In this document: piece by piece, positions 1-64,000 of the stretch | Numbering within the stretch: the stretch's first letter is position 1 | Layout of the letters: every line of letters begins with the position of its first letter | Program-made: the position numbers and the translations under genes | DNA from: an uncultured cyanobacterium | GTDB lineage: Bacteria > Cyanobacteriota > Cyanobacteriia > Cyanobacteriales > CAWUOF01 | DNA length: 64,000 bases | Direction of reading: 5' to 3' | Assembly (NCBI GenBank): GCA_963744145.1 | Contig: CAVUSO010000001.1 | Coordinates: 1,664,001 to 1,728,000, forward strand | Notes under the pieces: generated by a model | The model's database searches: none | Told to the model about the DNA's origin: nothing | The model's input: the letters and a program-made list of their open reading frames with translations, nothing else

Positions 1-2151
<2,151 letters not shown>

Positions 2152-2364
2152 ACTTTTGTTCAAACTTTTTTGGCTTGTTTTTTTGCTTAGTAAGAAATTG
2201 CTGTGGTTTCTTCTTCAGAAACTTCACTTTCTCACCTGCTTTCTGACTTGTTTTTATGCAGTTTTCAAGGTTCTGGCTGGGAAAGAGCCCCAGCAGTCCG
2301 TGCCCTGGTCTACCCAAGTTCACGCTTTGCTGAGTTCTGTTGTTCTAGCAGTTACTTCTGCTAG

Positions 2365-2437
2365 TGGAGGTATGCGGACTCGAACCGCAGACATCTGCCT
2401 TGCAAAGGCAGCGCTCTACCAACTGAGCTATACCCCC
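2365..2437 (-). tRNA. tRNA-Ala(TGC) in ITS
   Basis: GGGGGTATAGCTCAGTTGGTAGAGCGCTGCCTTTGCAAGGCAG...GTTCGAGTCCGCATACCTCCA cloverleaf on minus strand. Confidence 0.97.
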
Positions 2438-2457
2438 TGTCGCTTGACTACCCTAGG

Positions 2458-2531
<74 letters not shown>

Positions 2532-2671
2532 TTATCCCGGACCCCGTCTGGGCAGGTTTGACCCTGCCCGACTCAGTGAAAAGTCTTTCCCCAAACCTGT
2601 CCCGACCTAGGATGACCTCATCTCGACCTTAATACTTTTTTTCGGTCTGAAATGGGTTAGGTCTCCTTGTA

Positions 2672-4161
<1,490 letters not shown>

Positions 4162-4358
4162 GTGGTTTGAGTCTTTTTCGGCTCTTTTACTTATCTTTTT
4201 CGGTCTCACAACTTTTTTTCACACCGAAGTGTTTTTTAGTTGTTTTAACCTATAATTACTTTTGACAAGGTTTGGTTATATTTAACTTTTCACTGATTCT
4301 GTTGTCTAGGTTCGGTGCGCTTTCCGTTCGCCTTGGCTTTTCTTCGAGCGCATTTACT

Positions 4359-4387
4359 AAGTTATCAACTTTCCCTCGGCTTGTCAA
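4359..4387 (-). promoter_or_regulatory. Putative sigma70-type rRNA operon promoter
   Basis: TTGACA-17 nt-TAACTT upstream of 16S. Confidence 0.55.
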
Positions 4388-4501
4388 GCCTTTTTTTGAC
4401 TTTTTTTGAAAATTCTTGAAATTCTCTCTGGGTAAGCTTTTTTGCTAGGTTAAGTCTATATATTTGTCCTGATTCTCGAAAAATTGAAGGAAAAAGTTTT
4501 T

Positions 4502-5383
4502 ATGGGGCATTCTGCTGCGGTTCTACCTCCCTGGCTCGTCTTAGAACCTATGTTGCACGCTTGGTTGCTCGAAGATATTGGTCGGGGCGATCGCACTACG
4601 GGTAGTCTATTCAATGGACAAGTTCCCAGGGGACGAGGAAAATGGATTGCTAAAGAATCTGGGATTATTGCGGGATTACCGATCGCAAGTAAAGTCTTTG
4701 GGCTTTTAAGCTCGGAAGTAAATTTCGTTACTAATATAGTGGATGGAGAATCTTGTAGTCCGGGACAAGTGATTGCGGTTCTCGATGGTCCACTTGATGC
4801 GCTGCTGATGGGAGAACGGGTAGCTCTGAATTTGTCGATGCGTTTGAGTGGGATTGCTACTTGTACAAGTCAGTATGTAGATTTAATTGCTGATTTACCT
4901 GTTCAATTAGTTGATACTCGTAAGACTACCCCAGGTCTAAGGTTGTTAGAGAAATACGCTACTGTTGTCGGAGGTGCTAGAAATCATCGTTTGGGGTTAG
5001 ATGATGCGGTGATGATTAAAGATAATCATATTGTTGCAGGGGGAGGGATTGAGCAGGCGATCGCCCAGATCCGATCGCGAATTCCCTATCCCTTGACGAT
5101 TGAAGTTGAAACAGAATCTCTGGCTGAAGTAGAATCAGCATTACAGCATGGCGCTGATATTATTATGCTTGATAATATGCCTCTAGATCGGATGGAGCAA
5201 GCAGTTAAGCTTATTCGTCAGCATAATCACCGCATCAAAATTGAAGCTTCCGGTAATATTACTCTCAATACTATTCGCGATGTAGCCCAAACAGGCGTAG
5301 ATTATATTTCTACTAGCGCTCCAATAACGCGCTCAACTTGGCTAGATTTAAGTATGAAAATAGATCAGACCACTATATATTAA
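4502..5383 (+). CDS. nadC: Nicotinate-nucleotide pyrophosphorylase (carboxylating)
   Basis: DTRKTTPG, NHRLGLDDAVMIKDNH, IMLDNM and EASG motifs; ATG at 4502 preferred. Confidence 0.95.
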   Translation: MGHSAAVLPPWLVLEPMLHAWLLEDIGRGDRTTGSLFNGQVPRGRGKWIAKESGIIAGLPIASKVFGLLSSEVNFVTNIVDGESCSPGQVIAVLDGPLDALLMGERVALNLSMRLSGIATCTSQYVDLIADLPVQLVDTRKTTPGLRLLEKYATVVGGARNHRLGLDDAVMIKDNHIVAGGGIEQAIAQIRSRIPYPLTIEVETESLAEVESALQHGADIIMLDNMPLDRMEQAVKLIRQHNHRIKIEASGNITLNTIRDVAQTGVDYISTSAPITRSTWLDLSMKIDQTTIY

Positions 5384-5465
5384 AATCGGCGTTGCTGAAT
5401 GATGATATGATCAATGTCCGCAGCGATCGCTTTGATCGCAACGACAAATTATTAGTCACTGTACA

Positions 5466-5654
5466 CTATTCAATAATTTCATCGTACCGATCTGGATCTT
5501 CTTCTCGATGCTGCTTCATTAATATCAGAATATCTTGTAACGAGATTCGATCTAGCCTCTCAGGACGTTCTTGGCTGTAGTCTCCTTGACCAGGGCTATT
5601 GACTAATGCTTGATACCCTTGTCTAACAATTTCTTGTTGAGTTTTAGTCATCAT
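5466..5654 (-). CDS. Small hypothetical protein, probable antitoxin (possibly internally deleted)
   Basis: GYQALV...GQGDYSQER pattern typical of small genes paired with PIN toxins. Confidence 0.45.
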   Translation of the reverse strand: MMTKTQQEIVRQGYQALVNSPGQGDYSQERPERLDRISLQDILILMKQHREEDPDRYDEIIE

Positions 5655-5812
5655 TATTGTCCTCGACTTGTGTAGATTTCATCAGCCATTGCACTGGATT
5701 GTCAATAGCTACATTGATGACTTGGGTATTTCTTTGAGCTTTTCTGAGTATTTCTACATCTAACGCAGTGCTGGTGATGAGTTTCCATTGTCCTGACTGG
5801 CATTGACTTTAG
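5650..5812 (-). pseudogene. Remnant of PIN-domain toxin
   Basis: Fragments QCQSGQWKLITSTALDVE and LRKAQRNTQVINVAIDNPVQWLM resemble the N- and C-terminal parts of a PIN protein; middle missing. Confidence 0.5.
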
Positions 5813-5914
5813 CGGCAGATTTCGGATTGTTGAACCTGTCAATAGTCTAACCCCATCTCAAGGTAATATGGGGTTTTCAACTCTGATCCTTATAATTAAG
5901 TCTAGGTATCCCGG

Positions 5915-6919
5915 ATGTCTGTTGTTTCTACTGTCACTGTCACCGTCCCTGCAACTACTGCTAATCTAGGACCAGGTTTTGACTGCATTGGCGCTGCTTT
6001 GACATTGTATAATCGATTTAAGTTTAGCCGTCTTGGCGATGATACACCATTAGAAGAAGATCGAGCAATTAGAATCAAGTTAACTACAGCGCCATTCGGT
6101 GTGCTCAATTGTGGTTCTTTAGAACAAGTAAAAAGTGATTCTAGTAATTTAGTATATCAAACATTTGCTCAATTTTACCATCAGATCGGTCAGACCCCAC
6201 CACCAATCCAGATTGAAATTTTTCTCGGATATCCACTAACTAGAGGTTTAGGTAGTTCTTCAACCGCGATCGCCGGAGGTTTATTGGGTGCTAATGCTCT
6301 AGCTGGTTCACCCTTAAGTTTAACCGAGTTAATCCAATTAGCGATCGCGATCGAAGGACATCCCGATAATGTAGTTCCTGCTTTTTTAGGAGGATGTTGT
6401 TTAGCTGCGACTAGGAGCAATTATCCTGATTTAGAACCGGGTAAAGCCACCTGTTGGGAAATTTGCGATATTCCCTGGCATTCAGATATTATACCTGTAT
6501 TAGCAGTTCCTAATTTTGAACTTTTAACAGCAGAATCTCGTCGAGTTCTCCCTGCTAATTATTCCCGTGCTGAGTCAATTTTTAATACTTCCCATCTGGG
6601 GTTATTATTACGGGGATTAGAAACTGGTAATCCTAATTGGTTGCGCTCTGGATTGCAAGATTGTCTTCATCAACCTTATCGCAAAAGTTTAATTCCTGGT
6701 TATGATACTGTTGTAACTGCTGCTCTACAAGCTGGTGCTTATGGGGTAGTAATTAGTGGTGCTGGACCGACTCTTTTAGCTTTAACCAATCCCCAATCAG
6801 CTCAATCTTTAGAAACAGCGATCGCGATCGCTTGGAAATCCGAAGGTATTTTAGCTGAAGTCCGATCACTTAATTTGGATACCCAAGGAGCGACCATTGT
6901 GACTGAACATCTTATTTAA
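5915..6919 (+). CDS. thrB: Homoserine kinase
   Basis: VPATTANLGPGFD, GLGSSS, EGHPDN and SGAGPT motifs. Confidence 0.95.
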   Translation: MSVVSTVTVTVPATTANLGPGFDCIGAALTLYNRFKFSRLGDDTPLEEDRAIRIKLTTAPFGVLNCGSLEQVKSDSSNLVYQTFAQFYHQIGQTPPPIQIEIFLGYPLTRGLGSSSTAIAGGLLGANALAGSPLSLTELIQLAIAIEGHPDNVVPAFLGGCCLAATRSNYPDLEPGKATCWEICDIPWHSDIIPVLAVPNFELLTAESRRVLPANYSRAESIFNTSHLGLLLRGLETGNPNWLRSGLQDCLHQPYRKSLIPGYDTVVTAALQAGAYGVVISGAGPTLLALTNPQSAQSLETAIAIAWKSEGILAEVRSLNLDTQGATIVTEHLI

Positions 6920-6957
6920 TCTGATCGGGGGTTAACGGTTGTTGACCCCTGTTTGAT

Positions 6958-8343
6958 TTATCTAGATTTGCTGGATATTTTCGCGATCGCCATTTTTTCT
7001 ACTACTGAACGATTGATTTTTCCTTGGGGATTCCGAGGTAATCTCTCTACAGGGAGCCAATATTTAGGATGCTTGTATTTACTGAGCTGATCAGCAATAG
7101 CAGCTTTTAATAAATCTGGAGATATTTGGGGAGATTTAGGTACATAAACTGCTGTTACTGCTTGACCCCAATCAGCATCAAATAAACCGATTATACAAAT
7201 ATCTGTAACTAAGTTAGTTGACAAAATTATCGCTTCTATTTCATGAGGAAATACTTTCTTACCTCCAGTAATAATTTTCTGACTATTTCTCCCTATAATA
7301 GTTAAATAACCTTGCTGATCAAAAAATCCTAAATCATCAGTTTCAAAATCCTTTTGCTGAGTAAATATTTCCGGATAATAACCTAGTGCAAGAGCATCTG
7401 ATTTAATTCTAATAGTTCCAGTTTGGTCAATACCTAATCTTTCTCCATGCTCGTTATAAATATTTACTTGAGCATGGGGTAATACTTGACCACAACTATG
7501 ATTACCTAGGAAAAAATCTGCTGGTTTCAGAGCAACAACTTGGGATGCAGTTTCGGTCATTCCGTAGGTAAGTGCGATCGGAATATGATGATCTCTTGCG
7601 GATTGTAAAAGTTCATCCCAAGCTGGTCCTCCACCTAATAAAACTGTGTGAAATGATGCTAACCAAGTAGTTAATTCCGGATTTTGTAAAATCCGCTGAA
7701 GTTGGGTTGGTACTAAGGAAATAAAAAATTCGGCTGGATTAATCGGACATTTTATACTTAATTCTAATGCTTGAGGGGGAATGATTACCAGTTTACCTCC
7801 GCTAGTGAAAGAGCGCATAAATTGCATTAAACCACTAACATGATAAAATGGTAATATACAGAAGGAATTAACCTGAGCTACTTGAAAATATTGCTGAAAT
7901 CCTGTTACAGATACCCTTAAGGTTTCCCAAGTGTGGATCGCAAAACGAATTTTTCCAGACGATCCTCCTGTGGGAATCATAATCCAGTTATTGATATCTG
8001 GAAGATTGGGTTGGGAGTTTTGCTCAATTAACTTTTGAGCTTGTTCCCATTCACTTTTTACCCAATCTAAATTTCCCAGAAAAATGGGTATTTTCGCAGC
8101 AACAGCAGCAATAAAATGGGAGAGGTATTCTATTGATTGGGAGTGGGAGATCAAATTTTTAGATGTTATTTGCTCAGATTTAGTTGCAGCTAACTGTTGA
8201 TATTTAGTTTGCGAAATTTTGGTGAAATTTGCCGCAACTGATTGATAATTGGTAAGATTGAAATCATAAACAAGTAACCAATTATCGTCATGATTACGTT
8301 GAGCAAAATAATCTAGAGGGGAAGACATAAAATTTTGAGCCAA
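6958..8343 (-). CDS. menE: O-succinylbenzoate-CoA ligase
   Basis: PTGGSSG, YGMTET and GKINR adenylate-forming motifs; men cluster context. Confidence 0.9.
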   Translation of the reverse strand: MAQNFMSSPLDYFAQRNHDDNWLLVYDFNLTNYQSVAANFTKISQTKYQQLAATKSEQITSKNLISHSQSIEYLSHFIAAVAAKIPIFLGNLDWVKSEWEQAQKLIEQNSQPNLPDINNWIMIPTGGSSGKIRFAIHTWETLRVSVTGFQQYFQVAQVNSFCILPFYHVSGLMQFMRSFTSGGKLVIIPPQALELSIKCPINPAEFFISLVPTQLQRILQNPELTTWLASFHTVLLGGGPAWDELLQSARDHHIPIALTYGMTETASQVVALKPADFFLGNHSCGQVLPHAQVNIYNEHGERLGIDQTGTIRIKSDALALGYYPEIFTQQKDFETDDLGFFDQQGYLTIIGRNSQKIITGGKKVFPHEIEAIILSTNLVTDICIIGLFDADWGQAVTAVYVPKSPQISPDLLKAAIADQLSKYKHPKYWLPVERLPRNPQGKINRSVVEKMAIAKISSKSR

Positions 8344-9266
8344 TTTTCATTATTTTCCGGAAACCAATGGTTGGTTCCAAATCCTACTGCTCTTTTGTTG
8401 GTTTGGATAGAAGCAGCTAATTTTAAAGCTGCTTGTCTACCAATTGGGGTTTCAAAAACTGAAGAAAAAACTAGATCAAGATGATAATTTTGGCAAAAAT
8501 TAGACAATTGAGAAGGAAACCCAAATATAGCAGGTTTAATCACAAATATTCCCCTCCAACCTTGGTGGTAATAGGTTTTCATTTGCTCGAAGTTAGCGAC
8601 GGATTCATCTAAAGCGATCGCTGTAGAATATTGTTGATTTAATTTTTGCATCGCTCTAAATTCACTGACGGGAAGTGGTTGCTCAATAAATTCAATTATT
8701 TCCCCAGATCGATCGCAAATTTCTAACCACTGTTGTGCTTCTTGTTCAGTTAAACCTCCATTAGCATCTAAACGCAATTTGGCTGATTTTGGTAACTGCT
8801 GAATTAAAACAGTAAAAATTTCCAGTTCAGTTTGAATTGGTGCAACACCAATTTTCCATTTAAAAGTATGATAGTCTTGCTCCCACAATGATTTCCATGT
8901 ACTTAAAGCTAATTTTTCTGCTGGTAATAAAGCACTGTAAGTAAGCTGTTTTTCTGTTTCCTCACTGGAGTTGGAAAATAAAATAGCAGACTCAAACCCA
9001 AATTGACAAGCAGGAAATTCTGTCGGAATTGACCAGATTATTTCCTCACTGATTTGAGTCGGTAATTGACTACAAAATTCGATCGCTTCCTCGATAGTCT
9101 CGGAACCAAACCAACTAATCGGGGCAATTTCACCCCAGCTAATTCTATTGGTTTCATCCGTTAGACTGATAATGATACCTTCACGAATTTTCCAGCACCC
9201 ATGACTCGTATATATGGGACGCTGAAATGGTTGTTGATAGGGATAAAAATTAAATTTATATAGCAT
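8313..9266 (-). CDS. menC: O-succinylbenzoate synthase
   Basis: KWKIG, RLDANGG, EQP and DES enolase-superfamily motifs; start coupled to menA stop. Confidence 0.9.
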   Translation of the reverse strand: MLYKFNFYPYQQPFQRPIYTSHGCWKIREGIIISLTDETNRISWGEIAPISWFGSETIEEAIEFCSQLPTQISEEIIWSIPTEFPACQFGFESAILFSNSSEETEKQLTYSALLPAEKLALSTWKSLWEQDYHTFKWKIGVAPIQTELEIFTVLIQQLPKSAKLRLDANGGLTEQEAQQWLEICDRSGEIIEFIEQPLPVSEFRAMQKLNQQYSTAIALDESVANFEQMKTYYHQGWRGIFVIKPAIFGFPSQLSNFCQNYHLDLVFSSVFETPIGRQAALKLAASIQTNKRAVGFGTNHWFPENNENWLKILCLPL

Positions 9267-10186
9267 TATCTCCAGGGAAGAATAAAACCTAACCCCAATA
9301 ATAAACCACTGCAAAAATGCAACCCGACAGCAATAAATTTACTGTTACTTACCCGTTCTGGTTGATCGTGATAGGTATTAACATGGTGGCATAATTGGAT
9401 GGCAAAAGGTAGACTACCAAAAATTAATAATGTCCAGAAGGGGAAAACTTGAAGCAGCACAAAAAAAACGGTGAGGACATAAATACTAGCAGTAGACCAG
9501 GTTAAGATTTGCGCTCCTTTTTTAGTACCGAGACGAACAATGGGCGATCGCTTACCAGCGGCTAAGTCATCTTCAACTTGATGAAAATGAGAACAAAACA
9601 AAATTATACTGGTGCTAATACCAATAATAATCGCAGCCACCAGATTAGTAAAAGACCAATTTTGAGTTTGACTGAAATAAGATGCAGCGATCGCTAGTGG
9701 TCCAAAGGTAAAAAAGCAGATAATTTCTCCCCAACCCTGGTATCCTAAGCGAAAGGGGGGACCTTGATAACTATAACCCAAAGCACAGCTAAGTAAGATC
9801 ATACCTAACACCGTCAAATTTTGTTGCCAGTAGGCGATCGCCCAGATCCCGCATATACCGAGCGCCAAAAATAGATTAGCTAACCAAAAGATTAAAGATT
9901 TATTACCAGTTAAATTCACCACCGAATGGGCTTTATTGACATCAATTCCGGTTTCCGAATCAAACACATCATTACTGAGATTGAGCCAAGCAATAATCAG
10001 GATAGCTGAAATTAAAAAAGTAGCAAATATTTGGCTATTAATTGTTTGAGTTTCAGCCACAGCAACAGCCGTTCCTACCCAGATCGGAATAATGGCTACA
10101 CTATACATAGGTGGTTTGATTGCAGCTAACCACAATTTACGATTCGTGATGGTTGACGAACCCGTAGTTTCTGAGTGGGTCTTCAT
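9266..10186 (-). CDS. menA: DHNA phytyltransferase
   Basis: AAIKPPMYSVA, NDVFD and EDDLAAGKRSP; UbiA family membrane protein. Confidence 0.93.
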   Translation of the reverse strand: MKTHSETTGSSTITNRKLWLAAIKPPMYSVAIIPIWVGTAVAVAETQTINSQIFATFLISAILIIAWLNLSNDVFDSETGIDVNKAHSVVNLTGNKSLIFWLANLFLALGICGIWAIAYWQQNLTVLGMILLSCALGYSYQGPPFRLGYQGWGEIICFFTFGPLAIAASYFSQTQNWSFTNLVAAIIIGISTSIILFCSHFHQVEDDLAAGKRSPIVRLGTKKGAQILTWSTASIYVLTVFFVLLQVFPFWTLLIFGSLPFAIQLCHHVNTYHDQPERVSNSKFIAVGLHFCSGLLLGLGFILPWR

Positions 10187-10484
10187 TTGTCCTCATTAAG
10201 TGACTTCCAGTGATTCGATCAATTTTACGATGCTGTTGTCATTGTGGAATAGCACATTCACTCTAGATTAATGTGATCTGTCCAGGTTGCTGTGGTAAGG
10301 TGAAAAATTGGTGCTGTGACAAAAATCGCTTTTTGTCCCTCGATCTAGCTGGTGAGACGGCACAAATCGTGATTGGGAATGCTATTAATTGTGTGAAAGA
10401 GGGGAAATATGGTCTTTCTAGCTAAAGGATTAAAAAATGCAACATCAGGGCGTTAATTCCAGAAAATCTGCTATCCTCTCTTCC

Positions 10485-11905
10485 ATGCCAGTTACAGATT
10501 CTGAATCAGGACCAATATTTTTCTGGATCGTCAAACACTAGATCAGTTTCTTTTATCTTGTCAGCAGACATCAATCAAAAAAGAACAGACCACGATCGCC
10601 AGCATTTCCTTACCAATTCAACATCTCGACCCATTGACGGTGATGAATGCGATCGCGAAACCAAATCAATTTAATTTTTACTGGGAGAAAGTTGCTCAAG
10701 GAGAAGCAATCTGTGCGATCGATTCTGTGATGTATTTACAAATAGAAGGACATCAGCGGTTTCAACTTGCTCAGGATTTTATCTGCTCTGGTTTTGAGCG
10801 GATGATGACGATTGGGGCTTTAGATCTACCTTTAGCTGGTCCAAGATTTTTTTGTAGTTTTCCTTTTTTTGAAACATCTTTGAATCGTCAGACACCTTTT
10901 TCTGCAACGACTATTTTTTTACCAAAATGGCAATTTACTTGTAGCAAAAATAGTAGTGTTTTTGTTGCTAATATTCTGATCAATCCCAATAGTGATCTGC
11001 CCAGATTATCTTATCAAGTCTGGCAAATATTTCACCAAGTCAATACATCTAGATATCAAAAATTGCCTAGTCAGGTAAGAACTAAAAAATATACTTATGA
11101 AGATGTCACCCATACCAATTGTTTTCAATATGCTGTCCAAGGGGCTTTAAATTCGATTCAGGAGAATCGTTATCAGAAAATTGTACTTGCCCATGCAATT
11201 AATGTCAAATCAAAAACACCCTTTCATATTGTTGACTCTTTAAATCAATTAAGAATACTCCATCCTGATTGCTATATATTTGGCACCAGTAATCATCAGG
11301 GTCAAAATTTTATTGGTGCTAGTCCAGAAAGGTTAGTCAGTCTTCATAATCAAGTTTTAGAAACCGACGCATTAGCTGGATCAGCACCCCGAGGAAAAAC
11401 CTCTTCCGAAGATACATATTTAGGGAAAATTCTGCTGAATGATGAAAAAGAAAGACATGAACATCAAGTGGTAATCGATTTTATTGTTCAATGTTTATCT
11501 CGTCTGGGGTTAACACCTCATTTATCACCACCAAGTTTAAGACAATTATCCAATATTCAACATTTATGGACACCGATCCTCGCTCAAGTACCGACGAATT
11601 TGCATCTATTAGAAATTTTAGCAGAATTCCATCCTACCCCGGCTGTAGCTGGAGACCCCAGAAATATTGCTTGTCAAGAAATCCAACATTATGAAGCTTT
11701 TGATCGTGGTCTTTATGCTGGACCATTAGGGTGGATAGATCGTCATGGAAATGGAGAGTTTATTGTCGGAATTCGTTCGGCATTAATCGATGGTTGTCAT
11801 GCTAGACTTTATGCTGGTGCTGGAATTGTAGCTGGTTCGATTCCCGAAAAAGAATTAGCAGAAATTAAATTAAAATTACAAGCACTCATTAAAGCTTTAG
11901 TATAA
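10485..11905 (+). CDS. menF: Isochorismate synthase (apparent frameshift near 10497-10505; open frame from 10505)
   Basis: ASPERL, ALAGS, HPTPAV, GIRS and YAGAGIV motifs; upstream ATG MPVT is out of frame with IRTNIFLDRQTLDQFLLSC. Confidence 0.88.
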
Positions 11906-11945
11906 AAAAAATTGCTGATTAGATAGGGATTAACTCTGATTAATC

Positions 11946-13670
11946 ATGTTACATAAACAACAGAATGTAAATTCGGTTTGGGCAACAATTTTAGTCGAAA
12001 CTTATCAACGTCTGGGCTTAAAAACAGCCGTGATTTGTCCGGGTTCGCGATCGACACCTTTAGCGATCGCTTTTGGAACTCATCCTCACCTAGAAGCAAT
12101 CCCAATTTTAGATGAAAGATCAGCGGGTTTTTTGGCTTTAGGAGTTGCCAAAAAAACTGGTTTACCTGTAGTCTTAGTTTGTACTTCTGGTACAGCAGGT
12201 GCTAACTTTTATCCAGCCGTAATTGAAGCAAAAGAAAGTCGAATACCCTTATTATTATTGACAGCCGATCGTCCTCCAGAATTGCGCGATTGTCATGCTG
12301 GACAAACTATTGATCAAGTAAAATTATATGGTCACTATCCTAATTGGCAAACTGAATTAGCTATGCCTTCCCTAGAAAAGGGAATATTAAAGTATCTGCG
12401 ACAAATGTTAATATATAGTTGGGAGCGTTCTCTTTTTCCTGTTCCCGGTCCGGTACATATTAATCTCCCTTTTCGCGATCCGCTAGCACCGATTGTTCAA
12501 CCAGAAATAGCCGCTTTTAATGCTAATTTTGATTGGGAAGATTTCTTAGCTGGAATTGAATCTTTACCATTGCTCACAACTAAAGAAATTCCCTTTCCAT
12601 CTAGCTGGAAACAAGGCGATCGCGGTATTATTATTGCAGGAATTGCTCAACCTCCATTACCAGAAAGATATTGTCAAGCGATCGCAAATCTTTCCCAATA
12701 TTTACAATGGCCCGTTTTAGCTGAAGGTTTATCTCCAGTCAGAAATTATGCTGCTCTAAATCCTTATTTAATTTCCACCTACGATTTAATTTTACGGAAC
12801 CAAGAACTAGCACAACAACTAACTCCAGATCTGATCATTCAAATCGGAGAATTACCGACTAGCAAAGAACTACGTGGTTGGATAGAATCTAGCCATGCTC
12901 GGATTTGGGTAATCGACCCTAGTCATCATAATCTGGATGCTCTTCATCACCAAACTATCCATTTAAGAGCTACCATCGAACAAGTTGTGATTCCTGAGCA
13001 ATTGGTAGCGATCGCCTTTAGTAAATATTTACAATTATGGTGGAATATTGAATTAAAAACTAGACAAAAAGTTCATGAAGTAATGACATCAATTGACCAA
13101 GTAATTGAACCTAAAGTTGCTTGGTTAATCTCCCAATGTTTACCACCAGAAACTCCTATATTTATCGCTAATAGTATGCCCGTGCGTGATGTAGAATTTT
13201 TTTGGACTCCCAACAATTTAAAGATCCAACCATTTTTTAATCGAGGAGCAAATGGAATCGACGGGACCTTATCTACCGCATTAGGAATAGCACACCGCTC
13301 CCAAAACACGGTCATGTTAACAGGAGATTTAGCCCTATTACATGATACTAATGGATTTTTACTGCGAAATAAATTTATTGGCCATTTAACCATTATTTTG
13401 ATTAATAATAATGGTGGAGGTATTTTTGAAATGCTACCGATCGCTAATTTCGATCTACCATTTGAAGAATTTTTTGCTACTCCCCAGCATCTAGATTTTG
13501 CCAAATTATGTGCTACTTATGGAGTCGAACATAATTTGATTACTTCCTGGACTCAATTACAGCAATTGTTAAACCCATTACCAACCCAAGGAATTCGGGT
13601 ATTAGAATTGCCAACTAATCGGAAAAAAGACGCATTTTGGCGAAAAACGAATTTAGGAAAATTTGCTTAA
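11946..13670 (+). CDS. menD: SEPHCHC synthase
   Basis: CPGSRSTPL, DERSA, CTSGTA, NRGANGIDG and GDLALLHD. Confidence 0.95.
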   Translation: MLHKQQNVNSVWATILVETYQRLGLKTAVICPGSRSTPLAIAFGTHPHLEAIPILDERSAGFLALGVAKKTGLPVVLVCTSGTAGANFYPAVIEAKESRIPLLLLTADRPPELRDCHAGQTIDQVKLYGHYPNWQTELAMPSLEKGILKYLRQMLIYSWERSLFPVPGPVHINLPFRDPLAPIVQPEIAAFNANFDWEDFLAGIESLPLLTTKEIPFPSSWKQGDRGIIIAGIAQPPLPERYCQAIANLSQYLQWPVLAEGLSPVRNYAALNPYLISTYDLILRNQELAQQLTPDLIIQIGELPTSKELRGWIESSHARIWVIDPSHHNLDALHHQTIHLRATIEQVVIPEQLVAIAFSKYLQLWWNIELKTRQKVHEVMTSIDQVIEPKVAWLISQCLPPETPIFIANSMPVRDVEFFWTPNNLKIQPFFNRGANGIDGTLSTALGIAHRSQNTVMLTGDLALLHDTNGFLLRNKFIGHLTIILINNNGGGIFEMLPIANFDLPFEEFFATPQHLDFAKLCATYGVEHNLITSWTQLQQLLNPLPTQGIRVLELPTNRKKDAFWRKTNLGKFA

Positions 13671-13672
13671 AT

Positions 13673-14185
13673 TTAGCAGTTATTTTCCGATTGCTCACAC
13701 AGACCAATACTTACCCAACTACTGGATAATTTCCCCGTATTTGGATCGTTATACCATTCCTTTTTCCAAATAGGAGCATGATGTTTTAGGGTATCAATTC
13801 CATAACGACAAGCTGCAAATGCTTCAGCTCGATGGGGACAACCCACAGCTACTAGGACACTAATTTCTCCAATTGGTAAACGTCCGACCCGATGATGAAT
13901 CACCACCCGATTAACATCAGACCATTGTTGACGAATCTCAATCGCAATTTGACGGAATACTTGGATTGCCATTGGCTCATAAGCTTGATACTCTAAAGCA
14001 ACTACGGGAATTCCATCTGTTTGATTGCGTACCATCCCACTCATGATCATGATCGCTCCATTAGCTGGATCATCTGCTAAAGCATAAACTTCTGCTAAGG
14101 AAAGTGGGGCAAAAGTAATGGCAAAATTATCTGTTGTTGGTGATTGAAGCGAATTTGATAAGGATGTAATGCTTGAGTGTTTCAT
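13673..14185 (-). CDS. moaE: Molybdopterin synthase large subunit
   Basis: LEYQAY, HRVGRL, HRAEAF and PIWKKE. Confidence 0.92.
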   Translation of the reverse strand: MKHSSITSLSNSLQSPTTDNFAITFAPLSLAEVYALADDPANGAIMIMSGMVRNQTDGIPVVALEYQAYEPMAIQVFRQIAIEIRQQWSDVNRVVIHHRVGRLPIGEISVLVAVGCPHRAEAFAACRYGIDTLKHHAPIWKKEWYNDPNTGKLSSSWVSIGLCEQSENNC

Positions 14186-14240
14186 AGCGGAACTTTTTCC
14201 GGTTAACTTAGTTTGATCCAGGAGGAAAATCCTGAAAAAT

Positions 14241-15224
14241 TTAACCTCTTCCTCCACCCATCAGATATAAAAGTGCCATTCGGACCGCTACACCACTGGT
14301 TACTTGTTGGGAGATAAGACTAAATTCGGGGTCGTCCATCACATCAGAACTAATTTCTACCCCTCGATTAGTTGGACCGGGATGGAGAATCTTTACACCT
14401 GGTTGACAGAATTTTAGTCGATCGCGGGTAATCCCAAAACCCTGATGATACTCGCGTAAACTAGGTAATAGGTGATCGCTCATCCGTTCCTGTTGGAGAC
14501 GTAGGGTCATCACAAAATCAGCATCTTGTAGTGCTGGTTCAATTTCCCAATGTAAATGAAGTGGAGTTGGAGTTCCAAGATCAGCAAAGAATTTAGGTAA
14601 TAAAGTCGGGGGTCCAGCTAAATGGACTTGAGCACCACTAGCAGTTAAACTCCAAATATTTGATCGGGCTACTCGAGAATGCAAAATATCCCCAACAATC
14701 ACAATTTTTTTACCCTCAAGCAATTCTAAACGTGGATGTTCAGGATCTAGTTGGGTACAAATTGTAAATAAATCTAACAATGCTTGAGAAGGATGTTCAT
14801 GTTGTCCATCACCCGCGTTCATCACCCCCACTTTGGTTCCCAATCGGTTCATTTCCATCGCGATCGCACTAGGAACACCAGCTTCCCGATGACGGATCAC
14901 CATTAAATCACATCCCATCGCTAGATAGGTTTTGGCTGTATCGAGAATTGTTTCTCCTTTAGTCAGAGAAGATGTCCCTGGAGTAAAATTAAGTGTATCA
15001 GCCGAAAGACGTTTAGCTGCTAGTTCAAAACTGCTCCGAGTTCGAGTGGATGATTCAAAAAATAAATTTGCGACCACCTGACCTTGGAGGGTAGGAACTT
15101 TTTTAGTCCGACGGGAAAGGACTTCTCGGAAACTAGCCGCAGTTTGCAGCACTGTATTGTATTCACTATAGACAAAATCAGCGAGAGACAGAATGTGACG
15201 ACGAGTCCAGGAGGTAGTAGTCAT
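14241..15224 (-). CDS. pyrB: Aspartate carbamoyltransferase catalytic subunit
   Basis: [24 protein letters not shown] and HPGP. Confidence 0.96.
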
Positions 15225-15231
15225 GAGGGTG

Positions 15232-15780
15232 ATGTTTTATTATAGTGTCATCACAAAAAATATAGCTAAGACGATCGCTCAAGTCAGCCTCATCTGCTTA
15301 AGTAGTTGTAGCTCATCATCTTCTGTCACCACTAATCCTAGTCCCACCGCAACTATTACTTCTGTAACCTCACCTACTCACCAAATTCCCGCTAAATATA
15401 TCTTAGTTAAGAATGCTGGTGTGAATGCTACTGTTATGGTCACTATCTATAAAGTTGATAGTCAATGTGAAAAGTTCATTCCTGAACAAGTCTCTCTCCC
15501 AAAAGAACGTGCCATGGACATCGCTGTGGGTCAAGTTATTCAGCAACAGAACACCGGTGACTTTAATTTAGAGGGTTATCGAATTAGCGTAGAACCTAAG
15601 ACCGCAATCGCTACAGTTGATTTTCGCTTGTCTGGGAGTTCTCAACGTCGATTGAGTTCTTTGTCGAGTTGTGAACAGATGGCTTTATTTGGGAGTTTGA
15701 ATAAAACTTTAACAGGTAATTCCCTCTGGCACATTAAAAAAGTCCGTTTTACTGAACAAGGAAAAACAATTTTGCTTTAA
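15232..15780 (+). CDS. GerMN-like lipoprotein
   Basis: Lipobox-like LSSC; ATVDFR...[16 protein letters not shown]erMN-like pattern; start uncertain. Confidence 0.6.
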
Positions 15781-15807
15781 GGTTGGACTACCTTGGGACA
15801 CTGAGTT

Positions 15808-15945
15808 ATACCAATTTTTGATGAAACTGCAGAGAATTGATCCCCCCAACCCCCTTAAAAAGGGGGAGCCGGAATTCTTGCGTCCCCCTTTTGAAGGGGG
15901 ATTTAGGGGGATTTAGATCTGTGCAACTTCACATTAAATTGGTAT
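15808..15945. repeat. MITE-like element with terminal inverted repeats and GC-rich inner palindromes
   Basis: ATACCAATTT...AAATTGGTAT ends; internal CCCCCTTAAAAAGGGGG and CCCCCTTTTGAAGGGGG. Confidence 0.7.
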
Positions 15946-16027
15946 TAGTCATCCAGCTCTAGACAGGAAAGCTAGAAACAATCTACAATCAGATTGTCCG
16001 TTTTTTTATTTCTGATGGCGCAAAATT

Positions 16028-16150
16028 ATGGATGTCAAATTAGTTATAGCGGTATTGACAGTAGTTTTCACCGTAGCTACCTTGTTTTTTGGCACTAAAA
16101 ACGGATTCTATGATTCAGATAACTATCATGGTAATGGCTCTGCCCATTAG
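16028..16150 (+). CDS. ndhP: NDH-1 subunit P (40 aa, below ORF-track cutoff)
   Basis: MDVKLVIAVLTVVFTVATLFFGTKNGFYDSDNYHGNGSAH; diagnostic C-terminal motif. Confidence 0.9.
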   Translation: MDVKLVIAVLTVVFTVATLFFGTKNGFYDSDNYHGNGSAH

Positions 16151-16689
16151 ATTTGCTTAGATCGTATTAAGCTTGGTCAAGACGCATTTGGGAAACAAGT
16201 GCGTTTTTTTTCCCGATCGGGTTATTTTAGCCAATCGATCGCGACAACCAGAGTTAACTGAACTTACACCCTCTTTGCTAAAAAAATATATTTAGATATT
16301 TTAAGTTTACCAAAATTCCATAAACCTTGAGTTATAGTCGTTGTAAATACTGATTTAACGAGGGTGAAAAATCAAAAAACTGCTAATTTTAAAGTTCTTT
16401 TAAGTATTTTCGCGGAGTTAATGTGATGTAATATACGGGTATCTATTTACCAACATTTACATAAAGAAACAGATCATAATCTGTGAAAATCTGTCCGTCA
16501 TCAGTAATTATACTCAATCAAATTGGGATAATAACTTTTGAGCGAAAAAAAATGTTTTTACTGCCATGGAGAAAATAGGAAAATTATTTTTCTGAGTTAT
16601 AGATTCAGTCAGCTCAAAGTAAGAAAATAGATGAAAGCTTACACAACTGTGTTTTACTAATCCATAAGGGTTCAAGGAATCATCAGACT

Positions 16690-17799
16690 ATGTTAGAAAA
16701 ACTTCCTCATTCTTTTGCTCCTAATCCAGATCAAGACCTCCCTACTCAGGGGGCAAAAAAAAATATTGTAGCACCAGAGAAAAAGTTTTTTATTTCGTTA
16801 CTCGTACCAGCTTATAATGAAGCTGTAATTATCAAAGAAAACCTAGAGCTACTGTATGAATACATGAAATCCCTGGAAGATGAGTATAACTGGGAAATAG
16901 TTGTAGTCAACGATGGTAGTAAAGATGAGACTGGAGAACTAGCTGAAGATTTTGCCAGAGATAAAGATCATATTCAGATCTTACACCATTACGTTAACGG
17001 TGGTCTTGGTCAAGCATTAAAAACTGGATTTAGTGCCTGTCAAGGGGATTGCATTATCACCATTGACTTAGACTTAAGTTATGCACCTGATCATATTGAG
17101 AGGATGGTCAGGAAAATGCAACAGACTAGAGCTAAAATTGTCGTAGCTTCTCCTTATATTAAAGGTGGTAAAGTTTCTAATGTCCCTTGGCTAAGACTAT
17201 ATTTAAGCATCTGGGCAAATAAATTTTTATCTGCTACTTCTAAAGGAGACTTGCATACTTTAACAGGAATGGTAAGAGCTTATGATGGAATATTTATCAA
17301 GTCGATTAATCTCAGATGTATGGGGATGGAAGTAAATCCAGAAATTATCCATAAAGCGCGAATGTTACGTGCTAAAATCGAAGAAATTCCCGCCCATTTA
17401 TGCTGGCACCCTCAACCGAAAAAGAAGGTGAAAAGACAGTCGAGTATGAAAATCTTGAAGCATACATGGGCGATCGTATTTTTTGGCTTTATTTTTAGGC
17501 CAGTTATGTTTTTTATTATTCCTGGGTTTATCCTATTATTAATTTCTATTTATGCCAGTATATCAACGGCCATTTTGGTATTTAATACTTATCAATTTGA
17601 ACCACATCATGCCATCGCGCTCGCTTTTGATGTATCCCCCCATTTATTTGTAATCGGTGGCATGAGTTTGATGTTGGCAGTTCAGTTAATGAGCTTGGGG
17701 ATTTTATCTTTGCAAAATAAGACTTATTTTGAAGAGATGTTTTATTTGGGGACAGCTATCTACAATTCTAAGCAAAATAATCAGGACCAGAATCAATGA
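16690..17799 (+). CDS. GT2 polyprenol-phosphate glycosyltransferase (ArnC/DPM1-like)
   Basis: VPAYNE, VNDGSKD and DLDLS; two C-terminal TM segments. Confidence 0.85.
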   Translation: MLEKLPHSFAPNPDQDLPTQGAKKNIVAPEKKFFISLLVPAYNEAVIIKENLELLYEYMKSLEDEYNWEIVVVNDGSKDETGELAEDFARDKDHIQILHHYVNGGLGQALKTGFSACQGDCIITIDLDLSYAPDHIERMVRKMQQTRAKIVVASPYIKGGKVSNVPWLRLYLSIWANKFLSATSKGDLHTLTGMVRAYDGIFIKSINLRCMGMEVNPEIIHKARMLRAKIEEIPAHLCWHPQPKKKVKRQSSMKILKHTWAIVFFGFIFRPVMFFIIPGFILLLISIYASISTAILVFNTYQFEPHHAIALAFDVSPHLFVIGGMSLMLAVQLMSLGILSLQNKTYFEEMFYLGTAIYNSKQNNQDQNQ

Positions 17800-19031
17800 C
17801 TAAAGATGTATTATCGCCAGAAAAGATTTTGACTCTGCCCTCAGATCAAGAAGCTTCAGGTCGAACTTTAGGTGAAGAAGAAATTGCACTACTAACTAAG
17901 GCAATTCACAGTGGTACTTTGACCAGTACGAAAGGCAATTTTGTGAAAACCTTAGAAACCCAATTTGCTAAATCTATTGGGGTTAAACACGCTTATGCTT
18001 GTGCATCAGGAACAGGTGCAATTCATGTCGCTGTTGCAGCGATCGACCCAGAACCAGGTGATGAGATCGTCACCACTGCGATTACAGATATGGGAGCATT
18101 AACACCCATTCTTTATCAAGGTGCAATTCCTGTATTTGCTGATGTCGATCCAAAAACTTGGAACGTCACCGCAGCGAGTATTGAAAAAAGTTTAAGCGAT
18201 CGCACCAAAGCAATTATCGTGACCCACTTATTTGGTAATCCCTGTGAGATGGATGAAATTACTGAATTAGCGCGATCGCGAAATATTCCCATCATCGAAG
18301 ATTGCGCTCAAGCATTTGGAGCTAAACATAACAACCAGCATATCGGCTCCTTTGGAGCAGTAGGTTGTTTTAGCTTACAACAAGGTAAACATATTACCAC
18401 AGGTGAAGGTGGAATAGTTACCACCAATGACGATGCTTTAGCTCGACGGATGTTTTTATTTATTAACAAAGCTTGGGGATATGGTGATCCCCAACCCGAT
18501 CATTACTTTTTAGCACTTAATTATCGGATGTGCGAATTGCAGGGAGCAGTAGCAGTCGGACAGTTAGAAAAATTAGACAGTGTTGTCCAGAGCCGAATTA
18601 CTGCTGCTAATAAACTAACTGAAAAATTGCAAGGACTAAAGGGAATCCAAACACCATGGGTGAGTGCTAAAAATGTTCACACTTATTGGAAATATTGCCT
18701 CAGTGTAGATGGTACAGTTATCCCTAATGGTCCAGTTGGATTAGCGCAACGCTTAAAAGAAAAAGGAATTTTCTCAGCTCCAAGATATATCCAAAAACCA
18801 GCCTTTATGTGCGAAATTTTCCAAAAACAAAACACTTTTGGTAAATCTCGCTTTCCCTTCACCTTAGCTCGTCCTGAAGCAGTTAATTACGATCGCTCCC
18901 TCTTCCCAGGAACTTTTGCTGGGTTAGAAAGCGTTTTAGTTTTACCCTGGAATGAACGCTACACTGACGAACATATCGACTATATTGCCAATTCCATCTC
19001 CCAAGTACATCAGACTCTTGTCGCTCAATAA
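17796..19031 (+). CDS. DegT/DnrJ/EryC1/StrS PLP sugar aminotransferase
   Basis: SGTGAI, IIEDCAQAFG, SLQQGKHITTGEGG and NYRM. Confidence 0.92.
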   Translation: MTKDVLSPEKILTLPSDQEASGRTLGEEEIALLTKAIHSGTLTSTKGNFVKTLETQFAKSIGVKHAYACASGTGAIHVAVAAIDPEPGDEIVTTAITDMGALTPILYQGAIPVFADVDPKTWNVTAASIEKSLSDRTKAIIVTHLFGNPCEMDEITELARSRNIPIIEDCAQAFGAKHNNQHIGSFGAVGCFSLQQGKHITTGEGGIVTTNDDALARRMFLFINKAWGYGDPQPDHYFLALNYRMCELQGAVAVGQLEKLDSVVQSRITAANKLTEKLQGLKGIQTPWVSAKNVHTYWKYCLSVDGTVIPNGPVGLAQRLKEKGIFSAPRYIQKPAFMCEIFQKQNTFGKSRFPFTLARPEAVNYDRSLFPGTFAGLESVLVLPWNERYTDEHIDYIANSISQVHQTLVAQ

Positions 19032-19076
19032 CCAGCAACAAGATTACTCATTCACACAGAATAAACTAGTAAAATC

Positions 19077-20120
19077 ATGGAAGAAAAAATCAAGTTCGGA
19101 CTGGTTGGTGCTGGAGGTATCGCTCAATCTTATGTGCAAGCATTTGGTAGTAGCGAACATGGTCAATTAGTAGCAGTTGCTGATATTTATCCGGAATTAG
19201 CACTACGATTAGCCGAAAAAATTCCTGGATGTCAAAGTTATGAGTCTTACCAAAAAATGGCGGAATCAGCTGATGTCGATGCTGTCATTATCTGTACACC
19301 ACCAATTAGTCACCCAGAAATCAGTCTCTACTTTTTAGAACGCAAAATTAACGTTTTGTGTGAAAAACCTCTCAGCGTCAATGTCCAAAGCGCCAATCTG
19401 ATGTTGGAAGGAGCAAAAAAAGCTGGTGTAATTCTGACGATGGCTTCAAAATTTCGCTATGTTAAAGATGTAGAAAAAGCCAAAAGCATTGTTGATTCCG
19501 GAATTTTAGGTGAGATCGTTTTATTTGAAAACGCTTTTACCTCTCGGGTCGATATGAAATCCCGTTGGAATTCCGATCCTAAAATTAGCGGTGGTGGAGT
19601 TTTAATTGATAATGGAACTCACTCCGTTGATATTATGCGCTACTTCCTTGGACCGATCGCCGAAGTGCAAGTGGTGGAAGGAAAAAAAGTGCAAGGATTA
19701 CCTGTAGAAGATACAGTCCGGATTTTTGTGAAAAGTGTTGCTGGTGTAGTTGGTAATGTAGATCTTTCCTGGAGTATCAATAAGGAAATAGATTACTATA
19801 TCCGGATTTATGGTTCTCTCGGAACTATTTCTATTGGTTGGAAAGAATCAAAATATCGTCAGGGATCTAACAACGAGTGGATTGCTTTTGGTACAGGTTA
19901 CGACAAAGTGCAAGCATTTCGCTCTCAAATCGATAACTTTGCTCAAGCAATTCGTAAAGAAGAACGTCTGATTATTACTGGTGAAGATGCGATCGCTTCG
20001 GTGCAAGTAATCGAAACTGCTTATGAAGCTCTACGTCAAAGTAATTGGCTTCCGGTTACCCAAAATTTAGCTTACCAGAAAAATGTTGAAGCTCAAGCTG
20101 AACCCAGTATAGTGGGCTAA
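19077..20120 (+). CDS. Gfo/Idh/MocA oxidoreductase
   Basis: GAGGIA, CEKP and GGGVLIDNGTH. Confidence 0.9.
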   Translation: MEEKIKFGLVGAGGIAQSYVQAFGSSEHGQLVAVADIYPELALRLAEKIPGCQSYESYQKMAESADVDAVIICTPPISHPEISLYFLERKINVLCEKPLSVNVQSANLMLEGAKKAGVILTMASKFRYVKDVEKAKSIVDSGILGEIVLFENAFTSRVDMKSRWNSDPKISGGGVLIDNGTHSVDIMRYFLGPIAEVQVVEGKKVQGLPVEDTVRIFVKSVAGVVGNVDLSWSINKEIDYYIRIYGSLGTISIGWKESKYRQGSNNEWIAFGTGYDKVQAFRSQIDNFAQAIRKEERLIITGEDAIASVQVIETAYEALRQSNWLPVTQNLAYQKNVEAQAEPSIVG

Positions 20121-20210
20121 TTAAATATTTAGTTTCAGTTAGGTTATTGTTCAGAAACTGAGTTTTTTTGGCAAAGAAAACTCAGTTTTACTTATCTACA
20201 GTTAGGGATT

Positions 20211-20837
20211 ATGGACATTCGCATTCATCCGACTGCTAACATTGAAAAAGATGTAAAAATTGGTGCTGGTTCGGCAATTTGGGATAATGTTCACATTAGA
20301 TATGCAACTCAGATTGGTGTAGAGTGCATTATTGGTGAAAAAACTTATATTGCTTATGGAGTAAAAATTGGTAATCGCGTCAAAATTAATGCTTTTGTTT
20401 ATATTTGTACCGCAGTCACAATCGAAGATGGAGTAATGATTGCTGCGGGCACAATTTTTACAAATGACCGTTTTCCTCGAGCCACAACAGTGGATTTAAA
20501 AGAGTTACGCAGTTCCGACCCCGATGAACATACTTTACCAACCTTAGTCCGGGAAGGAGCAACTATTGGTGCTGGATGTATCATTGGTAATGATTTAGAA
20601 ATTGGTCGTTTTGCGATGATTGGGATGGGTGCTGTAATCACTAAATCAGTACCTGATTTTCATCTCATGATGGGACATCCAGCTAAGTCAGCAGGTTGTG
20701 TATGTAGATGTGGACAATTACTACAACGTTTCTCTTTAGAGAATATTTGTGATTTTAATGAATTAGTTTGTAGTAGTTGTGGATTAAAATATGCAGTCAA
20801 AAATGGTACAGTCATTGAACTAACTCCACCATCATAA
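20211..20837 (+). CDS. Hexapeptide-repeat N-acyltransferase (WbpD-like)
   Basis: Left-handed beta-helix repeats, FTNDRFPR, C-terminal CxC...CxxC. Confidence 0.88.
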   Translation: MDIRIHPTANIEKDVKIGAGSAIWDNVHIRYATQIGVECIIGEKTYIAYGVKIGNRVKINAFVYICTAVTIEDGVMIAAGTIFTNDRFPRATTVDLKELRSSDPDEHTLPTLVREGATIGAGCIIGNDLEIGRFAMIGMGAVITKSVPDFHLMMGHPAKSAGCVCRCGQLLQRFSLENICDFNELVCSSCGLKYAVKNGTVIELTPPS

Positions 20838-20894
20838 AAGTTCCCTGCTTTTACCTGACTAACGCTGAAATAAATTATATCCAATCAATTAAAA

Positions 20895-22238
20895 ATGAAT
20901 AAATTAGAAAGCTGGGGTATTGTTGGGGGCGGAATTTTGGGGATGACTCTAGCTCTCCGTCTAGCTCAACAAGGTAAAAATGTAACTTTGTTCGAGAAAG
21001 CAGATCATTTCGGGGGACTTGCTAGTACCTGGTACATTGGGGATGTGCAGTGGGATCGTCATTATCATGTTACCTTGCTATCTGATACCAGGTTGCGATC
21101 GCTTTTAACCGAATTAGGTTTAGAAACAGAAATGGAATGGGTGATTACCCGAACTGGTTTTTATACCGATGGGAAACTATATTCCATGTCCAATGCGATC
21201 GAATTTCTCCGTTTTCCCCCACTAGGTTTAATCGATAAAATTCGGTTAGCGTTTACGATTATTTATGCTTCCAAAATTAAAAATTGGCGTGATCTCGAAA
21301 AAATTCCTGTCACTGATTGGTTAAAAAAATGGTCTGGTAAACATACTTTTGATAAAATCTGGCTTCCTTTATTACGAGCTAAGTTAGGTGAAAACTATCA
21401 AAAAGCCTCAGCTTCTTTTATTTGGGCAATTATCGCTCGGATGTATGCAGCGCGTCGGACTGGTTTAAAAAAAGAAATGTTTGGCTATGTGCGTGGTGGA
21501 TATGCACAAATTATTGAGCGTTTTGCTGAAGTTTTAACTGAGAAAAATGTCACGTTAAAATTAAATCATTCTCTCTCTAAAGTAGAGTCAGGTGCAGATC
21601 AGAAAATTAATATTCATTTTGAAAATGGACAACAAGAAACTTTTGATCGGGTGATAGTCACTACAGCAGCTCCCATTGCAGCTCAAGTTTGTGCAGGACT
21701 AACTCAAACGGAAATATCTAAGTTAAAAGGGATTGAATATCAAGGGATCATTTGTGCTTCCCTATTATTAAAAAAATCCCTTTCCCCTTTCTATGTTACT
21801 AACATTACTGATACTTGGGTGCCGTTTACCGGAGTAATTGAAATGTCCGCACTGGTCGATCGCAAACATTTTGGTGGTAATGCTTTAGTTTATCTCCCTA
21901 AATATGTGGTTCCAGATGACCCAGCTTTTGCTTTATCAGATGCAGAATTAGAAGAAAAATTTGTTTCTGCTCTCATCCAAATGTATCCCCATTTTGAACG
22001 GAGTGATGTGCTAGCATTTCGGGTGTCTAGAGTTAAATATGTCCTAGCAATTTCGACGTTAAACTATTCAGATATTATCCCACCCATACCAACTTCGATC
22101 CGCGGTCTTTATATTATTAATTCTGCCCATATTGCTAACGGAACTCTCAATGTAAATGAAAGTATCCAATTAGCCGAAAAAGCCGTTTCTGAAGTTTTAT
22201 TTGATCCGGCATATTCAGCAGAATCACCGTTAGAATAA
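20895..22238 (+). CDS. FAD-dependent oxidoreductase (amine oxidase/protoporphyrinogen oxidase-like)
   Basis: GGGILG...EKAD..GGLA Rossmann motif; DRHYH. Confidence 0.85.
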   Translation: MNKLESWGIVGGGILGMTLALRLAQQGKNVTLFEKADHFGGLASTWYIGDVQWDRHYHVTLLSDTRLRSLLTELGLETEMEWVITRTGFYTDGKLYSMSNAIEFLRFPPLGLIDKIRLAFTIIYASKIKNWRDLEKIPVTDWLKKWSGKHTFDKIWLPLLRAKLGENYQKASASFIWAIIARMYAARRTGLKKEMFGYVRGGYAQIIERFAEVLTEKNVTLKLNHSLSKVESGADQKINIHFENGQQETFDRVIVTTAAPIAAQVCAGLTQTEISKLKGIEYQGIICASLLLKKSLSPFYVTNITDTWVPFTGVIEMSALVDRKHFGGNALVYLPKYVVPDDPAFALSDAELEEKFVSALIQMYPHFERSDVLAFRVSRVKYVLAISTLNYSDIIPPIPTSIRGLYIINSAHIANGTLNVNESIQLAEKAVSEVLFDPAYSAESPLE

Positions 22239-22263
22239 AATCATACCAAACCACCAAAAACCT

Positions 22264-23232
22264 ATGAAACCTATCGCTAGTTTATCCCTCGATCTTGATA
22301 ATCAATGGTCCTATATGAAAACCCATGGTGATCCAGGTTGGGAAAGTTTTCCTTCTTACTTGGATATTGTTGTACCCCGGTTTCTCGATTTTCTCCAAGA
22401 ACGAGAACTCACCATTACAGTTTTTATTGTCGGTCAAGATGCGGCTTTAGAAAAGAATCATCAAGCACTCAGAGCGATCGCCAATGCGGGACATGAAATT
22501 GGGAATCATTCCTTTCACCATCAACCCTGGTTACATCTTTATTCTGAGTCAGAAATTGATAATGAAATTGCGATCGCTGAGGAAAATATTCAATTAGCTA
22601 CAGGGAAAAAAACCATTGGTTTTCGTGGACCGGGTTTTAGTATTTCCCGTGCGACTTTGCAAGTATTAGCAAGGAGAGGTTATCAATATGATGCTTCTAC
22701 TTTTCCGACTTTTCTCGGACCTTTAGCTCGTGCTTATTATTTTATGACCAGTAAGTTAAGCAAAGAAGAAATGGAACAACGCAAAGCACTTTTTGGCACC
22801 CTAGGAGAAGGTTTACGACCCTTAAAACCCTACCAATGGCGTTTAGATGCTGCGGAAATAATTGAAATTCCTGTGACTACTATGCCAATTTTTAAAGTGC
22901 CAATTCATTTCAGCTATCTGCTTTATTTAGCCATATTTTCTGCTCCTTTAGCACAATTTTATTTTCAAATTGCCCTGCTCATGTGCCGATTGACAGGAAC
23001 TCAACCATCTTTATTGCTCCATCCCCTCGATTTTTTAGGTGGTGATGATGTACCGGAATTAGCTTTTTTCCCAGCTATGAATATGCCCGCTTATAAAAAA
23101 ATTGCTTTGCTCAGTAAAACAATTGGAATGCTCTCCCAAGAATTTAAGATCGTCACTATGCAACAACACGCTCACCTAATAAGTGCTGCTAAAATTCCCT
23201 TAGTTGAACCCAATTTTCATCATCAAACTTAA
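22264..23232 (+). CDS. Polysaccharide deacetylase family (ArnD-like)
   Basis: SLDLD, HEIGNHSFHH, GFRGPG, YDAS and LLHP CE4 motifs. Confidence 0.88.
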   Translation: MKPIASLSLDLDNQWSYMKTHGDPGWESFPSYLDIVVPRFLDFLQERELTITVFIVGQDAALEKNHQALRAIANAGHEIGNHSFHHQPWLHLYSESEIDNEIAIAEENIQLATGKKTIGFRGPGFSISRATLQVLARRGYQYDASTFPTFLGPLARAYYFMTSKLSKEEMEQRKALFGTLGEGLRPLKPYQWRLDAAEIIEIPVTTMPIFKVPIHFSYLLYLAIFSAPLAQFYFQIALLMCRLTGTQPSLLLHPLDFLGGDDVPELAFFPAMNMPAYKKIALLSKTIGMLSQEFKIVTMQQHAHLISAAKIPLVEPNFHHQT

Positions 23233-23247
23233 TCAAGTTTAATCTTT

Positions 23248-24822
23248 ATGACCATCAAAATTCCTACATCTCCTATTCACATCGAGCCAAAATTAGTGAT
23301 TAGTGGATGTATATTTTTAAATCTGTTAATTTGTCTGATACTAGGAGCAAATCTCAATTTGTCTTCCGATGAAGCTTATGCTTTCCATACGACCGGAAGC
23401 AATCTTAAATATGCCTTCGATCAAGCAATAAATTTTGAATTGCAACCCCCCCTATATTTTATCATGCTCTGGGGGTGGCGCAGTTTAAAAAGTTCGATTT
23501 TTTTCGCCAGATTGTTATCGATTATATTTATTACGATCACCCTGACAATTCTGCCCAAAATATCCCGCAGGTTTTTGCCAGAAATTAATCCAGTCTGGCT
23601 CGTTATTTTTCTCGCTTTTAACCCTTTTGTAATTTGGGCTGCTTTAGAAATTAGAGTTTATGCTTTTGTCCTACTTCTGTCAGCTTTATTGTTGTTATTT
23701 TTTTTCGATGGTTATTTAGCAGAAATACCTCAGCATCGAGCTAGATGGTGGTATATATTAGTTGCCATCCTGGCTTTATATACACAATATTATTTAGGTT
23801 TCTTTTTAGTTGCTAATGCTTGTGCTTTGCTAGTTTTAAGACGTTGGCAAACATTACGTGATTATGTGATCGCAATGGTGCCCGTGGGAGTTTGCTTCAG
23901 CCCCATGTTATGGTTTTTTTTATCCCATAAACAGACTGAGCAACTTGTTTATGCACATACCCACACAAATACTGTAGAAATTATTTCTTTAAGCGATGTT
24001 TTTAAACTGATATCTCGGCGCATATTAGGGTTAATTTTGAGACCAGAATGGATTGGATTTGAACAGCGGGATAGTATCGGATTTTATCTGATTTTTGGGA
24101 TTGCGGTGATCGCGATCGGTTGGCAAACTATTAGATTCCGTCGTCAAATCACTTCTCCTGATCTGGCGATCGCAGTTATTACTGTAGTTTTGATCTTATT
24201 TTTTGTTCCCACCTTATATGTGGTCGGACAATATGGAGTCTTAAGTCGTCATGTAACTCTGATTTTATTACCATTAACTTTGTTAGTTTTTTCTGTACTC
24301 AAAGTATCAATCTTACCAGCTTTTCCCAGATTAGAAAAAAAACAAGTTATCATAGTTGTGATTGTGCTGGTACTAATATCACATCTATCTTCTCTGTATG
24401 TAACCTATGCAAACATGGCGAAACTAGGTGATCAAGTTCGCATTGCTGCTTATCTTCAAGCCCAAGAAAAACCAGGACAACTTATTGTAGTTTTTAATGA
24501 GTTTATCGCTCTATCCTTGGGATACCAATATACGGGCATCAATCCGCTCGTTACTTTACCACAAGAGTTAACTTTTGAAAAATATGATATGCACCAATAT
24601 GCCCTAGAAGATGAGGGACAAATTGTCAATGCTTTAGCTAAATTTCCTCCCGATCGCCGTACATCTATTTGGCTAGTTAAAACTAATACTTGTGCCTACG
24701 CTAATATTGATTTTCATTGTGAAATCTTAAATAATTTTGTTAATAAAAATTATCAAATTGAGATCCAGCAAGAATTTTATGGTGCAACCGTAGAATTATT
24801 ACATCGAAAATCGAAAAATTAA
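23248..24822 (+). CDS. GT-C membrane glycosyltransferase (ArnT/PMT-like)
   Basis: N-terminal DEA, PPLYF, RLLS and EIRVY; many TM helices. Confidence 0.8.
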   Translation: MTIKIPTSPIHIEPKLVISGCIFLNLLICLILGANLNLSSDEAYAFHTTGSNLKYAFDQAINFELQPPLYFIMLWGWRSLKSSIFFARLLSIIFITITLTILPKISRRFLPEINPVWLVIFLAFNPFVIWAALEIRVYAFVLLLSALLLLFFFDGYLAEIPQHRARWWYILVAILALYTQYYLGFFLVANACALLVLRRWQTLRDYVIAMVPVGVCFSPMLWFFLSHKQTEQLVYAHTHTNTVEIISLSDVFKLISRRILGLILRPEWIGFEQRDSIGFYLIFGIAVIAIGWQTIRFRRQITSPDLAIAVITVVLILFFVPTLYVVGQYGVLSRHVTLILLPLTLLVFSVLKVSILPAFPRLEKKQVIIVVIVLVLISHLSSLYVTYANMAKLGDQVRIAAYLQAQEKPGQLIVVFNEFIALSLGYQYTGINPLVTLPQELTFEKYDMHQYALEDEGQIVNALAKFPPDRRTSIWLVKTNTCAYANIDFHCEILNNFVNKNYQIEIQQEFYGATVELLHRKSKN

Positions 24823-24871
24823 TATGCTACTCTGAATTTAGCCAGATTTGCAAAAATACCTAGGAAAAATA

Positions 24872-25246
24872 ATGCTAAGTTTACCAGAATTAGGAATGCT
24901 GTTAATGGCAACTATCGGGAGTGTATCCGGACAATATTTTCTCAAACAAGGAGCATTAAAAATTGGCAAAGTGACTGCTAGTAATTTGGTCGGTCACATT
25001 TTGAGTTTTGCCACCACCCCAGAATTAGTGATTGGTATTACTTGTTATGCTCTGGGGGCGATCGCCTATATTTTGGCCATGACCCGGATTAGACTGAGTA
25101 TTGTTGGACCTTCCTTAGCTTTGAGCTATGTTTTCTCCGTTTTATTGGGCTACTATGCTTTTCACGAAGCAATTCCTGTCCATCGACTCTTTGGGTTAGG
25201 GTTCATTATGTGTGGTGTGATCCTAGTGGTGTGGGAAAAATCCTAA
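24872..25246 (+). CDS. SMR/EamA-like small membrane protein (ArnE/F-like flippase)
   Basis: About 124 aa, 4 TM, GQYFLK and LSIVGP..ALSYV patterns. Confidence 0.75.
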   Translation: MLSLPELGMLLMATIGSVSGQYFLKQGALKIGKVTASNLVGHILSFATTPELVIGITCYALGAIAYILAMTRIRLSIVGPSLALSYVFSVLLGYYAFHEAIPVHRLFGLGFIMCGVILVVWEKS

Positions 25247-25499
25247 GTTAAAAAAGCAATAATCTAAAAATATTATTAAGAATATTTGGCCTAGATGATG
25301 ATGTCCTCTAGTTTTTTTTGGCATAGATCCCGATATGTATAGTTTTGTAAACAAAAATCCTACCCAGTTAAAATTATTTTCATCATCAACTTGACCATCA
25401 GAAATTTCAGTGAGAACACAGGGGATCGCCTTTTTTTCACCATCTGGAGCGGGTTTTACTCAATGGACTGCATAAATTTTTGGGATCAAATTCTCCACA

Positions 25500-25538
25500 T
25501 TTACAAAACTTTACACATTTTTGTAATAAATTGTAATA
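25500..25538 (+). promoter_or_regulatory. HLR1-like (RpaB) direct repeats upstream of cpcB
   Basis: TTTACAAA-AC-TTTACACA followed by an inverted pair TTGTAAT-N3-TTGTAAT. Confidence 0.45.
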
Positions 25539-25785
25539 ACAAGCGGCTCAATAGCGTTGTATAAAAATAACCTGAAGGGTAGAGAGGACAGGCAAAAATA
25601 ATCAAAACACTGTTTTACCAGAATTATCTGGGTTCTCATAAAAAAGGTAAAATTTTCTAAGATTTCTCAAATCGACAGTTTGATCGCCGCAGCAGGGGAA
25701 GGTCAGGCCAAAAAGAGAGAAACTTAAAATCAGTGTAAAAAATGTCTGTCCTTGAACTTTCCAGGTTGTGCCATCCGCAGCTTGA

Positions 25786-26362
<577 letters not shown>

Positions 26363-26494
26363 GAATCAAACCTCTAATTAATCAGGCATTTCTGAGTCAA
26401 AGTTGAAAACTAAAAACTTCAACTAGAGACAAAGTTTGTCCCATCATTCTTGTCACTGAACACTTTGCATATAAATTAGGGAGACAAAACCAAG

Positions 26495-26983
26495 ATGAAA
26501 ACCCCAATTACTGAAGCAATTGCAGCAGCAGATACCCAAGGTCGTTTTTTAAGCAACACCGAACTGCAAGCTGTTGATGGTCGTTTCAAACGCGCTGTGG
26601 TATGTATGGATGCTGCTCGTGCTTTAACCAACAATGCTCAAAACCTGGTTAATGGTGCAGCTCAAGCAGTATACAACAAATTCCCCTACACCACCCAACT
26701 GCAAGGCAATAACTATGCCTCTACCCAATACGGTAAAGACAAATGCAGTCGTGACATCGGTTACTACCTCCGGATTATCACCTACGCTTTGGTAGCTGGT
26801 GGTACCGGTCCTCTAGATGAGTTCTTGATTGCTGGTTTAGCTGAAATCAACACTACCTTTGAACTCTCTCCTACCTGGTATGTAGAAGCTCTGAAATATA
26901 TCAAGAGCAACCACGGTTTGGGTGGTCAAGCAGCAGTTGAAGCCAATGCTTATATCGACTACGTGATCAACGCTCTGAGCTAA
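26495..26983 (+). CDS. cpcA: Phycocyanin alpha subunit
   Basis: [34 protein letters not shown]. Confidence 0.97.
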
Positions 26984-27149
26984 TTGCAGTAGGACAAAAT
27001 TAGTCCGAATTCGCAGTTGCGTAGTCCGGAGAAGAGATGTCCGGATAGGTATGCAGAGGCTAGATAGTCTAGTAATTGTTTACCAGTCTGGGCATCTTTG
27101 TTATTGAAACAGGCTTGGCTGAAAAATCTGTTGGTTGGGAGATTGGTAA

Positions 27150-28016
27150 ATGTCTATTACAACATCAGCGGCTCGCTTGGGCACATCACCCTTTAGCGAT
27201 GCTAGCCCATTAGAATTGCGGTCAAATTGGACAAGTGCAGATGCCGAAAATGTAGTTCGTGCGGTCTACCGTCATTTATTAGGCAACGACTATGTGATGG
27301 CATCCGAGCGTTTGGTCGGTGCTGAATCATTATTGAAAAATGGCAGCATCACTGTACGCGAATTCGTGCGTTCTGTCGCTAAATCGGAACTTTACAAATC
27401 AAAGTTTCTTTACAACAATTTTCAAACTCGAGTCATTGAGTTAAACTATAAGCATTTGTTGGGCCGTGCCCCCTACGATGAAACAGAGGTAATCTATCAC
27501 TTAGACCTCTATCAAAACGAAGGGTATGAAGCGGAAATCGATTCTTACATCGACTCACCCGAGTATGAATCAGCATTTGGGGAAAATGTCGTTCCCTATT
27601 ATCGTGGATTTGATTTTCAAGCAGGACAAAGATCCGTTGGGTTTACCCGGTTGTTCCGCTTATATCGCGGCTATGCTAACAGCGATCGCTCTCAAGTAGA
27701 AGGCAATAATACTCGTTTAGCCCGAGAATTAGGACAAAATGGGACTTCAGCCATAGTTGCTCCTTCTGGTGATAACGATGGTTGGGCTTATCGTTCTAGT
27801 GTTGATGCTAAACCCAGAACTGCGTTAGGTGGTGCTTTAGTATTTGGACAGAAAGGCCAAGTCTATCGGCTCCAAGTAACGGGCCTTCGTAATCCTGGAT
27901 ATCCCCAGTTGCGTCGGAGTAGCACTAGCTTTATCATTCCTTACGAACAGCTAACCACTAAAATTCAGCAAATCCTACGCCAAGGCGGTAAGATTGCCAG
28001 TGTGACCCTAGCCTAA
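27150..28016 (+). CDS. cpcC: Phycocyanin rod linker
   Basis: PBS linker domain ([18 protein letters not shown]) and C-terminal CpcD-like domain. Confidence 0.93.
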
Positions 28017-28151
28017 GGGCTAATTTGGTAAGTGGGAAAATCAGAATTTAGTAATCAGAATTTTCTGGCTCTGCCTAGAGAAATTAAATCTCTAGGCAAT
28101 GCTAAATTATGAATTCTTCTGTTAATTTTACCTAAAGGAGATCAGACAGAT

Positions 28152-28379
28152 ATGTTTGTTGAAAGCACAGTTGGCAGTTATATTAACCGCTTCTTTCGTT
28201 ATGAAGTAGTCGGGTTAAAGCAAAGCGAAGAAACTGAGAATTCTACTCATGCGATTCGTCAAAGTGGGAGTGTGTTCCTCACGGTGCCTTACAACCGCAT
28301 GAACGATGAAATGCGGAAAATTGCTCGCTTAGGTGGCAGAATCGTCAGTATTCACCCCATCAGTATCCCTCAAGAATAA
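28152..28379 (+). CDS. cpcD: Rod-terminating linker
   Basis: RFFRYEVVGL...TVPYNRMNDEMRKIARLGGRIVSI. Confidence 0.92.
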   Translation: MFVESTVGSYINRFFRYEVVGLKQSEETENSTHAIRQSGSVFLTVPYNRMNDEMRKIARLGGRIVSIHPISIPQE

Positions 28380-28415
28380 GATATTTTCGCCCTGGCTGCC
28401 TCAGCATCAAGATTT

Positions 28416-29261
28416 ATGTCGAAGGATTGGGAATCTTTGGAAGCAAAACCTGCACCATTAGATGGTGAATCGTTAACCGTAGAAAAAGCGATCGCCAATC
28501 TCAGTGATCCAGACTTAAGTCTGCGTTATTATGCTGCTTGGTGGCTCGGTAAGTTCCGGGTGCGTGAACCAGCAGCGATCGAGGGATTGATGGCTTTGTT
28601 AGCAGATCAAGAGCTACAAACAGAAGCTGGAGGCTATCCACTGCGACGCAATGCAGCCAGGGCTTTAGGAAAATTAGGAGATGTACGGGCAGTACCACTA
28701 TTAATTGAGTGTTTAAACTGCCCGGATTTTTACGTGCGGGAAGCAGCGGCGCAATCCTTAGGGATGTTGCAAGCAGCAAGTGCAATTCCGGGTTTAATTA
28801 AATTATTAGATGGTGGGGTTGCGGCTGCTGTCCAAGTGCCAGGAAAACCCCATTTGGTTCAACCCTACGATGCCATTTTAGAAGCATTGGGAAGTCTTGG
28901 TGCAACTGAAGCAATTGCCTTAATTCAGCCTTTTTTAGATCATGAAATTCCTAGAGTTCAGTATGCAGCGGCTCGAGCTTTATATCAGTTAACTGAAAAT
29001 CCCCTTTATGGCGATCGCTTAGTCGCAGCTTTACAAGGTCGGGATCTGCAATTGCGACGATCAGCTTTGCTGGATTTAGGTGCCATTGGCTATTTACCCG
29101 CAGTTGAGGCGATCGGTAAAACTTTAGCAGAAAATAGTATTAAATTGATCGCTCTAAAAGGAATCTTAGAACATCATTTGACTTTAAATATTGAGAGCGA
29201 ATCCGGCTCATTATCTGAATCGGCGATCCAGATCATGAATTTAATGGACTCTCTCCTATGA
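28416..29261 (+). CDS. cpcE: Phycocyanobilin lyase subunit
   Basis: HEAT repeats; RYYAAWWLG and GGYPLRRNAARALG. Confidence 0.93.
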   Translation: MSKDWESLEAKPAPLDGESLTVEKAIANLSDPDLSLRYYAAWWLGKFRVREPAAIEGLMALLADQELQTEAGGYPLRRNAARALGKLGDVRAVPLLIECLNCPDFYVREAAAQSLGMLQAASAIPGLIKLLDGGVAAAVQVPGKPHLVQPYDAILEALGSLGATEAIALIQPFLDHEIPRVQYAAARALYQLTENPLYGDRLVAALQGRDLQLRRSALLDLGAIGYLPAVEAIGKTLAENSIKLIALKGILEHHLTLNIESESGSLSESAIQIMNLMDSLL

Positions 29262-29917
29262 ATAATCCAAACAATATATTAAAACTAATCCAAGCTGTTG
29301 AAGATGCAGATTCAGCTCCTAGCTTATTAAAAGCGGTGCGGGAACTAGCTCAGGCTCAATCAGTCCCAGCGATCCCTGTATTAATTAAGGTTTTAGGTTA
29401 TAATAATCCAGGTGCCGCAGTAGCCGCAGTAGAAGGATTAGTTGCCCTAGGAGAAATTGCGGTAGAACCAATTTTAAATCAACTAGATAGTTATAATTAT
29501 GGCGCTCGTGCTTGGACGATTCGGGCTTTAGCAGAAATTGGTGACCATCGGGCTTTAGATTTATTAATTCTAGCCGCAGAAACAGACTTTGCACTGAGTG
29601 TCCGACGCTCTGCGGCTAAAGGGATTGGTAGTATTAAATGGGAGAAGATGGGACTGAGTGATCGTCCTGTAGCACAAAAAAGAGTTTTTCAAACCCTAGG
29701 CTTAAACTGTGAAGATCCGGAATGGGTAGTCCGTTATGCAGCGATCGTGGGATTAGAGAAATTAGCGATCGCCGTTAGTAGCGATCCTCCTGATTGGTAT
29801 CCTCAAATTTTGGCTCTATGGCAAAAACTATCAACCATAGATGCAGAATTAGTAATTAAAGCTCGTTGTCAACTAGCAATTCAACATTGGCAAAAAGAAC
29901 CAATCTCAATCATCTGA
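29258..29917 (+). CDS. cpcF: Phycocyanobilin lyase subunit
   Basis: LGYNNPGAAVAAV and YNYGARAW; overlaps cpcE stop. Confidence 0.93.
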   Translation: MNNPNNILKLIQAVEDADSAPSLLKAVRELAQAQSVPAIPVLIKVLGYNNPGAAVAAVEGLVALGEIAVEPILNQLDSYNYGARAWTIRALAEIGDHRALDLLILAAETDFALSVRRSAAKGIGSIKWEKMGLSDRPVAQKRVFQTLGLNCEDPEWVVRYAAIVGLEKLAIAVSSDPPDWYPQILALWQKLSTIDAELVIKARCQLAIQHWQKEPISII

Positions 29918-29936
29918 ATCAATTATTTTTTCAGCT

Positions 29937-30125
29937 ATGGAAAATACCGAAACATGGTATATCGTCAAACGTCCAACTGGATTTTGCGATATTCTGGCTA
30001 GTACAGAAGTTAACAACTCAGAAAATCCTAATATTGTCCAACAATGGGGTCCGTTTAGCGATCGTCAACAAGCGATCGCCCGTCAAGTTGGTTTAATTAG
30101 AGCTGGTAAATGTCAGCCTAAATAA
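29937..30125 (+). CDS. Conserved small cyanobacterial hypothetical protein
   Basis: WYIVK...C...WGPF...AIA..VGLIRAGKCQP pattern. Confidence 0.7.
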   Translation: MENTETWYIVKRPTGFCDILASTEVNNSENPNIVQQWGPFSDRQQAIARQVGLIRAGKCQPK

Positions 30126-30166
30126 ACAAAAGGAACCCATTCAATCATCAATAGGAGGTAAAAATT

Positions 30167-30742
30167 ATGTCTGTAGTAGCAACAGAGCGAAAGAAATTTA
30201 CTGTAGAGGAATATTACCAACTAGGTGAAGTCGGGATACTTCGTGATGATGATCGGGTAGAGCTAATTGATGGGGATATTATTTATATGGCACCAATAGG
30301 GACTCGCCACTCAGGGTGCGTTACTCGTTTAGTAACAATTTTTTCTGGACTTGTTTTCAGAAAGATTATTTCTTTACCAGTACAAAATCCAGTTCATATA
30401 GATGGCTATTCTCAGTTACAGCCAGATGTAGTGATAGCCAAACCAGCTAAAAATGGTTATGGCGATCGACATCCTCATCCTGAAGATATTCTTTTGCTGA
30501 TTGAAGTAGCAGATACCACAATTAAAAAAGACCATCAAAAGGCAATTGTCTATGGTAGAGCAGGGATTATTGAACTTTGGATCGTAAATTTAGAAGCCGA
30601 ATTAATTGAGGTTTATCGCCACCCCAGTTCTAATGGCTATGAAAGTATCCAACAATTTAGACCTGGTGAAACTATCACACCCCTGGCATTTTCAGACATA
30701 GTAATTAGGGTTGATGAGATTTTATGGGCTATTGAGGAGTGA
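30167..30742 (+). CDS. Uma2 family putative endonuclease
   Basis: FTVEEY, RVELIDG, QPDV and LLIEVAD; AGGAGG RBS. Confidence 0.88.
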   Translation: MSVVATERKKFTVEEYYQLGEVGILRDDDRVELIDGDIIYMAPIGTRHSGCVTRLVTIFSGLVFRKIISLPVQNPVHIDGYSQLQPDVVIAKPAKNGYGDRHPHPEDILLLIEVADTTIKKDHQKAIVYGRAGIIELWIVNLEAELIEVYRHPSSNGYESIQQFRPGETITPLAFSDIVIRVDEILWAIEE

Positions 30743-30953
30743 CTAAACCACTGACTTTCGGGCATTAAATTGGTTGCGATCGGTAAGTTTGGCGATCGCC
30801 GAACTACTGCCAATAACAGACCACCAAATAATTAATCTTGATATCATTTGCCCAAATCCCATAGATAGGGTAATGGATCGATATATTGGTGGTCTCGTAT
30901 TCAGTAGGGACGCAATATCTCTTGCGCTGGGCGCAAGAGCAATACATCCCTAC

Positions 30954-31352
30954 TTAGTTCCCTTTTGACAAAGCTGTTTCGACTTGATTAAATTCTTGCT
31001 CAAGTCGGTTTTTCAGCTTTTCTGACAACGGACGATTTGGATAGGAACTATAGTGTCCAGCTAAAGAATTCAATGCAGTTCGCATGGTGGTAAATGATGT
31101 CAGTGTTAGTAAGGAGCTGTCCCGTCGATACCAAGCAGCAAAATCATTAATTCTTTGACGTGCTTCTACTTGAGCTGCGGCTTGCTCTGGTGTATGGTCG
31201 GGTAAATTAATCGCAGTTCGCAAACTATTTACCAAAGCCAAGGTATCTTGACGATAATCACCACTAATGCTACTGTTTCCCGTCGAACAGCCTGATAAGC
31301 TTAGGGTTACCACCAAAAATAGTGCGAATAGCACTGTCAGAAAACGTTTCAT
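30954..31352 (-). CDS. psb27: Photosystem II assembly lipoprotein Psb27
   Basis: Lipobox LSGC; SFTTMRTALNSLAGHYSSY.NRP. Confidence 0.93.
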   Translation of the reverse strand: MKRFLTVLFALFLVVTLSLSGCSTGNSSISGDYRQDTLALVNSLRTAINLPDHTPEQAAAQVEARQRINDFAAWYRRDSSLLTLTSFTTMRTALNSLAGHYSSYPNRPLSEKLKNRLEQEFNQVETALSKGN

Positions 31353-31467
31353 CATAAATGACCACAAAAGGATAGCTTTTTAATCATCAAAAGTAAGGTT
31401 GATCCTACCTTGGATCGGTATCATGCGATCTGGGTGCTATTTAAAAAGCTATTAATCAGACTATGGT

Positions 31468-32274
31468 TTAACCAAAACGTCCACTGACATATTCCTGAGT
31501 TGATTTCTGAGCAGGACTTTGGAAGATAATTTGAGTTTCATCATATTCGACCAAGTAACCGATCCTACCACCTTTGTCCGTGGATTCCACATTAAAAAAT
31601 GCGGTCATATCGGATACCCGTGAAGCTTGCTGCATATTGTGAGTAACAATCACAATGGTATATTGCTCTTTGAGTTCATGGAGAACCTCTTCAATCCGAA
31701 GGGTAGAGATGGGATCTAAAGCTGAACAAGGTTCGTCCATCAAAATCACATCCGGTTGAACTGCTAAAGCACGAGCAATACATAATCGTTGCTGTTGTCC
31801 TCCTGATAAAGCTAGACCACTTTGTTTCAGTTTATCCTTAACCTCATCCCAAATTGCAGCTTGCTTGAGCGATCGCTCGACTAACTCATCCATATCCCCT
31901 TTAAACCCATTAATCCGGGAACCAAAAGCAATATTGTCATAAATTGATTTTGGAAAAGGATTAGGTTTTTGAAATACCATTCCAATCCGACGACGGACCT
32001 CTACCGGATCAATATCCTCAGCATAGAGATCTTGGTCATAGTACAAAATTTTTCCTTCTGCTCGAAAAATTCGGATCAGGTCATTGAGACGATTATAACA
32101 ACGCAGCAAGGTACTTTTACCACAGCCAGAAGGACCAATAAAAGCCGTAATGCGATTTTTGGGAATGTCTAAAGAAACATTCCGCAACGCGAGAAAATTG
32201 CCATAGTGAACATTGACGTTTTCTGCGCGTAAAACAGTTTCAGTTTGATTTAAAATCTGATTCTGGGAAAGCAT
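31468..32274 (-). CDS. pstB: Phosphate ABC transporter ATPase
   Basis: [30 protein letters not shown] and YVSGRFG. Confidence 0.96.
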
Positions 32275-32368
32275 AAAATATCCGAATTACCTTTGCTATT
32301 AACATCAACAGCCGATTAAGTGCGGGATTTATGAATTTAGGAAAAGTTTGATCCCGGCTCAGTTTTTT

Positions 32369-33277
32369 TTAATAGATTTTGCGAGCAGTTGCTAATCGAG
32401 ATACCACACTGGTAACCAACACTAATAACACTAGAATTAGAGATGCTGCCCAACCTAGCGATATATAATTTTGAAACCTTGCAGCATCATAGACAAAAAC
32501 TGCCAAGGAAGCAGCGGGTTCAAATAAAGCGTCTAAGTTTTCTTCAGAAAAACGCAGATAATATTGACTGGAAAGAGCTGTAAATAATAAAGGAGCAGTT
32601 TCTCCAGCCGCACGAGCAATCGCTAAAGTAACACCAGTGACAATTGCTGGTAAAGCTGCAGGTAAAACTACTCGGAAAACCGTGTGGTAGTTAGTTGCAC
32701 CTAGTCCGACTGATGCTTGTCTCACTTCTTGGGGAACTAGCTTGAGGGATTCTTCTGTGGCTCTGACAATAATTGGTAACATCAAAATCGATAAAGCAAA
32801 ACCACCAGCGATCGCGGTAAAACCTCTGTTGATCGTTAGCACTACTGCTCCATAAGCAAAAACCCCGACAATAATTGAAGGAACTCCACTCAGTACATTA
32901 GTAGCAAACCGAATCCAATCAGCCAGTTTGGTTTCCACACCAAATTCCGATAAAAAGACTGCTGCCATGATCCCGACGGGAACACTAATAATAGCACCGA
33001 TCCCTACCATTACCAATGTCCCCTGGATCGCATTACCAAAACCATTACCACGGGGAGGAGTTAGATCAAAAAACACATCGATATTTAATTGGCTAGCACC
33101 TTGATAAACAACATAGAACAAAACTGCTAATAACGGTAGCAGTGCTAATCCAGCAGCTAACCAGCACAGACCTGTCATAATCATCCCAAACAGAGTCCGA
33201 AATGAAGCAGGATTATGTTTTAAATTGCTAGCAGTCAAAGGAGAAACTGATGGTGTTTGAGGTTGGGGAGATGTCAT
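32369..33277 (-). CDS. pstA: Phosphate ABC transporter permease
   Basis: GVPSIIVG and ARAAGETAPL. Confidence 0.94.
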   Translation of the reverse strand: MTSPQPQTPSVSPLTASNLKHNPASFRTLFGMIMTGLCWLAAGLALLPLLAVLFYVVYQGASQLNIDVFFDLTPPRGNGFGNAIQGTLVMVGIGAIISVPVGIMAAVFLSEFGVETKLADWIRFATNVLSGVPSIIVGVFAYGAVVLTINRGFTAIAGGFALSILMLPIIVRATEESLKLVPQEVRQASVGLGATNYHTVFRVVLPAALPAIVTGVTLAIARAAGETAPLLFTALSSQYYLRFSEENLDALFEPAASLAVFVYDAARFQNYISLGWAASLILVLLVLVTSVVSRLATARKIY

Positions 33278-33320
33278 ATCAATTTTTTGCTTAGATACCC
33301 TAAATTATTCAGGTTTATGA

Positions 33321-34286
33321 CTAGATTTTTTGCACTCGACGAATCAATAACTCAGCCAAGATATTAATAAAAAGGGTTAAGCCAAACAGAATTAAAGCCG
33401 CATACAAAAGTGCTGATACTTGCAAACCACTAGCTTCGGGAAATTGATTAGCTAATAGAGAAGCGATCGTATTAGAAGTAGACAAGATGGAAGCACTAAT
33501 GCGATTAGAATTACCAATCAACATTGTGACAGCCATAGTTTCTCCTAAAGCTCGACCTAATGCTAACATAATGGCACCCACTACTCCGGAAAATGCCGCT
33601 GGGACTAAAACTTTAATAATCGTTTCCCAACGAGTAGAGCCAAGTCCATAAGCTGCTTGACGTAATTCCGGAGGTACAGAAATTAAAGCGTCGCGGGAAA
33701 GAGCTGAAATTGTTGGTAATACCATGATCGCTAGCACGATCGCTGCGGGGAATAATCCTGGTCCACGGGGAATGCTACCAAAAATTGGCAACCAGCCTAA
33801 ATATTGATTAAGTAGGGTTCCTAAAACCGTAGTTAAGGGGATTAAAACTGCTATCCCCCACAAACCATAGACCACACTTGGAATCGCTGCCAAAAGTTCT
33901 ACTAAAAAGACTAATATCACCTGCACATTTGATGGTAAAAAGTCTTCGCTCAGAAATATCGCTACCCCAAGACCTACAGGTACTGCAATCAGCAACGCAA
34001 TCAAAGAACTCATAATTGTCCCATAGATTTGGGGAAGTGCCCCAAATCGGGGTTGGTCTAGATTGGGAGCCCAATCACTAGACCAAAGAAACTCGATCCC
34101 ATATTCCTGTATCGCTGGGATCGCCTGAAATGCAACTACCAACGTAATACAGATCAAAGTTCCAGCTACAGCTAGGGCTAAAATTTGTGTTAGCCAAACA
34201 AATCCCCGATCCATAAATCGATCTAGTGGTGGTCGGGGATTGATGTGTTTTTTATCGTTTCCATTGGGAGATGATGATAGACTCAT
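33321..34286 (-). CDS. pstC: Phosphate ABC transporter permease
   Basis: LAAIPSVVYGLWG and GRALGETMAV; ATG at 34286 preferred. Confidence 0.94.
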   Translation of the reverse strand: MSLSSSPNGNDKKHINPRPPLDRFMDRGFVWLTQILALAVAGTLICITLVVAFQAIPAIQEYGIEFLWSSDWAPNLDQPRFGALPQIYGTIMSSLIALLIAVPVGLGVAIFLSEDFLPSNVQVILVFLVELLAAIPSVVYGLWGIAVLIPLTTVLGTLLNQYLGWLPIFGSIPRGPGLFPAAIVLAIMVLPTISALSRDALISVPPELRQAAYGLGSTRWETIIKVLVPAAFSGVVGAIMLALGRALGETMAVTMLIGNSNRISASILSTSNTIASLLANQFPEASGLQVSALLYAALILFGLTLFINILAELLIRRVQKI

Positions 34287-34445
34287 CTGAATTTTTTCCT
34301 CAAAATATGCCCAAACCTCACCAGGATCTTGGTCGCAACGGAAAACTGGGGATTTTTTATCGTTTGCTGATCTTAAATTAAAGCAGTAATCTGTCCATTG
34401 CGATTCATGGTGCAAAAGTATCATACAAATAGACTAAACTACGGT

Positions 34446-34464
34446 ATGTTAAGGGTTGATTAAG
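34446..34464 (-). promoter_or_regulatory. Putative Pho box (SphR) upstream of pstC
   Basis: CTTAATCA-N3-CTTAACAT repeats on the minus strand, with TATGAT downstream. Confidence 0.5.
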
Positions 34465-34572
34465 GACGGAATCAGTTTTTAGTTGTGAAGAAATAAATTT
34501 AAAGACTTGGAAAAGTTAGTCATAAAACGATAAAATAACAAATCACTAAGTACAGTAATCAAAGGGTAGAAC

Positions 34573-35715
34573 GTGGTTGAAGTAGCTCAGTCTAGCTTGT
34601 TGACAAAATCTGATCTTGATTCCCTTGAGCCGATCGCCGAAAATATGGTAAATCAGCCAGAGTCATTGCGAGTATGGCTCAGTCAGCTAGTAGCAAGAAT
34701 TATCGCTGGTCAGTATTTACACCGATCCGAAGCGCTGATGCTGACAAAAATTGAAGGTCAAACCAATATTTTGCTACTAGGTGAAGCAGCAGATCAAGTG
34801 CGGAAAAATTGCTGTGGGGATATAGTTGATTTATGCAGTATTGGGAATGTTAAGTCTGGTAATTGCTCGGAAAATTGTGGATTTTGTTCCCAATCAGCAC
34901 ATCACCCTGGTACGGATGCACCAATATATAAGTTAAAATCCAAGACTGATATTCTTACTCAAGCAAAAGCAGCAGAAAGTGCTGGAGCAAGTAGATTTTG
35001 TCTGGTTTCCCAAGGACGTGGGCTGAAATATAATAGCCCTAATAATAATGAATTTGCAGAAATTTTAGCGGCAGTTAAACTGATAATTACAGAGACTAAT
35101 ATTAAACCCTGCTGTGCTTTAGGAGAGATTACTCCCGCACAAGCAGAAGAACTAAAAGCCGCAGGAGTCACCAGATATAATCATAATTTAGAAGCATCAG
35201 AAAACTTTTTTCCTCAGATTGTCACCACCCACACTTGGCGCGATCGGGTCGAGACCATCAAAAACCTCCAAGCTGTAGGTATCCAAGCTTGTACTGGGGG
35301 TATTTTAGGCATGGGAGAAACCTGGGAAGATCGAGTAGATTTAGCTTTAGCTCTACGGGAATTAGAAGTAGAATCCGTACCTTTAAACCTACTCAATCCA
35401 CGTCCTGGGACACCCTTGGGCGATCGCCCCAAATTTGATCCTTATGAAGCACTCAAAGCGATCGCGATTTTTAGATTAATTCTCCCCACCCAAATTATCC
35501 GTTATGCAGGTGGTCGAGAAGCCATCATGGGAGAACTGCAAGCTTTAGGATTACAATCTGGGATTAATGCTATGCTGATTGGCAATTATCTCACCACCTT
35601 GGGTCAATCGACCGCACAAGACCACCAGATGTTGAGTACCCTGGGACGCAAAGGTGGAGAAGCCCCCATTCCTGACCACCGAGGTAGCAGCAATAGGGGA
35701 ACTATTATCGCTTAA
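34573..35715 (+). CDS. bioB: Biotin synthase
   Basis: CSENCGFC radical-SAM motif, YNHNLE and GNYLTT. Confidence 0.95.
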   Translation: MVEVAQSSLLTKSDLDSLEPIAENMVNQPESLRVWLSQLVARIIAGQYLHRSEALMLTKIEGQTNILLLGEAADQVRKNCCGDIVDLCSIGNVKSGNCSENCGFCSQSAHHPGTDAPIYKLKSKTDILTQAKAAESAGASRFCLVSQGRGLKYNSPNNNEFAEILAAVKLIITETNIKPCCALGEITPAQAEELKAAGVTRYNHNLEASENFFPQIVTTHTWRDRVETIKNLQAVGIQACTGGILGMGETWEDRVDLALALRELEVESVPLNLLNPRPGTPLGDRPKFDPYEALKAIAIFRLILPTQIIRYAGGREAIMGELQALGLQSGINAMLIGNYLTTLGQSTAQDHQMLSTLGRKGGEAPIPDHRGSSNRGTIIA

Positions 35716-35729
35716 ATGGTCAAATATAA

Positions 35730-36329
35730 TTGGTAAAATCCAAAAATTCAAAATCTACCGTGGGTGTTCCAACTGAACTACTGTGGGCTTTTATTGGCTT
35801 ACTGATGACAATCGGTGGCAACTTTTTAGAAGCTTCAATGGCCAGTCCCACTTGGGCTGGAACTCAGCAAGGAATAGAGATTCATTCTCTAGGTGTCACC
35901 TATCAAATTGGAGCGGTTCTCCTAGTGGGTTGCTTAGGTGGAAAAAATGCTGGAGCCCTATCCCAAATTGCTTATTTAGTCTTGGGGTTAAGTCCGTGGT
36001 TTTCGGTTTTTGCTAAAGGTGGTGGTCTAGACTATCTGAAAGAACCTACATTTGGTTACTTAATTGGCTTTATTCCTGGTGCTTGGATCTGTGGTTGGTT
36101 AGCATTTAAAATGCCACCTCGCATCGAATTCTTAGCTTTTAGCGGTTTATGTGGTCTATTGAGTATCCATCTGATTGGTCTAAGTTATCTGCTTGTCAGT
36201 GAATTTTTTAGCCCAGATATCTGGTCAGATATTCTCAAATACTCATTCAATCCCTTATCCGGACAGTTAGCAGTTGTCTGTGCTGTTGCTGTCTTAGCCT
36301 TTATGCTACGACAGTTAATGTTTTATTAA
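35730..36329 (+). CDS. bioY: Biotin transporter BioY
   Basis: YLVLGL...FAKGGGLDYLKEPTFGYLIGF; next to bioB. Confidence 0.9.
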   Translation: MVKSKNSKSTVGVPTELLWAFIGLLMTIGGNFLEASMASPTWAGTQQGIEIHSLGVTYQIGAVLLVGCLGGKNAGALSQIAYLVLGLSPWFSVFAKGGGLDYLKEPTFGYLIGFIPGAWICGWLAFKMPPRIEFLAFSGLCGLLSIHLIGLSYLLVSEFFSPDIWSDILKYSFNPLSGQLAVVCAVAVLAFMLRQLMFY

Positions 36330-36339
36330 GCACTGACCA

Positions 36340-36846
36340 ATGATCAAACCGATGAATTTAAAAAATAGCTTCTTTTGGCTAGTAGCCATCATTAGTCTGA
36401 TTTTTGATCAGCTAACTAAATCCTGGGTAGTCCAAAATTTTCAGCTTGATGATACAATGCCTGTCTGGTCAGGAGTATTTCACTTTACTTTTGTCCGCAA
36501 TACCGGTGCTGCCTTTAGTCTGTTTACTCAGAGTACAGGTTGGTTACGTTGGCTATCTCTGATCGTCAGTATTGGCTTAATGGTCCTAGCTGCATTTGGA
36601 CCATATATGAATAAATGGGACCAACTTGGCTATGGTTTTATTTTAGGAGGAGCACTAGGTAATGGGATAGATCGGTTTTTCCGGGGCTATGTGATCGATT
36701 TTCTAGATTTACGATTGATCCACTTTCCAGTATTTAATATTGCAGATATTTCAATTAACCTCGGTCTGCTCTGTCTTGCGATCGCTTATTTCCATCAGGA
36801 TTTACCTCCTGGACGTCGTCGGGTCCGTGATTCCTTTCATCCTTAG
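36340..36846 (+). CDS. lspA: Lipoprotein signal peptidase
   Basis: DQLTK, NTGAAFS, GNGIDR, VIDF and FNIAD. Confidence 0.95.
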   Translation: MIKPMNLKNSFFWLVAIISLIFDQLTKSWVVQNFQLDDTMPVWSGVFHFTFVRNTGAAFSLFTQSTGWLRWLSLIVSIGLMVLAAFGPYMNKWDQLGYGFILGGALGNGIDRFFRGYVIDFLDLRLIHFPVFNIADISINLGLLCLAIAYFHQDLPPGRRRVRDSFHP

Positions 36847-36917
36847 TCAACTTGAACTTAAGATTAAAATGGTGGTTGAGCATCAGTTTCATCGGAGCAG
36901 TCTTATAGATAATCACA

Positions 36918-39179
36918 ATGACTCCACCCCCACCAAACCAGCAACCCCGGACTCTGTTGGGAGTAATCACCCAAGCAGTCCAAACTGTCCAAGCGAAAGT
37001 AAATTTTTCCCAACTAGCGCTTAAACCTAACGCTAGAGTACCTGAACTTTGGGTGCAAGATGCTAATGCAGATCAAGCCGATATTTTTCCTTTGTTGGGC
37101 GATCGCTATTTACTCGGGCGTTCTTCTAAATCCTGTGATATTGTCGTTAAGAACCCGGTAGTCAGTCAGGTTCACCTTTCGATCTCACGGGATAGTCAGC
37201 GACGGAATGCACCTTTTATTATTAAAGATGAAGATTCTACCAATGGCATCTTTTTAGGTAAGCGACGGATTACCAGCTTATGTTTGCGTCATGGTGATGT
37301 ATTTACCCTTGGACCAGCAGCACTACAAGCTTCGGTTCGACTCCAATACTATAATCCACCACCTTGGTATGTACGAGTATTGACCTGGAGTTCCCTGGGT
37401 GTGGGGGGAGTGACCGGGTTACTAGCATTATGGATGATTTTCATTGAATGGCCGAAAATTCCCGTTCAACCTTTACCAAGATCAGTTCAAGGACCAGTAA
37501 TTGTTTATGCTGGGGATGAAGAAACTCCCCTCCGTTCCCCCTGCAATAATTCTCATATTGAACTAAAAAGCATTAAAGATTTTTCTCCCTATCTTCCGAA
37601 AGCTGTAGTTGCATCAGAAGATAGTCGCTTTTATTGGCATATTGGAGTTGATCCCTGGGGAATTATCCGTGCATTAGTAACTAATATTCGTGGTGGGGAA
37701 ATTCGTGAAGGTGCCAGTACCTTGACCCAGCAGTTGTCTAGAAGTTTGTTTCGCGAATATGTTGGTACTCAAGATTCAGCGGGACGAAAAATTCGTGAAG
37801 CGATCGTTTCGTTGAAATTAGAAACATTTTATAGTAAAGATGAACTGCTGCGAGCTTATCTGAATCAAGTTTATCTAGGAGTTTGTGCTTATGGATTTGA
37901 AGATGCTGCTCAGTTTTATTTTGGGAAATCAGCTAAAGATTTAGACTTGTCAGAAGCAGCTACTTTAGTCGGAGTTTTACCAGCTCCCAATCGGTTTAAT
38001 CCAGCTCTGAATTATCAGACTTCCTTAGAATTACGCGATCGGGTGATTAGTCGGATGGCAACATTGGGAATGGTAAGTGAGGAAGAAGCTCAAAGAGCCA
38101 GACGATCGCGGATTGAAATTACCCCAAAAGCTCGTCAAGAATTGCAAGGTACAATCGCACCCTATTTTTACTCTTACGTTTTCAGTGAATTAGAAGATTT
38201 ATTGCCAAATGTAGCGAGTGAAGGTAATTTTATTGTCGAAACTGCACTCGATCGTCGGATGCAATCTCAAGCAGAACTTTCGCTGCATAATGGGATTAAT
38301 AATTATGGATCGACCATGGGATTTTCCCAAGGTGCGTTGGTAACTCTAAATACTAACACGGGTGCTATTCTAGCTTTAACTGGTGGTTTAGATTACGCTC
38401 AAAGTCAGTTTAATCGAGTGACCCAAGCCAAAAGACAACCAGGTTCAACTTTTAAAATTTTTACCTATACAGCAGCGATCGAACAAGGAATCTCACCGGG
38501 AACTGCTTATTCCTGCGCTCCCTTGGATTGGGGAGGTCAAACTTTTGAGGGTTGTGAAAGTGGTAGTGGTAGTTTAAATATGTATGCGGCGATCGCTGCT
38601 TCTGAAAATGTCATTGCTTTACGAATTGCCGAAAATGTTGGTTTAAATAAAGTAGTGGAAATGGCAAGGAAAATGGGAATTAAGTCTACACTTAATCCTG
38701 TTCCCGGTTTGGTACTTGGTCAAAGTGAAGTATCAGTATTAGAGTTAACTGGTGCTTTTGCTGTGCTAGCAAATCACGGAGTACGCAATCATCCCCATTC
38801 AATTATTCGGATTCGTGATAGTAGTGATTGTCAAGATCATCATAATCCGAAAACTTGTCGAATCATTTATGAATATGACACCAATTCAGATGCAAATCAA
38901 CAAGTTATTTCTCCACAAGTAGCCGATATAATGACAAATTTACTGCAAGGTGTAGTCCGAAGTGGAACAGGTAGTGCTGCGTCGATCGGACTGGGTGATG
39001 AAGCTGGTAAAACTGGTACTACTAATAATGGAGTTGATCTGTGGTTTGTTGGTTATATTCCTAGTCGAGACTTAGTTACAGGAATTTGGTTAGGTAATGA
39101 TAATAATGCACCCACCAGTGGTTATGGTGCTAACGCTGCTCAAATTTGGGGAGATTATATGCGGAAAATTATTAAATGA
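36918..39179 (+). CDS. FHA-domain class A penicillin-binding protein
   Basis: FHA (GRS, SQVH, STNG), transglycosylase (EDSRF, GASTLTQQ), transpeptidase (STFK, SEN, KTG). Confidence 0.92.
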   Translation: MTPPPPNQQPRTLLGVITQAVQTVQAKVNFSQLALKPNARVPELWVQDANADQADIFPLLGDRYLLGRSSKSCDIVVKNPVVSQVHLSISRDSQRRNAPFIIKDEDSTNGIFLGKRRITSLCLRHGDVFTLGPAALQASVRLQYYNPPPWYVRVLTWSSLGVGGVTGLLALWMIFIEWPKIPVQPLPRSVQGPVIVYAGDEETPLRSPCNNSHIELKSIKDFSPYLPKAVVASEDSRFYWHIGVDPWGIIRALVTNIRGGEIREGASTLTQQLSRSLFREYVGTQDSAGRKIREAIVSLKLETFYSKDELLRAYLNQVYLGVCAYGFEDAAQFYFGKSAKDLDLSEAATLVGVLPAPNRFNPALNYQTSLELRDRVISRMATLGMVSEEEAQRARRSRIEITPKARQELQGTIAPYFYSYVFSELEDLLPNVASEGNFIVETALDRRMQSQAELSLHNGINNYGSTMGFSQGALVTLNTNTGAILALTGGLDYAQSQFNRVTQAKRQPGSTFKIFTYTAAIEQGISPGTAYSCAPLDWGGQTFEGCESGSGSLNMYAAIAASENVIALRIAENVGLNKVVEMARKMGIKSTLNPVPGLVLGQSEVSVLELTGAFAVLANHGVRNHPHSIIRIRDSSDCQDHHNPKTCRIIYEYDTNSDANQQVISPQVADIMTNLLQGVVRSGTGSAASIGLGDEAGKTGTTNNGVDLWFVGYIPSRDLVTGIWLGNDNNAPTSGYGANAAQIWGDYMRKIIK

Positions 39180-39231
39180 AAATATTTACGATAAATTGCC
39201 CAGGTATATCGTAATTATTTAAACAGAAAAG

Positions 39232-40431
39232 ATGAAAGAGATCAGTTCTATTATTACGGCATTTTTAGACAGTCAACACAATAGTGAACCAATATTTCTA
39301 GCAACTGTTGTTAATGTGCAAGGTTCTCACTATCGTCAACCAGGAGCGCGGATGCTCATTACATTAGCAGGTAAGATGGTAGGAACTATTAGTGGTGGTT
39401 GTCTGGAAAATGATGTCTTTCAACATACTCACTTAATGACCCATCACCAACCCATTGTTGTCACTTATAATACCAATGCTGATCAAGATATTATTTGGGG
39501 ATTGGGTTTGGGTTGTAATGGTGTGGTAGATGTGATGATTGAATGTCTTGATCAGGATGATCTATTTAATCCCTTAGCTTTTATTCATCAATGTTTCTCT
39601 GAACAAAAACCAGGTATTATGGCTACTGTTTGTAGTGTTGATGATGCTGTTGCTAAGGTGAAATTAGAAACAAGATTAATCCTTAATGCTGATGGTACTA
39701 TCAATACTAATATTGCTGAATCTAGTTTAACTCAAATCTTAATCAAAGATGTCCAATCAGCTTTTAAAAATCAATCCTCAAGATTTCATAAATACCAACT
39801 TTCGTCAAGTCAAGTTAGTGTTTTTATTGAATTTATTCAGATTCCTCCACACTTAATAATTTTTGGTGCTGGTCGCAATGCTTTACCAGTAGCAGAGTTA
39901 GCTAAAGCTTTAGGTTGGCAACTTACTATTATTGATTGTCGAGCGATCGCTGCAACTAAAGAACGTTTTTTTATGGCTGATCATGTGATTCTGACCCAGC
40001 GAGAATCTTTAGATCAACATATAATATCTATAAATGAACGTACTGTTGCTGTAGTTATGACACATAATTATCTCGATGATTTAGCAATTCTCAACCTACT
40101 GATACCAGCTAATTTAAAATATTTAGGTTGTTTAGGTTCTCAGCAACGCACCCAAAGATTATTAAATGATTTACTAGCTGAAGGAGTACAAGCAACACCA
40201 GAACAATTACAAAAATTATATGCTCCTGTTGGAATTGATATTGGTGCAGATACCCCGGAAACAATTGCATTATCTATTATCGCAGAAATTCAAGCATTCC
40301 TGACAGAGCGTCAAGGTGGTTTTTTAAAAGACCGTGCTGCACCAATTCACTACCGTAATCAGGTAAAGGAAATTAAGATCGAACAAGCAAAACTAAGTTT
40401 TATGTGTAGAGGTTTTCATGCCTATTTATAA
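39232..40431 (+). CDS. xdhC: XdhC/CoxI family molybdoenzyme maturation factor
   Basis: SGGCLE, GLGCNG, MTHNY and PVGIDIGADTPETIALSIIAEI. Confidence 0.9.
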   Translation: MKEISSIITAFLDSQHNSEPIFLATVVNVQGSHYRQPGARMLITLAGKMVGTISGGCLENDVFQHTHLMTHHQPIVVTYNTNADQDIIWGLGLGCNGVVDVMIECLDQDDLFNPLAFIHQCFSEQKPGIMATVCSVDDAVAKVKLETRLILNADGTINTNIAESSLTQILIKDVQSAFKNQSSRFHKYQLSSSQVSVFIEFIQIPPHLIIFGAGRNALPVAELAKALGWQLTIIDCRAIAATKERFFMADHVILTQRESLDQHIISINERTVAVVMTHNYLDDLAILNLLIPANLKYLGCLGSQQRTQRLLNDLLAEGVQATPEQLQKLYAPVGIDIGADTPETIALSIIAEIQAFLTERQGGFLKDRAAPIHYRNQVKEIKIEQAKLSFMCRGFHAYL

Positions 40432-40544
40432 AAAGGGGGATAGAAGTGGTCGCCAATAGCGGCCACTTCCATCCCCCTCCGTGTGAGAATGATTATTATT
40501 ATCATACGAAGCTTTTCTATATTTTATTTTCTGGAAGTCCCTTA
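40432..40544 (-). repeat. MITE/IS-end repeat, copy 1
   Basis: Ends in TATATTTTATTTTCTGGAAGTCCCTTA, the inverse of 44913-44938. Confidence 0.7.
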
Positions 40545-40619
40545 AAGGTAGTGCAGTTCTGAGTAAAACTATTTTTCCTCTGGTGCGTCCTGTCCAGGTT
40601 GTTGACCAGATTCAGAAAA

Positions 40620-40890
40620 AATTAAGTGGTCAGAACTGGTTTGTACATTTTCTTTTTACCCAAATATTGCTCGGAAATGAATCCGATTAAATTGGAATGG
40701 CAAAATCAGCAAAAAAGATGAACTATCCGGGCAATCGTTTGATGATGAATTAGACTTGGCTTATGCCGTAATTGATGCTGTTCAAGCGCGAGGAGACCGA
40801 GGAAATTATCCGACCAAACGGGTTAAATTTAAATCTCCGCCCACCGGTTAACTTTTCGTTATATACTTTAAATTTTTCCACCCACTTACT
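40620..40890 (+). mobile_element. IS630-family transposase 3' remnant
   Basis: Frameshifted LYIFFLPKYCSEMNPIKLEW / DELSGQSFDDELDLAYAVID. Confidence 0.7.
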
Positions 40891-41018
40891 TACTTACTTG
40901 AAAATAACCGCTTTTTATTTTCCTGATCATCAAGCTAGTGTGAAACAACGATGCTAATCTTAAACAATTGTATTCCCTGTAAAAATAGTATTTTTTGCGC
41001 TTACACCCCATTATATTT

Positions 41019-42362
41019 ATGAAAATAACCCTCCCTTCTCAGTATGACTTTCTTTCTCGCTTCTTGAGACTAGCTTTTATCAATGTCGTTTCCAATATCA
41101 CAGAGCCTCTAGCTGGAACAGTCAGCCTAGCGTTTCTGGGCTATCTAACCGAAATCCATCATTTAGCAGGGGTTACTCTCTCTACAACCCTGTTTAATTT
41201 CACCTATTTCATTGTCAACTTTTTACGCATGGGAACCACTGGTGTGACAGCGCAAGCAGTGGGACGGAATGACCATGAAGAGATGCTGCTGGTAGGACTG
41301 CGTAATGGTTTAATTGGACTGGGGATAGGCGCACTACTTCTATTGTTGCAACATCCTCTGCAACAGTTGTGGTTTGGGATGATGAGTGCGACGACCGAGG
41401 TTAAAGCATCAGGGATTGACTATTTTAATGCCCGAATTTGGGGAGCGCCTGCGGTTGTCGTTAATTTTGTTCTCATTGGGTGGTTTCTCGGACGGGAGAT
41501 GAGTGCTGTGGTGTTGCTGATTACCATAGTGGGTAACGTAGCTAATGTGGTGTTGGACTACCTGTTTATTGTCCACTGGGACTGGGCTAGCACGGGGGCG
41601 GGACTATCTCAAGCCCTGAGCCAGTATCTGATGTTAGTGGTAGGCATAATTTTGGCGAGTCTCAAGATTGACTGGAAGGAAGCTCGAAGTGCAGCCAAAA
41701 AGTTTTGGAATACTAGCGCATTTAAAGCAGCTTTTACCCTGAATAGCAATATCTTCATCCGGTCTTTGGCAATTATGTTCGTGGTGACCATTTTCATGGC
41801 TTTTAGTTCTGCCATGGGGACATTGATCCTGACTGAAAACGCCTTACTCTTACAAATAGCATTGCTTTGTTGCTACATTTTCGAGGGAATAGGATTTGCG
41901 ACGGAGACTTTAGGCGGAAACTTTAAAGGACAACAAGCAATGGACCGGTTATTGCCCCTATTAAAGGTTACGTTAACAAGCAGCATATTGGTGGGAATAA
42001 TCTTCAGCTTGGTGTGTGTCCTATTTCCTCAGACGGTTTTTGGGCTATTAACTAATCATGACGAAGTAAAGGAACTTTTTCCAATCTATGTTCCTTGGCT
42101 ACTTTCTGTGTTAACATTTTGGGCAGTTCTCTTGACACTGGATGGATACTTTGCCGGTTTAGCCGAAGGAGAAGCCATTCGCAACGCAGCCTTAATATCA
42201 GCAATTTTCGGATTTGCGCCCCTAGCGGTTCTGGCATGGTATTCTCATAACAACCATATCTTGTGGCTGGCTATTTCAGTATTCGGGGCAACAAGAGCGT
42301 TGGTGCTTGCGCTACATATGCTAAGACCTACCTTCCAAGAGAAATATCACTTGTTTGGCTAA
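41019..42362 (+). CDS. MATE (DinF-like) efflux transporter
   Basis: NFLRMGTTG, ARIWGAPA and LIGWFLG; about 12 TM. Confidence 0.9.
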   Translation: MKITLPSQYDFLSRFLRLAFINVVSNITEPLAGTVSLAFLGYLTEIHHLAGVTLSTTLFNFTYFIVNFLRMGTTGVTAQAVGRNDHEEMLLVGLRNGLIGLGIGALLLLLQHPLQQLWFGMMSATTEVKASGIDYFNARIWGAPAVVVNFVLIGWFLGREMSAVVLLITIVGNVANVVLDYLFIVHWDWASTGAGLSQALSQYLMLVVGIILASLKIDWKEARSAAKKFWNTSAFKAAFTLNSNIFIRSLAIMFVVTIFMAFSSAMGTLILTENALLLQIALLCCYIFEGIGFATETLGGNFKGQQAMDRLLPLLKVTLTSSILVGIIFSLVCVLFPQTVFGLLTNHDEVKELFPIYVPWLLSVLTFWAVLLTLDGYFAGLAEGEAIRNAALISAIFGFAPLAVLAWYSHNNHILWLAISVFGATRALVLALHMLRPTFQEKYHLFG

Positions 42363-42479
42363 ATCCTGAATATAAGGTCCCCAATATGTTCAACATCGGT
42401 CTTGTTTTTTAGAGGGCTGTTCTTTTTTACCATAAAACCCCCAAATTATTCCAGAGTATGGCTCTTACCGTTCTTGTCA

Positions 42480-42701
42480 CCCCTGTTTGATCAACAATTG
42501 GAACAAGCCAAACCAGCAGCAGAACAGCAGGGTATACAAATGGGACAGCGTCGCCTGCTCGAAAATCTCCTCATGTCACGTTTTGGTGACTTAGATGAGG
42601 AACTAACAGCGATCATCTCACCTTTGTTAGCGCTACCGCCCGAGGAGTTGGCTTCTGCGCTGCTTCAATTATCTCGTGAAGAATTATTATCTCGGTTTTG
42701 A
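42480..42701 (+). pseudogene. C-terminal fragment of a DUF4351/Rpn-like protein
   Basis: QQGIQMGQRRLLENLLMSRFGDLDEEL...LSREELL without a credible N-terminus. Confidence 0.55.
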
Positions 42702-43024
42702 TCGCCAAACTGAAAAGTCTGAACGCTTTTAATCAAGTTCCCATCTTTCTAGATTTTCGCTTACCAGCTTCCGTTCGATCGCTCGGATGGCTCTCTCGGC
42801 TCTGTGGTAAAAAAGTATCTTAAGCTACAAATCTTTTGGTTAATGAGGGCGGAAATGCTCGCTGTTCAGGCAATATAAGTCTTACTTATAACCATAAATC
42901 CGGGAGAGCCATAAATTTTATTACAATATTTTGATATTGTTGGGATGGATGGTGTATATATGCTATAATATCGGCAGAATTCACTTAAGATTTTAAGAAT
43001 TCATAATTCATGATAAACAGTTGA

Positions 43025-43287
43025 GTCAGTAACCCAGCCCTAAAGGGATGTAGCTCGAAAGAGCTATACTGACCAGACTCCACGGGTAGATTGATTTGAG
43101 TCAAGACGCGCCTTGAATGCGACGTAGGGGCTTGTTGTTCTTGCGCCCGTACATCACAAAAGTACACCAATCTGAACAATCCCCGTGTAATGGACAAAGA
43201 AATATTTACTGGCGGTTAAAACCGCGCTTAGTCGTTTTCCTCTCAGGTCTAAAGACGCGCTCGTTTCCCACAAACCCAAGTTTTCTT
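43025..43287 (+). mobile_element. Non-autonomous, internally deleted IscB (ISC/IS200-IS605) element
   Basis: Both ends homologous to the element at 49016-50593; followed by ATGA. Confidence 0.8.
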
Positions 43288-43436
43288 ATGAGTTTTTTGC
43301 AATAATTCTCAATTTTCTGCCCCCAGAGGACTTTTTGGCAATCTAAAGATGTTAGATGGGTTCTATATAGACAAGGTTGTTCCTAGCTTGCTTAAAAATT
43401 AAATTTGTAACCTAATGAAAATCAGGATATAAGCTT

Positions 43437-44366
43437 ATGAATAACAAATCTGAAAAAACAGGACCTAAAGTTGACTTAACCTATGACGACTATATTGGTT
43501 TAGAAACTCTTCTTTCTCTTCAAAAAACTCTTACTCCTTATCACGATGAACTTATTTTTTTGGTATATCATCAGCAGACAGAACTTTGGTTTAGCCTTAT
43601 AATTCATGAGATTAAGCGATTTATTCAGTTATTAATATCTACTGATAGTGATTTTGTAAATGCCCTGGATGCTGTTAAGCGTATTAATAGATATCTTTCT
43701 ATATTAATAAATAGTTTTGATGTTCTACTTGAAGGTATATCTACTGAAGAGTTTCTTATCTTTCGTAAAGCTTTTGGTTCTGCTAGTGGATTTCAATCAG
43801 TCCAATTCCGGATAATAGAAATTCTTATTGACCTCAAATGTGAAGATTCCGACTTTTTAAGTAAGAAAATCAATTTGCCTACTGATCCGAAAGATATAAA
43901 TCATACTCCGACAAAATCAAGTACATTCTACTGGGAGAATGCTTACCATTATCTTTCTCCAAATCAGCCAACAACCACTCTTATAAATTTCAAAAATAAG
44001 TATCAAGATTTTTTAAATGATTTATATCAAAAAGGAGAAAGAATTTCACTTATATCTGCATTTTATTATGTGGTGTCTGATCGGAAATTCGGATTAGAAG
44101 GGATAGTTGAAACTCTTGAAAAGCTATTTATAGATGGGGAAAATAAAGCTATTATTAAAATAGCTGAAGAGCTAATCAAAATGGATGATTCTATTATCCA
44201 GTGGAAACGCACACACTTAAAAGCTGTTGCTAAACACATGAGTCAAGTAAAGTATGGAACCGGTCAAACAGAATGTATGGAATACTTAAAAAAAAGTATT
44301 GTTAAAAATCACTACTTTCCAGAACTTTACTTAGCAAAAAGCAAATCTTTAGGAATTACGCATTGA
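43437..44366 (+). CDS. Tryptophan 2,3-dioxygenase family protein
   Basis: YDDYIGL..LLSLQ, HDELIF..YHQQTELWF, ASGFQS.QFR and GTG. Confidence 0.85.
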   Translation: MNNKSEKTGPKVDLTYDDYIGLETLLSLQKTLTPYHDELIFLVYHQQTELWFSLIIHEIKRFIQLLISTDSDFVNALDAVKRINRYLSILINSFDVLLEGISTEEFLIFRKAFGSASGFQSVQFRIIEILIDLKCEDSDFLSKKINLPTDPKDINHTPTKSSTFYWENAYHYLSPNQPTTTLINFKNKYQDFLNDLYQKGERISLISAFYYVVSDRKFGLEGIVETLEKLFIDGENKAIIKIAEELIKMDDSIIQWKRTHLKAVAKHMSQVKYGTGQTECMEYLKKSIVKNHYFPELYLAKSKSLGITH

Positions 44367-44380
44367 CAGAATGATAAAAT

Positions 44381-44511
44381 AGTGTAGTCGAAAATGGATA
44401 TCGTCTATAATGAGGTATGAAAAATTAGAAAAATCACTAAAGCCTCAACCGCAAAATGTAATTTGGAACATTACTGTCTATTTTTGTTATCAGAACCCAA
44501 ACGTGGCGGAT
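44381..44511 (+). mobile_element. IS701-family left end and transposase N-terminal remnant
   Basis: IRKITKASTAKCNLEHYCLFLLSEPK. Confidence 0.6.
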
Positions 44512-44521
44512 GGGGAGTATC

Positions 44522-44910
44522 TCAGCTTAATCTTTTCACATGGGTATCAACCGTAATCCCAGCATCAATATTATAGGCATAATGAAGGAGCATTGTTGTC
44601 GTCTTACGAGCTACACCTGGAAGTTTAACTAATTTTTCAATATTTGAAGGCACTTCACCATCAAATTGTTCAATTAGCATAGTGCAAGTACCTTTGATCA
44701 TTTTTGCCTTATTGCGATAAAATGTCACTGGCTTGATCACTGTTTCAATTTCGACTAACTCAGCCTGAGCTAAACTGGCAACATCGGGAAAACGACTAAA
44801 TAGTTCTGGAGTAACTTGATTAACTCGCTCATCAGTACATTGAGCTGCCATAATAATAGCGAGTAACAATTGCCAAGGTGTTTCGTAGTTGAGGGGACAA
44901 GGGGAATTTT
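44522..44910 (-). pseudogene. nth: Endonuclease III fragment (both ends lost)
   Basis: AQCTDERVN, HhH LPGVARKT and VDTHVKRLS; no Fe-S C-terminus. Confidence 0.85.
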
Positions 44911-44912
44911 GA

Positions 44913-45010
44913 TAAGGGACTTCCAGAAAATAAAATATACAAAACTTCCAGATGAGAATAATAATCGTTCTCATCCGGGGGGTGGGGAAAGCCCTTCCCC
45001 CCCTTTTTTG
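44913..45010 (+). repeat. MITE/IS-end repeat, copy 2
   Basis: TAAGGGACTTCCAGAAAATAAAATATA...; truncates nth. Confidence 0.7.
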
Positions 45011-45049
45011 TAGTAAATTCAAGAATAGTTCGATTTTGAGGTGTTTAAA

Positions 45050-45454
45050 GTGTTCATAGAATTAACTGAGGCGTTAAAAGAGTTATGAAAGGAAACTGCC
45101 AGTCAATTAAGGGGAAGAGCCAAGCGGAAATTCCTGGCCCAAACAGTCCAAAAATTAGGTTTGAGAGGAATCTGACTGGCAGAATTAGAATTAGGGTGGA
45201 ACCGCATAACTATTAATAAAGGAATTAAAGAATTAACAACGGGAATTACTTGTGTAGATAACTATTCAGGGCGAGGCAGAAAAAAATCCGAACAACATTT
45301 ACCAAATCTTTGATCGGATATTAAAAATTTAGTTGACTCTCAAAGTCAAATAGATCCAACTTTTAAAAGTGAGCGGCTATATACCCGTCTAACAGCTACT
45401 GAAGTGAGAAAGTTATTAATTGAAAAAGTTGGTTATAGTGATGAAGAATTACCA
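45050..45454 (+). mobile_element. ISAzo13-family transposase pseudogene fragment
   Basis: ELGWNR.TI.KG, SQSQIDPTFKSERLYTRLT; in-frame stops. Confidence 0.8.
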
Positions 45455-45712
45455 GGAAACGTTGATCCCCATCTCGGTCATCCTATGGTTTATGACCTAG
45501 CTACCTATCACTATCCCACCCATGCTGATATTCCCCGAATTCAAGTTACTTTTGTGGGTGAACCGGATTTTAATTTTAATTCTGCTGGTGTCCGTGGTGT
45601 TGGTGAAATTGGAATTACTGGTGTTTCAGCCGCGATCGCTAATGCGGTTTATTATGCTACAGGTAAACGGATACGTGCATTACCAATCACACCTGATCAG
45701 TTGTTAAGATAA
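45455..45712 (+). pseudogene. C-terminal fragment of xanthine dehydrogenase family molybdopterin subunit
   Basis: RGVGEIGITGVSAAIANAVYYATGKRIRALPITPD. Confidence 0.85.
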
Positions 45713-45793
45713 TATTTGGTTTATTGGTGGCATATCCGCTACCAATTAATAAGAAAATAGTTAGATTATAATCACCAGCTAACTGTGTTTTTT

Positions 45794-46594
45794 ATGAACA
45801 ATCCTACTCGTTTACCACCAAACTTTGATCTACCACTACTATCAAGGCAAAACTTGCCAACCATGTATGATTTACCCAGTGAAGATCCAGAGGAGCCAGG
45901 ATTGGCAGATATTTTTCACCTCGACCAACCACAATTTTTAGAGGTTACTTTCCAACCGGAGAACTACGATCCAGAACAAGTGTTTAGCGCGATCGACCTT
46001 TATCTTTACTATGATATTAACCACCCGAACTGGCACAAGCGCCCAGATTGGTTTGCAGTTGTCGGTGTCCCGTATTTATACGATGGCTGGGACTTGCGTT
46101 TGAGCTATGTGATGTGGCAAGAACAAGTTAGCCCCATTGTCGTAGTTGAGTTATTGTCGCCTAGTACAGAAAAAGAAGATTTAGGGCAGACCGTTAGTCA
46201 ACCGGGTTCTCCACCGACCAAATGGGAGGTTTACGAGCAAATTCTGCAAGTTCCCTACTACGTGACTTTCAGCCGCTACACTAACCTTATGCAGGCTTTC
46301 CAACTGATTGATGGTAAATATCAACCTGCGAATCTGACTGATGGACGTTTGGTAATTCCCCAAATCGGACTAAGTTTAGGTCTTTGGTACGGGTCTTATA
46401 AGAATAAATCCCGGTTGTGGTTGCGCTGGTTTACAGCTCAAGGAAATTTGATTCTTACTCCTGAAGAGAAATTGGTCGAAGCTCAACAGGAAACGATCGC
46501 AGCTAAACTGCAAGCTGATCAAGCACAACAAGAAGCTGAAAGACTAGCTGCAAAATTGCGCGAGTTGGGTGTTGATCCAAATACGTTGCTTTAA
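45794..46594 (+). CDS. Uma2 family putative endonuclease
   Basis: LPTMYDLPSEDPEEPGL, RPDWF and VELLSPST; C-terminal coiled tail. Confidence 0.88.
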   Translation: MNNPTRLPPNFDLPLLSRQNLPTMYDLPSEDPEEPGLADIFHLDQPQFLEVTFQPENYDPEQVFSAIDLYLYYDINHPNWHKRPDWFAVVGVPYLYDGWDLRLSYVMWQEQVSPIVVVELLSPSTEKEDLGQTVSQPGSPPTKWEVYEQILQVPYYVTFSRYTNLMQAFQLIDGKYQPANLTDGRLVIPQIGLSLGLWYGSYKNKSRLWLRWFTAQGNLILTPEEKLVEAQQETIAAKLQADQAQQEAERLAAKLRELGVDPNTLL

Positions 46595-46772
46595 TTACTT
46601 GGGAGCGATCGGCAGCAGATGAAGAATGTTGCCGAGAGATGGCGAAAAAATACGGTTGGCCACTGACTGAAATCGAAAAAACAGAAACTGCAATACTGTC
46701 TGTCGATTGCGTTTTCGATGGGGAAACCGAGTTTCCAAAGTCTTATTATGAGAACGAAGAGGATTAATAGAA

Positions 46773-47219
46773 ATGAGTAAGCATAAGTGTAAATGGATTC
46801 TTTTTCACGCGGAACCCAGACAACCAGGTGGGTTAGATAGGAAATATGCCCACACCGGGTCATTAACTTCCATCCTATTTGAGCATTACGATTGCTCAAA
46901 TCGGGAGTTACCTGAACCTGGTTATCGGCCACCGCAGTATATCCAAGTGCCGGAGTTTATCGACCCGAACGCACCAGGAGCAAAAACGCATTGGCGCGAT
47001 AGTGATTGGGTAGTGACTCATGTAGAAACGTTTACCCCAGATATCCCAATTAGCAGGGATTACGACATGATTGTGATTTGCTACTGCAAATACGAACCAA
47101 TCGATTCACCGCTAATCCCATTACCACCGCGCCAAGTGTCGCTTGATTCTTTTGGTGGCGACAAGGAAGCGTATAAGCAATGGCAAGAGTCTCAAAAACA
47201 ACCAGCCAGCGTCAGTTAG
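46773..47219 (+). CDS. Hypothetical protein
   Basis: 148-aa ATG ORF with protein-like composition. Confidence 0.6.
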   Translation: MSKHKCKWILFHAEPRQPGGLDRKYAHTGSLTSILFEHYDCSNRELPEPGYRPPQYIQVPEFIDPNAPGAKTHWRDSDWVVTHVETFTPDIPISRDYDMIVICYCKYEPIDSPLIPLPPRQVSLDSFGGDKEAYKQWQESQKQPASVS

Positions 47220-47462
47220 GTTGGCCACTCCCAGACCCATTGGAGTTGGGTCTGCTTTTGGGTGAAGTATTTCAAACGACAGTCCCAGCAGACGAGTGTA
47301 ATGGCCATAAGGTTAGTTTCGCAGTATCAATACTCTACACCACTAAACCAGTTATCTTCCCAGGGCAGCATGGGATAAGGGCAAATCTGTCGCGTCACAC
47401 AGCCGATCGCTGAATATTTCTTATGAGGGTAGTTGGAGCGAATGGCGATCGCCTTATTGTCC

Positions 47463-48509
47463 TTATTTGATCAGATTTGACTCGAAAAGTTTTTCACAAA
47501 ACTCTATTAATCGGTTTATTCCCCAAAATTTATCCTCAGTAGCATTCTTGACATTAATATGAGCTGTATGACCACCAAATTCAGTGAGGAGCAGATGAGC
47601 ATAGGGATTCTCACTGATCAATTGTTTTATTTCTGGAATCAATTTGGGGTCAAATATGGGATCATCTTCAGCATAAACGATCAGATAGGGTAGGGTTAGC
47701 TCTGTCAAAAAGTAAATCGCACTGGTTTTTTGATAATATTCATCTACACTGGCAAATCCATAGTAATCAATTACCATTTCCCGATCAAAGCTATCAATTG
47801 AGTTCACCCGTTCTACTGCACCTGGTTTAACCGCATCAGGAAAAAGTTGACGACGTTTCTGAGCTTCAACCCGCAGTTGCTTCACAAAATATTGTTCAAT
47901 CCGTCTTCCTAACCATGTACTTCGCAAATAAGCTAGAGCGCGATTCGATTCCAGATTACAAGAAATAGTAGCCGCACCAAGAATAAAAGGACAATTCTGG
48001 GCGATCGCTGCTTTTAATCCCCATAAAGCTAATTGTCCTCCTAAAGAAAACCCCACCAGCGCGACCCGATTTGGACAACCCATCGCGATTAGTTCTGCGG
48101 CAATTTTTACTTGGTCTTCCCCTTCTCTCCAACCATCCGCAGAGGGAATTGGGGAAAGTTCCGCTGTCCGTCCATGTCCACGCCAATCATAGATCATCAC
48201 AGCCAAACCGCGATCGTAGGCTTTTCGAGCCAAAATCTCACCATACCACGATTGTTTTACTTCTGCGGTAATGCCCAGATTCAGAATAATTGTTCCTTTT
48301 GCATTAGTCGGACAACTCCATAATCCCCATAATGGTACTCCGTCAGCTCCTGTAAAAATATGCTCTTGCCAAGGAACTGGGGGCAAATATTGTAACCAAA
48401 ATACGCGATCGCCCCACCATTTCCAGGTAGTGCCGTACCATTGATCGGTAAAAATAGTCATTATTGAGCCATTTTTGAGATACCAAGGGGGTTGGTAAGG
48501 TAGCATCAT
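47463..48509 (-). CDS. Alpha/beta hydrolase (YheT-like)
   Basis: DWRGHG, GFSLGG nucleophile, AEDDP and GGH. Confidence 0.88.
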   Translation of the reverse strand: MMLPYQPPWYLKNGSIMTIFTDQWYGTTWKWWGDRVFWLQYLPPVPWQEHIFTGADGVPLWGLWSCPTNAKGTIILNLGITAEVKQSWYGEILARKAYDRGLAVMIYDWRGHGRTAELSPIPSADGWREGEDQVKIAAELIAMGCPNRVALVGFSLGGQLALWGLKAAIAQNCPFILGAATISCNLESNRALAYLRSTWLGRRIEQYFVKQLRVEAQKRRQLFPDAVKPGAVERVNSIDSFDREMVIDYYGFASVDEYYQKTSAIYFLTELTLPYLIVYAEDDPIFDPKLIPEIKQLISENPYAHLLLTEFGGHTAHINVKNATEDKFWGINRLIEFCEKLFESNLIK

Positions 48510-48553
48510 AAAAATGTTGGGTTAACTGATTAGAGTGATAATAACAGCAAAAA

Positions 48554-49015
48554 CTATTTATTAGGATTACTGAGACAGGTATTTTTTATGTCTTCAATTA
48601 CCTGATCTCGGTCTTTTTTAGAATCCTCTAAATTCTGAGATGCTTCAATAAAATTTGGTTGATTTTTATTTTTGGCAGCCTTCATCCGATCATCGAGGGC
48701 TTTGCTAGTTCCTTCATAACTTTTAAATAGACGAGATTTAAAATCTAAGCTTTTTTCATTAGTAATTTTAAACTGGTTAAGTTCTCTAGCTCCTTGCTGA
48801 AAAATCTCACTCAGTTTATTAATGTAGTCCGTATCATCATTGGCTTTTTTCAGCTTTTCAGCATCCTTAGTATCATCCATAATGTGATTATGAATTTCTA
48901 GTATTTGTGTTGCTTCATCTTTATTACACATCGGTTTTTTAACGCAACTATTGACCATTAAGCTAATCGCTATTATTACAGAAAACATGGCCATGTCTTG
49001 ACGAGAAATTTTCAT
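48554..49015 (-). CDS. Hypothetical lipoprotein
   Basis: Signal peptide with VNSC lipobox; helical body. Confidence 0.65.
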   Translation of the reverse strand: MKISRQDMAMFSVIIAISLMVNSCVKKPMCNKDEATQILEIHNHIMDDTKDAEKLKKANDDTDYINKLSEIFQQGARELNQFKITNEKSLDFKSRLFKSYEGTSKALDDRMKAAKNKNQPNFIEASQNLEDSKKDRDQVIEDIKNTCLSNPNK

Positions 49016-50593
49016 AAAAAAACCTGGTAAGTGGGAAACTCAGGTTCTTTAGACCTGAGAGGTAAACAACCCAAGTGGTTTTAACCACCTAAGAATATTT
49101 CTAATCTGCGTAACCATAACCGTCCTTATGGTGGACAATCTGGCAGTATTTGTGACTAATCCCTTGAACTAATTTCCCGGCTGAAATGTTAAAAGAGCCG
49201 CTTGTCCTAATTGCTACCCGACCGACATATTTGCCGATTTTCTTACCTTTTGTGACAATCGCTTTGACGATATCACCAGTTTGAAAACCTTTGACGAATT
49301 TGAATCTAGGGACATATCGATCAGGAAATCCAAACTCGTTAGTTCGGCACATTTGACGAGTTCCATGACCAGTTGCTTCAATCAACAATGGTTTAGCTGT
49401 TAGTAGCTTCAGCGAGTCAATTTTACCGACACAACTAGCGTCAATCCAATGTGCTTTTGGTAGGTTTAACCGAGTACGATTAAATTTTGTTAATCCACCT
49501 GAACCAGTTGAAACAGGCAACTCAGTTTCCTTGAGCCTATTAAATAGTGCCCATCGGGTTGAGTTAACTGCCGCAGCATCTTTTAACGGGCGTTTGGCTT
49601 GAGCCAATACTCGCTTTAGAACATCTGGTTTCTTAGCTAGAAACTTCTCAATAGATTGAATACCTTTCTTTTGATTACATTTTTCGCAAGCTAAACAAAG
49701 GTTAGAGATTCGGTCACTACCACCTTTCGCTTTAGGATGAATATGTTCTACTTGTAGTTGCAGATTTTCTGATCCACAATAGGCGCATTTTCTCTCCCAT
49801 TTTTCTAGTAGGTATTCACGTACTTCATACCCTAATAATGTTCCTTGCTGGTACTCTATTCCTGTTATTTCAGGATTTTCTTCTTTCTGTAAATCGAACT
49901 TTACCAACTCCAGCGCAATTGAGCTAATTGGTGCTAATTTGATTAATCTTTTTACCCAAGTTATGGTGGTTTCAACTCGGTGTTGTAAACTAGGTGCTAG
50001 CCATCCTTTAGGACGGGTTCTATTTAAGAACCTTGCTTGACGGTAACGAGTATGGCGATTTCTGCGATTTCGACGTAGTGAACACCGAGATTCTAGACTA
50101 GCTTTAATCGTTTGTCCCCGATGAGTTAGTTCTGCACCAAAAATTACTTTCTCGCCTTGAATAATCGCAAACCCGGTTGTTTTTGAGCCTGGATCGATCT
50201 TAATTTCTAATTCTTGAACAGACCTCAGTAGAAACCTCTTTCAAGATAATCGTGAAGGGATAACGTCTGAATACAGCCGCTTTTCCTTGACTAAGTAATA
50301 AACGTGCTTTAGCCGGATGAACCGGATCTAGTGGTCGTTTATTCGTATCCAAAACAAATGCGAAATTTGACATTTGAAACTCCATTGCTGGGTAATGTTC
50401 GCTTCGACCTGTTATAAGGGCTTTTTAGACCTGCAACACTACTTCAGTGACCTTAAAGCTGTTTAATTGCAGATGACAGAGCGGAAAACTAGCGTCGCAT
50501 TCTCCGGTGTCGTGACCCAAATAACGTCTCCCCGTGGGGTCTGGTCAGTACAGCTCTTTCAGAGCTACAAGGCTTTAGCCTTGGGTTACTGAC
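49016..50593 (-). mobile_element. IscB-encoding IS200/IS605-superfamily (ISC) element
   Basis: Starts GTCAGTAACCC; subterminal hairpins; ends before ATGA; boundaries supported by the 43025 copy. Confidence 0.85.
49101..50373 (-). CDS. iscB: RNA-guided endonuclease IscB (1-nt frameshift near 50221)
   Basis: PLMP-like (PLDP), RuvC-I IDPGSK, bridge helix RRNRRNR, RuvC-II ELVKFD, HNH CAYC..EHIHPK..GG..NL..C..CN, RuvC-III HWIDA. Confidence 0.9.
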
Positions 50594-50613
50594 GAAACCT
50601 CTTGCGCTTTTCT
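50390..50613 (-). ncRNA. omegaRNA (HEARO-like) with 5' guide from flanking DNA
   Basis: About 200-nt structured non-coding leader between element end and iscB start; ends approximate. Confidence 0.75.
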
Positions 50614-50630
50614 TGTAGTATGTGTATTAT
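50602..50630 (+). promoter_or_regulatory. Putative promoter of the vWA gene
   Basis: TTGCGC-17 nt-TATTAT with extended TG. Confidence 0.45.
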
Positions 50631-50674
50631 ATAGTAGTATGGGTGGAACTAGATGGTAACAAGGGAGGTAGCTA

Positions 50675-52027
50675 ATGACCAGACAAGCAGCAATAAGCAC
50701 TTTAGATTGGACCCGATCGATAGACATCAAACCATTAATTCTACATAAAGGCAAATTACCACAAGGTCGCGATCACCAACAGCACCAAGCAGCTTATCAA
50801 GAGAATCAGGAACTTTACGCGCTGAGTGCTTTATCTCCAACAATAACAACAGTTCAGCGTGAGCGGATCTTGTTCCAACTCTTGCGATCTTCTCGAGTGG
50901 GGATGTCTCCGGAAGTACGTCGGATTTGCGATCGGGTGGTCAAATTTCTGACTACAATCACCCATCCCGATCGCATCCTGACCATTTTTCTAGCATTACG
51001 AAGAGTTCGAGCTAATCACAAACATACATCAAGAACCATCCTCAATTATATCCTCAATCATCCTGACCTGGAAAACATGGCCAATTGCCGAAGACCCACA
51101 TTGGTCGATTGTCTGGAACATGGGATGGGGCGAAATGTGGCCCGAGCTTGTGCCAAAATGCTGATTAATCCAGAGGTTGCTGATCAAAAATATTTGCACC
51201 GTCATTTGTGGAAATTTACCCGCGATCGGGAATTAATTAAGGGAATTTTCCCCTTACTTTATGGTGGGGGAATATCTCAAAAAATCGCACCACAATATCA
51301 ACTTACCCATACCCAATACCTGGAAAAATTAGCAGCACAGAAAGAACGACCAAAAACTATTACAGCTACTAATCGGGGGGATATTTCTGCTACGCTGGTT
51401 CATCTTTATCGAGGGGGAAAATCTGTTGAACTACAACAAGCATTAACAGACTACGTTGAAAAAGCTGCTCAGAAACTACCAAAATTTGAGGGTAAATTAG
51501 CAATAGTTCTTGATGCTTCTGCTTCTACTCGTGGTTATGGTGAACGGGAATATTGCTGTATTTCTCAATCAGTTGCTTGGCAATTAGTATTGGAGAAAGC
51601 TTACCCACAAACAAAAGTTTATCCTGTGGGTGGTACGGAAAAAATCCCGATTCCCCAAGGTAGCACGGATTTAGCTAGTGCTTTAGTTGATGCTTTATTA
51701 GATCAACCCGATTTAGTGGCAATTATATCCGATGGTTACGAAAATATTGTGCAAGGTGACTTAGGGAGAGTTGTTGCTACCTTACCTCAAATTGGGATTG
51801 AGACTCCCATCGTATTTTGTCATAGCAAATTCACCAATAGTGATGACTTAAGTTTGCGACAAGCTGCACCAAATTTACCCCAGTTAGAATTCTGGCATGA
51901 AAATGATTTTGAATCATTACTAATTTCTTTAGCTGCATTAGCTAGACCAGAATTGAGTGCATCTGGTTTACGAGAATTCTTACTGAAAAAACTGGCTGAA
52001 ATTGAGCAAACTTTAGCGATCGGCTAA
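50675..52027 (+). CDS. Helical N-terminal domain + vWA domain protein (possible divergent TROVE/Ro60-like)
   Basis: MIDAS motif LDASAS...GSTD...ISDGYEN; basic helical N-terminal region; GGAGG RBS. Confidence 0.75.
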   Translation: MTRQAAISTLDWTRSIDIKPLILHKGKLPQGRDHQQHQAAYQENQELYALSALSPTITTVQRERILFQLLRSSRVGMSPEVRRICDRVVKFLTTITHPDRILTIFLALRRVRANHKHTSRTILNYILNHPDLENMANCRRPTLVDCLEHGMGRNVARACAKMLINPEVADQKYLHRHLWKFTRDRELIKGIFPLLYGGGISQKIAPQYQLTHTQYLEKLAAQKERPKTITATNRGDISATLVHLYRGGKSVELQQALTDYVEKAAQKLPKFEGKLAIVLDASASTRGYGEREYCCISQSVAWQLVLEKAYPQTKVYPVGGTEKIPIPQGSTDLASALVDALLDQPDLVAIISDGYENIVQGDLGRVVATLPQIGIETPIVFCHSKFTNSDDLSLRQAAPNLPQLEFWHENDFESLLISLAALARPELSASGLREFLLKKLAEIEQTLAIG

Positions 52028-52107
52028 TTTCTAAATATTGGTGAGGGTGGATTAATCATACACCCCACCAATCCCAACAATTTTCTTTTACCCAGGTACT
52101 CTAATAT

Positions 52108-53112
52108 ATGAAAAATCTAGACTGTCAAGCATTAGTACCTCGTGATTTTGATCTTTCCCCCTATCAATTTGGGATACCCCAGAAGTCAGGACCAATGACG
52201 GTAGTACCGATTTTTGGTCCAGAACGTGAAGGGAAATATACAGGTCCCCTGTCAGGATTAAAACTATCACGAGTAACTGGATATGGAAGTGTAGAACTTG
52301 CTAATCCTGACACAACTGGAATTGCGATCGTACCGCTCCATATCGGTTATATTCAAGATCAAGCTCAAAATCATGCTTTGTGTCGTTCTGCTTTTATTGC
52401 TGCTGGTCAAAAACTACTTTTTGAAGATGCTTGCTGTGTGCAACAATCTCAAGGTGGTTATTTGGAAGGTCGGGAACAATGGTTTTTTGTCTTACCAGTG
52501 CAATTGCGATATGAAGCATTACAACTACGAGGAAAAAAGAGTTACAGTAAGCTCTGGAATGACATTAGTCAGCTCAATCAAAAGTTTAAATTGGCTAATC
52601 ATGGTCATCTAGAGCAGATTATTACACGCCAACGAGCTTATTTAACTCAATATCAAAGTCGCTTTGAATTACTTAACAATCAAACTGGGGCGCTATTTTT
52701 TCTCAACCGTCAATTAGTGGGAATCGAAATTGCTCCGACGATCGCTTATTTTCAAGAACTATGGATGTCCCTCGTTTGTTTCTGCTATGGTGTGGGAGCT
52801 ATGTATTGGGAACAAAATGCGATCGCTGATCCTACCTTACCCGAACCTTTTGGAGCGAAAAACCTGCTAGAATTGCAAACCCAATTGCACCAAAGTCGTT
52901 GGGATTTACAAGCGCAAGTCAGTCAGGATTTGGCTAATACTCCATCGGAGAAATTTCAGATCCATGAGGAAGAAAGATTCTGTGATTTCCAGTTAAAAAC
53001 TGCTCTTGGTAAAAATTTTGCTGGACAGTTTGTGGAAAAAAAAGGAGAACTTGTTTATGCTTCTCTGTTTGCTAAATCAGAATTTGGCGTTGCTGATTTA
53101 CGGTATGAATAA
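52108..53112 (+). CDS. ARPP-like (DUF6569-related) domain protein
   Basis: MTVVPI, AQNH, ACCVQQSQGG, KLW..I and QTGALFF.N..LVGIE pattern recalled for this family; unverified. Confidence 0.6.
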   Translation: MKNLDCQALVPRDFDLSPYQFGIPQKSGPMTVVPIFGPEREGKYTGPLSGLKLSRVTGYGSVELANPDTTGIAIVPLHIGYIQDQAQNHALCRSAFIAAGQKLLFEDACCVQQSQGGYLEGREQWFFVLPVQLRYEALQLRGKKSYSKLWNDISQLNQKFKLANHGHLEQIITRQRAYLTQYQSRFELLNNQTGALFFLNRQLVGIEIAPTIAYFQELWMSLVCFCYGVGAMYWEQNAIADPTLPEPFGAKNLLELQTQLHQSRWDLQAQVSQDLANTPSEKFQIHEEERFCDFQLKTALGKNFAGQFVEKKGELVYASLFAKSEFGVADLRYE

Positions 53113-53176
53113 ATAATTTGTAGGGGCGCATGGCCATGCGCCCCGATTGATTTTCATACCCTGATTAAGCAACGCC
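53086..53176. repeat. MITE with TIRs and 8-bp near-duplicated target
   Basis: GGCGTTGCTGATT...AATTAAGCAACGCC-type ends; flanks CAGAATTT / CGGAATTT. Confidence 0.7.
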
Positions 53177-53199
53177 CGGAATTTTTTTTCTCAAACTAC

Positions 53200-53229
53200 T
53201 TGACAACTGTTGGTAACCTGTAGTATATT
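53200..53229 (+). promoter_or_regulatory. Putative promoter for the ncRNAs
   Basis: TTGACA-18 nt-TATATT about 10 nt before RNA1, with no downstream ORF on this strand. Confidence 0.55.
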
Positions 53230-53239
53230 GTATTACATA

Positions 53240-53343
53240 AGGAACTAAGTTAGGTGCAGCTTGTTACCACTCCTGATGCCAGATTCGGAAGCTACTGTTA
53301 AAGTGGCGAATGACAAGTTGTAACGCTGACTACCCGTCCTTTT
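53240..53343 (+). ncRNA. Predicted rod-shaped ncRNA (RNA1, Y-RNA-like)
   Basis: Nested helices AGGA/UCCU, AGUUAG/CUGACU, 12-bp UGCAGCUUGUUA/UGACAAGUUGUA and CCACU/AGUGG; 3' U run. Confidence 0.65.
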
Positions 53344-53347
53344 ACTT

Positions 53348-53479
53348 GCCGAGGCTAAGACAGTTAAAACGCTTGTCACCCGTCCTGTAACTAACAGGAA
53401 CTGTACTAGGATCAATTGTTGCCGTGGGGCTCTTGCGGAAAGTATTCGTAAGCGAAAGGTTCAACTCCTTTCCTCGGCT
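53348..53479 (+). ncRNA. Predicted tRNA-like ncRNA (RNA2, YrlA-like architecture)
   Basis: 7-bp acceptor GCCGAGG/CCUCGGC stacked on T-arm AAAGG-UUCAACU-CCUUU; no canonical D/anticodon arms. Confidence 0.7.
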
Positions 53480-53650
53480 TTACTAATATAACGTCAGTTT
53501 GACAAAGTTAAAAGATGGCAGGAGGTAGCGCTGGTAAGGATGGATTGTAGGGGCGCAAGAGCAATGGGTGCCCCTACTATATCAGCAAGTGATTTAGATA
53601 GGGTTTGAAAATTTGTAAATGGGCACAGATCGAGGCGAAGCGAGAGTTAT

Positions 53651-54538
53651 TTATCGATCGCTGAAATTTATCAAAGATAAACACTGATCTAGAGATTGTT
53701 TGACTGTTTTGACAGCTGCCTCTAAAGGCATATTTCTGATTTTCTCATTCCATGGTTCTACAGCAACAGGTCCAGTGTAGCCTTTTTTATATAGTGCTTG
53801 TAAAAAATCAATAATCTTAGTTACTCCTGTGGTCAATGGTAATTCTCTTTCAAACTCTGGGATGCTAAACATATCATAACCAGACAACCCATCATTTAAT
53901 TCTATATATAATAGATATTCTAAATCTAGATGATGAATATCCAGTACGCTTGCGCCGCTATTTTGCCAATGATGAACATCAAATTTCAATCCACCATAAC
54001 CATATATTCCTGCACTAGCAATCAGGGCGCGAGTACCATCTATAGTATGAATAAAGTCGTATTTTGTGCTGCACCTAGTTTCAGTAGGCCCGATAAACTC
54101 AAAGCCAATTTTGATATCATATTTTTGTAAAATTGGTTTTAGTTCCCGCAAGCGATCGCTAGTTTGAATAAATAGATCGTTAAAGTTACGCTCGTCGCTA
54201 AATGGTGGGAGGTAACAGAGAGTTAGCTTACAGCCAATTTCTTGAGCTTGTTTAGCCTGTAATTCAAATTGAGGTAAATTTTCCTCAAACTCTTTTTGGC
54301 TGCCAAATAAGTTCACAGGAATGCCAAATGAAACGGGTTTTAAATTAAGCTGGCTTAGTAATTCTTTGCACTCAGAAATGCTGAACAGATTCAGCATATT
54401 AAAATCAATATTAATCCCTTCAAATCGATATTGATGAGCCAAATTGCAAATTTTTTCAAAATCATTGACAATCTGACCAATATGTCCGCAGTGGTTTAAA
54501 TTACCAATAGGAGCAGTTAAATTTAAGATGGGATACAT
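53651..54538 (-). CDS. Sugar-phosphate isomerase/epimerase TIM-barrel (xylose isomerase-like/IolE-IolI-like)
   Basis: GFEF, FDVHHW, ELND and GYTGPVAVEP metal-site pattern. Confidence 0.8.
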   Translation of the reverse strand: MYPILNLTAPIGNLNHCGHIGQIVNDFEKICNLAHQYRFEGINIDFNMLNLFSISECKELLSQLNLKPVSFGIPVNLFGSQKEFEENLPQFELQAKQAQEIGCKLTLCYLPPFSDERNFNDLFIQTSDRLRELKPILQKYDIKIGFEFIGPTETRCSTKYDFIHTIDGTRALIASAGIYGYGGLKFDVHHWQNSGASVLDIHHLDLEYLLYIELNDGLSGYDMFSIPEFERELPLTTGVTKIIDFLQALYKKGYTGPVAVEPWNEKIRNMPLEAAVKTVKQSLDQCLSLINFSDR

Positions 54539-54653
54539 TTTCAATTTACCTATGAAGCAAATGTTAATAATTTTAGATATTTTACTGTTAAACACCTAAA
54601 AACAAGTTTCCCGATTCGTTCAATTCATCACTGTACATAAGTTCAGCTAAAAT

Positions 54654-55869
54654 TCAATTTTGTAAGCCTGGTAAAATAATATTAGAAGAAGATAGGTGCG
54701 AGTTTTTTGCCACCTGCCAAGCCAAAATACTTGCTATCAACATGGCTATTGTAAAAATCCAAAATGACCAAGATGGACTTAACATTCCGAAGACAAACCC
54801 AGTCGCAATCGGGCCAGCAATTCTAGCTAAGGCAGAAACCGATTCGGCTAAACCCAATATTTTGCCCTGCTCTCTTGCTCCAGCAGCTTGAGAAATTAGA
54901 CTGCTTAACAGAGGAAAGCAAAGAAAGTTGCCACTTCTATTCAAAGCTACTGCTCCCAATACCCAAGATATAGTCGTTGAAAAGGGTAGCAAAAATGCCC
55001 CAAAACCTGATAAGAGTAATCCCCAAAAAAGTAGATTGGCTTCACCAAAACGTTTGGTAAGTCGTTCGACAAATCCAGCTTGGACAACAACAGCTACTAA
55101 ACCTGAAAACATATAAATATAACCAATTTGTTGAGCATCTAAGCTTAACTGTTGTTTACACCAAATCCCCAGGATGGCACTCGTTCCTACCAACACGAAA
55201 GTATTCAAAAACAACGATAATATGAGCCAGACTATTAATGAACTCTGGAATATCTGTGCAAAACCTAAAAAGTTTAATGAGGAATGATTATTTTGGGTTT
55301 TGACTACCTGCTGCGCTGGTTTTGACTCAGGTAGAACCAGCAAAGCAATAATAAATCCCACTAGGGACATACTAGCAGCAAATAAAGGTGGGAGAATCAA
55401 ATTTGGATTTTGGGGGTTAGAACCCACCAATATACTGCTAATAGCCGGACCCAAACATAGTCCTACTCCAAAGGCAGTTCCAATGATAGCCATGCCCTTG
55501 GCTCGGTTTTCCTTGGTCGTAATATCAGAGATATATACCCTGATCCAGAAGTAAAGTTCCCGCCATCACTCCTTCTAATGCTCGGCAAGCAAACAGTACC
55601 CATAGAGAACTTGCACAACTCAACCACGCATAAGCAAAACTGCTACCGATTAGACTGAGCAATAGCATAGGACGACGACCAAAGCGCTCGCTCATCATTC
55701 CCCACAAAGGTGCGAAGATAAACTGCATTAAGGCATATATGCTAAACAGTAGTGTAACTACAGTAGGCGAGGCTTCAAACTTCGAGGCGTAAAATGGCAC
55801 TAAGGGTATAATGATTCCGAAACCAATCGTATCGATCAATGCACTTAAAAACAAGATCGAGTACATCAT
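54654..55869 (-). CDS. MFS efflux transporter, TetA-like (1-nt frameshift near 55540)
   Basis: DTIGFGIIIPLVP, SERFGRRP and YISDIT...RAKGMA; two ORFs join. Confidence 0.85.
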
Positions 55870-56390
55870 TCTATGTTTATTCCTGAGTCAACAATTTCCA
55901 ACTCTAGACAATCCTTTTCGATTAGCTTGTGAGTGAAATAATCTATATCACCTGTATCAGCAAGCTCTAAGTTATAGAAATCTACGAAATCATCATCGAA
56001 AAAAGGCCCAGCGTGCCAAACGCCCATTCCTATTTTAATAAAGCAATTACCAGGAATCCTAAAGGCAGTTAGTTTCTCTATTTCTGGTCGTTCTACCTCC
56101 GTTGGCGGAGCAACAACAATAAACCAGTCTTTTCCAATAGATCCTATACATTGATTGCATTCAAGGTGGCGCACTATTCTGTCAACATTTCGACCAGTTT
56201 TTTTCAAGCGCATACCCCAAAAAAAAGGAGTGCCATTTTCCAGGTTTAATACAACACCACCGCTTCGATCAGAAGGTCTGCCATTAAATGTACCCTGATC
56301 GTGAGCAGTGATTAATTCTCCAAAGGGTTGAAAGCTTTCTGATGTAATCCACTCAGCACGAACTTTTTTAGTTTGATAATCTGTAGTCAT
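55866..56390 (-). CDS. Ureidoglycolate lyase-like cupin
   Basis: ESFQPFG, RH..C.Q, GVWHAGP and FYNLELADT. Confidence 0.75.
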   Translation of the reverse strand: MTTDYQTKKVRAEWITSESFQPFGELITAHDQGTFNGRPSDRSGGVVLNLENGTPFFWGMRLKKTGRNVDRIVRHLECNQCIGSIGKDWFIVVAPPTEVERPEIEKLTAFRIPGNCFIKIGMGVWHAGPFFDDDFVDFYNLELADTGDIDYFTHKLIEKDCLELEIVDSGINIE

Positions 56391-56486
56391 GGTAATTCTT
56401 TTGCCTCCAAGCAAATTCAGAACTTAGTTTTATTTTCAAAATGAAGCTGATGTACTTCTAAACTATTCTCAACCATGATTCCTCCT

Positions 56487-57953
56487 TTAATTATCATTGA
56501 TGTATACCAGAGCTTTTTCCCACACAACTTTGGCAACTTGGCGACCAAGTTTTAAGCCTTCGATATGATCGGATTGGAGATGAGATCCACCATATAATTG
56601 CGAAATTCCTGCGGCTTCTGCTATAGATGTGAAAGTAGGAAATGAAAGGGTTACATTAGTTTCAAATCCTGGTTCGGTTAAAGCACCAGCCTTCACGGTG
56701 AACGATTCCCCAAAGTAGTCACTCCCAGTAAAGAGTTTGAGAATTTCAGCACAAGCAGCACTTACTGCGCTATGCCCAGCAACATAGCCCGGAAATGGTG
56801 GTGTGGTGAAACTATACGGTGAATAAGGATGCCATTGATTCCCCAACATTGTTATGGTTCCTTTCCCAGGACCACCCCACGCACGAACAGACTTTCGATC
56901 AAAATAATAATGGATCAGCGTCCAGGGCCGGGACCGATCATAGTAGCGTTTTGCGTCCCACGTCGCAATAAAGGCATCCATGACTGTGTTAGACAAAACG
57001 AAAAATAGCTTAATATCTTGATCTAGAGTGTGTTTATTTCGTCGAGCAATACTTTGCCCAAAACCTAACCAGAGCCCAGCTAGCCCAGCTTGCTGGTCCG
57101 AACCTGGTGCATCACGCATGAACTCAACTAGAGCTTTTTGTTCAGCAGTTAAGTTCGCACTCATTTCCAAAACTTGTTGAGCTTGCTGATCCAGTTGTTC
57201 GGAACCGACACTGGGTGGTGCAGGCGGTAGAAACTGATCGGGCCGCAACAGCGCAAAAGGCTTGACTCGATACCAATGAGGAGTCAAAAATTTTGGTGTC
57301 AGTGTTTCACCTTTGGAATCTACCAAAGAAATGGGCTGCCAATGGTTTGGATCTACGATTTTATCTACGGTATTGATTGGTTGATAAAAAGTGTAATCTG
57401 AGTAGGGCAATCCATTGGAGCCAAATTCATCCCCTAGTTGATTTGCACCATCATGATGTCGGTACTCAAGAATTGCTGCTGCAACAGTGTTTCCAATTCC
57501 TTGCGGAGTTGTTTTGTCCGTTGAATAGTCATCTGCATTGAATCCGAATTTCCGCATTTGAGATGCAAGATAAGCAGATTCTTCTGGATACATATCAACT
57601 AAAGTACGATAAGCAGCAAAGCTAATTGCTTTGGTTTGGTAAGTTAAACTCCTTTCTGATGCAGGACGACGCAATGTTCCTCCCAGACTATTTCCAATAG
57701 CTTTTTCGTCATAAGCAGCCCAAGCATCGAACATTACCGTTCCTAAAATAGCTAACGCCCGAGAGGTAACTGTTGGTCTAGTTCGATGACGAGCTACATC
57801 ATGGGATATTGTTTTAAAAGCGACATCCCACCACTGAAAAGCAATGCTTGGTTTCCAGCTTGAAGCACTTTTTGGTATTTGAGCATCTGCTGGCGCCAAA
57901 GACAAAAATAGCAATAGTAGGGTAATTATGAATGGCGTTAAACATTTTAACAT
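56487..57953 (-). CDS. Secreted vanadium haloperoxidase/PAP2-fold protein
   Basis: Signal peptide; K-X6-RP (KRYYDRSRP), PPFPGYVAGHS and SQLYGGSH. Confidence 0.82.
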   Translation of the reverse strand: MLKCLTPFIITLLLLFLSLAPADAQIPKSASSWKPSIAFQWWDVAFKTISHDVARHRTRPTVTSRALAILGTVMFDAWAAYDEKAIGNSLGGTLRRPASERSLTYQTKAISFAAYRTLVDMYPEESAYLASQMRKFGFNADDYSTDKTTPQGIGNTVAAAILEYRHHDGANQLGDEFGSNGLPYSDYTFYQPINTVDKIVDPNHWQPISLVDSKGETLTPKFLTPHWYRVKPFALLRPDQFLPPAPPSVGSEQLDQQAQQVLEMSANLTAEQKALVEFMRDAPGSDQQAGLAGLWLGFGQSIARRNKHTLDQDIKLFFVLSNTVMDAFIATWDAKRYYDRSRPWTLIHYYFDRKSVRAWGGPGKGTITMLGNQWHPYSPYSFTTPPFPGYVAGHSAVSAACAEILKLFTGSDYFGESFTVKAGALTEPGFETNVTLSFPTFTSIAEAAGISQLYGGSHLQSDHIEGLKLGRQVAKVVWEKALVYINDN

Positions 57954-59038
57954 GATGTTTTGTCAAGAACTCTTTTCACTAACTCCTGGTCAACCGTCAC
58001 CAAAAAATCTCCTTCAGGGTTATAACATTTGCCAACTTTCTCCAATAACACAAAGCGGAGAGCTTCCCCTGTTTTTTTATTATCTGTAATCATCGCAGCC
58101 ATGAGCTTTTCTGTGGTGATTCCAGCCGGAAACGGATTGTTAAAACCAAGCTTTTTTTCAATTACATAGTAATGTCGTTCCACATCTTCTTGTGAGATTA
58201 ATCCAAGCTCTTTAGAAAGCTCGGCAGCAATTTTCATTCCAAATGAAACTGCTTCTCCGTGAGAAACTTTACCCTGTTCGAGCCATTCAATTCCATGACC
58301 AAAGGTATGACCGTACTCAAGAATAATTCCATAGTGTTTCTCGCTGGGATCTTGCTTGATAATTTTTAATTTTGAGATGATGATATTATAGACTAGTTTG
58401 GATAATTCTTCGTCGGTAAACTTAACATCAGGATTGAGAACTTCTTCTAAATATTCCAAAAATTTTGCATCAGAAATAAAGCCATTTTTGATTCCTTCAA
58501 TTATGCCACTTCGCTTAGAAAAAGCTGGTTCTGTTCTCAAATATTGCGTATCTACCCAAATAAACATAGGTGCGTGATAGAGTCCAAAATGATTTTTTCC
58601 GGTTTTACCATTAATAGCCTGTTTATTACTTAGCGTACTGTCAGTTTGACCAGTCATAGTTGTGGGAATTTCGATAAACCTGATACCTCTATAAATTAAC
58701 CCAGCAGCTAGACCAACAACATTTCCAACTGTCCCCCCACCAAAAGATATCAAAATAGATTTTTTGGAAACACCTTTTTCAATTAAGTTTTCACAAGTTT
58801 TTTCCAGTACTGGAAAATATTTACATCTTTCGCCAGGAGGAACAAATTCTAAGAAACAAGTGAAGTTTTCGCGAAGCTTTTCATATAGAGACTTTCCGTA
58901 TAAATCAAATAAATGTGGTTCAGTAAAGAAGAATATTTTATCAAAAGTATACTTCTCTAACTCAGACAGAAAACCATGCTCTATGTCATAGCCGAAATAA
59001 AAAGGACTCGGGTTTGCTAGCTCTGTACTTAATTCCAT
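57947..59038 (-). CDS. 2-deoxy-scyllo-inosose synthase-like sugar phosphate cyclase
   Basis: GGGTVGN, DSTLSNKQAIN, EGIKN, EYGHTFGH and HGEA match BtrC-type rather than AroB-type signatures. Confidence 0.78.
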   Translation of the reverse strand: MELSTELANPSPFYFGYDIEHGFLSELEKYTFDKIFFFTEPHLFDLYGKSLYEKLRENFTCFLEFVPPGERCKYFPVLEKTCENLIEKGVSKKSILISFGGGTVGNVVGLAAGLIYRGIRFIEIPTTMTGQTDSTLSNKQAINGKTGKNHFGLYHAPMFIWVDTQYLRTEPAFSKRSGIIEGIKNGFISDAKFLEYLEEVLNPDVKFTDEELSKLVYNIIISKLKIIKQDPSEKHYGIILEYGHTFGHGIEWLEQGKVSHGEAVSFGMKIAAELSKELGLISQEDVERHYYVIEKKLGFNNPFPAGITTEKLMAAMITDNKKTGEALRFVLLEKVGKCYNPEGDFLVTVDQELVKRVLDKTSC

Positions 59039-59249
59039 TACTTTTCCTCGTTCAATTTTAAAAGATTGCCAATAATCAACTCTTAAATTTTGCCCTAAAA
59101 TATTGTGACCCTGATCTGCTATTTTCATTTGCCACCATCGCTTTTTTTATTAAAATTAACGTTTTTTGTACATATTTTGAGCGCTATTGGCAAACGTAGC
59201 CCGAACTGACCGCCTTTTCAGACGAGCGGCCCAGTAGTTCGCGGATGCG

Positions 59250-59383
59250 GGCTCTCCCGTACTTGTGGTGGAAAATCCCGTTTTTCGGCAGGGGAAGAGG
59301 GGCAGAGAGCAGGGGGAAAGCTTATGTAGTAAGCGTTTGGAAATTCAATAATTTTTACTGATCACCACAAGTACGGGAGAGCC
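59250..59383. repeat. MITE with perfect 21-bp TIRs (ISL3-like GGCTCT ends)
   Basis: GGCTCTCCCGTACTTGTGGTG ... CACCACAAGTACGGGAGAGCC. Confidence 0.8.
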
Positions 59384-59390
59384 GTCAATT

Positions 59391-60566
59391 TTAGCTCGAA
59401 CTAATCGAATCATGACCGAGGAGTTCGACGATCGCTTGTCGTTCAGCCGCAGTTTGAGTGGGCATATCGGAACGAGCATCGGTGATCAGCCAATCGAGGG
59501 ACGCAGCTTGAACATCGATCGAAGCACCAGTTTTATCAACACAGTAACGACCAAATACTAATTTATCGACCAAACGCACACCTGGTCCTAAACGGGAATA
59601 TTCAAAAATCACACTATTATCAACCATCGCTTCACTACAAATGCGACAATTCGGACCAATCATCGTTGGACCAATAATTTTAGCGCCATTTTCAATCCGA
59701 CTCATCCCACCAATATAGACCGGTCCTTTGATGTCCACTTTGTCCCATTCGATCGCCACATTCAACCCGGTATAGATACCAGGAAAAATTTCGCGACCAG
59801 GGATCGCCACATTTTTAATTTCTCCGAGTAACACACCACGGATCGCTCGCCAATAGTCAGGAACTTTCCCAATATCTACCCATTGGAAATCCATTTTAAT
59901 CCCGTAAAAGGGAGCATTCATTTCTACTAATTTCGGGAAAAGTTGACTACCAATGTCATATTCACAGCCAGAGGGAATATATTCTAAAACTTCTGGCTCA
60001 AAAATATAAATCCCTGTATTAATGTTGGTACTAAGGGCTTTTTCGATCGGCGGTTTTTCTTGAAAGGCTTTAATTTTGCCAGTTTCGTCAGTTACGACTA
60101 CTCCATAGCTAGAAACTTCTTCGCGGGGCACCGATTTCATCACGATCGTCGCGATCGCTTTCTTTTCTTTATGTAGCTTTACGGCGGCAGCTAAATCTAA
60201 ATCAATCAGAGCATCTCCACATAAAACCACAAAAGTATCATCAAAAAACGGATAAAAGTCCTGGATGCGACGCATTCCTCCTGCTGACCCTAATGCTTCC
60301 CCTAACAATTGCCCTTCTACAATCCGACCTTCAAAGGAATAAGCAATTTCTACACCAAAACGTTGACCATCTCGAAAATAATTCTCAATCTCATTGGCCA
60401 GGTGACTGACATTGACCATGATTTGGTCAAACCCGTGCTGGCGCAGTAATTCCACTAAAAACTCCATGACTGGCTTTTGCAGAATCGGAATCATTGGCTT
60501 GGGAGTAGTGAAGGTAATGGGGCGAACACGAGTACCCTTACCTGCTGCCAGAATCATGGCTTTCAT
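59391..60566 (-). CDS. cugP: NDP-sugar pyrophosphorylase, cyanobacterial UDP-glucose pyrophosphorylase type
   Basis: MKAMILAAGKGTRVRPIT..PKPMIPILQKPVMEFL; C-terminal beta-helix. Confidence 0.8.
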   Translation of the reverse strand: MKAMILAAGKGTRVRPITFTTPKPMIPILQKPVMEFLVELLRQHGFDQIMVNVSHLANEIENYFRDGQRFGVEIAYSFEGRIVEGQLLGEALGSAGGMRRIQDFYPFFDDTFVVLCGDALIDLDLAAAVKLHKEKKAIATIVMKSVPREEVSSYGVVVTDETGKIKAFQEKPPIEKALSTNINTGIYIFEPEVLEYIPSGCEYDIGSQLFPKLVEMNAPFYGIKMDFQWVDIGKVPDYWRAIRGVLLGEIKNVAIPGREIFPGIYTGLNVAIEWDKVDIKGPVYIGGMSRIENGAKIIGPTMIGPNCRICSEAMVDNSVIFEYSRLGPGVRLVDKLVFGRYCVDKTGASIDVQAASLDWLITDARSDMPTQTAAERQAIVELLGHDSISSS

Positions 60567-60704
60567 AAATCTTTATTCCTCAACCTCGGCCCTGGGATTT
60601 TGGCCACTTTGTTATTTTAGAGCTAATATCATCAAATCAGCACGAAAATTATTGTCTGATGTGATAGTTTGACAGAAATAACTGCTAATGCACTAACCTA
60701 GCAG

Positions 60705-61547
60705 TTATTTTTTCAAATTATGTTGATGTAAATTTGCAGATTTAGATTTTAACTCAGATCGGTCTGCGGTTTTTGGTAATTCTGACAAAGGTCTAATTTT
60801 TAGATCAGAGTAGAACTCAGTTTGAACCAATTCGACTTTTGACTGAGCTGACAGCAGTAACAAAGCCCAAAAAACCCCCACCCGATCGCTATGTTTAGGT
60901 TCTAAGTCTACTGTAGTCTGAGGACGATGGGTTTTCCAGAACAATAATAACTGTTCTAAATCCAGCCAATCTGTTTCCGGTGCTAAATCGGGCCATTTTT
61001 CTCGCAAAAACTGTTCTAATTCACCAGCAGTTTCTGATAAATTTTCCTGGTGAGCTAATTCAGTAATATCGCGAGCCGCTTGAGCGCCACTTTGAGGACG
61101 GGGGCGTCGATGGGTCGGACGCTGGGGCTTATCTTGCAAATCCTGAGCTAACTGCTGCAATTGAGCAATCAACTCCGTCAGACTAACAGGTCTTTTTTGT
61201 TTCGGTTGAGCAACAGCACAACGTCGTAGTTGACGCTCTAAATGTAATGGTAACTGGGTGGTAGGGTCGGTTTCTAGGGTAAGAATTTCTGGACTCGACT
61301 CCGTTTCGGCTTCATCTTCGCTCGCTGCTAAACTCTCGGCTTTGAGTAACACTAACATTGACGCATACAAAAAAGCTTGTCCCGATTCAGATAAATCGGC
61401 TTCATAGGAGCTAGTTTCGTTAAATGGTGCTAATTCGTTTAAACATCGATCAATTACGGCAATTACCTGGACATCCCAGGGGTCAATCTCCCCCCGCTCT
61501 GTCATTTCGATCAGTAAGGCGATCGCTTCCTGGGCTGGAGAAACCAT
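60705..61547 (-). CDS. scpA: Segregation and condensation protein A
   Basis: GEIDPWDV, ASMLVLLKA and FWALLLL...VELVQ..FY. Confidence 0.88.
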   Translation of the reverse strand: MVSPAQEAIALLIEMTERGEIDPWDVQVIAVIDRCLNELAPFNETSSYEADLSESGQAFLYASMLVLLKAESLAASEDEAETESSPEILTLETDPTTQLPLHLERQLRRCAVAQPKQKRPVSLTELIAQLQQLAQDLQDKPQRPTHRRPRPQSGAQAARDITELAHQENLSETAGELEQFLREKWPDLAPETDWLDLEQLLLFWKTHRPQTTVDLEPKHSDRVGVFWALLLLSAQSKVELVQTEFYSDLKIRPLSELPKTADRSELKSKSANLHQHNLKK

Positions 61548-61949
61548 TAACTTAACTCCGGGTGATTATTTATCATGTTTTGTTAACTCTGGAGTTTTAT
61601 TTGCATGATCTTTAGTGTTAAATTTTATAACCAGGGCAGGAGTAAGTCCAACTGCTCACGGAGATTGAGGATTGCCGAAAATAGTGTGGCACTAGCAGGG
61701 AGAGCTAACTAATGTTAAAAATAGGTTATCCCTCTAGACTAACCAATATTAGTTCTACTATAGTTCTAATAACTTTTCTGGCTAATCTTTTCAAGTAAAT
61801 CTAGCTACATCAGGAGGGGCTAGTAATTAAATCAGCACATATATCTAGTTGCTAGTATTGTCGCTTGCTGGTATTCTCGGTATAGCAACTCCCATGAGCT
61901 AATCACCAAGTTAGCGTTAAAATTTTAATAACTGATTGTCGTCAAAGTA

Positions 61950-64000
61950 ATGAATATGATTAACATTCCTGGTATAGCTGTTCTCGCTCTCATATATGAA
62001 AGCGCTAACTCATTGGTTTATAGAGGGAGAAGAGAGGAAGATGATCAGCCACTAATTCTCAAACTATTAAAAGAAGATTATCCTAGCCCAGCCGCGCTGA
62101 CTAGATATAAACAAGAATATGAAATTACTTGTTCTTTAAATCTGACTGGTGTAGTGAGAGCTTATGATTTATATAAATATCAAAATTCGTTAGTAATGGT
62201 TTTAGAGGATTTTGGAGGAGAATCCTTAAGGATTTTGATGAATTCCCAAAGATTTACCCTGTTAGGTATCCTAACGCTCGCGATTAAAATAGCTGAAAGT
62301 TTGGGAGAAATTCATGCAGCTAATATTATTCACAAAGATATTAATCCTTCTAACATAGTGTTTAATCCAGCCACTGGACAACTGAAACTAATTGATTTTA
62401 GTATTTCTACCGTATTAAGTCGCGAAAATCCTACCTTAAAAAATCCTGCTGTTTTGGAAGGTACTTTTGCTTATATGTCTCCAGAACAAACTGGAAGAAT
62501 GAATCGAGCTTTAGATTATCGGACTGATTTTTATTCTCTCGGTGTGACTTTCTACGAACTTCTGACCCAGAAAGTACCTTTTCCAAGTACCGATCCAATG
62601 GAATTAGTCCATAGTCATATTGCTAAACAACCCATTCCACCCCATGAGGTTAATCTAGAAATTCCGAAAACTCTGTCTGATATCGTGATGAAGTTATTAG
62701 CAAAGACAGCTGAGGAAAGATATCAAAGTGCTTATGGATTAAAAGCAGATTTAGAAAAATGTTTGACCCAATTACAGACAATTGGCTATATTGAAGATTT
62801 TCCGATCGGTAGTCAAGATATTTCTGACAAATTTCAAATTCCCCAAAAACTCTATGGTCGAGAAAAAGAAGTAGAAAACTTGATGTCAGCTTTTGAAAGG
62901 GTCAGTCGTGGTTTAACCGAAATGATGTTGGTTAAAGGTTATTCCGGGATTGGTAAATCAGCTTTAGTTCAAGAAATTTATAAACCGATTACTAGAAATC
63001 GCGGCTATTTTATTGCTGGGAAATTTGATCAATTTCAACGGACTATTCCCTATTCAGCAGTAGTGATTGCTTTTTCAGAATTAGTCAGGCTATTGTTAAC
63101 TGAAAGTGAAGCTCAGTTAACTAAGTGGAAAAAAAAGATTCTCCATGCAGTTGGACCAAATGGTCAAATTATTATTGATGTCATTCCCGAAGTAGAATTG
63201 ATTATCGGTCCTCAACCCCCAGTTCAAGAATTAAAACCAGCAGAATCCCAAAATCGCTTTAATCTAGTTTTTCAAAATTTTATTAAAGTCTTTTGTTCGC
63301 GAGAACATCCCTTAGTGATATTTCTTGATGATTTACAGTGGGCTGACTCAGCTACCCTGAAATTGATCGAGCTAATGATGACAGATGACCAAATTCATTA
63401 TCTATTTTTAATTGGTGCTTATCGTGATAATGAAGTGAATCTAACTCATCCATTAATGATCATGCTGGATGGGTTAGAAAAAGAAAGAGTAGTGATTAAT
63501 GAAATTGCCCTAGCACCATTAGATTTGGAACAGGTAAATAAATTAATTAGTGAAACTTTACATAGTGAAGCGATCGCAGTTAAACCATTAGCGGAATTGG
63601 TAATCAATAAAACCGATGGTAATCCCTTTTTCGTTAATGAATTTCTGAAGACTCTCTACCAAGAAAATCTCATTACCTTCGTCCCTCCATCATCTGGTCA
63701 ACAAGCAGGATGGCACTGGGATATAGCTCATATTCATAGAATGGATATCACCAATAATGTGGTAGAGCTAATGATCGGTAAATTGAAAAAGCTCCCAGAA
63801 GGAACGCAACAGGTTTTACGTTTAGTAGCTTGTTTGGGGAACCAATTCGATCTCAATAACCTCTGTCTCATTTATGAAAAACAAGCATCAGAAACTTTCC
63901 AAGACCTTTGGCCCGCTATTCAAGAGGGATTAATTTTACCAGTTTCAGAATTAGAAGCAGTCGAGATAGAATTAATTAGTCTACCTTTACTAATTCTCAA
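61950..64000 (+). CDS. Ser/Thr kinase-AAA ATPase multi-domain sensor (runs off window)
   Basis: HKDINPSN, DFS, YMSPEQTGRMNR, Walker A GYSGIGKS, LDDLQWAD and GNPFF. Confidence 0.92.
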   Translation, partial: MNMINIPGIAVLALIYESANSLVYRGRREEDDQPLILKLLKEDYPSPAALTRYKQEYEITCSLNLTGVVRAYDLYKYQNSLVMVLEDFGGESLRILMNSQRFTLLGILTLAIKIAESLGEIHAANIIHKDINPSNIVFNPATGQLKLIDFSISTVLSRENPTLKNPAVLEGTFAYMSPEQTGRMNRALDYRTDFYSLGVTFYELLTQKVPFPSTDPMELVHSHIAKQPIPPHEVNLEIPKTLSDIVMKLLAKTAEERYQSAYGLKADLEKCLTQLQTIGYIEDFPIGSQDISDKFQIPQKLYGREKEVENLMSAFERVSRGLTEMMLVKGYSGIGKSALVQEIYKPITRNRGYFIAGKFDQFQRTIPYSAVVIAFSELVRLLLTESEAQLTKWKKKILHAVGPNGQIIIDVIPEVELIIGPQPPVQELKPAESQNRFNLVFQNFIKVFCSREHPLVIFLDDLQWADSATLKLIELMMTDDQIHYLFLIGAYRDNEVNLTHPLMIMLDGLEKERVVINEIALAPLDLEQVNKLISETLHSEAIAVKPLAELVINKTDGNPFFVNEFLKTLYQENLITFVPPSSGQQAGWHWDIAHIHRMDITNNVVELMIGKLKKLPEGTQQVLRLVACLGNQFDLNNLCLIYEKQASETFQDLWPAIQEGLILPVSELEAVEIELISLPLLIL

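Follow-up and report, generated by a model that had tools for sequence, protein, structure and literature searches.

An uncharacterised cyclitol-type gene cassette with a DOIS-like cyclase in a cyanobacterial genome

Sugar phosphate cyclases with the fold considered here include the BtrC-type 2-deoxy-scyllo-inosose (DOI) synthases (DOIS) of 2-deoxystreptamine aminoglycoside clusters and AroB, the 3-dehydroquinate synthase (DHQS) of the shikimate pathway. The ebo operon pairs EboD, a deoxy-epi-inosose synthase, with the xylose-isomerase-like EboE; a 2026 preprint links this operon to thallusin and reports that its cyclitol becomes an aromatic scaffold. We analysed a stretch of 64,000 nt of cyanobacterial DNA (the window) containing a cluster whose cyclase has the BtrC fold, as well as Pfam domains and metal-site and NAD-site residues in common with AroB. 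The cluster is an uncharacterised cyclitol-type cassette, partly as proposed in an initial annotation of this DNA, and we give about an even chance to the reading that it is a small operon of patchy distribution whose product is a C6 carbocycle derived from hexose phosphate. Consistent with the initial view of an undescribed cyanobacterial metabolite, no published native cyanobacterial cassette of this kind was found in the literature searched, although public records already name orthologues of the cyclase '2-deoxy-scyllo-inosose synthase'.

Gene layout and identity of the cyclase

All genes of the cluster lie on the minus strand, so that the co-orientation initially described stands, but the five genes counted then become six open reading frames, since the MFS exporter is split between two ORFs in different frames. 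The cyclase (57947..59128, 393 aa; PF01761 and PF24621) is followed by a gene for a vanadium-haloperoxidase-family (VHPO-like) protein (56487..57953, 488 aa; DUF6851, VCPO_2nd and PAP2), an AllA-fold cupin (55866..56390, 174 aa; PF04115 at 34.9 bits), the N-terminal MFS fragment (55525..55869, 114 aa; MFS_1 profile positions 1-102, ending in a premature stop past the frameshift), the C-terminal MFS fragment (54654..55493, 279 aa from an internal ATG; MFS_1 positions 123-347) and a xylose-isomerase-like TIM barrel, here termed type II (53651..54538, 295 aa; PF01261). The cyclase start, initially placed at 59038, is moved to near 59128 because orthologues align from cyclase residue 12-16, and the conserved N-terminus MYPILNL places the TIM barrel start at 54538. 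Both overlapping junctions reported earlier were confirmed: cyclase and VHPO-like genes share 7 nt (ATGTTAA, 57947-57953), and the cupin stop lies over the MFS start in a 4-nt ATGA (55866-55869). These overlaps point to co-translation, and the cupin and MFS genes are predicted to be translationally coupled. Promoter-like matches were not above chance (13 found, 16.3 expected).

The cyclase is the second DHQS-fold gene of its genome and, to judge from its sequence, is DOIS-like and not AroB, in agreement with the initial annotation. On the aroB model TIGR01357, whose cut-off is 305, it falls short with 256.2 bits, and elsewhere in the genome a canonical aroB reaches 407 bits; in the PDB comparison its best solved relative is BtrC (2d2x, 185 bits), with 158 bits for the best AroB. 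Every motif first used to mark it (GN, DSxLSxKQAxN, ExxKN and EYGHT) is present, as GN at N136, DSTLSNKQAIN, E211-x-x-K214-N215 and ILEYGHTFGH, and these motifs do discriminate. Five of six columns that tell DOIS from DHQS carry the DOIS-type residue and none the DHQS-type one. N136, S167 in DS.LS.KQA.N, E271 in EYGHT and N350 are shared with BtrC-type DOIS, whereas position 153, His in the DOIS clade, is Glu. The E-Y-G-H-T form occurs in 120 of 120 close homologues; of 150 representatives, 86 have the E-type and 35 the N-type form, the first N-type appearing only at rank 56. The 65 sequences in the alignment have 26 invariant columns in common.

In a tree composed of sequences without experimental characterisation, with BtrC placed via PDB scores only, the cyclase did not group with aroB: the DHQS clade, which includes the genome's own aroB, is set apart at 99% SH-aLRT. 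The window cyclase falls inside an E-type clade of 32 rows (95%), the sister of a 20-row BtrC-like clade (99%), and its score to BtrC is 185 bits, compared with 263 bits for representatives of the BtrC-like clades. Lying outside the BtrC clade, it could therefore differ from BtrC in substrate and product, as EboD does, and, the cyclase being in a sister clade, DOI is a product that we infer.

Composition and spread of the cassette

Synteny was counted at 12 related loci for which downstream sequence exists. Behind the cyclase there is a xylose-isomerase-like TIM barrel at all 12 and an MFS exporter at 10, whereas a cupin accompanies it at two and a VHPO-like gene at one, the window only; co-occurrence with the cyclase is thus borne out for the TIM barrel and the exporter, and the five genes are not a conserved unit. 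An SDR follows at eight of the 12 loci and is a component of the type I cassette; no reductase was found in type II cassettes, that of the window included. The absence of an aminotransferase, remarked on initially, extends to all neighbours scanned. Between the two cassette types the cyclases are 73-82% identical, but the TIM barrels share only 22% identity and the MFS genes about 28-33% over one third of their length. The TIM barrels and MFS genes being non-orthologous between types, the same architecture has either been preserved or been reassembled with non-orthologous parts.

The slot after the cyclase is variable and holds exported or redox enzymes: a VHPO with a signal peptide in the window, a Tat-signal intradiol dioxygenase at locus L014, a cytochrome b561 at L010 and L011, and a Zn-ADH at L008. 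At L009 a multicopper oxidase gene immediately precedes the cyclase.

Few genomes have the cassette, and its distribution is patchy: it occurs in 4 of 401 sampled cyanobacterial genomes, the window genome included. Exactly one of the 50 HIP1 sites of the window lies in the cluster (GCGATCGC, 54152..54159), as had been noticed, but the horizontal acquisition read from this count does not follow from it: 4.19 sites would be expected at the window-wide rate (Poisson P = 0.078) and 2.05 if the last 24 kb set the rate (P = 0.39), so that the paucity is not significant. GC and GC3 of the cluster are within about 1.5 SD of the window's 37 long ORFs. A better case for horizontal spread is made by the patchy distribution together with the synteny break.

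Putative pathway and alternative readings

In the proposed pathway the DOIS-like cyclase would turn a hexose 6-phosphate, of which glucose 6-phosphate is the likeliest, into DOI or a stereoisomer, as its residues and phylogeny suggest, through the NAD+/metal oxidation, phosphate elimination and aldol steps of the DHQS fold. The TIM barrel, invariably linked to the cyclase, would perform enolisation chemistry on the keto-cyclitol as an epimerase, an isomerase or a beta-elimination dehydratase, and the AllA-fold cupin of the window's sub-lineage may, from its fold, contribute a second step of keto-enol type. A DHA1-type MFS pump would export the product, as its family implies, and signal peptides and gene position suggest that the variable-slot enzyme, here an exported VHPO homologue, may modify that product outside the cytoplasm. 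For the product we tentatively prefer a dehydrated, hydroxyquinol- or catechol-like phenol over a non-aromatic deoxy-inositol, which is itself quite possible; the aromatic idea is a guess from the kinds of neighbouring genes.

PDB matches of the window TIM barrel are 3u0h (70.9 bits) and the inosose isomerase IolI (29.2 bits), its only named solved relative, and there is no NCBIfam match to IolE; of the IolE/IolI-like assignment made at first, a distant likeness to IolI survives and that to IolE does not. Its PF01261 fold is common to IolI, IolO, IolE and the 3-dehydroshikimate dehydratases. The inositol-pathway enzymes and dehydratases of PF01261 work beside a carbonyl group in a ring or chain, and a deoxy-inosose calls for the same chemistry. 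Orthologues 80-86% identical are present at L003, L013 and L014. For the type I TIM barrel the nearest enzymes are IolO (5-keto-L-gluconate epimerase) and ketose 3-epimerases, with an IolO or ketose-3-epimerase-like match of 125.7 bits, below the cut-off of 300, and its scores fall far short of the thresholds for IolO, QuiC and IolE. This likeness and the type I SDR would both suit a non-aromatic deoxy-inositol.

The strongest alternative, though somewhat unlikely, is that the cassette makes a non-aromatic cyclitol, either of deoxy-inositol/quercitol type or an epimerised inosose, with the TIM barrel as epimerase or isomerase and the type I SDR as ketoreductase. Such a product would accord with the relatives of the type I barrel, the frequency of the SDR, the match of the window barrel to IolI and the keto-sugar epimerases and isomerases that follow AllA among the fold neighbours of the cupin, but it leaves the type II cassettes without a reductase, and exporter-type pumps would be unexpected for a compatible solute. 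The intradiol dioxygenase, VHPO, multicopper oxidase and cytochrome b561 also tell against it, as the usual substrates of these enzymes are phenols, catechols and quinones, not polyols.

The roles assigned to the cupin and the VHPO-like protein in the proposed pathway bear on a second alternative. The cupin reaches at most 33.8 bits on NCBIfam ureidoglycolate lyase models (cut-offs 160-282), and the best fold matches of its AF2 model (pLDDT 83.6) are AllA-type chains (TMq 0.71-0.73). Its L013 orthologue is 86% identical, and L013 keeps the cupin-MFS pair at 90% DNA identity; homologues about 50% identical are solitary, in unrelated contexts (genomes G320, G390 and G412), and no second copy was found in the window genome. 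Homology with L003, L013 and L014 ends at 57960 and restarts at 56436; the VHPO-like gene between these points is an insert specific to its lineage that occupies the variable slot; its GC is 0.435 compared with 0.354 for the cyclase, and homologues about 55% identical are common in Acidobacteriota, Myxococcota and Verrucomicrobiota. The closest homologues of the VHPO-like protein (80%) and of the cupin (89%) each lie on a contig of 5994 bp, and the equal length makes it probable that this is a single contig. These data leave a modest, minority chance that the functional unit is made up of the cyclase and the TIM barrel alone, with the MFS pump as an ancestral member, the VHPO-like protein being an unrelated periplasmic enzyme in a permissive slot and the cupin a copy of a widespread solitary cyanobacterial gene. 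The low locus counts of both genes, the clean single-gene insert with its differing GC, the homologues in other phyla and contexts and the single cupin copy all favour such a unit, while the 7-nt and 4-nt overlaps, the pair retained at L013, the probably shared contig and the exported or redox enzymes in the same slot elsewhere argue against it.

Export as initially proposed is backed by the MFS linkage at 10 of 12 loci but not by the window's own gene, which carries one extra base at about 55548 (approximate site 55545..55552, minus strand), outside any homopolymer, when aligned with the intact 405-aa L013 orthologue. The C-terminal fragment is 83% identical to the L013 protein; the N-terminal fragment is TetA-like, though far below cut-offs, and the MFS proteins of both types look like exporters of drugs or siderophores. 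The VHPO-like protein has Gln at position 452 in place of the Arg found in 118 of 120 homologues, so that halogenation or dephosphorylation by it, as first suggested, is doubtful; the residue lost is a conserved, anion-binding Arg. With the pump frameshifted in the assembly and this Arg lost, export and halogenation may not operate as proposed. That this strain carries a decaying or silent cluster, with a pseudogene for a pump and an eroding VHPO-like active site, and that nothing is made or exported, we regard as improbable: besides the two lesions, L003 carries an MFS remnant (52 bp of the 3' end) and L013 a duplicated cyclase 3'-end fragment, but the cyclase, cupin, TIM barrel and VHPO-like frames are intact, and the frameshift could be an assembly error, the only run that contains this DNA having no coverage at the site.

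Still less probable, and poorly supported, is the halogenation reading: after isomerisation or dehydration of DOI and its aromatisation, a functional vanadium haloperoxidase would halogenate the compound, either before export or after it, and the cyanobacterium would thus make a halogenated metabolite. The VHPO-like protein has the family's solved relatives among its matches (9ptr 214 bits, NapH3 169 bits, NapH1 140 bits, and also 9l8x), retains K335, R342, P343, G393, H394, S451, H458 and D462, begins with a hydrophobic, signal-peptide-like N-terminus and is encoded by a gene overlapping that of the cyclase. Against these points, its closest relative also lacks the Arg, having Gly at position 452 and AAHG where most homologues have SGHS; the gene is missing from the 12 other loci; and the pump that would carry the substrate to the periplasm is broken. 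Finally, a redundant or alternative 3-dehydroquinate synthase of the shikimate pathway, to which the sub-threshold aroB-model match and the JGI label '3-dehydroquinate synthase' on several homologues might point, is scarcely credible given the score below cut-off beside a canonical aroB, the discriminating columns and the separation from the DHQS clade.

Comparison with described systems

The VHPO-like protein has the domain architecture and most motif residues of the bacterial vanadium haloperoxidases 9ptr, 9l8x, NapH1 and NapH3, but differs from them in Gln452 and in its non-meroterpenoid gene context. Unlike AroB, the window cyclase lacks the N-type motif, in addition to its sub-cut-off aroB score and separate clade. 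Unlike BtrC systems, it has a TIM barrel and an MFS gene as partners, and its neighbours include no aminotransferase, glycosyltransferase or other aminoglycoside gene. The cassette differs from the ebo operon in having no UbiA prenyltransferase, TatD-like hydrolase, EboA or alkaline-phosphatase-family gene. Nevertheless, by description rather than by sequence, the ebo operon resembles the cassette: its DHQS-like cyclase, which forms a C6 deoxy-inosose, has a xylose-isomerase-like TIM barrel as its partner. By this analogy, the ebo pathway offers a precedent for the cassette proposed here.

Organisation of the locus

Every sizeable open reading frame called between 53.6 and 59.1 kb of the window lies on the minus strand. 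The first in transcription order (57947-59128) encodes a 393 aa protein with both dehydroquinate-synthase domains that resembles 2-deoxy-scyllo-inosose (DOI) synthase (DOIS, BtrC type); as its orthologues align from residue 12-16, we place its start near 59128, and not at 59038 as first proposed. A vanadium haloperoxidase (VHPO)-like protein of 488 aa (56487-57953) follows, with a hydrophobic, signal-peptide-like segment at its N-terminus and DUF6851, VCPO_2nd (second helical bundle, vanadium chloroperoxidase) and PAP2 domains, and then a small cupin (55866-56390) that Pfam groups with the ureidoglycolate lyases and whose gene is preceded by a GGAGG box. A major facilitator (MFS) transporter lies between the cupin and the last gene, a xylose-isomerase-like TIM barrel (53651-54538) whose start at 54538 is indicated by its conserved N-terminus.

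The initial annotation described five co-oriented genes with two overlapping junctions. Both overlaps are real (ATGTTAA at 57947-57953 between the cyclase and VHPO-like genes, ATGA at 55866-55869 between cupin and MFS), and so is the shared orientation, but in this assembly the MFS gene is split into two frames of 114 and 279 aa: alignment with an intact 405-aa orthologue reveals one extra base near 55548, outside any homopolymer. Identical pieces of the cluster were present in X1 (DNA, contigs), with a depth of 0.19 at the MFS frameshift bin. A promoter scan of the cluster returned a count not above chance, and the search for a minus-strand terminator inside it yielded none that was convincing.

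Smaller features were also noted around these genes. The spacer separating the VHPO-like gene from the cupin contains a 19-codon ORF (MVENSLEVHQLHFENKTKF; 56417-56476, minus strand) that an AGGAGG box precedes by a few bases, and part of this spacer (56436-56372) is similar to the one ahead of a TerB-like gene in the related locus L013. A 450-aa ORF lacking a Pfam match and then an ARPP-1 domain protein (PF20208) occupy 50675-53112 on the plus strand and converge on the cassette, a strong hairpin at 53123-53144 lying between this pair and the cassette. On the other side, a large open-ended plus-strand ORF (61950-63998) runs off the end of the window and by eye carries Ser/Thr kinase-like motifs followed by a P-loop NTPase region.

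Assignment of the cyclase

Sugar phosphate cyclases begin the pathways to aminoglycosides, validamycin, acarbose, mycosporines, gadusol and, lately, ebo/thallusin. The window cyclase has the fold of this family and of 3-dehydroquinate synthase (DHQS, AroB), scoring 98.2 bits on PF01761 and 103.9 bits on PF24621. Amongst solved structures BtrC is its best match at 185 bits, as against at most 158 bits for AroB proteins, and it carries the EYGHT and DS.LS.KQA.N motifs. The E-Y-G-H-T form is found in all 120 of its close homologues; of the best 150 representatives at 50% identity in a search against 1.84 billion proteins, 86 had this form (E-type) and 35 the N-type form of DHQS, the first N-type sequence appearing at rank 56. 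At the six alignment columns that separate the DOIS-like from the DHQS consensus, the cyclase has five DOIS-type residues (N136, L144, S167, E271 and N350), none of DHQS type, and a clade-specific Glu at 153, so that the residue-based argument of the initial annotation for DOIS rather than AroB holds.

Phylogeny places the cyclase more precisely. The tree (IQ-TREE) comprised 65 sequences, BtrC itself not among them, picked by clade from the representatives left after 38 of the 150 had been dropped at a first pass for lengths outside 330-460 aa; named anchor sequences were sought among 10 cluster representatives, which bore generic names only. The DHQS clade, including the genome's own aroB, was split off at 99% SH-aLRT, which agrees with the separation from AroB proposed earlier. 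The E-type sequences form two clades, one of 20 rows (99%) and one of 32 rows (95%). Tested representatives of the former score 263 bits against BtrC, compared with 185 for the window cyclase, which falls outside this BtrC-like clade and within the 32-row sister clade. We infer its substrate and product, the cyclase belonging to a sister clade of the characterised type; many of its orthologues are already named '2-deoxy-scyllo-inosose synthase' in public records.

The 20-row clade includes a cyanobacterial cyclase from the related locus L012 that stands beside a DegT-type aminotransferase. That cyanobacterial locus (G356:C122, 1353-7927) resembles an aminocyclitol cluster, with the E-type cyclase (34% identical), the aminotransferase, a nucleotidyltransferase, SIS, GT2 and a MatE pump all co-oriented. 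Next to the window cyclase and its orthologues, a DOI aminotransferase or other 2-deoxystreptamine genes were absent from the neighbours scanned (a selection of the ORFs across the loci), and the earlier remark that the cyclase has no aminotransferase beside it stands for these.

Three other identities were considered. An AroB function is argued against by a score on the aroB equivalog model of 256.2 bits, below its cut-off of 305, by the missing DHQS motifs (L-N-x-G-H-T; DSS.GGK) and by the separate clade; a canonical aroB scoring 407.4 bits on the same model is encoded elsewhere in the genome. The AroB-related putative sugar phosphate phospholyase model TIGR04425 gives the cyclase 184.5 bits, well under its cut-off of 400; it matches none of 21 relatives, and almost all its matches in 201 genomes of the phylum score about 240-260 bits, resembling aroB cross-hits, the single match above cut-off coming from a small-genome lineage. 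The C7 cyclitol synthases (EEVS/DDGS) are less close to the cyclase, ValA (4p53) scoring 78.9 bits and 5tpr, which we take to be a DDGS and whose entry title reads 3-dehydroquinate synthase, 75.7 bits, well under the 185 bits of BtrC.

Conserved and exchangeable parts of the cassette

The window was set against 12 loci with cyclases 73-82% identical to its own, one of which (L015) stops at the cyclase and is uninformative. Counting the window, sequence downstream of the cyclase is thus available for 12 loci, and in these a TIM barrel is found in all 12, an MFS transporter in 10, a short-chain dehydrogenase (SDR) in 8, the cupin in 2 and the VHPO-like gene in the window only. Two arrangements can be distinguished. 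Type I (8 loci) consists of the cyclase, an optional cytochrome b561 or Zn-dependent alcohol dehydrogenase, MFS, TIM barrel and SDR; type II, represented by the window, L003, L013 and L014, whose cyclases form a clade at 97%, consists of the cyclase, a variable slot directly after it, an optional cupin-MFS pair and the TIM barrel. Whilst the cyclases of the two types are about 75% identical, their TIM barrels are only 22% identical and the similarity of their MFS genes is weak and confined to a third of the length. The case for a joint function of cyclase, TIM barrel and pump rests most strongly on this retention of one architecture by parts that are not orthologous. In L003, the TIM gene is closely preceded by 52 bp left over from the 3' end of the MFS gene (9230-9280), which implies that the pump, and probably the cupin too, was deleted in that genome. 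Divergent LysR-type regulators, 76% identical to each other, lie upstream of the cyclase in L003 (6349-7248) and L013 (2021-2908), where the window has a nucleotidyltransferase gene.

Homology of the window DNA with L003, L013 and L014 ends at 57960, 13 bases before the cyclase stop, and resumes at 56436, which makes the VHPO-like gene a clean insertion of one gene. The same slot holds a TerB-like gene in L013, a Tat-signal intradiol dioxygenase (related to protocatechuate 3,4-dioxygenase beta) with a TerB-like gene in L014, cytochrome b561 in L010 and L011, and a Zn-dependent dehydrogenase in L008; in L009 a two-domain multicopper oxidase lies directly upstream of the cyclase. Several of these enzymes are exported or membrane-bound. 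After the TerB-like gene, L013 also repeats 54 codons of the cyclase 3' end (4806-4967; 78% identical to residues 332-385), which looks like a rearrangement scar in the variable slot.

The domain architecture of the slot protein in the window, and a match of 214 bits to 9ptr, mark it as a VHPO homologue; among solved structures it is related to bacterial vanadium haloperoxidases and to NapH1 and NapH3. Nine residues invariant in its best 120 homologues (K335, R342, P343, H394, S451, G455, G456, H458 and D462) are kept, but the anion site is incomplete: the window protein has Gln at position 452, where 118 of the 120 have an Arg that presumably binds vanadate, by analogy with fungal chloroperoxidase. 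The relative closest to it (80% identity) has Gly at this position, with AAHG replacing SGHS. The loss of this Arg casts doubt on conventional vanadate-dependent halogenation as well as on phosphatase activity of the PAP2 type, and the halogenation or dephosphorylation step envisaged in the initial annotation is left unsupported. The contig of origin is 5994 bp long both for this relative and for the cupin's nearest homologue (89%), so the VHPO-cupin arrangement probably exists once more.

The cupin belongs to the AllA family by its score on PF04115 (34.9 bits, cut-off 23) and by fold, its model (pLDDT 83.6) having the AllA-type structures 2bdr, 1xsq and 1yqc as best Foldseek matches (TMq 0.71-0.73, 18-23% identity), with keto-sugar epimerases and isomerases next. 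It falls far short of the ureidoglycolate lyase equivalog models (33.8 bits at best, where the cut-off is 230). Homologues at about 50% identity are widespread in cyanobacteria, and in 3 genomes these lie in unrelated contexts, far from the cyclase; the window genome has no second copy. The IolE/IolI-like identity first suggested for the TIM barrel was not borne out: IolI scores 29.2 bits, no IolE model is among the NCBIfam hits, and the sole NCBIfam match is to an unrelated epimerase model at 18.6 bits. A protein atlas search returned generic TIM-barrel clusters alone, and the AF2 model, built from a 4-sequence alignment, is poor, with a mean pLDDT of 53.8.

Not every neighbouring gene belongs to a cluster, as this comparison warns. 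The five-gene unit originally proposed is upheld for the cyclase, TIM barrel and MFS but not for the cupin and the VHPO-like gene; the initial observation was largely right and its identification of the cyclase right in kind, whilst its cluster boundaries found no support. The cyclase-TIM-exporter cassette of the window is rare, mobile and uncharacterised; its accessory gene is swappable and, in this assembly, its pump is broken.

Horizontal acquisition had first been suggested from a scarcity of HIP1 sites. The single site in the cluster, out of 50 in the window, is confirmed, but so low a count in 5.5 kb is not significant (P = 0.078 with the rate of the whole window, P = 0.39 with the local one). 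The first 40 kb hold 41 sites and the remaining 24 kb only 9, so that the zone poor in HIP1 extends well beyond the cassette. In GC and GC3 the cluster genes deviate from the long ORFs of the window by no more than about 1.5 SD. Composition accordingly says little about origin, and the compositional case for transfer was dropped. Horizontal spread is better supported by a patchy distribution together with a break in synteny. Cyclase matches (E <= 1e-60) occur in 4 of 401 genomes of the phylum, including this genome and one 34%-identity paralogue, and in 3 of 41 relatives, this genome counted; in three relatives that have no cassette, the upstream ScpA-nucleotidyltransferase pair is conserved and likeness to the window stops directly after the nucleotidyltransferase, where the cyclase begins. 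Orthologues at 70-84% identity are distributed over many cyanobacterial lineages, with Aphanothece sacrum, Anabaena sp. 54 and Nostoc sp. among the named carriers, and others at 61-65% occur in Silvanigrella and Fluviispira (proteins P0095, P0100 and P0102). The latter are nested within the cyanobacterial cyclase clade of the 65-sequence tree, which suggests that the cyclase may have been transferred between phyla.

Possible product and known parallels

The separate DOIS-like clade, the constant TIM barrel, the usual exporter and the lack of an aminotransferase among the scanned neighbours together suggest that cyanobacteria and a handful of other bacteria make products of a class not yet characterised. 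The families of several of the enzymes beside the cyclase usually act on phenols, catechols or quinones, from which we infer that a dehydrated aromatic product would be favoured over a saturated cyclitol. One specific scheme, which we put forward as rather unlikely, is that the cyclase-TIM pair bypasses the shikimate pathway and turns a hexose phosphate into a phenol of the hydroxyquinol or catechol type; once exported by the pump, this phenol would undergo oxidation, cleavage or some other modification in the periplasm through the slot enzyme. Under this phenol scheme, the product could be a redox-active exometabolite of soil and mat cyanobacteria serving iron reduction or chelation, or allelopathy, and the Arg-less VHPO homologue may have taken on a non-halogenating role. 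A cassette of three or four genes should take little effort to express heterologously, and its product is thus directly testable.

No such DOIS-like cassette native to a cyanobacterium is described in the literature searched, which dealt instead with engineered DOI production, aminoglycosides, ebo and reviews. The ebo operon differs from the cassette in gene content, with UbiA prenyltransferase, TatD-like hydrolase, EboA and phosphodiesterase-family genes, none of which occurs at 50-64 kb of the window. The phenol scheme would nevertheless parallel the cyclitol-to-aromatic logic proposed for ebo/thallusin: the ebo operon includes a xylose-isomerase-like protein, and the aromatic core of thallusin is reported in a 2026 preprint to derive from the cyclitol. 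The cassette represents a novel variation among known sugar phosphate cyclase systems.
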